Virus genome (UHGV): UHGV-0147509
Length of the DNA: 39,944 nt
Direction: 5' to 3' (one strand)
DNA from: a virus
Shown: positions 1 through 39,944 of the stretch, in pieces
Layout of the letters: each line of letters opens with the position of its first letter
Position numbering within the stretch: position 1 is the stretch's first letter
Program-made: the position numbers and the translations under genes
The notes under the pieces: generated by a model
What the model saw: the letters and a program-made list of their open reading frames with translations, nothing else
What the model was told of the DNA's origin: nothing
The model's database searches: none

Positions 1-2
1 TA

Positions 3-1868
3 ATGGCTAAAGCATGGAAAGATGTTATCGCCTCTCCACAGTATCAGGCGTTAACTGAAGAACAGAAAGCACAGGCTCAAGCGCAATATTTTGATGAGGT
101 TGTTGCCCCTAAGGCTGGTGACAAATGGGCTGAAGCAAGAGATCAGTTTTATGCAGCATACCCTCCGCATCAGCAGCAGAAAGAAGAACCATCATTGATG
201 CAACAAGCTGGCGATTGGCTCACAGGTGGTCAAAGTGCAGGGCAAATTGCAGAGCAGGCTGGTCGCGGTCTGGTAAACATACCATTTGACGTATTGCAGG
301 GTGGCGCAAGTCTGATTAATGCAATCAGCCAGGGGCTTGGTGGCCCCAAGGTTTTGGACGATGTCTATCGTCCAGTAGATCGACCAACAGACCCTTATGC
401 GCAAGCTGGAGAAACAATTGGCGGGTATTTAGTTCCAGGAGTTGGAACGGCAGGAAGCATGGCTATTGGATCACTGGCAGAGGCCGCAAATCAGAAAGGC
501 GATTTCGCACAAAATGCAGCTAAAAATGCCGGAGTTAACCTTGCCGCTCAGGGGGTTCTTTCCGCAGCAGCAAAGGGAATAGGGCGTGGAATTACTGCTG
601 TTCGTGGCGAAATATCACCAGCAGATCAGCAATTGCTCAAGCGTGCCGCTGCGGCAGATGTACCAGTTATGACATCGGATGTAGTTCCTCCAAAAACAAA
701 ACTTGGCAATCAACTGCAGGGTTACTCAGAAGGAGTCATAGCTGGTACTGGACCAATGAGAGCCGCACAGCAGGATGCCAGAACCAAGCTTGTTAATCGC
801 TTCACCGAAAAATACGGCGACTACGATCCATCTGTAGTCGTTGATAGTCTAAAGTCAGGCGTTGCAAGGGAAAAATCGTTAGCCAAGTCAAAACTAAACA
901 GCCTGTCAGGAAGAATGGTTGGAAAGCCAGTTGATACAAGTGGCGCCATAAGAGCTATCGACGGAGCAGTAAACGAACTTGGGAAACTTAAAGGTGTTTC
1001 TGACACCCAGACCATTTCTGCGCTTAATGATTATAAGAATGCCATTCAGGAGATAACAAATGGAGATGATGCCTTTGAGTTACTTGATAAGCTGAGAACT
1101 CAGTTCCGCATTGACGTAAAAGGCGATCGTACAGTTCTGCCATCAATGTCGCAAACAATGGTCGACAGGGTCTATAACTCGCTAACCAATAGCCTTAGTA
1201 AATCTATAGCGAAAGGACTTAGCCCAAAAGATGCTTCAGCATGGAGAGCGGGAAAAGCTGATTATGCAAAAATGGCAACACATGCAACTCAAACGCGCCT
1301 TAAAAACGTTCTAAACAAAGGAGATTTAACTCCCGAGGCTGTAAATACCATTGTGTATGGACAATATGGGTCAGATATAGCTCGATTGTACGGGAAACTC
1401 GATCAAAAAGGTAAAGACATGCTAAGGGCGGCATATATCAGCAAAATAGCTGACAAGGTAGGTGACAGCCCTCAGAAAATGATGACCGAGCTTGGCAAGC
1501 TGCAAAAACAAGCAAATGGTCAGGTGTTTAAAACTGTATTTGGTGGGAAGAACGGAAAAGAGATAGAGGGGATGTTATCTATTCTCGATGCTACCAAAAG
1601 AGCATCTGAGGCTAATGTTGTGACGAAGACTGGCATGACACTCGCGCCTTTGGTAAGGGTTATTGGTAACCTAAAAACCGGAGGCGCGCTATTGGCTGGG
1701 GAAACAGGGATTGGCCTTATGTCGAGGGTTTATGAAAGCCCTATGGCCAGGAATGCGCTCTTACGTCTGGCAAACACCAAAGCAGGAACGCTAGCCTATG
1801 AAAGAGCATTAAGTAACGCTGCAAATGCCATCAGACCGCTGCTTGCCACTGAGGCAACACAGCAGTGA
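3..1868 (+). CDS. 16: DNA ejection (injection) protein, P22 gp16-like
   Basis: 621-aa ORF; ATG at 3 overlaps TAA at 1-3 (TAATG junction with the preceding gene); last member of the gp14-gp7-gp20-gp16 syntenic block that wraps around the window ends. Confidence 0.7.
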   Translation: MAKAWKDVIASPQYQALTEEQKAQAQAQYFDEVVAPKAGDKWAEARDQFYAAYPPHQQQKEEPSLMQQAGDWLTGGQSAGQIAEQAGRGLVNIPFDVLQGGASLINAISQGLGGPKVLDDVYRPVDRPTDPYAQAGETIGGYLVPGVGTAGSMAIGSLAEAANQKGDFAQNAAKNAGVNLAAQGVLSAAAKGIGRGITAVRGEISPADQQLLKRAAAADVPVMTSDVVPPKTKLGNQLQGYSEGVIAGTGPMRAAQQDARTKLVNRFTEKYGDYDPSVVVDSLKSGVAREKSLAKSKLNSLSGRMVGKPVDTSGAIRAIDGAVNELGKLKGVSDTQTISALNDYKNAIQEITNGDDAFELLDKLRTQFRIDVKGDRTVLPSMSQTMVDRVYNSLTNSLSKSIAKGLSPKDASAWRAGKADYAKMATHATQTRLKNVLNKGDLTPEAVNTIVYGQYGSDIARLYGKLDQKGKDMLRAAYISKIADKVGDSPQKMMTELGKLQKQANGQVFKTVFGGKNGKEIEGMLSILDATKRASEANVVTKTGMTLAPLVRVIGNLKTGGALLAGETGIGLMSRVYESPMARNALLRLANTKAGTLAYERALSNAANAIRPLLATEATQQ

Positions 1869-1885
1869 CTAAATGCCATGGATGG

Positions 1886-2122
1886 TTATTTCCCTAGCAC
1901 ATGAAACAATGTTTGCTTTAATTCCACCCATACAATTATGACCACTATAGACAGACAAAAGAAACTGAATGCATTGGCATCACGATCGAAACCTTCTCCG
2001 GCACTAAATCCGTAAAAGGTCATAAAAAATATAAAAATTGCGCACTTTGCAACGTTTACAAATTTTTTCTTCACACCAACCTCCTTAGTTTTCCTAGCAG
2101 TGGCACTGAGTGAATGGAACAA
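1886..2122 (-). CDS. hypothetical small membrane protein (two predicted hydrophobic helices)
   Basis: 78-aa ORF with TTG start and no clear SD; hydrophobic stretches AIFIFFMTFYGF and FFCLSIVVIIVWV; AT-rich; last ORF of the minus-strand cassette downstream of mnt. Confidence 0.35.
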   Translation of the reverse strand: MFHSLSATARKTKEVGVKKKFVNVAKCAIFIFFMTFYGFSAGEGFDRDANAFSFFCLSIVVIIVWVELKQTLFHVLGK

Positions 2123-2143
2123 GAAGATAGCTGATGAGGTGAG

Positions 2144-2593
2144 CTAAAATATATATTTAGCTATCCCTAAAAGAGCAAATCCAGTCCCTATGGTCCATAG
2201 TATTTGCTTGTTTACTGCAGTAGAGATCAATGTCTGGACTTCGCTCTTACTCGGTTTTTTTGATAATTTTTCGTCTACATCTACTATTTTTTGCAGGACC
2301 ACCGCAACATCTCTGGATGTATCAGCTGAGATATCACGCAAACGAGAGATGTCAGACCTTGCCTCAGATAGATTGGTCTTAATGTTTTCAACATCTGCCT
2401 CTAACCGTGCAACCCTAGCCTCAAGCATGTTGTTACTCCCAGCTCCACCACCACTTGATTGTAGCATGCCCATATTCATGCCAGACATTCCTGATGACTG
2501 AGAAATTGGATTTGTGTACAAAGATGATGATTTTTCCGCTTGTTCAAGCTTTTCAGTTAGATTTGGAGCTTCGTAATAATCGTGTTTCATCAT
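2144..2593 (-). CDS. hypothetical tail-anchored coiled-coil membrane protein (XhlA-like architecture)
   Basis: 149-aa ORF, ATG start 3 nt after the upstream stop; Gly/Ser/Met-rich low-complexity segment, heptad-like LEARVARLEADVENIKTNL region, C-terminal hydrophobic helix ILWTIGTGFALLGIAKYIF; AT-rich. Confidence 0.6.
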   Translation of the reverse strand: MMKHDYYEAPNLTEKLEQAEKSSSLYTNPISQSSGMSGMNMGMLQSSGGGAGSNNMLEARVARLEADVENIKTNLSEARSDISRLRDISADTSRDVAVVLQKIVDVDEKLSKKPSKSEVQTLISTAVNKQILWTIGTGFALLGIAKYIF

Positions 2594-2596
2594 TGA

Positions 2597-2866
2597 TTAC
2601 GACTCGTTTGTTTTAGCCTTATAATGTTGGTCGCGAATGAAGTCCGCCAATTTAAGCATCAATTCTTCAGGCATTCTAATGGTGGCAATATTGTACTTTA
2701 TGTTTTCAACATCACCGCTTTCATCAACAGGCCATTCAGTTACATTATGAAAAAAAGAAATTGAACCTAATCGCTGGGAACCGTCACCAAATGAAGAGTA
2801 TCCAAATGAGTCAGCATATGCATCGACACAGTTATTTGATTTTTTAACAAGCTCTTTATTACTCAT
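2597..2866 (-). CDS. hypothetical protein
   Basis: ORF 2597..2881; internal ATG at 2866 gives an 8-nt overlap with the mnt stop (ATG at 2881 would overlap mnt by 23 nt); tightly packed with mnt and the downstream ORF. Confidence 0.5.
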   Translation of the reverse strand: MSNKELVKKSNNCVDAYADSFGYSSFGDGSQRLGSISFFHNVTEWPVDESGDVENIKYNIATIRMPEELMLKLADFIRDQHYKAKTNES

Positions 2867-3116
2867 TCTTTTCTTTTCCATAAAGTTTTTTTAAAGTTTC
2901 GAATACCATATTTTTTACGATATCCGAATGTTCATCAGCCAAGCGTTCAGCTTCGTTGCGATAGCCTGCAATCGGTGATGGCTTTGAGAGAGCATCCTGA
3001 ACGATTTGTAATAACTCAGAGTTCATTGACCTTCCGTTAGCCTCGGCTCTTAATTTCAATTTTTCTCTTACTTCCAAAGGCATACGGAAGTTAAAGTGCG
3101 GATCATCTCTAGCCAT
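2859..3116 (-). CDS. mnt: Mnt repressor (ribbon-helix-helix, immI maintenance repressor)
   Basis: 85-aa protein MARDDPHFNFRMPLEVREKLKLRAEANGRSMNSELLQIVQDAL closely matches recalled P22 Mnt; divergent from arc across the Pant/Omnt region. Confidence 0.9.
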   Translation of the reverse strand: MARDDPHFNFRMPLEVREKLKLRAEANGRSMNSELLQIVQDALSKPSPIAGYRNEAERLADEHSDIVKNMVFETLKKLYGKEKNE

Positions 3117-3138
3117 GCCATCACTCCAAGTTAGTGTA

Positions 3139-3190
3139 TTGACATGATAGAAGCACTCTACTATATTCTCAATAGGTCCACGGTGGACCT
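3139..3190. promoter_or_regulatory. Pant promoter with Arc operator and Mnt operator (immI control region)
   Basis: TTGACA at 3139-3144, 17-bp spacer, TATATT at 3162-3167; ATGATAGAAGCACTCTACTAT at 3144-3164 matches the recalled P22 arc operator; perfect palindrome AGGTCCACGGTGGACCT at 3174-3190 matches the recalled mnt operator. Confidence 0.8.
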
Positions 3191-3206
3191 ATATTGTGAG
3201 GTGAAC

Positions 3207-3365
3207 ATGAAAGGAATGAGCAAAATGCCGCAGTTCAATTTGCGGTGGCCTAAAGAAGTATTGGATTTGGTGCGCAAGGTAGCTGAAGAGAACGGGCGAT
3301 CTGTTAACTCTGAGATTTACAAGCGGGTGCTGGACAGCCTGAAGAGAGAGGGGATAACGGTATGA
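3207..3365 (+). CDS. arc: Arc repressor
   Basis: MKGMSKMPQFNLRWPKEVLDLVRKVAEENGRSVNSEIY is near-identical to recalled P22 Arc; the ORF-track start at 3144 lies inside the Pant/operator region and is rejected. Confidence 0.95.
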   Translation: MKGMSKMPQFNLRWPKEVLDLVRKVAEENGRSVNSEIYKRVLDSLKREGITV

Positions 3366-3631
3366 AGGTGTCATTGCTTGATCGTTCTTTACAATTTTTG
3401 TCTGGCGCAATCATTGTAGTTTGCTTGCTCGTGATTTTTACATCGTTAATCAATATGTATCAATCAGGGGAACGATTGACAAAGACGATAGAGGAAAAGA
3501 AATCAGTCTCAAATTACGAGGTATCACATGCACATAACGATTTAGTAGAAAGCCTTGACCGTATTAACAAGAGGCTTGACGAGACAAATATGCTACTTAA
3601 GCAAATTCAAAATGAAGTGGAAAAACGTTGA
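3362..3631 (+). CDS. hypothetical membrane/coiled-coil protein inserted between arc and ant
   Basis: 89-aa ORF; ATG overlaps the arc stop (ATGA); purine-rich SD-like run upstream; N-terminal hydrophobic helix [15 protein letters not shown] followed by a charged coiled-coil-like region; AT-rich. Confidence 0.6.
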
Positions 3632-3661
3632 AGCCCCAACTGCGGGAACAGTCAGGGCTTC
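3630..3661 (-). terminator. stem-loop with U-run on the minus strand (candidate terminator of an antisense sar-like RNA)
   Basis: GAAGCCC at 3630-3636 pairs with GGGCTTC at 3655-3661; on the minus strand the stem is followed by AACGTTTTT; lies just upstream of the ant ribosome-binding site. Confidence 0.35.
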
Positions 3662-3693
3662 GGTATCAACAAATCGGATTAGGAAATATTGAC

Positions 3694-4572
3694 ATGAAAA
3701 GTATAGCAAAGGCACAAAACGATTTCACCATCTTCAAATTCGGCGACAGTGAAATCCGCGTCATCAACAAGTGCGGTGAGCCGTGGTTTGTGGCAAAAGA
3801 TGTTTGTGATGCTTTAACTCTGACTAACTCACGCAAGGCGCTTACTGCACTTGATGACGATGAAAAGGGAGTAACTTTAAGTTACACCCTTGGTGGTGAG
3901 CAGAATCTAAGCATTGTTAGCGAATCAGGTATGTATACATTGGTTCTGCGCTGCCGCGATGCTGTCAATAAAGGTTCAGTCCCGCACAAATTCCGCAAGT
4001 GGGTAACAGCAGAAGTTCTGCCTTCGATTCGCAAACATGGAGAGTATGTGAAAGGCAAGAAAACCACTGTTGAGCAAAGAACACCGCTACGCGATGCAGT
4101 AAACATGCTGGTAGGAAAGAAAGGACTTCGCTATGACGATGCATACAATATGGTTCATCAGCGTTTTGGTATTGACAGCATTGATGAACTTTCAATTGAA
4201 CAAATCCCGCTGGCCGTAGAGTACATCCACAGGGTAGTGCTTGAAGGTGAGTTCATTGGCAAACAAGAGAAGAAAACCAACGAGCTTTCTGCAAAAGAAG
4301 CAAACAGCCTTGTATGGCTATGGGATTATGCTAACCGTTCACAGGCATTATTCCGCGAACTGTATCCGGCATTAAAACAAATTCAATCGAACTATTCCGG
4401 CAGATGCTACGACTACGGTCATGAATTCTCGTATGTTATCGGAATGGCGAGAGACGTTTTAATAAACCACACACGAGATGTTGATATTAATGAGCCAGAC
4501 GGACCAACGAATCTTTCCGCATGGATGAGACTTAAGAATAAAGAATTACCTCCTTCAGTTCATAACTACTGA
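3694..4572 (+). CDS. ant: antirepressor Ant (Bro-N/KilA-N-type N-terminal domain)
   Basis: ATG at 3694 preceded by AGGAAA; [30 protein letters not shown] is a typical Bro-N motif; position after arc; the ORF track extends to a TTG at 3628. Confidence 0.7.
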
Positions 4573-4590
4573 CAGAGAACCAACGCAACG

Positions 4591-4614
4591 ACCCAGCTTC
4601 GGCTGGGTTTTTTT
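4591..4614 (+). terminator. rho-independent terminator after ant
   Basis: ACCCAGC-TTCG-GCTGGGT hairpin followed by TTTTTTT. Confidence 0.8.
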
Positions 4615-4672
4615 ATGCCCAAAATTCACCGTAGCCATGCTGCGGCGATTCCTTGTATCTGGAGCAAATTAA

Positions 4673-6661
4673 ATGACAGACATTACAGCCAATGTTGTAG
4701 TGAGCATGCCTTCGCAACTCTTCACTATGGCTCGTTCTTTTAAAGCTGTAGCTAATGGCAAAATTTATATCGGTAAAATTGACACTGACCCGGTAAATCC
4801 TGAAAACCAGATTCAGGTTTATGTGGAGAACGAAGACGGTTCTCACGTTCCTGTTGCACAGCCAATCATCATTAACGCCGCTGGTTATCCTGTATATAAC
4901 GGACAGATTGCCAAATTCGTTACCGTGCAAGGCCATTCTATGGCTGTTTATGATGCGTATGGGGCGCAGCAGTTCTATTTTCCGAATGTGCTAAAGTATG
5001 ACCCGGATCAGTTAAGAACCGAACTATCTATTAACGGTGGTGCCGGATTAGTTGGCGCAGGAGTTATATCTAGAGGTAATGATAAGTTTTCAATAATGCA
5101 GGGCAGGACATCAGAGTATTTAAATGATGGTCTTACATACGGTATTGGTATCATTATTAATGATTCAATTGTTGGTTCTGTTCCTAATGCAAGCACAGCT
5201 AAAATAAACTATATCATGATTAATGATGACAGAATTAATGCTGTTGATGACCAATCGGCAGGCACAAAAGTTGACGGGTTTTTAGTTCACCATAATTTCG
5301 GATATCAAGAAGCAAAAGGTGGCAGACACGCCGGAGAGTTTGTTTTAACTCACGAAGCAGCCACAAACTTAGAAAATCCTGATAGAAATTATGTTGGTGT
5401 TGTTGGTCTTGCGGTTTCACAAAATGGTGATGGTGGAACGATATCATCATTACCTGGTACATTCAAAGGAGCATATTTTGGCGGAAATATGTATGGACGC
5501 CTGGATTCTGCTGCGGTTGGAGTTTATAACGTTACAGGGTGTGAGTTTAATGTTTCCGCGTTAGTAGGTTCATCTGTATGGTATCGATCAGGTATTCAGA
5601 TTGTCGGTGGTGGTGATGTTCGAGGTACTGCTGTAGATACTGGTATTGCCTTATCAAACCTTTCTACTTCAACCGTTCGCTGGAAAAACGCTATTCGCAT
5701 AGGCAACATGAATGGGGGGCACGCCCTAGGAGGAGATAGTAAAATACTTGTTGCATTTACAGATGTGCCATCCATAACATCAGGATTCGAGATACCAAAA
5801 TGCTCATCAATGATATTGATGTCAGGTGACGTTACTTTACAAAATAGTAAATTGAATATCGCATCTGTTGGCTCATCTATTGAACTTGGTAGTACAACAG
5901 ATTCCGGTGTTTCATATATTGACTTTCACTCAAGCGGAAATAATGTTGATAACGATGGAAGGATTTTCTGTTCTGGTGGTTCTGAAGATTCTGGTGATGG
6001 GACTATTGGATTTAATTCTTCAATCATTCAACTTAACTCAAAAACAGAAATAGTCATGGGGTCTGGCATTAGACCATCTCTTGACAACACCTATGATTAT
6101 GGAACAGCTTCCAAAAGAGGAAGAACAGCGTATTTTGGTACCGGGTCAATTAATACATCTGACTCTCGCCATAAACCAATCAAAGAAAAAATACCAGAAT
6201 ATATTCTTGACGCGTGGTCAGAAGTAGACTGGGGGACATGGTTTAAATTTGATGACGCAATAGCGATAAAAGGAGAAGATGGTGCGAGATGGCACTTTGG
6301 ACTGATTGCGCAGCGTGTTGAAAAAGTTTTTTCATCACATGGAATAGATGGATTTAAGCTTGGCTTGCTATGTTATGACTCATGGGATGACGTTTACGTT
6401 GATGTGCAGACAAATATAGGGGAGGTGGTAAAAAAAACAAGAGAAACGAGCGATGGAAATACAGAAGAATATACTGAACCTGCCCCTGCAAAATTTAAAA
6501 AGGTTCTTGATACACCAGCTGGTGAAAGATACGGAATTCGTTATGAGGAGGCCTTGTCTCTCGAGGCTGCATTACAACGGCGTAACTACTTTCGTTTGCT
6601 GGAGAAACAAAAAGAGTTAGTTATGCGTATTGAGAAAATAGAGGGTATACTTGGAATGTAA
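4673..6661 (+). CDS. tailspike protein (P22 gp9-like head-binding N-terminus, divergent receptor domain, C-terminal intramolecular chaperone-like domain)
   Basis: N-terminus [43 protein letters not shown] closely matches recalled P22 gp9 head-binding domain; C-terminal region with SDSRHK motif resembles peptidase S74 auto-cleaving chaperone domains; SD GGAG upstream. Confidence 0.85.
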
Positions 6662-6795
6662 ATTTTATATATCACAGTATATCTAGACACATTATGTGTC
6701 ACTTACCTATATGAATGGCGTGGCAACAAAAACTGTGGCATATAAGCTTTGCACTGGATTGCAAGGCTTTGTGCTATTCGATAGTTTAAGGTCGC

Positions 6796-7953
6796 TCACT
6801 CTACCTTTTCATCAAGCCAGTCCGCCCACCATTGCATCATTTCTCTGCGTTTATCGAGATACTGAGCATGGTTGTAAATCCCACGCACAGATCCGCCGTT
6901 GGCATGTGCCAGTTGCACTTCAATGGCGTCAGCAGGCCATTCGTGCTCGTTCATAATTGTGCTGAATTCATGCCTGAATCCGTGACCGCTTTCCAGACCC
7001 TCATAGCCGATTTGTTTGATCACAAGCAATACCGCGTTCTCGCAGATTGGCTTCTTCTTATCGTTGCGCCCGGCAAAAACAAACTCTGATACTGGTTTAG
7101 TGATGGAGCTTAGCGTAATGAGAAGTTCAACTACCTGGTCTGACATAGGAACCACATGAATTTTGCGTCCCTTCATCACATTGGCGTCGATGGTGATAAT
7201 CCTGTTTTCAAAATCGACGTTCTTCCATTGCATGGAACGAAGCTCTTTCGTTCTTAGGGCTGTGTAGCGTAAAACTTTGGTCGCAATGAGCGATACGATA
7301 CTTCCTGAAAATGTTGCCAGTGCTTTGTTGAATGCCGGGATCTGGTCTGCAGGAAGAAACGGGAAGTTCTTCTTGCGGTATCCCTTCATGGCGTCAGCAA
7401 GGTCAGGTGCCGGGTTATATTTAGCCCTTCCGGTGACAATAGCGTAACGGAAAACCTCTCCGCATCTTCTGCGTGCTTTGTTGGCTCGCTCCATTGCACC
7501 GCGATCTTCAAATCTGCGGATTACTTCCAGCAGTTGCATCGGCTCAATATCCTGAATTTCAAGGCCGCCGATGATAGGTAAAATGTCGTCATCAAACATT
7601 TTTGCAAGTTCATTTGCATATCCTACTGACCAGACTTGCTTCTTGTGCTCGTACCATTCCTTGTAAATGGCGCTAAAGGAATTGTTGTTAGACGAAGCCT
7701 TTTTCGCCTTTACCGGATCGATGCCGACTGAGATCTCTTTCCTCGCAGTCCATGCTTTATCCCTTGCCTCCTGCAAAGTCATAAGCGGATATTTTCCGAC
7801 GGTCAGGATTTTCTCCTTACCGTCAATCTTGTAGCGAAGCTGCCAGACCTTTTTTCCGGATACAGGGACATAAAGGTACAGGCCATTACCATCGAGAAGG
7901 CGGTATGGTTTTTCTTTCGGCTTTGCTGCTTCAATCTGCTTAACGGTGAGCAT
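6796..7953 (-). CDS. int: tyrosine integrase, P4 family
   Basis: N-terminus MLTVKQIEAAKPKEKPYRLLDGNGLYLYV is a typical P4-type arm-binding region; C-terminal HGFRHEF and RGIYNHAQY catalytic motifs; ATG at 7953 preferred over the upstream GTG at 7989. Confidence 0.9.
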   Translation of the reverse strand: MLTVKQIEAAKPKEKPYRLLDGNGLYLYVPVSGKKVWQLRYKIDGKEKILTVGKYPLMTLQEARDKAWTARKEISVGIDPVKAKKASSNNNSFSAIYKEWYEHKKQVWSVGYANELAKMFDDDILPIIGGLEIQDIEPMQLLEVIRRFEDRGAMERANKARRRCGEVFRYAIVTGRAKYNPAPDLADAMKGYRKKNFPFLPADQIPAFNKALATFSGSIVSLIATKVLRYTALRTKELRSMQWKNVDFENRIITIDANVMKGRKIHVVPMSDQVVELLITLSSITKPVSEFVFAGRNDKKKPICENAVLLVIKQIGYEGLESGHGFRHEFSTIMNEHEWPADAIEVQLAHANGGSVRGIYNHAQYLDKRREMMQWWADWLDEKVE

Positions 7954-8202
7954 GGGTAAAAATCCGGTGGGTAAAATTATTTTATCCACTTTTTACCCGT
8001 CATGGTGTGCGGCTGTCAACGATCTGACGCGAACCATGCCGAACTGTGAATCTACGGAAGGCTTGATATTCAGGGGATTTCGCGGACTGGTACGGATGGG
8101 AGCGAACTGATAAATGGTGTCCCCTGCAGACATCTACTTGACGAGGCAGGGGATTGATTGGAATGGTGTTTTTTAGATGTGAGAAATATTTTACCCGCTA
8201 TT

Positions 8203-8403
8203 TTACCCATTGGCGCGGCTTAAAAGCTTATTCTTGAATTCACAATGGTCACGATATAACCATCTTGCTCGCCCGTGGATAACTTTGGCTTTTGGCAGGT
8301 CGCCGGACTTAATCCGGTCGTAGATGAAGGTTTTACCAAAGCCAGTATCAGCCATGATGAATTTCAAATCAACCAGGGAATCAGGCTGTAGTTCGTGTTG
8401 CAT
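8203..8403 (-). CDS. xis: excisionase / AlpA-like DNA-binding protein
   Basis: 66-aa ORF immediately upstream of int on the same strand; GRARWLYRD-type motif typical of AlpA/Xis family proteins. Confidence 0.65.
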   Translation of the reverse strand: MQHELQPDSLVDLKFIMADTGFGKTFIYDRIKSGDLPKAKVIHGRARWLYRDHCEFKNKLLSRANG

Positions 8404-8422
8404 GAGTGCTATCTCCGAATAG

Positions 8423-8438
8423 GGAATCGAACCTGCAA
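8423..8438 (-). other. tRNA-Arg (argW) T-arm-like 16-mer, candidate attP core or remnant
   Basis: Minus-strand TTGCAGGTTCGATTCC matches the recalled T-stem/loop of E. coli argW; similarity ends after this block, with no acceptor stem or CCA, so not a tRNA gene. Confidence 0.35.
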
Positions 8439-8448
8439 ATCAGGTAAT

Positions 8449-8470
8449 AAAAAAACCGCATTGATGCGGC
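8449..8470 (-). terminator. candidate intrinsic terminator on the minus strand upstream of xis-int
   Basis: CCGCA-TTGA-TGCGG hairpin at 8456-8469 preceded on the plus strand by an A-run (a U-run after the stem on the minus strand). Confidence 0.5.
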
Positions 8471-8528
8471 GATGGTAGGTCTGGATATCTTGAGAAATGA
8501 ACAGTCCTCATCGAGTGTGAGGCTGTGG

Positions 8529-8873
8529 TTAGTCCTTGCGTAACTCGCTAATTCTTCTGTAAGTCTCTGGTGCTTTGTTTCCGTGTATCTTCATTTCAGA
8601 CTTCAACAGAGCAACGAGGGAATCCCATTCGTTGAGGATTCCTTTGAATGCCGGAACGCGCTTTGCAACCTTGTCGAATGAATCTCTTATTTCTGGGATC
8701 TGCTCAACAAGTGAAACGCATCGTCTGAAATCTGCTGCGTCATGGGGAGCGCCGAAGTGATGACCATAGATATTCTTTTTCAGTCCACATGCGATTGAGG
8801 CAAGAGTTGCGCTACTGATGCCGACATCGCCAGTCGATTGCCATTTCAAAATCTTCATAGCCAAATCTGACAT
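8529..8873 (-). CDS. hypothetical early protein
   Basis: 114-aa ORF with ATG start in the leftward early (ea) region. Confidence 0.55.
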   Translation of the reverse strand: MSDLAMKILKWQSTGDVGISSATLASIACGLKKNIYGHHFGAPHDAADFRRCVSLVEQIPEIRDSFDKVAKRVPAFKGILNEWDSLVALLKSEMKIHGNKAPETYRRISELRKD

Positions 8874-9031
8874 TTCTTGTCTCCATAAAACAAAACCCGC
8901 CGTAGCGAGTTCAGATAAAAGAAATCCCCGCGAGTGCGAGGATTGTTATTGTCTTTGCTTCGTGCATTTGTCGCACTTTCTGCACCATCCAGATAGGCAC
9001 ATCCGTCCGCAATTAACACATATAGGCCACA

Positions 9032-9310
9032 TCATTTTTCCTCTTTTGGTTTATGAATCTGAATGGTCATGCCGCTTTGAGTGGTGACTACAACGACAGA
9101 ACCAGGCTGAAGACTGTTAAGATTGAATGCTTCGTAAAACGAATCCAAGGCCAGCGCTTTTTTATTCTTCCGGTTCCACCAACGCCATCCCTTGCTACAG
9201 GCTACACTGACAATCCACTGTCCACTCCTGTAAGCCATATAAAACCAGATGAGCAAAACCTGAAGGAATGCTATCCAGTCAATAATCGTATATTTCGCGA
9301 AGGAGTCCAT
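9032..9310 (-). CDS. hypothetical membrane protein
   Basis: ATG at 9310 overlaps the upstream TGA (ATGA); N-terminal hydrophobic segment WIAFLQVLLIWFYMA. Confidence 0.5.
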   Translation of the reverse strand: MDSFAKYTIIDWIAFLQVLLIWFYMAYRSGQWIVSVACSKGWRWWNRKNKKALALDSFYEAFNLNSLQPGSVVVVTTQSGMTIQIHKPKEEK

Positions 9311-10188
9311 CACTTCACCTCCTGCGGCGGTTCTGGTAGCGGCATCCAGTGTGTGACATTGCTAATCAGACCATATTCATTAGTTTGAGGATGGTTGCCG
9401 TTATCGTCTCCGTATTTAAGACTCTCCATAAAGCCATAATGCTTATTCCCATTAACTCTCACAAAGCCGTAATAAGCAGGTATAACGCCGATCTCACACG
9501 TAACCAGTAAAGGAAAACTAGTTCTCCAATTTAGCTCGCCAATTACAGGCATTCGATCACTACAGCTTATCCAACCATCCGGAGTTACCGGATAGTTGCG
9601 CATTGCGACCTTTAATGCCTCATAGAAGCAACCTTTCAGATTGTTGAACTGACGCCCATTTAGCGGGCCGTGTTCAGTCAGCATGTTGTGTAATTTCCAT
9701 GCCGCGTCGTTTACTTCGCTGGATGACAGGGGAGGCAACTTGTAAGTTTGGCTTACAGGTTCGGCACCATGAAGCATGGCGTCGCTCCGCTCTATGCCAT
9801 CCAGCGCGATTCGCAGTGCCTGAATTGTGGTAGAGCTATCGTTTGGGGCTATTCCATATCGCTCGAATACAGCTAAATGGTTGCGCATAATCTCAGGCGT
9901 AAGCTCTTTGTAAGCATAAGCAAGAGGCTCTGATGCATTATCCGGCACAACCGACGCAGGCGCGGCAGCATAAACAGGAATAACGTCCGCTTGCTCTTTA
10001 TTGCTTTCATCCGTTAAAGCCCAGAATAATTTCCCGGCCGGATGTTTGAAAATATAAGCAACTGGATCTGCTTCCAGCGATGCCAGTGCAATTTCATAAG
10101 CACGGCGCTCAATATTGTCTCGAACGTCCAAGCTGCCTATGCGCTCTTTGATTTCTTTAATCAGTTCTTTGTCGGTAAAAGTGGTCAT
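9310..10188 (-). CDS. phage early protein with C-terminal DUF551-like domain
   Basis: 292-aa ORF; C-terminal tail ending ...THWMPLPEPP is typical of DUF551 proteins found in lambdoid ea regions. Confidence 0.6.
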   Translation of the reverse strand: MTTFTDKELIKEIKERIGSLDVRDNIERRAYEIALASLEADPVAYIFKHPAGKLFWALTDESNKEQADVIPVYAAAPASVVPDNASEPLAYAYKELTPEIMRNHLAVFERYGIAPNDSSTTIQALRIALDGIERSDAMLHGAEPVSQTYKLPPLSSSEVNDAAWKLHNMLTEHGPLNGRQFNNLKGCFYEALKVAMRNYPVTPDGWISCSDRMPVIGELNWRTSFPLLVTCEIGVIPAYYGFVRVNGNKHYGFMESLKYGDDNGNHPQTNEYGLISNVTHWMPLPEPPQEVK

Positions 10189-10700
10189 GCCGCATTTCCT
10201 TCTTGCTTATTAACGATTACACCGTCATATATTTCATTAAGGTGCCCTCTCAACTCCATGCGCCTTAATGCAGATAACATGTAATCGCATTCAACCTGCT
10301 TATTCCCAATAAAAGGTTTATCTTCAGGGTTACCCCAACAGCAATTCCCCTTGGGCCATCCATGTACTTTCCGTACTCTTCCGTTAACAACGTGAAGTAA
10401 TCCCCAGCCGGGAGGTAAATCCTCAACTGAAATAACTCCCGGCTCACTAATAAAGAATCGCCAGTCGCCCATGCCAAGTGAGGGATTTTTACGGAAACGC
10501 TTTTTTCTATCTGCCAACAAGTCAGCACGAGAACACTTCGCCTCTATCAGGCATGATGCTGAATTTCTGAATCCCATAGCATCTGGCTGTTCTCCGGTAC
10601 TGGTTACAGCTATAAAGCGGTCATGAAAACAAACCTTGAACCCGTTGCGCTTAAGGAACTTATACGCAATCTGACAGAGTTCGCTGTGTGTTAACGCCAT
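10185..10700 (-). CDS. putative PD-(D/E)xK nuclease-fold protein
   Basis: ATG at 10700 follows the upstream TGA by 1 nt; PDAMGF ... LIEAKCS arrangement fits a PD-x(n)-(D/E)-x-K signature. Confidence 0.5.
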   Translation of the reverse strand: MALTHSELCQIAYKFLKRNGFKVCFHDRFIAVTSTGEQPDAMGFRNSASCLIEAKCSRADLLADRKKRFRKNPSLGMGDWRFFISEPGVISVEDLPPGWGLLHVVNGRVRKVHGWPKGNCCWGNPEDKPFIGNKQVECDYMLSALRRMELRGHLNEIYDGVIVNKQEGNAA

Positions 10701-10701
10701 A

Positions 10702-11250
10702 TCACTCTCCTTTGATGCGAATGCCTGTTGCAATGCTGTTTATGATGCTGTCAGTGCATTGGGTAGAAAGCTGGGCATCTCCAGCAATTCTCATGACCTC
10801 AACATCTGCATATCGAATACCGAGGTGTATCAGACCGGCTATACCTGACTTAAGCCGAGCATTTTCCATAAACAGATCCTTTGCCCGTTGTTTTTCTGCC
10901 TCAAGCTCAACGCGCAGCTTCCCTACCGTTAGCGCAATATCCTCGTTCTCCTGGTCGCGGGATTTGATGTATTGCTGGTTCCTTTCCCGTTCATCCAGTA
11001 GTGCCAGCGCAACATTTGGATTAAAAGCAGCAATAAATTCAGCGTTTGCATAAGCCTGAACATCTGTTTCAACCAGGCAGTTAACATGACATTCTGCAAT
11101 TACGCCACCGGGTTCTCCTTTCCATTTTTGACAAACAAAAACTCCTGTTATATTCCCATGCTGATTGCCCGATGTATGCCCTACGATGTAGCATCCTTTA
11201 GTTGCTTTCTCTGCTGCTTCACGCAGCGCCTGATAGTTAATTTTGGTCAT
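10702..11250 (-). CDS. Ead/Ea22-like early protein
   Basis: 182-aa ORF; family resemblance recalled from lambda Ea22-type proteins; coiled-coil C-terminal half. Confidence 0.55.
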   Translation of the reverse strand: MTKINYQALREAAEKATKGCYIVGHTSGNQHGNITGVFVCQKWKGEPGGVIAECHVNCLVETDVQAYANAEFIAAFNPNVALALLDERERNQQYIKSRDQENEDIALTVGKLRVELEAEKQRAKDLFMENARLKSGIAGLIHLGIRYADVEVMRIAGDAQLSTQCTDSIINSIATGIRIKGE

Positions 11251-11251
11251 A

Positions 11252-11551
11252 TCACATCACCCTGAAGCCGTTGCATTTACGTAAGAAATCGCAGATATAG
11301 CCCTTCATTTTTTCATGCCAATCTCGATCATTCCCATTGCACCAACCATCAGGTGGAGTCCAGTTTTCTATCAGAGCAGCCATTTTCTTTGCTTTCGCCG
11401 GAGTAGCTGTTGCGGTATCGCAGTAATGACGAGTGTCAACCAACGCATCCATACCATCGATATCAAGTACGCAAAACCATGTGTGATTCGGCATTCCAAC
11501 AGATGGTATTTGTTGCCCACGTCGACGTTTATCAATAAGACATACACTCAC
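11252..11551 (-). CDS. hypothetical protein
   Basis: 99-aa ORF with GTG start overlapping the upstream stop. Confidence 0.4.
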
Positions 11552-11733
11552 TGCTTGCCTCCTTTACGCCACATCGCATTCAGATATTTGTTTTGATTTA
11601 CTGATGGAAAAGAATTTCTCTTAAGCAATTCCTCTCTCGATGGCATTGGCTTTACGCGTTGGCGAATAATCATTTCTGCCGGAAGAATGCCGGGATTGTA
11701 TGCAAGTCCTCTCATGGTAAATTCCTCAGTCAT
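11548..11733 (-). CDS. hypothetical small protein
   Basis: ATG at 11733 chosen so that overlap with the upstream ORF is 8 nt; the longer 11548..11865 reading would overlap it by about 140 nt; no clear SD. Confidence 0.3.
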
Positions 11734-12019
11734 TACTGATAGCGCCATAGCGTGAGCGGTAATTACGCAGGCGCGGGTCAATTTCAGGGAAGTGGGTATA
11801 TGTGGCTTTGCGGAATGGTCGGATTGATGTCTGGTAAATTCTCTCGCGTTCTTCTTTCTCTGCAAGCCATATACAATGGCGAAATTCCTTTTCCTCTTTC
11901 GTTTCCTGCGGTAGAGACATTATCCGGTCGTAGTTTTTCCTGAATTTATCCAGCACCTCCGATACGGAATTGCCGGAACAGCGGCGCGGGTCATCCGCAC
12001 CATACAGAGGCGCTGGCAT
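11726..12019 (-). CDS. hypothetical protein (97 aa, possibly Abc2-like)
   Basis: ATG with AAGGA SD; size and position near erf resemble P22 abc2, but sequence identity not verified. Confidence 0.45.
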
Positions 12020-12042
12020 AATTAAATCCTTATTTTTCTGAA

Positions 12043-12426
12043 TCAGAATGGGATGGAATCGTCGTATACAGGAGTGTTCTGCTGGTTACTACTTTGCTGC
12101 TGCGGGCCATTTCCTGAAGCTGCAAATCCAATCTTTGCATTCAGTAATTCAAGAGTGATTGATTGACCATTTTGCCCCTGATAAACATCAACCCTGATGT
12201 TTTCTCCGGTAATTTCAACAATGCCACCTTCAACAAGAACACTACGGTAGTAATCCACTTGCGCTCCCGGCTTGGCAAATACAACGGCGCTGTAGTTTGT
12301 CCATTCTTTCTTTTTTGTCTGGCGATCGTAATACTGAACGCCAGCACGGATGTTGAATCCGATATTTTCCCCGGCCTGAAACTCTCTTGCGGGCTTGTTT
12401 AGTCTTACAGTAATCGAATGTGCCAT
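12043..12426 (-). CDS. ssb: single-stranded DNA-binding protein-like
   Basis: ATG at 12426 overlapping the erf stop; C-terminal acidic tail ...PVYDDSIPF typical of SSB; the N-terminal OB-fold region is divergent. Confidence 0.6.
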   Translation of the reverse strand: MAHSITVRLNKPAREFQAGENIGFNIRAGVQYYDRQTKKKEWTNYSAVVFAKPGAQVDYYRSVLVEGGIVEITGENIRVDVYQGQNGQSITLELLNAKIGFAASGNGPQQQSSNQQNTPVYDDSIPF

Positions 12427-13031
12427 TAAGCTGCCGCTCCTTCTAATTCGCCTCGTCTGATGTTGTAAACGTCCTGCGCTTTGTGCTGCTCCGGTGTGCC
12501 TTCGAGCATCTTCCACGCTTTGGCGAACGCCTGTTTAAGCTCTTCTACGGTGTTTTTCTGCATTGCTGCGTCAGTGAATGCTTTTAGAACCTGTTCAGAT
12601 GTAGGTGATGGTTTTGATTGCTTTGCTGCTGCGTTCTGCTGATGTTTATGCTCTTCTGTATCTGCATCTTTCGCATCATCAATGCCGAACAAACCATTGA
12701 GGCAATACTTGCGTGCATAAGAGCTTGTAGCTCCCGTAACTTGTGCAGAATCCATTCCTTTCTTGCTTTCTTCCTCTCGTGCTAGTGCGGTTGCCGTATG
12801 ACTGTTTTCGCCATCGGTAATAGTTGCCGTTGCTTTCACGTAATACCGATCACCAATCAACACAACTTCATCGCTGATTGATAAAAACAGGCCATTCAGT
12901 AACGGCTTAACTCCTTCAAGAATGTCTTCGCAGCTTCTGTATTTATATTTACCGAATGAGTTGTACTGATTCTTTGGCGCGTTCAAGTTCTCCTGAATAG
13001 CTGCCAGTCTTGCGTAAAATTCTTTGCTCAT
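12426..13031 (-). CDS. erf: Erf recombinase (essential recombination function)
   Basis: MSKEFYARLAAIQENLNAPKNQYNSFGKYKYRSCEDILEGVKPLL closely matches recalled P22 Erf; start at the internal ATG 13031. Confidence 0.9.
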   Translation of the reverse strand: MSKEFYARLAAIQENLNAPKNQYNSFGKYKYRSCEDILEGVKPLLNGLFLSISDEVVLIGDRYYVKATATITDGENSHTATALAREEESKKGMDSAQVTGATSSYARKYCLNGLFGIDDAKDADTEEHKHQQNAAAKQSKPSPTSEQVLKAFTDAAMQKNTVEELKQAFAKAWKMLEGTPEQHKAQDVYNIRRGELEGAAA

Positions 13032-13120
13032 ATGTTTGTTCTCAGAATGGGCATGGCCCAAGGAAATAACGCTGATTTAATACTTCAGTCTTTGCCGCAT
13101 TTAAAAAGACGCGAACACCT

Positions 13121-13291
13121 TCACGATCTCCCTTCTGGCGATACATTAACGCCTGCTGCGTGTACATGCGTCTCTGTAACTTGCTCTCCTTCACGGTGGT
13201 TGCAAGTGACATGAATATCTCCTTCGTTACCGATTAATTCTTTCATCTGACGAATGAATTCTTCGTCTGACCAGTTATCTGTAAAACTCAT
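13121..13291 (-). CDS. hypothetical small protein at the arf position
   Basis: ATG at 13291 overlapping the kil stop; located between erf and kil as arf is in P22. Confidence 0.4.
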   Translation of the reverse strand: MSFTDNWSDEEFIRQMKELIGNEGDIHVTCNHREGEQVTETHVHAAGVNVSPEGRS

Positions 13292-13440
13292 TTCCTGCGA
13301 TACCATGGAAGGTTGATAGCTGATTTCATCGCTTTATTTGCTTCAAGCCACATTTTGGAATCACCAATAAATCTGGCTATTACTGCTTTGTTTTGTGCAG
13401 CGCGAAGCATCTGGTGATTGATGGCTATTTCATTGCGCAT
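13288..13440 (-). CDS. kil: Kil-like protein
   Basis: 50-aa ORF not in the ORF track; ARFIGDSKMWLEANKAMKSA resembles recalled lambda Kil (FIGDEKM...). Confidence 0.55.
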   Translation of the reverse strand: MRNEIAINHQMLRAAQNKAVIARFIGDSKMWLEANKAMKSAINLPWYRRK

Positions 13441-13556
13441 AATAAGACCTCAACTCTTTTCCATCCGTCACGTAATTTACGGGTGATTCTTTCAAGTAAA
13501 GATTCATTTAGTTGGAAGGCACCCATGCGAGCGCCTCCCGCGATTGCGTAAATCAT
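13425..13556 (-). CDS. cIII: CIII protease inhibitor
   Basis: 43-aa ORF not in the ORF track; ESLLERITRKLRDGWKR matches the conserved core of recalled lambda CIII. Confidence 0.8.
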   Translation of the reverse strand: MIYAIAGGARMGAFQLNESLLERITRKLRDGWKRVEVLLCAMK

Positions 13557-13580
13557 GGGTGGTTCCTTATGTTGGTTTTA

Positions 13581-14549
13581 TTAGTAGGTTATTTTTGTTG
13601 CGAATACTTCGCCTTTTACGATGGCTGTTATGATATTTTTAGCAACATCTTCTGATGCACCAACCTTGATAAGGTCAGCAAGTATTTTGTTATTTACTTC
13701 TTTCCGGTGAGCTTTATCCTTTGCTCTACGCTCTTCTTCTTCCTTGATTCTTTTTTCTTCTGCTATTCTGGCTTGCTCTTTTGCTTCAGCCTCGCGCCGG
13801 ATTCGTTCAGCCTCCTCCTGTGCTTTTCGGCGTTCTGCTTCAATTGCCGCCTGCTTTTCTCTTTCAGCTCGTTCTGCTGCCTCTTTTGCTTCGCTCTGTG
13901 CTCGTTGCTCGGCTTCAATGCGTTCACGCTCTGCACGTTCCGCTGCGGCCTTAGCTTCTGCTTCTCGCCTTGCTGCTGCTTCAATTTCGGCTTTTGCCTT
14001 TGCTTCGGCTTCAGCTCTGGCTTTCTCTTCAGCTTCTTTTTTTAAGCGTTCTTCATGCTCTCGCTTTTCCTGCTCCGCTTTGAGTCTTGCATCTTCTCTT
14101 TGGCGGTCAAATTCGCGATCCATCAAAATCGCTATTTCATGGTCAGACTCAATTTGCCTTGCGAGAGCTTCAGCTGCTGCCTTAGCTTCTTCTTCGGCTT
14201 TAATACGCGCCTGCTCCTCCTCATAATCAGTAAGAGGCTGGCGCGCCTTGGCTTTCAATTCATCAAGGCGATCGCGCACTGTCTTGCGGTTGGCATCAAT
14301 TAGCTTTGGAATTTCCTTCAGTTCAGCAACAAGGTCTTTGCCAAGACCATCGAGATATGTTTTCGTCTGCGCAACTTTATACGCCAGAGAAGCGATCTCC
14401 TTTCTGCCCTTTGCCGTTGTGATATCAGGCACAAAGGACATAACTTCACGTTCAACCTTTTGAAGGATTTCTTCAATCTGGTCGGCAGACTGAAATACAG
14501 TCATTGCATTTGCTTTTTCAATAACAACTAAATCTGTTACTTCACTCAT
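13581..14549 (-). CDS. hypothetical early protein with long Ala/Glu/Lys/Arg-rich charged repeat region
   Basis: 322-aa ORF with strong SD GGAGGA before the ATG at 14549; central ~170 aa is low-complexity AEAKAKAEIEAAARREAEAK-type repeat; globular N- and C-terminal ends. Confidence 0.65.
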   Translation of the reverse strand: MSEVTDLVVIEKANAMTVFQSADQIEEILQKVEREVMSFVPDITTAKGRKEIASLAYKVAQTKTYLDGLGKDLVAELKEIPKLIDANRKTVRDRLDELKAKARQPLTDYEEEQARIKAEEEAKAAAEALARQIESDHEIAILMDREFDRQREDARLKAEQEKREHEERLKKEAEEKARAEAEAKAKAEIEAAARREAEAKAAAERAERERIEAEQRAQSEAKEAAERAEREKQAAIEAERRKAQEEAERIRREAEAKEQARIAEEKRIKEEEERRAKDKAHRKEVNNKILADLIKVGASEDVAKNIITAIVKGEVFATKITY

Positions 14550-14560
14550 ATATCCTCCGT

Positions 14561-14589
14561 CAAAAAATTGCCCTCACATTAGAGGGCAA
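14561..14589 (-). terminator. intrinsic terminator on the minus strand (tL-like) immediately upstream of the 322-aa gene
   Basis: Perfect inverted repeat TTGCCCTC-ACATTA-GAGGGCAA at 14568-14589 with a U-run on the minus-strand side (plus-strand AAAAAA at 14562-14567). Confidence 0.55.
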
Positions 14590-14710
14590 AGAAGATTTCC
14601 AATAATCAGAACAAGTCGGCTCCTGTTTAGTTACGAGCGACATTGCTCCGTGTATTCACTCGTTGGAATGAATACACAGTGCAGTGTTTATTAGTATGCC
14701 TGTCTTTTAA

Positions 14711-15292
<582 letters not shown>

Positions 15293-15380
15293 GTGATATA
15301 GATTTACCTTTAATTTTCTGGCGTCCTCTGCATGTTATGCCGCGTTCGCCAGGCTTGCGGTAGTAAATTCGGTTATTTAT

Positions 15381-15412
15381 GTAATAAAAAACCCGCCTTA
15401 GCGGGTTATTAT
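15381..15412. terminator. bidirectional intrinsic terminator between convergent genes
   Basis: AACCCGC-CTTA-GCGGGTT hairpin flanked by A-run upstream and T-rich run downstream; sits between the stops of the plus gene (15292) and the minus gene (15409). Confidence 0.7.
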
Positions 15413-15852
15413 TTCTTTGGATTTAGCTTTTCCATGTTCTCTGCGATCGTACCTATTCTTGACCTTATTGTTGGAACATCAATTCCTCTCTGTATGTCTA
15501 CATTTAAAGACATAAGCTCTCTGCTCCATCCTGCGATCGCATCGTGAAATTGTCTTGCCCTGCTTGCTTGTCTACGTCTGCTGCTTTCAAGCTCTGTAAG
15601 CATTTGCTTTGCTTCGATCTGAGACTTGCCTTGCCCAACTCCCAATGCATCGATTGCACATTGCTTCATCTCTGCTTTTATCAAAGGGTGAAGATTTTCA
15701 GCGCCAATAAAAATTACCTCGTCTATGCTTTTAAAAAGCAGAAGGCAATCAGTAACAACTTTGGTTCTTTTATCATCACACCTTACCTCTACCGAAGGTA
15801 CGCCGCCATATTGCTTAACTCTCATTGCCGTGTAAACTGTAGCACTCTTCAA
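15409..15852 (-). CDS. hypothetical protein, first gene of the leftward PL operon (occupies the N/gene 24 position but is not N-like)
   Basis: 147-aa ORF with TTG start preceded by strong SD AGGAGG at about 5-6 nt spacing; no Arg-rich N-terminal motif. Confidence 0.55.
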   Translation of the reverse strand: MKSATVYTAMRVKQYGGVPSVEVRCDDKRTKVVTDCLLLFKSIDEVIFIGAENLHPLIKAEMKQCAIDALGVGQGKSQIEAKQMLTELESSRRRQASRARQFHDAIAGWSRELMSLNVDIQRGIDVPTIRSRIGTIAENMEKLNPKK

Positions 15853-16009
15853 ATCAGCCTCCTTTTTCTTTTTCTATATCAAAAAGCTGCTTTGCTTTTT
15901 GTGACTAAAAGCAAAAAAGCCTTCTCGCTAATGAGCAGCATTGCCGTTCATCCTGAACCCGCCGCGCTCCCGACGCATGGTTTAAAGACGCGCCGTTCGT
16001 CTATGGGCT

Positions 16010-16110
16010 TATGATGTACTTAAAGTTCATTAATGTAAAGTACCAATAGTACATTTTATGGATATAAAAAGCTCACTACATCATAAGTTAGTGAACTTTA
16101 AGGAAATTTA
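16010..16110 (-). promoter_or_regulatory. OL/PL operator-promoter region
   Basis: AT-rich region upstream of the first leftward gene carrying operator-like elements sharing the TGAAC/GTTCA half-site: ACTTAAAGTTCAT at 16018-16030 and GTGAACTTTAAGG at 16091-16103. Confidence 0.45.
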
Positions 16111-16113
16111 TTT

Positions 16114-16821
16114 TTATCCGAATCGCTTGTAATCGATTGACTGCCTAATGAGGACTTTGGCTAGAATGTGAAGTTGCTCTTCTTCACCTTCTTCTATGTA
16201 CCATCGATCATAAGCGGCATTGTCAGAGATGACGGCAAGCCTGTTCTTTTGCATTTGCAGGCGCTTAACGTGCATTGTTTTCCCGTATACAAACACATAA
16301 ATGCCATCGCCATCAAAACAGGTTATGGATACATCAACAAAGATCTCATCTCCCGGATTGATGGTTCCCTCCATGCTGTCACCGCGAACCGTGATGACTT
16401 TTACGCTTTCCTGTGGCCTTCCATTAAATAAAATTCTTGCCTGCTCGGTCGTATATTCAATTGCTCTTATCTTTTCTATAAATTCATTGGAAACCATGGT
16501 TCCTGGCCCGGCGCTCGCCTGAACATCCAATACATCAACACGATAATAATCATTTGATCTTGATAGATGATTTACCGTGATACCGTCATCATCAGCATAG
16601 CCATGCAGATATGCAGCAGTAGTTCCCAGCACCGAAGCCAGAGATTCCATCTTGTCTTTTCTTGGTATTGACTCCCCGTTGAACCATTTACTAATGGCTT
16701 TTGGTGTGACCTTAAGCCTGACAGCTAAATCAGCCTGCCTACCATGCAAAGGTAATCCCGCTTTATCACAGGCCAGCGCAAGCCTCTGCGAGAAAGTTTC
16801 ACGCTCTTTCTGTTGAACCAT
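16114..16821 (-). CDS. cI: CI-type prophage repressor (HTH plus LexA/S24-like C-terminal domain)
   Basis: Start at ATG 16821 (the ORF track extends upstream); HTH region LAVRLKVTPKAISKWFNGESIP and S24-type C-terminal domain with VRGDSMEG and KRL motifs; divergent from cro. Confidence 0.9.
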   Translation of the reverse strand: MVQQKERETFSQRLALACDKAGLPLHGRQADLAVRLKVTPKAISKWFNGESIPRKDKMESLASVLGTTAAYLHGYADDDGITVNHLSRSNDYYRVDVLDVQASAGPGTMVSNEFIEKIRAIEYTTEQARILFNGRPQESVKVITVRGDSMEGTINPGDEIFVDVSITCFDGDGIYVFVYGKTMHVKRLQMQKNRLAVISDNAAYDRWYIEEGEEEQLHILAKVLIRQSIDYKRFG

Positions 16822-16885
16822 AAGTTCAACTATATTAGGTATTGACTGTACTATCAGTTCCGTCATAATATGAACCATAAGTTCA
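16814..16885. promoter_or_regulatory. OR operators with PR (and PRM) promoter elements
   Basis: Two identical 15-bp palindromes TGAACCATAAGTTCA at 16814-16828 (overlapping the cI start codon) and 16871-16885; TTGACT at 16842-16847 and CATAAT at 16864-16869 form a PR-like promoter toward cro. Confidence 0.7.
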
Positions 16886-16900
16886 CCACAGGAGAGAAGC

Positions 16901-17131
16901 ATGAACGAAGTTACGTTTGGAGAAGTTATCAAATCCGTTCGAGTTTCTGTTGTGGCTGATGTTTGTGGACTTACGCCAAAAGCCATCTATAAGTGGCTTG
17001 AGCGTGGTTCTCTGCCGCGTACCGAGTTCACTGGTGAAACCGAATATGCGGATAAGATCGCCAAGGCATCAGGCGGCAAGTACTCAGCAGCACAGATTCG
17101 CCGTATCGGTAAACAGCAGTTTGTTATGTAA
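16901..17131 (+). CDS. cro: Cro-like repressor
   Basis: 76-aa ORF with SD GGAGAG, divergent from cI directly downstream of OR; HTH-like segment VCGLTPKAIYKWLERGSLP. Confidence 0.75.
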   Translation: MNEVTFGEVIKSVRVSVVADVCGLTPKAIYKWLERGSLPRTEFTGETEYADKIAKASGGKYSAAQIRRIGKQQFVM

Positions 17132-17252
17132 TAAAAATGTACTTTTAGTACCGAACGGCCCGGTATACGGTCGGGTGCCCGGCGTGGTCAAGGATGACTG
17201 TCAATGGTGCACGATAAAAACCCAAATTATTTACCTATGGAGATTGTAAGAA

Positions 17253-17549
17253 ATGACACAAGCAAGCTACAGCAAGCCAACACAGCGAGAAATTGATCGC
17301 GCTGAAACTGATTTACTCATCAACCTGTCAACGCTTACCCAGCGCGGTCTGGCAAAGATGATTGGCTGTCATGAATCGAAGATAAGCAGAACGGACTGGA
17401 GATTTATTGCTTCGGTCTTGTGTGCTTTCGGAATGGCATCAGACATCAGTCCGATTAGCAGGGCTTTTAAGTATGCGCTTGATGAAATCACAAAGAAAAA
17501 ATCCCCGGCCGCCACCGAGGATTTTAAGCAAATTGATATGCAATTCTGA
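17253..17549 (+). CDS. cII: CII transcriptional activator
   Basis: C-terminus ...[19 protein letters not shown] resembles recalled lambda CII C-terminus (..KKRPAATERSEQIQMEF); position after cro. Confidence 0.8.
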
Positions 17550-17581
17550 GGGAATTACTGGATCAATCCACAGGAGTCATT

Positions 17582-17728
17582 ATGACAAAACAACTCAGTC
17601 CTTACCAGGACAAAATTCACAAACACATACTACGTGATCGCTTCCTGTCCAGCTTCAAGCAGCCTGGTCGATTCCGGGCTGAGTTGGAAAAGGTGAAGCT
17701 GATGCAGAAGGAGAAAGGTCATGAGTAA
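17582..17728 (+). CDS. hypothetical small basic protein between cII and the initiator gene
   Basis: 48-aa ORF not in the ORF track; ATG preceded by AGGAG at good spacing; its stop overlaps the start region of the downstream gene. Confidence 0.4.
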
Positions 17729-18620
17729 CATATCTAATCTAGCCGAAGCCAGAGAGGCCAGAAGGCTACAACAACCGCATCAAAGCAGCGGTAAGGGGTA
17801 TGCCTTGCTGCACCGTAAAATTATGGATGTGCCGTTTTACAAGGACGCAGAAGCTGCGCATCTGTGGGTTCACTTAATCCTCAAAGCAAAGCATACGCCT
17901 GAGTATGTAATGACTGACGCAGGAGAAATTCTGGTAGGCAGAGGGAAGCTACTTGGCGGTAGAAACTCTCTGGCGTTTGAAACAGGACTCAAACCAGATC
18001 GCGTTCAGTACCTGCTTAGAAAGTTCAAAAAACTCGGCATGATTGACTGGGTTTCACACGGTAAATTCTCAGTTTTCTCGGTAGAGAAATATGACGATTA
18101 TCAGTCAAATTTTGTACCAGCAGATTACCAGCAAATTACCACCTCAAAGCCAGCAATACCAATGCCTGTAAGCAATGCTGTACCAGCAGATTACCAGCAA
18201 ATTACCACAGATAAAGAATATAATAATATTATCTCTAATACTGACGTATTAGAGAGTGCCACAGCAGACAAAAAGTCTGACAAGAAAAAACCTTCCGTCA
18301 GCTGTCAGGATGTTGTCGATGCTTACCACGAAATCCTTCCTGAAGCGCCAAGAATCCGCGCACTGAATGACAAGCGTAAAAACCAGATCCGAACGTTCTG
18401 GCGCAAAGCCGGAGTGATAACCCGCCAGCTTGACGGGCATGGGTTCACGATGCAGGACTGGAGAAATTATTTGAGCTACGTAGGCGAAAATTGTCGATGG
18501 ATGTTCGAAGAGCGTCCAAACCATCAACGCGGAACTGTCTGGCACAAAAAGGGATTTGATTTTCTGCTTAACGATAATACCTACCTGAAAGTTCGTGAGG
18601 GTGAACACGATGACCGATAA
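17721..18620 (+). CDS. replication initiator protein (lambda O / P22 gp18-like)
   Basis: 299-aa ORF with SD GGAGAAAGG; contains the in-gene iteron array (repeated [10 protein letters not shown] in the protein), as in lambdoid O genes. Confidence 0.8.
18114..18250. repeat. replication origin iterons plus AT-rich region inside the initiator gene
   Basis: 29-bp direct repeat GTACCAGCAGATTACCAGCAAATTACCAC at 18114-18142 and 18180-18208 (each with two ATTACCA sub-repeats), followed by an AT-rich stretch at 18209-18250. Confidence 0.6.
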
Positions 18621-20046
18621 TTTTTATGCGCCGCCCCATAGCATCGAGGCAGAGCAGGCGGTGATTGGTGGATTGCTTCTGGATGATGACAGCAGTGAGC
18701 GCGTCCAGAAAGTTCTGGCGATGCTGAAGCCCGATTCATTTTACAGCCGACCACACAAAATCCTTTTCGAAGAAATAACCAGAATGCACCGGGAGCAAAA
18801 GCCAGTAGATGGCCTGACGCTTTTCGATGAACTGGAGCGCAAATCGTTAACGGTGTCTGTTGGCGGTTTTGCTTATATCGCTGAGATCGCAAAGAACACG
18901 CCAAGCGCAGCAAACATCGTTGCCTATGCAATGCAGGTTCGTGAAACCGCAATGGAACGCTACGCCATCAACCGCATGACTGAAGCGATGGAATTGCTCT
19001 ATTCCCGCAACGGAATGACTGCAACGCAGAAGTACGAAGCTATTCAGGCTATTTTCACGCAACTGACAGACCATGCAAAAACCGGATCGCGTCGCGGCCT
19101 TCGCTCATTTGGTGAGGTCATGGAAGACTGGGTTAGCGACCTTGAGAAGCGATTTGACCCGTCAGGTGAACAACGAGGAATGAGCACAGGGATCCCATCG
19201 CTGGACAGGATGCTGTCACCGAAAGGTCTGGTGAAAGGCTCTCTGTTTGTCATTGGCGCTCGCCCTAAGATGGGGAAAACGACGCTATACAGCCAGATGG
19301 CAATCAACTGCGCAGTGCATGAGAAAAAGCCCGCTCTGATGTTCAGCCTTGAAATGCCAGGTGACCAGATACTGGAAAAACTGGTGGGACAGAAGTCAGG
19401 TGTTAACCCGAATATTTTTTACCTTCCGGCGACAAATGACGCTGATGACGGCTATCAGGGTGATTACGATGGTGACTTCAACAGGGCGATCGAAACAGCC
19501 AATCGCTTGAGTGAAATCGACCTGCTTTACATCGACGACACGCCGGGATTATCTCTGGCTCAAATCGTCAGCGAAAGCCGTCGAATCAAGCGAGAAAAAG
19601 GATGTGTTGGCATGATTCTGGTCGATTACCTGACACTAATGACTGCTGAGAAGGCCGATCGCAACGATCTTGCTTACGGCATGATCACCAAAGGACTGAA
19701 GAACCTTGCCAAAGAGCTTGATTGCGTTGTTGTGCTTCTGACGCAGCTTAACCGCGCACTGGAAAGCAGAACCAATAAACGCCCATTACCAAGTGACTCA
19801 CGAGATACAGGGCAGATTGAACAGGATTGCGATTATTGGGTCGGGATCCATCGTGAAGGCGCTTTTGATGACAGTGTTCCACCTGGTGAAACTGAACTAA
19901 TCCTTCGTCTCAATCGTCATGGCAATACCGGCACGGTGTATTGCATTCAGGCAAATGGCGCTATTTATGACACAGACCAACAGTCTGCTGAAATGCGCCG
20001 CCGTGAACGCGAGGAACCGCAGTCCAAGAAGAAAGGAGGATTCTGA
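18610..20046 (+). CDS. replicative DNA helicase, DnaB family (P22 gp12-like)
   Basis: DnaB N-terminal motif PHSIEAEQAVIGGLLLD; Walker A GARPKMGKTT; ATG at 18610 preferred over the track start at 18595. Confidence 0.9.
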   Translation: MTDNFYAPPHSIEAEQAVIGGLLLDDDSSERVQKVLAMLKPDSFYSRPHKILFEEITRMHREQKPVDGLTLFDELERKSLTVSVGGFAYIAEIAKNTPSAANIVAYAMQVRETAMERYAINRMTEAMELLYSRNGMTATQKYEAIQAIFTQLTDHAKTGSRRGLRSFGEVMEDWVSDLEKRFDPSGEQRGMSTGIPSLDRMLSPKGLVKGSLFVIGARPKMGKTTLYSQMAINCAVHEKKPALMFSLEMPGDQILEKLVGQKSGVNPNIFYLPATNDADDGYQGDYDGDFNRAIETANRLSEIDLLYIDDTPGLSLAQIVSESRRIKREKGCVGMILVDYLTLMTAEKADRNDLAYGMITKGLKNLAKELDCVVVLLTQLNRALESRTNKRPLPSDSRDTGQIEQDCDYWVGIHREGAFDDSVPPGETELILRLNRHGNTGTVYCIQANGAIYDTDQQSAEMRRREREEPQSKKKGGF

Positions 20047-20315
20047 TGAATAAAAAACAATTAGCCATTCTCGAAAAGGCATGGGATGCACAAATATCAT
20101 GCGCTTTGAAAGAACAGGCACTACCAATAATCCAGACCAAATCGAAAATAGCCAGGCAGTTATGCGATGACGGATTCCTGAACGAAGTTGAGATTACGCA
20201 CCAGATGGTAACGTTCAAAGGGTATGAGATAAATCATCATGGTATAGCAGCGTATTGTTCCCATCTTCCTGATGACGTTGACATTGATGAAATGGAAAGG
20301 GAGATGAAGCAATGA
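20046..20315 (+). CDS. hypothetical nin-region protein
   Basis: 89-aa ORF; ATG overlaps the helicase stop (ATGA). Confidence 0.5.
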   Translation: MNKKQLAILEKAWDAQISCALKEQALPIIQTKSKIARQLCDDGFLNEVEITHQMVTFKGYEINHHGIAAYCSHLPDDVDIDEMEREMKQ

Positions 20316-20387
20316 CCATCTACATCACTGAGCTAATAACAGGCCTGCTGGTAATCGCAGTCCTTTTTATTTGGGGGAGAGTAAATC

Positions 20388-20594
20388 GTGGTTAAGTTTA
20401 TGCTCGTCGCACTCAAATGCGTTGGCGTTGGATGGATTCTTCTGACGTTTTTTATTGTTCTGCATAGCTACATTCGTCTTGTGAATGACGGTAAAGACCC
20501 ATGGTATACGTTGTTTGGCGCTGCATTTGTCTGGGTGATTATCGGTGTTATGCCTGTCGCTGTAGCAAAAATGGCGTGGCGTTTTGTGAATTGA
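20388..20594 (+). CDS. hypothetical small membrane protein (two hydrophobic helices)
   Basis: 68-aa ORF with GTG start preceded by GGGGGAG; hydrophobic helices WILLTFFIVL and AFVWVIIGVMPVAVA. Confidence 0.4.
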   Translation: MVKFMLVALKCVGVGWILLTFFIVLHSYIRLVNDGKDPWYTLFGAAFVWVIIGVMPVAVAKMAWRFVN

Positions 20595-20611
20595 ACTGAG
20601 GGTAAGTATCG

Positions 20612-20878
20612 ATGGACGAATCAAGAAAGCAGTTTGAAGAATGGTTTGAAAATTACACCGGATGTGATCCTAAAAATAAAATATACGCCAATATGGTTGA
20701 GATGTATTGGCAAGCGTGGCAGGCATCGCGAGCAGCTATCGAGATTGAGTGTCCTGGAAAAAGAGAGCGTGAGGCATTTTCTACCGATTTCGAGGATGGG
20801 GTCACATTTGGTTATAACGACGCAATTAGTGAATGCGAAGGACGGATTCGCGCCGCTGGAATCAAAGTGAAGGAGTGA
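20612..20878 (+). CDS. hypothetical nin-region protein
   Basis: 88-aa ORF with ATG start. Confidence 0.5.
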   Translation: MDESRKQFEEWFENYTGCDPKNKIYANMVEMYWQAWQASRAAIEIECPGKREREAFSTDFEDGVTFGYNDAISECEGRIRAAGIKVKE

Positions 20879-20880
20879 GT

Positions 20881-21045
20881 ATGAGCGCATACGAAGAAAT
20901 CATGTTAGCCCTGCGATTCTTTTTCGGTGTGGAAGAAGATGAAAACGTAAATGAGATTATCGGGCAAGACCATGACCCGATAGGGACTATTGCAGCTGCA
21001 CTTGACGATTACAGGAGCGTAAATGGTGAGGAAACTAACGTTTGA
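20881..21045 (+). CDS. hypothetical small protein
   Basis: Internal ATG of ORF 20833..21045, directly after the upstream stop; overlaps the next gene start by 23 nt. Confidence 0.35.
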   Translation: MSAYEEIMLALRFFFGVEEDENVNEIIGQDHDPIGTIAAALDDYRSVNGEETNV

Positions 21046-21613
21046 ACTAAGAAGCCCCATCCATCAGCAAAACGCTATTCACGCAGTACAGCAAATCCTT
21101 CCAGACCCAACCAAACCAATCAATCAAATAACTCAGCAGAGACTAAAAGAAGTCCTTCTCTACGATGAGTTAACAGGGAAATTCACATGGAAAGTAAAGA
21201 AATGCCAGAGAATGAATGCTGGGGATATCGCAGGGCATAAGAGTAGCGAAGGCTACTGGGTAATAAAAGTCGATGGAAAACTTTATAAGGCACACAGGCT
21301 GGCGTGGCTCTATATGAATGGCAGTCTACCAAAAAGTGATATCGACCACATAAATCTCGTTAGGGATGACAATCGTATAGCAAATCTTAGATTGGCAACT
21401 CGATCTCAAAACATCCAAAACGTAAACAAAAAGGCAAATAACAAATCAGGATATAAAGGCGTTTCATGGGATAAGAAATCAAGAAAATGGAGGGCGCAAA
21501 TCGTAATCAACAAGAGGAAAGTTAATCTTGGGTTTTACGATGACCCAAAGGAAGCTCATAAAGTATATGCAAATAAAGCGGATGAATGTTTCGGCGAATT
21601 TGCGAGGTATTAA
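21023..21613 (+). CDS. HNH homing endonuclease with AP2 DNA-binding domain, fused in frame to the N-terminal ~31 codons of ninB
   Basis: N-terminus KLTFELRSPIHQQNAIHAVQQILPDPTKPI matches recalled lambda NinB N-terminus; remainder carries HNH-like (AHRLAWLYMNG ... DHINLVRDDNRIANLRLATRSQN) and AP2-like (YKGVSWDKKSRKWRAQI) motifs. Confidence 0.75.
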   Translation: MVRKLTFELRSPIHQQNAIHAVQQILPDPTKPINQITQQRLKEVLLYDELTGKFTWKVKKCQRMNAGDIAGHKSSEGYWVIKVDGKLYKAHRLAWLYMNGSLPKSDIDHINLVRDDNRIANLRLATRSQNIQNVNKKANNKSGYKGVSWDKKSRKWRAQIVINKRKVNLGFYDDPKEAHKVYANKADECFGEFARY

Positions 21614-21614
21614 A

Positions 21615-22043
21615 ATGAAATGTGTCAAATATCACCTTACTAATGAATCTATAAGATATAACGCCATTCAGTATCTTAGGACATGCGATTTAGACATCAT
21701 TGTCGAGTTTAAGCAACGCAACCGCAGCTTAGACCAAAACAGAAAGCTATGGGCCTGCTTAGGTGACGTCTCGCGTCAGGTTGAATGGCATGGTCGCTGG
21801 CTGGATGCAGAAAGCTGGAAGTGTGTGTTTACCGCAGCATTAAAGCAGCAGGACGTTGTTCCTAACCTTGCCGGGAATGGCTTTGTGGTAATAGGCCAGT
21901 CAACCAGCAGGATGCGTGTAAGCGAATTTGCGGAGCTATTAGAGCTTATACAGGCATTCGGTACAGAGCGTGGCGTTAAGTGGTCAGACGAAGCGCGACT
22001 GGCTCTCGAATGGAAAGCGCGATGGGGAGACAGGGCGGCATGA
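21615..22043 (+). CDS. ninB: NinB recombination protein, C-terminal portion (split gene)
   Basis: ATG at 21615, 2 nt after the HNH stop, with GAGG SD; from ...[37 protein letters not shown] onward matches recalled lambda NinB residues ~32-146; first ~27 aa are unrelated. Confidence 0.75.
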
Positions 22044-22216
22044 GACGACAGCGACGAAGTATCACCGACATCATCTGCGAAAACTGCAAATACCTTCCAA
22101 CGAAACGCTCCAGAAATAAACGCAAGCAAATCCCAAAAGAATCTGACGTAAAAACCTTCAACTACACGGCTCACCTGTGGGATATCCGGTGGCTAAGACA
22201 TCGTGCGAGGAAATGA
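22040..22216 (+). CDS. ninE: NinE
   Basis: [58 protein letters not shown] is near-identical to recalled lambda NinE; ATG overlaps the ninB stop. Confidence 0.8.
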
Positions 22217-22578
22217 CAATGGATTATTCACAGTTAAGTGATTTTGAAATTAACGTGGCGGTATTCGAAGCCATTCATAACGGATCACCGGATTACAAAG
22301 AAGGTGAGAATGGCGATATGGTGTTTGTCTCATTTGAGGGAGACATTGTAAACGGAGACGCAGTTGAAGTAGAAGTTGAGCGCGGATCCTTTAACCCATG
22401 CGCAAACCCAGCAGACGCATGGCCGATTATTGAAAAATACAGGATTAGCATTATCAATCTCGATGAAGACGAGTGGGGTGCACGCGGTGTGGCCTACTGT
22501 AAATCTAAGCGAGCTATACATGAAAATCCCCTCCGCGCCGCCATGATTGTCTTTCTCATGATGCAGAGAATCCAATAA
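22213..22578 (+). CDS. NinX-like (DUF2591-type) protein
   Basis: ATG at 22213 with GAGGAAA SD (track start is an upstream GTG at 22177); family assignment from recalled motif PCxNPxDAWPII, unverified. Confidence 0.45.
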
Positions 22579-22757
22579 TGCTTAGCCCATCCCAATCCAT
22601 TCAATACCAGAAAGAAAGCGTCGAGCGAGCTTTAACGTGCGCTAACTGCGGTCAGAAGCTGCATGTGCTGGAAGTTCACGTGTGTGAGCACTGCTGCGCA
22701 GAACTGATGAGCGATCCGAATAGCTCAATGTACGAGGAAGAAGACGATGGTGATTAG
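22578..22757 (+). CDS. ninF: NinF-like small zinc-binding protein
   Basis: 59-aa ORF not in the ORF track; CANCGQK...CEHCC cysteine pairs; size and position as lambda NinF. Confidence 0.65.
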   Translation: MLSPSQSIQYQKESVERALTCANCGQKLHVLEVHVCEHCCAELMSDPNSSMYEEEDDGD

Positions 22758-23139
22758 CCGATACGGACAAATAACGTTTAAACATTTTCAAGACAATCCA
22801 ACATGGGCTGCTGCGGCTGGATATGACTTTAATTATTTTGATTGTCTGTCAGTCGCATGTATTGCAACTACCAATGTTGCTAACAACATAATCGATGAAT
22901 TCTTGGATTTTCCAGACTGTCAGGTCAGAGAGTTGCCTGCATTTTTTGTGAAAGTATCTGTTGCTACAGCTCTGTTATTTATTTTGTTATTCGCATATCC
23001 ATTGCTTGCCGTATTTGTTTATGTGAGATGCAAGCACTCACAAAAGGAATACAGCGGAGAGCATACCGATATTACCAGCCAAAATATGCGAGTGTGGTTG
23101 AGGAGATGCCAAGAGAAATGGGGGAGAAGTCATGGCTAA
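22747..23139 (+). CDS. hypothetical membrane protein (nin-region moron)
   Basis: 130-aa AT-rich ORF overlapping the ninF end by 11 nt; hydrophobic helix VSVATALLFILLFAYPLLAVFVYV. Confidence 0.45.
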   Translation: MVISRYGQITFKHFQDNPTWAAAAGYDFNYFDCLSVACIATTNVANNIIDEFLDFPDCQVRELPAFFVKVSVATALLFILLFAYPLLAVFVYVRCKHSQKEYSGEHTDITSQNMRVWLRRCQEKWGRSHG

Positions 23140-23422
23140 CCTACGCAAAGAAGCACGCGGCAGAGAATGCCAGGTACGTATTTACGGCGTATGCAATGGC
23201 AATCCTGAAACTACAGTTCTGGCACATTACCGGATGGCTGGAATTTGCGGAACGGGAATGAAGCCTGACGACCTGATCGGCGCATGGGCTTGTAGCGCGT
23301 GTCACGATGAAATCGACCGACGCACCCATAATCTCGACAACAAAGACGCCAGACTTTACCACCTCGAAGGCGTGATCAGGACGCAGGCGATACTGCTGAA
23401 GGAGGGGAAGATTAAGTCATGA
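23132..23422 (+). CDS. YbcO-like (DUF1364) putative nuclease
   Basis: RGRECQVRIYGVCNGNPETTVLAHYR...ACSACHDEIDRR resembles recalled Rac prophage YbcO; directly upstream of rusA as in E. coli prophages. Confidence 0.65.
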   Translation: MANLRKEARGRECQVRIYGVCNGNPETTVLAHYRMAGICGTGMKPDDLIGAWACSACHDEIDRRTHNLDNKDARLYHLEGVIRTQAILLKEGKIKS

Positions 23423-23781
23423 ACGAATATCAGTTTGTGCTTCCTTACCCGCCGTCGGTGAATACCTACTGGCGAAGACGGGGAAGCCAATACTACATCA
23501 GCGATAAAGGCCAGAAATACCGAAAAGACGTTCAGCAAATCATCCGCCAACTCAAGTTAGATATTTTCACCAAATCACGACTCCGTATCAAAGTCATCGC
23601 AGACGTTCCAGACTCCCGCCGCCGCGACCTCGACAACATCCTGAAAGGTTTACTCGACTCCCTTATCCACGCCGGATTTGCGGAAGACGACGAGCAATTC
23701 GATGACATTCGCGTAATTCGTGGCGTGAAAGTACCAGGCGGAAGGCTTGGAATAAAAATCACCGAACTGGAGAGCGTATGA
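23419..23781 (+). CDS. rusA: RusA Holliday junction resolvase
   Basis: 120-aa protein with RusA-family features (YPPSVNTYW N-terminus, DLDNILKGLLDSL); overlapping start/stop with neighbours. Confidence 0.85.
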   Translation: MNEYQFVLPYPPSVNTYWRRRGSQYYISDKGQKYRKDVQQIIRQLKLDIFTKSRLRIKVIADVPDSRRRDLDNILKGLLDSLIHAGFAEDDEQFDDIRVIRGVKVPGGRLGIKITELESV

Positions 23782-23966
23782 ACGCCACAATTCAAACGAT
23801 ACCAGAGCTTCTTATCCAGACACGAGGCAATCAGACCGAAGTGGCGAGGATGCTTTCCTGCGCAAGAGGAACAGTGCTCAAGTACAACCGAGACAGCAAA
23901 GGCGAGCGTCATGTAATAGTTAACGGCGTCCTGATGGTCAAACAGGGCAAGAGGGGAAGACGATGA
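23778..23966 (+). CDS. ninH: NinH-like DNA-binding protein
   Basis: NQTEVARMLSCARGTVLKYNRDSKGERHVIVNGVLMV resembles recalled lambda NinH. Confidence 0.75.
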   Translation: MNATIQTIPELLIQTRGNQTEVARMLSCARGTVLKYNRDSKGERHVIVNGVLMVKQGKRGRR

Positions 23967-24586
23967 GACTCGAAAGCGTAGCTAAATTTCATTCGCCAAA
24001 AAGCCCGATGATGAGCGACTCACCACGGGCTACGGCTTCTGACTCTCTTTCCGGTACTGATGTGATGGCTGCTATGGGGATGGCGCAATCACAAGCCGGA
24101 TTCGGTATGGCTGCATTCTGCGGTAAGCACGAACTCAGCCAGAACGACAAACAAAAGGCTATCAACTATCTGATGCAATTTGCACACAAGGTATCGGGGA
24201 AATACCGTGGTGTGGCAAAGCTCGAAGGAAATACTAAGGCAAAGGTACTGCAAGTGCTCGCAACATTCGCTTATGCTGATTATTGCCGTAGTGCCGCGAC
24301 GCCGGGCGCAAGATGCAGAGATTGCCACGGTACAGGTCGGGCGGTTGATATAGCCAAAACGGAGCAGTGGGGGAGAGTTGTCGAGAAAGAGTGCGGAAGA
24401 TGCAAAGGCGTCGGTTATTCAAGAATGCCAGCAAGCGCCGCATATCGCGCTGTAACGATGCTAATCCCAAACCTTACTCAACCCACCTGGTCACGCACTG
24501 TTAAGCCGCTGTATGACGCTCTGGTGGTGCAATGCCACAAGGAAGAGTCAATTGCAGACAACATTTTGAATGCGGTCACACGTTAG
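23963..24586 (+). CDS. Q: late-gene antiterminator Q (lambda-type)
   Basis: 207-aa protein matching recalled lambda Q over its length (MRLESVAKFHSPKSPMMSDSPRATASDSLSG...); followed by a PR'-like promoter. Confidence 0.9.
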   Translation: MRLESVAKFHSPKSPMMSDSPRATASDSLSGTDVMAAMGMAQSQAGFGMAAFCGKHELSQNDKQKAINYLMQFAHKVSGKYRGVAKLEGNTKAKVLQVLATFAYADYCRSAATPGARCRDCHGTGRAVDIAKTEQWGRVVEKECGRCKGVGYSRMPASAAYRAVTMLIPNLTQPTWSRTVKPLYDALVVQCHKEESIADNILNAVTR

Positions 24587-24628
24587 CAGCATGATTGCCA
24601 CGGATGGCAACATATTAACGGCATAATA

Positions 24629-24657
24629 TTGACTTATTGAATAAAATTGGGTAAATT
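24629..24657 (+). promoter_or_regulatory. late promoter PR' (lambda-like)
   Basis: TTGACT at 24629-24634, 17-bp spacer, TAAATT at 24652-24657; sequence context recalled as lambda PR'. Confidence 0.6.
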
Positions 24658-24663
24658 TGACTC

Positions 24664-24858
24664 AACGATGGGTTAATTCGCTCGTTGTGGTAGTGAGATG
24701 AAAAGAGGCGGCGCTTACTACCGATTCCGCCTAGTTGGTCACTTCGACGTATCGTCTGGAACTCCAACCATCGCAGGCAGAGAGGTCTGCAAAATGCAAC
24801 CACGAAACAGTTCGCAGGTAATAGTTAGAGCCTGCATAACGGTTTCGGGATTTTTTAT
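24664..24858 (+). ncRNA. 6S-like short late leader transcript ending at tR'
   Basis: About 195 nt from the PR' start region to a T6 run at 24851-24856, matching the length of the recalled lambda 6S RNA; no ORF of significance; ends approximate. Confidence 0.4.
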
Positions 24859-25262
24859 ATCTGCAAAACAGGTAAGAGCATTGAGTCGATAATCGTGAAG
24901 AGTCGGCGAGCCTGGTTAGCCAGTGCTCTTTCCGTTGTGCTGAATTAAGCGAATACCGGAAGCAGAACCGGATCACCAAATGCGTACAGGCGTCATCGCC
25001 GCCCAGCAACAGCACAACCCAAACTGAGCCGTAGCCACTGGTTATCCTGAACTCATCAGTGATAGTTATGCTGCGGCCTTCTACATATGACCTTCGTGAA
25101 AGCGGGTGGCAAGAGGCTGCGCTAACAACCTCATGCCGTTTTGCCCGTGCATATCGGTCACGAACAAATCTGATTACTAAACACAGTAGCCTGGATTTGT
25201 TCTATCAGTAATCGACCTTATTCCTAATTAAATAGAGCAAATCCCCTTATTGGGGGTAAGAC

Positions 25263-25586
25263 ATGAAGATGCCAGAAAAACATGACCTGTTAGCCGCCAT
25301 TCTCGCGGCAAAGGAACAAGGCATCGGGGCAATCCTTGCGTTTGCAATGGCGTACCTTCGCGGCAGATATAATGGAGGTGCGTTTACAAAAACAGTAATC
25401 GACGCAACGATGTGCGCCATTATCGCCTGGTTCATTCGTGACCTTCTCGACTTCGCCGGACTAAGTAGCAATCTCGCTTATATAACGAGCGTGTTCATCG
25501 GCTACATCGGTACTGACTCGATTGGTTCGCTTATCAAACGCTTCGCTGCTAAAAAAGCCGGAGTAGAAGATGGTGGAAATCAATAA
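25263..25586 (+). CDS. S: holin/antiholin S (lambda S-type, class I holin)
   Basis: 107-aa protein [36 protein letters not shown] matching recalled lambda S, including the dual-start Met1/Met3 arrangement. Confidence 0.9.
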
Positions 25587-26046
25587 TCAACGTAAGGCGT
25601 TCCTCGATATGCTGGCGTGGTCAGAGGGAACTGATAATGGACGTCAGAAAACCAGGAATCATGGTTATGACGTCATTGTAGGCGGAGAGCTATTCACTGA
25701 TTACTCCGATCACCCTCGCAAACTTGTCACGCTAAACCCCAAACTCAAATCAACAGCAGCCGGACGTTACCAGCTTCTTTCCCGTTGGTGGGATGCCTAT
25801 CGTAAGCAGCTTGGCCTGAAAGACTTCTCTCCGAAAAGCCAGGACGCTGTGGCACTGCAACAGATTAAAGAGCGTGGCGCTTTACCGATGATTGATCGCG
25901 GTGATATCCGTCAGGCAATCGACCGTTGCAGCAATATCTGGGCTTCACTGCCGGGGGCTGGTTACGGTCAGTTCGAGCATAAGGTTGACAGCCTGATTGC
26001 AAAATTCAAAGAAGCTGGCGGAACGGTCAGAGAGATTGAGGTATGA
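25570..26046 (+). CDS. R: endolysin R (lambda-type lytic transglycosylase)
   Basis: 158-aa protein [24 protein letters not shown] matching recalled lambda R; overlaps the S stop. Confidence 0.9.
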
Positions 26047-26480
26047 GCAGAGTCACTGCGATTATCTCCGCTCTGGTTATCTGCATCATCGTCTGCCTGT
26101 CATGGGCTGTTAATCATTACCGTGATAACGCCATGACCTACAAAGAGCAGCGCGATAAAGCCACATCCATCATCGCTGATATGCAGAAGCGGCAACATGA
26201 TGTAGCAGAACTCGACGCCAGATACACAAAGGAGCTTGCTGATGCTAACGCGACTATCGAAAGTCTCCGTGCTGATGTTTCTGCTGGTCGTAAACGCCTG
26301 CAAGTCGCCGCCACCTGTGCAAAGTCAACGACCGGAGCCAGCAGCATGGGCGATGGAGAAAGCCCAAGACTTACAGCAGATGCTGAACTCAATTATTACC
26401 GTCTCCGAAGTGGAATCGACAGGATAACCGCGCAGGTTAACTACTTGCAGGAGTACATCAGGACGCAATGCCTTCGATGA
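26043..26480 (+). CDS. Rz: i-spanin Rz
   Basis: N-terminus [30 protein letters not shown] matches recalled lambda Rz; N-terminal TM plus coiled coil. Confidence 0.85.
26236..26427 (+). CDS. Rz1: o-spanin Rz1 embedded in the +1 frame of Rz
   Basis: 63-aa ORF wholly inside Rz; lipoprotein-like N-terminus with lipobox-type Cys (LVVNAC) and a Pro-rich segment. Confidence 0.75.
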
Positions 26481-26822
26481 TAGCGATAATTTTACTCATC
26501 ATCCTTCACATCTGGCTCTGTAGACAGGGTGATGATCACTTCTGGAGTGAATCCAGATTAAACATCTCATTGCTGATGCTTGATATTGAGCATCTGGCGC
26601 GCGGTAAGGGGCTGCGTTGAGATAAGAGCCAGTCATTACAAACACCAGGATTTAGCCTCGCATTCGCGGGGCTTTTTTATATCTGAATTTCACAGCGCAT
26701 CTCACGCGCATATTAACGAGAGCCTTTCAGTAAGCGAGCCTGAGAAATGCCGTTATAGGTGGCGACCTCTCTCGGGCGGCTTTTCTGTGAGACAGGCTCA
26801 CTTTCTAAAAGGTAAAGACGCT

Positions 26823-27341
26823 ATGAATCATCAATTGGCTAATCTCGATTTCCGGGACATGGTGGTTGTTTCTGGTGATCGCGTGATCACAACCTCCCGC
26901 AAGGTAGCAGCTTACTTCGACAAGCAGCATCACCACATCATTCAGAAAATCGAAAAGCTAGACTGTTCGGATGAATTTCTAACCAGCAACTTTTCGCGGG
27001 TTACCTATGAACACAAGGGTAATCAGTATGTTGAATATGAAATTTCCAAAGACGGTGCGATGTACATCATCATGTCGTTTACCGGCAAAAAAGCTGCCGC
27101 CATCAAAGAGGCGTTTATCAAAGCATTTAATTGGATGCGTGACAGGCTGATGGAGATGGCTCACTCATACCAAAGAGAGCACAACGAGTTAATGCTGGAG
27201 TTCATGAAGGAAAAGGATGTTGCCAGTATGTCAGGACGCTTGCTGAACCGCTGGGGCAGGATCAAAAAACCGCAACTCATAGCAAGAATCAAAAGGCTTG
27301 AGCAGCAGGCGCAAATATCGATCCCCGGACTGCCAAAGTGA
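26823..27341 (+). CDS. Rha-family phage regulatory protein
   Basis: Start at internal ATG 26823 (track ORF 26580..27341 has a non-protein-like leader); VVSGDRVITTSRKVAAYFDKQHHHIIQKIEKL is a typical Rha-domain N-terminus. Confidence 0.65.
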   Translation: MNHQLANLDFRDMVVVSGDRVITTSRKVAAYFDKQHHHIIQKIEKLDCSDEFLTSNFSRVTYEHKGNQYVEYEISKDGAMYIIMSFTGKKAAAIKEAFIKAFNWMRDRLMEMAHSYQREHNELMLEFMKEKDVASMSGRLLNRWGRIKKPQLIARIKRLEQQAQISIPGLPK

Positions 27342-27635
27342 CCATTCCAAAGCCCATCTACGGGTGGGCTTGATAATGAAACCGGAATTTATTCTAGGTA
27401 ACCAGTTACGGCAGTACAGCGAAACAACCCAAGCCAGTAAGTGGGGAAATAACACTGGCAGCCACTGAAAGATGAACCTCCTGCCTTATGGCAAAAAAGA
27501 TTCTTTGTGGTGGCGGACTGATGGAAAGACATCGGTTATTGCAGAGACCATTCAATGAGTGGTCTCGACAATGGCTTATACCCTACACGGGATAACTTAA
27601 CTGATATCCCTTTTAACGGATAAACGGAGCCAACA

Positions 27636-27878
27636 ATGGCAGAGATTATTCCCATGACTGAAGAACAGAAATTCCAGTTAGAGATTTACAAGCTGGTCAT
27701 GAACCAGAACGCAGCCGCAGAGGAAGCATTTCAGTTCATTGGTACTGACGAACTGAAGCTTGAACTGTTCAAAATTCACTTCCAGTCAGGCGGCGCTAAT
27801 TCAGATATCACGATCCGCACATTCGAAGCGGTGCGTAAATCGAAGGAAGCGTTAGACCTGTTCACTACCGGAGCATGA
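27636..27878 (+). CDS. hypothetical protein upstream of terminase
   Basis: 80-aa ORF with ATG start. Confidence 0.5.
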   Translation: MAEIIPMTEEQKFQLEIYKLVMNQNAAAEEAFQFIGTDELKLELFKIHFQSGGANSDITIRTFEAVRKSKEALDLFTTGA

Positions 27879-27879
27879 T

Positions 27880-28071
27880 GTGAGCGGCGTAATCAATTTT
27901 GGTAAGGAGAAGAAATTCCCAATTACTCAAGAGCTATACGAGAGACTCGAAAGCGTCATCCATGATTATGGTGAAATCAGTGTATGTGAGGCGATTGGCA
28001 CACTCGAATTGCTGAAGCAGTCATTGATTGAAAGCATGAAGAGCCAACGACCTGAAATAACAACTAAGTGA
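27880..28071 (+). CDS. hypothetical protein upstream of terminase
   Basis: 63-aa ORF starting 2 nt after the previous stop. Confidence 0.5.
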   Translation: MSGVINFGKEKKFPITQELYERLESVIHDYGEISVCEAIGTLELLKQSLIESMKSQRPEITTK

Positions 28072-28078
28072 GATAAAT

Positions 28079-28501
28079 ATGGCGACTGAACCAAAAGCTG
28101 GTCGCCCCTCTGATTATATGCCGGAGGTGGCTGACGATATCTGCTCGTTGCTTTCTTCTGGCGAAAGTTTGCTGAAAGTATGTAAGCGTCCTGGTATGCC
28201 GGATAAGTCCACTGTTTTCCGCTGGCTGGCAAAGCATGAGGATTTTCGCGACAAGTACGCGAAGGCAACTGAGGCACGAGCTGATTCTATTTTCGAAGAG
28301 ATATTCGAAATTGCTGACACTGCGATTCCAGATGCTGCTGAGGTGGCAAAGGCAAGACTTCGCGTTGATACCCGCAAATGGGCGCTGGCCCGAATGAATC
28401 CCCGTAAGTATGGCGACAAGGTAACTAACGAGCTTGTCGGTAAGGACGGCGGCGCAATCCAGATTGAAACATCACCGATGAGCACTCTGTTCGGAAAATG
28501 A
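28079..28501 (+). CDS. terminase small subunit (Sf6 gp1-like)
   Basis: 140-aa protein MATEPKAGRPSDYMPEVADDICSLL matches recalled Sf6 small terminase; directly upstream of and overlapping the large terminase. Confidence 0.8.
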   Translation: MATEPKAGRPSDYMPEVADDICSLLSSGESLLKVCKRPGMPDKSTVFRWLAKHEDFRDKYAKATEARADSIFEEIFEIADTAIPDAAEVAKARLRVDTRKWALARMNPRKYGDKVTNELVGKDGGAIQIETSPMSTLFGK

Positions 28502-29913
28502 CCTCGATTAATCCTATCTTTGAACCGTTCATTGAGGCGCATCGCTACAAAGTCGCCAAAGGCGGTCGAGGTAGCGGTAAGTCATGGGCAATTGCGAGGC
28601 TGCTTGTTGAAGCGGCGCGTCGGCAGCCTGTGCGTATTCTCTGCGCTCGTGAACTGCAAAACAGTATCAGCGATTCGGTAATCCGGTTGCTTGAAGACAC
28701 CATCGAGCGGGAAGGGTATTCGGCTGAGTTTGAAATTCAGCGTTCAATGATTCGTCATCTCGGAACGAACGCTGAATTCATGTTCTACGGCATCAAAAAC
28801 AACCCGACGAAGATTAAATCGCTCGAAGGCATTGATATCTGCTGGGTGGAAGAAGCGGAAGCGGTAACGAAGGAATCATGGGATATCCTGATTCCAACCA
28901 TCCGCAAGCCATTTTCCGAAATATGGGTGAGCTTCAACCCGAAAAACATCCTCGACGATACCTATCAGCGATTCGTCGTAAATCCTCCCGATGACATTTG
29001 CCTGCTGACGGTGAACTACACCGACAACCCGCACTTTCCTGAAGTCCTCCGTCTGGAGATGGAAGAGTGTAAACGCAGAAATCCGACACTGTATCGTCAT
29101 ATCTGGCTTGGTGAGCCAGTAAGCGCAAGTGATATGGCAATCATCAAACGTGAATGGCTTGAAGCTGCAACTGATGCGCACAAGAAACTCGGATGGAAAG
29201 CGAAAGGCGCTGTTGTTTCTGCGCATGACCCGTCAGATACAGGGCCAGATGCTAAAGGTTACGCATCGCGCCACGGTTCGGTAGTTAAGCGCATTGCCGA
29301 AGGTCTGCTGATGGACATCAACGATGGTGCTGACTGGGCTACTTCGCTGGCGATTGAAGACGGCGCTGACCATTACCTGTGGGATGGTGATGGTGTTGGT
29401 GCCGGGCTACGCAGACAGACAACGGAAGCGTTCTCCGGCAAGAAAATCACCGCCACGATGTTCAAGGGCAGCGAATCGCCATTCGATGAAGATGCGCCGT
29501 ATCAGGCCGGAGCATGGGCTGATGAAGTCGTACAGGGCGACAACGTTCGCACTATTGGTGATGTATTCCGCAATAAGCGAGCGCAATTCTATTACGCGCT
29601 GGCTGACAGACTGTATCTGACATATCGGGCGGTTGTTCACGGTGAGTATGCAGACCCCGACGACATGCTGAGTTTCGACAAAGAAGCGATAGGCGAGAAG
29701 ATGCTGGAGAAGCTGTTTGCAGAACTGACGCAGATTCAGCGCAAATTCAATAACAACGGGAAGCTGGAGCTTATGACTAAGGTCGAAATGAAGCAGAAGC
29801 TCGGTATTCCATCTCCTAACCTGGCTGATGCGCTGATGATGTGTATGCATTGCCCGGAGTCGGCTGCGCAACCCGACTATTCCAGTTACTCAATTCCTTG
29901 TGGTGTAGGTTGA
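28498..29913 (+). CDS. terminase large subunit
   Basis: 471-aa protein with Walker A KGGRGSGKS near the N-terminus and a C-terminal nuclease region; Sf6 gp2-like. Confidence 0.9.
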   Translation: MTSINPIFEPFIEAHRYKVAKGGRGSGKSWAIARLLVEAARRQPVRILCARELQNSISDSVIRLLEDTIEREGYSAEFEIQRSMIRHLGTNAEFMFYGIKNNPTKIKSLEGIDICWVEEAEAVTKESWDILIPTIRKPFSEIWVSFNPKNILDDTYQRFVVNPPDDICLLTVNYTDNPHFPEVLRLEMEECKRRNPTLYRHIWLGEPVSASDMAIIKREWLEAATDAHKKLGWKAKGAVVSAHDPSDTGPDAKGYASRHGSVVKRIAEGLLMDINDGADWATSLAIEDGADHYLWDGDGVGAGLRRQTTEAFSGKKITATMFKGSESPFDEDAPYQAGAWADEVVQGDNVRTIGDVFRNKRAQFYYALADRLYLTYRAVVHGEYADPDDMLSFDKEAIGEKMLEKLFAELTQIQRKFNNNGKLELMTKVEMKQKLGIPSPNLADALMMCMHCPESAAQPDYSSYSIPCGVG

Positions 29914-29914
29914 T

Positions 29915-32113
29915 ATGGCAGAAAAAAAGATGACTGACTGGCATCGCAAGGTGCTGTGCAACTTTGATAATGCCTGGTCAGCAACGCAGGATATGCGTGA
30001 GCAGATTATTGAGGCTCAACGTTTCGTCCGGGTGTCCGGCGCACAGTGGGAAGGCAGCACAAACGCTGGTTACTCATTTGATGAAGGCAGGTTTGAGCAT
30101 TACCCGCGCTTTGAACTGAATAAGATTGCCCGTGAATGTGATCGCATCATTGGCGAGTATCGACAGAATCGCATCAGCGTTAAATTCAGGCCGAAGGACG
30201 ATAAGGCATCGGAAGCGTTAGCCGAAAAGATGAATGGTAAATTCCGCGCTGACTATCAGGAAACATCCGGTGGTGAAGCGTGTGATAACGCATTTGATGA
30301 TGCTGTAACGGGCGGATTCGGTTGTTTCCGCATGTGTGCCGATTACGAAGATGAAATGGATCCGAGTAACGAGCAGCGACGCATCAGCCTTCTTCCTGTT
30401 TACGACCCAGCGACATGCGTCTTCTTCGATCAGGACAGCAAGCAATATGACCGCTCTGATGCTATGTGGGCTATGGAAATGTTCTCCATGACGCCTAAAG
30501 CGTTCGAGGCTGAATACCCTGATTCCATCGCAGCAAGCCTTTCTCGTGATGACACTGGCACTCAATATGACTGGTCAACGCCAGATGCCATCTATGTTGG
30601 GCGCTACTACGAAGTTCGCATAGAGAAGGTGAAGCTCACGGCATGGCGCAACCCTGTTAGCGGAGAAACGGCAATCTATGATGAAGATCAAATCAAAGAT
30701 ATTGTCGATGAGCTAACCGATGGTGCATTCGAACTGATCGGTGAGCGGACGGTGAAGAAACGCAGAGTTTATTGCGGTCTTCTGTCTGGCGCTGAATGGC
30801 TGGAAGAACCTAAGCGTATTCCTGGCGAACATATTCCTCTCATCCCGGTATATGGGCGTCGTTCATTTGTTGATAATCAGGAGCGAATCGAAGGCCACGC
30901 AGCAAAAGCGATGGATGCACAGCGTCTTGAGAACCTGATGGTTTCCATGATTGCAGATAACGCTACTCAGGCTGGCGGTGATGGCATTCCTATCGTGGAT
31001 GTTGATTTCATTCCCGGTCCATTAATGAATCACTGGGCAGAGAGGAATAAGAAAAGACCTGCAGTTCTTCCCATGACCAGCAAGAAGGACAAAAACGGAA
31101 CGGTCATTTCAGAGGCTCAGGTTGCTGGCTGGACACCTCCGACACAAATGCCTCCTGCTCTTGCCGGGCTATTGCAGTACACCGGAACGGCTATTCAGCA
31201 AATTACAGGTGCGTCGCAGCTTGAGAACATGCCGAGCAACGTCGCTACCGATACCGTTGATAGCATCTTTAATCGGATGGACACGCAGTCCTATATCTAC
31301 ATGGACAACATGGCTAAATCCATGCGCCGTGCTGGCGTCGTGTGGCTTTCTATGGCTCGTGAAGTCTATGGCAGCGATACGCCAATGCGCATCGTTAATG
31401 AGGACGGCAGCGATGACGTGGCGCTGATGACTGGTGAAGTGGTTGACCGTCAGACAGGGCAGGTTATCGCGCTTAACGACCTTTCGCAGGGTAACTATGA
31501 AGTGACTGTCGATGTCGGTCAGTCGTTCGCTACTCGCCGTGATGCAACGGTTAAGTCGTTACTTTCCATGCTGGCACTTATCCCACCAGGAACGCCGAAG
31601 CACGACCTTGTATCGTCGATGATTCTCGACAATATGGATGGCGAAGGGATGGACGACCTGAAAGAATACAACCGCAATCAGTTGCTTCTGTCTGGCGTTA
31701 TCAAGCCGAGAACGCCTGAAGAACAGCAGATGGTTGAACAGGCGAAACAACAACAGGCCAGTCAGCCAGATCCGGCTATGGTTGCAGCGCAAGGTCAGCT
31801 TCTTGCTGGTCAGGCTGAATTGCAGAAAGCGCAGAACGAACAGGCAGCCATTCAGGTTAAAGCATTCCAGGCACAGACTGATGCTCAGGTTGCAGCGGCA
31901 AATGTTGTGAAAATACTCGCATCTGCCGATAGCCAGCAGAAATCTGATATCCGCGAGGCTCTGAAACTGCTCGGACAGTTCCAGCAACAGCAAGGAGACA
32001 ATGCCCGTGCTGATGCAGAGCTTGTCCTGAAAAGTCAGGCACAGGGCCATGCGCAGCGCATGGACATCAGCAGCATCCTGCAAAAATCAACCCGGCAACA
32101 ACCACAGCAGTAA
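29915..32113 (+). CDS. portal protein (P22 gp1-like)
   Basis: 732-aa ORF directly after terminase; size, position and Gln-rich C-terminal barrel-like tail consistent with P22-like portal. Confidence 0.9.
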   Translation: MAEKKMTDWHRKVLCNFDNAWSATQDMREQIIEAQRFVRVSGAQWEGSTNAGYSFDEGRFEHYPRFELNKIARECDRIIGEYRQNRISVKFRPKDDKASEALAEKMNGKFRADYQETSGGEACDNAFDDAVTGGFGCFRMCADYEDEMDPSNEQRRISLLPVYDPATCVFFDQDSKQYDRSDAMWAMEMFSMTPKAFEAEYPDSIAASLSRDDTGTQYDWSTPDAIYVGRYYEVRIEKVKLTAWRNPVSGETAIYDEDQIKDIVDELTDGAFELIGERTVKKRRVYCGLLSGAEWLEEPKRIPGEHIPLIPVYGRRSFVDNQERIEGHAAKAMDAQRLENLMVSMIADNATQAGGDGIPIVDVDFIPGPLMNHWAERNKKRPAVLPMTSKKDKNGTVISEAQVAGWTPPTQMPPALAGLLQYTGTAIQQITGASQLENMPSNVATDTVDSIFNRMDTQSYIYMDNMAKSMRRAGVVWLSMAREVYGSDTPMRIVNEDGSDDVALMTGEVVDRQTGQVIALNDLSQGNYEVTVDVGQSFATRRDATVKSLLSMLALIPPGTPKHDLVSSMILDNMDGEGMDDLKEYNRNQLLLSGVIKPRTPEEQQMVEQAKQQQASQPDPAMVAAQGQLLAGQAELQKAQNEQAAIQVKAFQAQTDAQVAAANVVKILASADSQQKSDIREALKLLGQFQQQQGDNARADAELVLKSQAQGHAQRMDISSILQKSTRQQPQQ

Positions 32114-32203
32114 TTAACCCATAACGTGCAATGGCTGTCTTTATGAGGCCTGGCACCCTATTGCCTTCCGATGGGCTGAACATCGAGTAAACAGGGGTAA
32201 CAA

Positions 32204-33097
32204 ATGGACCAGATGGCAGAAAACACACCAGAAGTTGAAATCGAAACCGACGCGTCAGAGCAGATTCCTGATGATGTCGAACTGGCTGAAGAAGTCGAAA
32301 CAGAAGATGGCAGTGAGTCCTCCGGCAATGATGCAGAGGAAGCTACTGAAACTGATGACGACGAATCAGAACAGGAATTCTACTTTGGTGAAGAAAAGCT
32401 GGATTCGCCAACCAGCGAAGATGGCGCAGAGCATGGACTGGTAAAACACCTGCGCAAGACGATTAAAGAGAAAGACCGCGAGCTGAAAGAGCTGATGCGT
32501 CAGTCTCAGAAATCCGTCGAGCAGCAGCCGGTAATCACTCAACCACCGCGAATGCCAAAACTGGACGATGAGGACATCGGTTTCGATGAAGAAATCTACC
32601 AGCAACGCATGGCTAAGTGGGCAGAGGATAACGGCAAGTACCAGCAACAGGAGATGGCTCGCAAGCAGAAGGAGCAGGAGCTTCATGCTGCTTATCAAGA
32701 GCGATTATCCAAATATCAGCAACGTGTTAAGGCTCTCAAGGTTCCTGGCTATCAGGAAGCAGAACAGGCCGTACTCGAGGAAATCCCCATCGAGACACAA
32801 AACGCGATCCTGTTTGAGTCAGAGAAGCCGGAAATCGTTGTTCTGGCGCTTGGTCGCAACGCTGAACTGCGCAAGCAACTGGCAGAAGCTACCAACCCCG
32901 TAGCAATTGGTCGTCTGCTGGAACGTATCGAATCTAAGGCCAGAATCATGCCAAAAGCAAAAACCACGGCAGCCACAACCCCGACAGTTAAGGGGAGCAA
33001 CGGCGCAGTAATCAACAACCTCGACAAATTGAAAGCCAAGGCGCTGGAAACTGGTGACTGGACGCCGTATTTCGCCGCTAAAAAGGCAAAAAAATAA
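32204..33097 (+). CDS. scaffolding protein (P22 gp8-like)
   Basis: 297-aa highly charged, acidic N-terminus, coiled-coil-rich protein between portal and coat. Confidence 0.8.
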   Translation: MDQMAENTPEVEIETDASEQIPDDVELAEEVETEDGSESSGNDAEEATETDDDESEQEFYFGEEKLDSPTSEDGAEHGLVKHLRKTIKEKDRELKELMRQSQKSVEQQPVITQPPRMPKLDDEDIGFDEEIYQQRMAKWAEDNGKYQQQEMARKQKEQELHAAYQERLSKYQQRVKALKVPGYQEAEQAVLEEIPIETQNAILFESEKPEIVVLALGRNAELRKQLAEATNPVAIGRLLERIESKARIMPKAKTTAATTPTVKGSNGAVINNLDKLKAKALETGDWTPYFAAKKAKK

Positions 33098-33115
33098 CCT
33101 ATCGGAGCATTAAGC

Positions 33116-34369
33116 ATGGCTAACCAATTAGCAAAAGACCTTGAAATCATGTTCGAAAACTACGTTGAAGGCTTTGAGGCCGCCTGCGTAGTTTCCCGTA
33201 ACGCTAAAAAATTCCGTCCCGGTGATACAGCAATGCAGCGAGCAGGTGATGTTCTGTATCGTCCGCAGCATTACCACATGAACATTGAGGAAGGCCTAGA
33301 TCTCAGCGGCAAAACGCCAACAGCACTGGTTCAGCGCCTTGTTCCTTCTGTGTTCAAGGAGCCGAAAAACATTCTGTACACTCTGGATGCGCGTGAAATG
33401 CGTGACCCGGAACATAAAACTGAAGCTGGTCGCGCCGCAGGTATGCGCCTTGCTGCACAGATTGACTCTGACCTGATTTCCATGGTCACGCAGCGTGCTA
33501 CTAACGTGATCACAATGGCTGACTCAACCACTGGTTCACAGGGCCGTGATTTGTGGAACTGTGCGGCAGGTATTGATGCCACCATGACGGCGATTGGTGT
33601 ACCACAGGGTATCAACCGTCGCTCTTTCTGGAACCCCTTCAACTACAAAGACCTTGCTGGCGAGCTTGGTCACCGTGCCTACGCTCAGGGCGCAACCCTG
33701 ACAGCATACGAAAAAGCGCAGATCCCTCCGGTTGCTTCCTTTGATAGCTACAAGACCGATATTTCTGGTCGATTACCGAAAGGAAGCGCTGAATCCTTGA
33801 CAGTATCAGGCCAACCTGAACACAAGGTTGAAGCGAAAGATTCAAATGGTATGCCAGTTGATAACCGACAGGGGACTATTACGGTATCTGCATCTGGCTT
33901 GCAGGTTGGTGATGCGTTCACCATTGCCGGTGTGAATTCCGTACACCAGATCACAAAAGATACCACCGGGCAACCGCAGGTATTCCGTGTTCTGGCTGTT
34001 AGCGGAACTACCGTAACAATCTCTCCAAAGATTCTCCCTGTTGAAAATACCGATGTTGCGAGTCGTCCATATGCAAACGTCGATGCCAAACCGGCAGAAT
34101 CAGCAGCAATCACCATTCTCAACAAGAACGCAGCACCTGCTAACCTGTTCTGGGCTGATGGTTCTGTTGAGCTGATGTACGGCAAACTAGCGTTCCCGAC
34201 TGGTCAGGGTCCACAGGTAATGACAGCAACCACCGAGCAGGGCGCTACGCTGATCATGTCTTACGCCTTCGACCACATCAAAGGCGTAACCACTGCTCGT
34301 TTCACCACTCTGTACGGTTGCTCTGTACTTGTTCCTGAATATACGGGCATCGTTATAGCTGGGCAGTAA
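33116..34369 (+). CDS. major coat protein (P22 gp5-like)
   Basis: 417-aa ORF following scaffold, followed by a strong terminator; size and synteny. Confidence 0.85.
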   Translation: MANQLAKDLEIMFENYVEGFEAACVVSRNAKKFRPGDTAMQRAGDVLYRPQHYHMNIEEGLDLSGKTPTALVQRLVPSVFKEPKNILYTLDAREMRDPEHKTEAGRAAGMRLAAQIDSDLISMVTQRATNVITMADSTTGSQGRDLWNCAAGIDATMTAIGVPQGINRRSFWNPFNYKDLAGELGHRAYAQGATLTAYEKAQIPPVASFDSYKTDISGRLPKGSAESLTVSGQPEHKVEAKDSNGMPVDNRQGTITVSASGLQVGDAFTIAGVNSVHQITKDTTGQPQVFRVLAVSGTTVTISPKILPVENTDVASRPYANVDAKPAESAAITILNKNAAPANLFWADGSVELMYGKLAFPTGQGPQVMTATTEQGATLIMSYAFDHIKGVTTARFTTLYGCSVLVPEYTGIVIAGQ

Positions 34370-34374
34370 TTTTG

Positions 34375-34399
34375 GTGGGGCTTCGGCCCCATTTTTATT
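34375..34399 (+). terminator. rho-independent terminator after the coat gene
   Basis: GGGGC-TTCG-GCCCC hairpin at 34377-34390 followed by ATTTTTATT. Confidence 0.8.
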
Positions 34400-34410
34400 G
34401 GGAGAAGACA

Positions 34411-34599
34411 ATGGCACGAACAATGCTCTATAAGCCGGGCAACATGATCACCTGTGGTCAGTTTGCTGTCGATTACATCATTGTTGATGACGAAGAAGTT
34501 AAATCTCACCTGAAAAAAGGCTGGGTAAAAACTCCTGAAGAAACCGCAACGAAGCATAAAGTGGCTAAGGCGGAAGAAGATGGCGAAAACGAAGGGTGA
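34411..34599 (+). CDS. hypothetical small protein
   Basis: ATG at 34411 downstream of the coat terminator (track start 34372 overlaps the terminator hairpin). Confidence 0.4.
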   Translation: MARTMLYKPGNMITCGQFAVDYIIVDDEEVKSHLKKGWVKTPEETATKHKVAKAEEDGENEG

Positions 34600-35041
34600 T
34601 CTCGTTCTTAAGGCTTTACGAAAAGCCGGGCTGTATTCCAATGCCACGTTGACAGATGCTGACCCTCAGGCAATTGAAGATGCCATTAATGACCTCGAAG
34701 ACATGATGGCAGCATGGCAGGCTAAAGGTATCGAGCTTGGGTATCAGTTTGCTGATACAGAAAACGGCATCATGCCGTTACCTGACGATGATTCAGGTAT
34801 CCCTGCATGGGCAAATGATGGCGTAGCTTTGAAACTCGCTGTGCAAGTGTGCATGGATAACGTCATTCAGCCGTCAGACGCTCTCCTTACCGCTGCTGAC
34901 AGTGCATATCAGACAATCTGTATCGCTTTAACCAAAATACCACCACTTGAGCGGCGAAATGACATGCCTCGCGGTAGTGGTAACAAAAGCGCGTTTACGT
35001 GGAATCGGTTTTACATCGAGAAAGATGATCCGAGTACGTGA
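34580..35041 (+). CDS. head completion / tail accessory protein (P22 gp4-like)
   Basis: 153-aa ORF in the gp4 position of the P22-like order 4-10-26-14-7-20-16. Confidence 0.7.
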   Translation: MAKTKGDLVLKALRKAGLYSNATLTDADPQAIEDAINDLEDMMAAWQAKGIELGYQFADTENGIMPLPDDDSGIPAWANDGVALKLAVQVCMDNVIQPSDALLTAADSAYQTICIALTKIPPLERRNDMPRGSGNKSAFTWNRFYIEKDDPST

Positions 35042-35050
35042 GGTGAATAA

Positions 35051-36469
35051 ATGCCGATTCAGCAACTTCCGCTTATGAAAGGTGTCGGCAAAGATTTCAG
35101 AAACGCCGACTATATCGACTATCTGCCAGCGAATATGTTGGCTACACCCAAAGAAATACTCAACAGCAGCGGATATCTTCGCTCATTCCCGGGCATTGCC
35201 AAACGTTCTGACGTGAACGGCGTATCGCGAGGCGTCGAGTACAACATGGCGCAGAATGCTGTATATCGCGTGTGTGGCGGCAAGCTGTACAAAGGAGAAA
35301 GCGAAGTCGGTGACGTCGCCGGAAGTGGTCGCGTATCAATGGCGCATGGTCGAACATCTCAGGCGGTAGGCGTTAATGGTCAACTGGTCGAGTATCGTTA
35401 TGATGGCACGGTTAAAACCGTCTCAAACTGGCCTACAGACAGCGGATTCACGCAGTATGAGTTAGGCTCAGTCCGCGACATTACGCGCTTACGTGGGCGT
35501 TATGCGTGGTCAAAAGACGGTACTGATTCATGGTTTATCACTGACCTTGAAGACGAATCTCATCCTGACCGTTACAGCGCACAATATCGCGCAGAATCGC
35601 AGCCTGACGGCATCATCGGCATCGGAACATGGCGAGACTTCATCGTCTGCTTTGGTTCATCGACGATTGAATATTTTTCCCTGACTGGTGCAACCACCGT
35701 TGGTGCCGCTTTGTATGTCGCACAGCCATCACTGATGGTGCAGAAAGGCATTGCCGGGACTTACTGCAAAACGCCATTCGCTGATTCTTATGCGTTCATC
35801 AGCAATCCGGCAACAGGTGCGCCGTCTGTGTATATCATCGGCTCCGGGCAGGTGTCACCAATCGCCAGCGCGAGCATTGAGAAAATACTACGCTCCTACA
35901 CTGCTGATGAACTGGCTGATGGCGTGATGGAATCGCTGCGGTTTGATGCGCATGAGTTGCTGATTATCCATCTTCCGCGTCACGTCCTCGTGTATGACGC
36001 ATCTTCAAGCGCCAATGGTCCGCAATGGTGTGTGCTGAAAACAGGCCTGTATGACGATGTGTACCGCGCTATCGACTTCATTTACGAAGGCAATCAGATA
36101 ACGTGCGGCGATAAGCTGGAATCGGTGACCGGGAAATTGCAATTCGATATCAGCAGCCAGTACGACAAGCAACAGGAACATCTGCTGTTTACTCCGTTGT
36201 TCAAAGCGGATAACGCCAGAGTTTTCGACCTTGAGGTTGAATCGTCAACTGGCGTTGCGCAGTACGCTGACCGCCTGTTCCTCTCTGCAACCACTGACGG
36301 CATCAATTACGGGCGTGAGCAGATGATTGAGCAGAATGAACCGTTCGTTTACGACAAGCGCGTTTTGTGGAAGCGAGTCGGGCGCATCAGGAAAAATGTT
36401 GGCTTCAAATTGCGCGTTATCACGAAGTCACCTGTAACTCTGTCTGGCTGCCAGATAAGGATTGAGTAA
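35051..36469 (+). CDS. tail hub protein (P22 gp10-like)
   Basis: 472-aa ORF, same length as P22 gp10, in the syntenic position. Confidence 0.75.
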
Positions 36470-37422
36470 TGGCTGATTCGAATCTCAATGAGCCAGTAAT
36501 CATCCAGGCTACGCGGCTCGATACATCAGTCCTTCCACGCAATATCTTCTCTCAGTCGTATCTGCTTTACGTTATTGCACAGGGTACTGATGTTGGTAAT
36601 GTGGCTAACAAGGCCAACGAAGCAGGGAAGGGGGCTTATGATGCACAGGTGAAGAATGATGAGCAGGATGTCACCCTTGCAGACCATGAATCCAGAATTG
36701 AAACTGCTGAAGCAACTCTCATCAATCATGAACATAGAATCTCAGCAGCGGAAAGCACTCTTGCAGATCATGAAACAAGGATTACGGCTGCCGAAACAGA
36801 GCTGGCTGATCACGAGACGCGAATTGCTGCCAATGAATCTGAGTTAGCAAACCATGATGCGCGAATAACTCAGAATACAACCGATATCAACGCACTTGAT
36901 ACCAGGCTCACAGCGGCAGAGGGAAGTATTTCGACGCTACAAAGCACAGTTGGTGATCACTCAACAAGAATATCTGCGCTTGAGTATGCCACCACGCGCA
37001 AGAAATCAGAGGTTGTTTACTCAGGAGTATCGGTAACCATTCCAACAGCGCCGACCAACCTTGTTAGCCTGCTGAAAACGCTCACGCCGTCATCCGGGAC
37101 GTTGGCACCATTCTTCGATACTGATAACAACAAGATGGTTGTTTTCAACGAGAACAAAACCCTGTTCTTCAAGCTGTCGATTGTCGGGACGTGGCCCAGC
37201 GGAACCGCCAACAGGTCAATGCAGCTAACATTCTCCGGTTCTGTTCCTGATACGCTGGTCAGCAGTCGTAATGCGGCGACAACAACCGACAACATCCTGT
37301 TAGCTACGTTCTTCAGCGTGGATAAAGACGGATTTCTTGCCACAAATGGCAGTACGTTAACCATCCAGTCAAATGGTGCGGCGTTTACTGCCACAACCAT
37401 CAAAATCATTGCGGAGCAGTGA
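36469..37422 (+). CDS. tail needle protein (P22 gp26-like) with extended C-terminal domain
   Basis: N-terminus [53 protein letters not shown] closely matches recalled P22 gp26; heptad repeats (ADHETRI...); 317 aa versus about 233 in P22. Confidence 0.85.
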
Positions 37423-37877
37423 TGATTCAGTTCAAACCAACGCGAAACATCGACCTGATCGAAGCAGTCGGAAATCACCCTGACATTATTGCCGGGAGCA
37501 ACAACGGTGATGGATACGACTACAAACATGATTGCCGTTACTTTGAGGTGAACGTGCACGGGCAGTTCGGCGGCATTGTTTACTATCAGGAGATTCAGCC
37601 GCTGACATTCGATTGCCACGCCATGTACCTGCCAGAGGTTCGTGGATTCAGCAAGGAAATCGGGCTGGCGTTCTGGCGATACATTTTGACCAACACCACC
37701 GTTCAGTGCGTCACATCATTTGCTGCACGCAAATTCCGCCACGGTCAGATGTACTGCGCAATGATTGGCCTTAAGCGTGTAGGAACCATCAAGAAATACT
37801 TCAAAGGCGTGGATGACGTGACTTTTTACAGCGCAACACGCGAAGAACTAATCGACTTCCTGAATCACGGGAGATAG
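37419..37877 (+). CDS. virion assembly protein (P22 gp14-like)
   Basis: 152-aa ORF in the gp14 position; overlapping start/stop with neighbours. Confidence 0.6.
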
Positions 37878-37879
37878 CC

Positions 37880-38572
37880 ATGTTATATGCATTTACGCTG
37901 GGCAGAAAACTGCGCGGCGAGGAACCTTATTGCCCTGAAAAAGGCGGGAAAGGTGGCAGCTCTGATAAAAGCGCAAAGTATGCAGCAGAAGCTCAGAAGT
38001 ATGCTGCAGACCTGCAAAATCAGCAGTTCAACACCATCATGAACAACCTGAAGCCGTTTACTCCTCTGGCTGATAAGTATGTCGGCAGCCTCGAGAACTT
38101 ATCGTCTCTGGAAGGGCAAGGTCAGGCACTTAACCAGTATTACAACTCTCAGCAGTACAAAGATCTTGCTGGTCAGTCTCGCTATCAGAGTCTGGCGGCA
38201 GCGGAAGCAACAGGTGGATTGGGTTCCACTGCAACCGGTAATCAGTTAGCAACAATCGCACCAACGCTTGGTCAGCAGTGGCTGTCTGGTCAGATGAACA
38301 ACTACCAGAATCTGGCAAACGTTGGGCTTGGTGCTCTGCAAGGTCAGGCAAACGCAGGGCAGACATATGCCAACAACATGAGTCAGATTTCGCAGCAAAG
38401 TGCGGCTCTTGCAGCGGCAAATGCCAACAGACCATCAGCAATGCAATCTGCTATTGGCGGAGGTGCGTCTGGTGCTATTGCTGGGGCCGGACTTGCGAAA
38501 TTAATTGGTTCATCAACTCCGTGGGGGGCTGCGATCGGCGGCGGTCTTGGTCTGCTTGGCTCGTTGTTTTAA
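37880..38572 (+). CDS. ejection protein (P22 gp7-like)
   Basis: 230-aa ORF (P22 gp7 is about 229 aa) in the syntenic position; Gly/Ala-rich C-terminus. Confidence 0.7.
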   Translation: MLYAFTLGRKLRGEEPYCPEKGGKGGSSDKSAKYAAEAQKYAADLQNQQFNTIMNNLKPFTPLADKYVGSLENLSSLEGQGQALNQYYNSQQYKDLAGQSRYQSLAAAEATGGLGSTATGNQLATIAPTLGQQWLSGQMNNYQNLANVGLGALQGQANAGQTYANNMSQISQQSAALAAANANRPSAMQSAIGGGASGAIAGAGLAKLIGSSTPWGAAIGGGLGLLGSLF

Positions 38573-38582
38573 GGGGTAATCA

Positions 38583-39944
38583 ATGGCTACGTGGCAACAG
38601 GGTATTAATTCTGGTGGTTTTCTGGCTGGCATCGGTACGCAAAATGAGAATGCGCCAAAGGCAAGCGACATTAACGCAACGCTTGGTCTGATCCGCGAAA
38701 ACAATGAACTGGCTCGCTCAGGTGTAAATAACGTTGGCCTGACCGCGTTACGTGGTCTGGCTGGAGTTGCTGATATTTACAATCAGGAACAGCAACAGAA
38801 AGCTATTAGTGCGTTCAATAAGGTTCACGCTGATGCATGGGCTTCTGGTGATCCATCGGGACTATTTAAGTTTGCCAAGGAAAATCCAGCGTTTGTTGCA
38901 CAGGCACAACAGGCGTTTTCCGGTCTTAATGAACAGCAACGCAACGATATGGGCGATTTAGCCATGAGGGCTAACGTCGCTCTTTCTCAGGGACCGGAAG
39001 CCTACAGTAAATTCATTACTGATAACAAGGACAGGTTAAATAGCGTTGGTGCTAATGCTGACTGGATGATTCAGACAGGTATCCAGAATCCAGAGCAGCT
39101 ATCACACATGCTGACTACTATGTCTCTCGGTGCGCTTGGACCAGAAAAGGCGTTTGCTGTTCAGGATAAGATGGCTGGTCGTGAAATTGACCGAGGCAGG
39201 CTGGCAGAGACAATCCGCAGCAATCAGGCTGGCGAGGCGCTAACAGCGCGTGGTCAGAATATCACGATGCGCGGTCAGGATTTATCGATGCAGAGAGCAT
39301 CAATGAAAGGGGCGGTTGGGAATAATGAGCGTACAGTTCAGTTAGCAGATGGCAGAACTGTAACGGTAGGCGGGAAGCTTCACGGCGCTGGGGCTAATGC
39401 GTTCTACGAAGGTATCGACAACGAGGGGAATATGGTTCGCGTTCCTGCTGGCTCTATTGCCGCTCCGGCTACATCGGCAGCAAGTGCGCAGAATTACGCA
39501 ATGAAGAAAGATCTTGATGCAATTTCTGGTGCATCAATTGACGATCTTGGCTTCATGACTGGCATTACAGGCTCTTCAGGTTCTCCTGCTCTTGGTGCAG
39601 ATATTCGTAGCCGTGCATCTGGTGGTGATCAGAGGAAACTATACAACGCTGCACAGCGAATCCAAGGAAAGATGCAGAATCAGGGCATTGCAGCAGCCAG
39701 AGACATGGGGGCATCCGGTATCAACACCGTTGCAGAAGCAAAGATGTATTTTCAAGGTATGCCACAGGTTGATTTCTCAAGCCCTGAAGCACTGCAACAA
39801 TCAATGCGCGACATTCAGCAATATACCGACAATTACAACCAACAATATAACGTTAATGTTGGTAAATCTCAGCGGCAGCAATCTCAACCTACACAGGTAT
39901 CACAGCCAGCAGCCGGCAGTAACTTTTCTTCACTATGGGGTGAT
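38583..39944 (+). CDS. ejection protein (P22 gp20-like), 3' end beyond the window
   Basis: ATG at 38583; open frame runs to the window end with no stop; expected length about 470 aa, so roughly 55 nt are missing; the stop presumably corresponds to the TAA at window positions 1-3. Confidence 0.7.

Follow-up and report, generated by a model that had tools for sequence, protein, structure and literature searches.

An HS1-type knobbed tail needle in a P22-like phage genome and whole-heptad length variation of the shaft among its relatives

The tail needles of P22-like phages have shafts of 11-16 heptads (Leavitt et al. 2013, PMC3741392). The shafts of the Sf6 and P22 needles comprise 11 heptads each, and the needle of HS1, a prophage of E. 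coli HS, has 16 heptads and is encoded by a gene that runs to codon 317 (PMC3741392). The N-terminal domain of the HS1 needle is 98% identical to that of Sf6 and its knob is 99% identical to the Sf6 knob, with a shaft only 67% identical to the Sf6 shaft (PMC3741392). The N-terminus of the Sf6 needle plugs the hexameric tail hub (Hou et al. 2022, PMC9728967). Swapping the knob onto P22 left the host range unchanged and slowed the release of K+ (PMC3741392). Following the published work on P22, Sf6 and HS1, residues 1-41 of the needle described here would plug the channel of the gp10 tail hub and retain the packaged DNA, residues ~42-175 would make up a long coiled coil of three strands (16 heptads as counted in the publication), and the knob (~179-317) would lie at the distal tip of a needle that touches the outer membrane before any other part on infection. 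Expulsion of the needle would open the channel, and its tip would tune the rate of DNA delivery rather than set the host range.

The window, a stretch of 39,944 nt of the virus genome UHGV-0147509, contains a gene whose product is very probably the trimeric tail needle of a P22-like (Lederbergvirus) phage, namely a knobbed needle of the Sf6 type and HS1 subtype, with a shaft whose length shifts by slippage in relatives. The needle type has already been described (PMC3741392), and the copy in the window is an ordinary member of this crystallised and genetically studied family. The gene is also common in E. coli, with a match in 848 of 5426 complete genomes and a match covering at least 80% of the gene in 164. 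The increment beyond the published description (PMC3741392) is a wider natural range of shaft lengths (~7-20 vs. 11-16 heptads), together with junctions that point to microhomology-mediated slippage. The features of the locus are collected in Table 1.

Table 1. Coordinates of the needle gene, its domains and repeats, and the adjoining genes (positions in the window)
Feature	Position	Strand	Basis
gp10-type tail hub, 472 aa, docking partner of the needle	35051..36469	+	PF11134, E=1.2e-300
Tail needle gene, HS1 type (equivalent of P22 gene 26 and Sf6 gene 9)	36469..37422	+	Open reading frame; PHROG 1030 and 1219; 97-98% aa identity to the 720R6, JEP4 and Gally needles
N-terminal virion-binding domain (putative tail-hub plug), residues 1-41	36469..36591	+	PDB matches; plug function from PMC9728967 and PMC3741392
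Coiled-coil shaft, residues 42-175	36592..36993	+	AlphaFold2 helix and heptad register
Five tandem 42-nt/14-aa (two-heptad) repeat units, residues 70-139	36676..36885	+	Repeat search, 42-nt spacing
Displaced partial sixth copy (TVGDHSTRI)	36941..36971	+	74% family copy; right-hand junction of the 147-nt deletion in the 268-aa relative
TNF-like jellyroll knob, C-terminal, residues 179-317	37003..37419	+	PF16532, PDB matches, Foldseek
gp14-like DUF2824 protein	37422..37877	+	PF11039, E=1.8e-52

Reading frame, gene order and domain architecture

The needle is encoded by a single continuous reading frame of 317 aa plus the stop codon, free of frameshifts and internal stops. It overlaps the upstream gp10-like gene by one base, where the stop TAA runs into the needle ATG (TAATG), and the next gene by one base, where the needle stop TGA runs into the ATG at 37422 (TGATG). 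Although ORF calling begins the gp14-like gene at GTG 37419, its real start is likely the ATG at 37422 in the TGATG overlap, judging from the Sf6 annotation, in which genes 9 and 10 likewise overlap by one base. An antisense ORF of 200 aa with a GTG start (37017-37619, minus strand) lies across the sequence coding for the knob and the beginning of the gp14-like gene and is probably spurious. The genes in the window are ordered as gp4-type adaptor (PF11650), gp10 (PF11134), needle, gp14-like protein (PF11039) and gp7 ejection protein (PF25688), which places the needle between the gp10 and gp14 homologues of a P22-like late operon. The identical gene order was found in eight phage records (Sf6, HK620, Kapi1, JEP4, Gally, Louie, phiKp_30 and 720R6).

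Profile searches assigned both ends of the protein. The Pfam family PF16532 (Sf6-type phage tail needle knob) matches residues 136-317 with E=3e-106 and a score of 353 bits against a cutoff of 27, and the other Pfam matches of the protein were generic coiled-coil families, all below their own cutoffs. Among the PHROGs, phrog_1030 (tail needle knob) matches with E=1.6e-135 and phrog_1219 (tail needle protein) matches residues 1-112. The needle proteins of phages 720R6, JEP4 and Gally, each of 317 aa, are 97-98% identical to that of the window, and the length of 317 aa is unchanged across phages that differ by 3-6% in DNA and in a cluster of 1430 members. Knob homologues also form the C-terminal parts of proteins of unrelated phages with only short N-terminal extensions (PMC3741392), as might be expected if the 317-aa product were an artefact in which a frameshift or misassembly had joined a P22-type needle to a separate downstream knob gene. 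However, the frame is continuous, seven phage records show the fused architecture, as do more than 100 protein clusters (among them the one with 1430 members), and the crystallised HS1 construct (residues 167-317) spans the junction between shaft and knob. Such an artefact has a negligible probability, and neither a separate C-terminal gene nor a frameshift, the two outcomes against which the original prediction had been set, was found.

The AlphaFold2 model, built from an alignment of 13 sequences, has two short N-terminal strands, one continuous helix from residue 42 to residue 175 and a beta-rich domain from residue 179 to residue 316. In a phmmer search against the PDB, residues 1-77 matched the HK620 needle 5BU5 almost identically, and residues 1-131 matched P22 gp26 (2POH, E=2.8e-42). 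The columns of the plug domain are almost all invariant among relatives. Over residues 61-160 the shaft helix has a pLDDT of 89-98. Residues 70-174 keep a clean heptad register, with L, I or V at position a (in every heptad from 70 to 168) and an alternation of H and A, later of N and L, at position d. The core d positions of alternate heptads are occupied by histidines (H73, H87, H101, H115, H129 and H164; 36676-36993, residues 70-175). Such a core histidine ladder in a trimeric coiled coil could make the stability of the shaft sensitive to pH or ions.

The C-terminal part had been proposed as a possible knob domain like that of Sf6, and this proposal was borne out by PF16532 (E=3e-106), by the 97-98% identity of residues ~165-317 to the HS1 and Sf6 knobs, and by structure prediction. 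The alignment of residues 165-317 runs from end to end both for the HS1 knob 4K6B, with two substitutions (E=2.4e-89, 98% identity), and for the Sf6 gp9 knob 3RWN, with four substitutions (E=1.9e-88, 97% identity). The top Foldseek matches of the beta-rich domain (179-316) in the model are 4K6B and 3RWN (E~1e-18), followed by PRD1 P5 and proteins of the TNF/C1q family, a ranking that agrees with the published description of the knob as a TNF-like jellyroll. We infer a homotrimeric assembly of the window needle from its 98% identity to the trimeric crystals 4K6B and 3RWN. The published glutamate contacts (E181, K235, S283, D285, L290 and K312) are all present at the HS1 positions, and so are the S266-R267-N268 triad that contacts phosphate and the two residues specific to HS1, S169 and A305. 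All eleven published residues are thus matched in position, indicating that the window carries an HS1-type needle. The knob is predicted to bind three L-glutamates, on the basis of the conserved contact residues and the published work.

The closest described needle is that of HS1 (EcHS_A0316, 4K6B), which shares with the window needle the length of 317 aa, the 16-heptad class, the numbering of the ligand residues, S169 and A305. The two differ by V219D and S269A, the identity being measured over the crystallised segment; S269A is a common polymorphism. Codon 219 (37123-37125) encodes Asp. Both crystal structures have Val at this position, and of the 101 relatives found to have the motif, 95 have Val, four (other database proteins) have Asp and two have Glu. 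Sf6 gp9 (282 aa, 3RWN; modelled in situ in PMC9728967) has the same three-part architecture, N-terminal domain, knob (97%) and gene position, whereas its shaft is diverged in sequence and 35 aa (five heptads) shorter, with gaps of 28 and 7 aa. The same 28-aa and 7-aa shaft gaps separate all of the 282-aa needles (Sf6, Kapi1, Louie and phiKp_30) from the 317-aa ones, and the knob remains collinear.

The needles of P22 and HK620 (gp26, 233 aa; 2POH, 3C9I and 5BU5) resemble the window needle in the N-terminal plug, the proximal coiled coil and the position after gene 10, but have an unrelated C-terminal tip and no knob. The alignment fails after about residue 95, with 47% overall identity to HK620. 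No domain homologous to P22 gp26 residues ~141-233 was found at the C-terminus, since the P22 and HK620 chains align to residues 1 to ~140 of the query only. A P22-type needle with the P22 C-terminal tip was accordingly rejected, as the C-terminus matches the knob structures instead. The comparison of ~317 aa with ~233 aa in P22 made in the original prediction has to be revised, as the extra residues do not constitute an added C-terminal part. On the alignments, the 84 aa in excess of P22 come from a larger, unrelated knob in place of the P22 tip and from five extra heptads in the shaft, and are not a C-terminal extension. The alignment that had been suggested as a check showed that the Sf6 needle is collinear in the knob and 28 and 7 aa shorter in the shaft, and that the P22-type needle (HK620) aligns at the N-terminus only. 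A further relative in the PDB, the engineered elongated gp26 fibre 4LIN (300-residue chain), matches residues 1-184 (E=5.7e-48) and is without the knob. This fibre, which we take to be a laboratory construct on a P22 scaffold, shows that the needle shaft tolerates inserted extra blocks of repeats.

Repeats in the shaft of the window allele

Near-tandem DNA repeats had been noted at about 36680-36870, encoding the motifs ADHESRI, ADHETRI and ANHDARI. The motifs and their position were confirmed, but the DNA is degenerate, as pairs of units share 40-69% of their nucleotides and 36-79% of their amino acids. Sub-families of the repeat with a spacing of 84 nt were also detected. The longest exact direct repeat in the units is 8 nt long, CTTGCAGA at 36676 and 36760, and a second exact repeat of 8 nt, ATCATGAA, is located at 36725 and 36767. 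Tandem Repeats Finder reported no repeat over 36400-37500 at its lowest score threshold (30), and a true DNA tandem array was dropped on this result.

The stretch LADHETRI occurs twice, and six of its eight codons differ synonymously between the two copies. Where units have the same amino acid, the codon is shared at 28 of 75 positions, against 28.7 expected from independent codon choice. Since codon sharing is at the level of chance, the DNA similarity is fully accounted for by the protein repeat. Read from the codons, the DNA repeat is the shadow of an old 14/28-aa protein repeat with saturated synonymous sites. A recent duplication or gene conversion within the window allele was rejected, because the units keep no more DNA identity than the amino acids require.

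These properties bear on whether the repeats could be an active locus of the contingency type, at which the length of the needle switches often by homologous recombination between the 42-nt units. The units are tandem and the family shows length polymorphism, both of which such a locus would have. However, no exact repeat exceeds 8 nt, far less than the roughly 25 bp needed for efficient RecA-dependent recombination in E. coli. Tandem Repeats Finder returned nothing, the synonymous sites are saturated, and the length of 317 aa is conserved both across phages 3-6% apart in DNA and in the 1430-member cluster. No near-identical repeat units long enough for homologous recombination or slippage were found in the window allele. 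The diverged units would offer microhomology only and would be poor substrates for ordinary homologous recombination in this window. A contingency locus is thus very unlikely, and the window allele, with exact repeats of no more than 8 nt and chance-level codon identity, is probably stable.

Length variants of the shaft in relatives

A homologue search of a collection of 5.8 billion proteins gave 2514 matches at E<=1e-10, and lengths were taken from the 120 listed. The full-length homologues among the matches listed are 254, 268, 282, 289, 296, 303, 310, 317, 331, 338 and 345 aa long, and 100 of the 112 listed sequences beginning with MAD have lengths of 317 +/- 7n. A relative of 324 aa (P0005) is longer by an upstream start call, and its shaft is unchanged. 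An alignment with one sequence per length class showed that the N-terminus and the knob are invariant and that the shaft has clean block gaps abutting the DHExRI motif. The indels are whole blocks of 14, 28 or 49 aa, and at the DNA level blocks of 42, 84, 147 and 168 nt.

The DNA of seven variants was compared, and each junction was placed by minimising mismatches; the junction analysis was limited to variants within a lineage. The 345-aa variant P0001 carries an exact 84-nt tandem duplication, seen as an exact self-match of 92 nt at offset 84. The duplication is bounded by CTTGCAGA (36676, 36760), which is the longest direct repeat of the window at this offset. The 331-aa variant P0009 combines a duplication of the P0001 type (an 87-nt exact self-match at offset 84) with a 42-nt deletion, with junctions as in P0001 and P0010. 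The 303-aa variant P0010, a length found in 31 of the 120 listed proteins, has a 42-nt deletion at the 7-nt CGCGAAT (36818-36825/36860-36867). In the 289-aa variant P0041, an 84-nt deletion lies inside a 43-nt, 74% identical repeat at 36672/36756, with only 3 nt of exact microhomology at the junction. A 147-nt deletion in the 268-aa variant P0063 has a 7-nt microhomology (36807-36814/36954-36961). Two variants belong to the Sf6 lineage: P0050 (338 aa) carries an 84-nt unit in three exact copies, with a 179-nt self-match at offset 84, and P0094 (254 aa) has an 84-nt deletion at the 11-nt CATGAAACGCG. The two largest duplications, those of P0001 and P0050, each come from one assembly, and an assembly error is possible for both. 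The strains with the 345-, 338- and 331-aa alleles have the accessions GCA_026334955.1, GCA_025636725.1 and GCA_011944205.1.

Four of the five junctions are located at the best or second-best microhomology among the possible events of the same size, counted over every distinct event that begins and ends within the shaft (71-142 for each size), with a choice of events that was not blind. Whole-unit length polymorphism with junctions in the repeats was thus found among close relatives. In the mechanism suggested by these junctions, unequal pairing or slippage at the short conserved DHExRI stretches would change the shaft length of relatives by whole heptads. The products would include exact 84-nt tandem duplications and deletions of 42, 84 and 147 nt, and only whole-heptad products would assemble, imposing a filter on the indels. 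We infer slippage from the anatomy of the junctions alone. The repeats had been expected to drive recombinational length variation, which holds for relatives, in whole-heptad steps with junctions in the repeats, but not for the diverged units of the window. Sequence comparison thus supports length variation in the family by way of microhomology and recent exact duplications, and not by way of the diverged repeats of the window allele.

The length classes could also have arisen solely by exchange of whole shaft segments between divergent alleles, with subsequent selection for the heptad register and no slippage within the gene. Mosaicism is high among P22-like phages, the shafts of the HS1 and Sf6 types form two diverged lineages (~67% identity, PMC3741392), and the difference of 28 and 7 aa between them is not attributable to one simple event. 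This 35-aa difference is unassignable to specific events because the shafts are too diverged, and the gap in the MAFFT DNA alignment was placed unlike that in the protein alignment. However, variants within a lineage are 96-99% identical outside one clean block indel, and three alleles repeat their own adjacent 84 nt exactly and in tandem, which allele exchange would not create. The junctions also coincide with top-ranked microhomologies. An origin by exchange alone is therefore improbable for the length classes, and slippage at the DHExRI stretches is the preferred reading.

The lengths of 254-345 aa correspond to ~7-20 heptads and spread over roughly 130 Å, compared with the published range of 11-16 heptads. 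A tentative and rather doubtful extension of the slippage reading is that shaft length is a fast-evolving, tunable trait, for which DHExRI slippage would supply ~7-20 heptads and selection would fit the knob's reach to the depth of the host surface polysaccharide or to the length of the accompanying tailspike; the fresh exact 84-nt duplicates would then be unstable intermediates. A simple one-to-one coupling between needle length and tailspike type was considered and rejected, as three phages with 317-aa needles share only the N-terminal ~140-155 aa of the window tailspike. The length variants constitute a natural allelic series for the effects of needle length on adsorption and on the kinetics of DNA delivery.

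Other features of the window

The whole window is a mosaic P22-like genome. In its virion-assembly module it resembles phiv205-1, CUS-3 and Kapi1, and in its early region HK022 and HK633. The tailspike gene (4673-6661, plus strand) encodes 662 aa with a P22 head-binding domain (residues 1-113) and a Peptidase_S74 intramolecular-chaperone domain (496-557). The receptor-binding body of the tailspike is only 58% identical to that of the best phage record (EcoPhCCP1) and may have an uncharacterised receptor specificity.

A 35-nt direct repeat with copies at 18108 and 18174 (18108-18208, plus strand; 94% identical) is located inside the ORF 17721-18620, and each copy contains the 11-nt sub-repeats TACCAGCAGAT/TACCAGCAAAT. 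This ORF precedes a 483-aa ORF (18595-20046) in the HK022-like early region, at the place of the genes annotated as O and P replication genes in matching phages. By analogy, the 35-nt repeat resembles the origin iterons embedded in initiator genes of the lambda O type. In the late operon, the gp7 ejection-protein gene (37880-38572) contains a 21-nt tandem repeat of two copies with 86% identity (37969-38010, plus strand), which encodes KSAKYAAEAQKYAAD.
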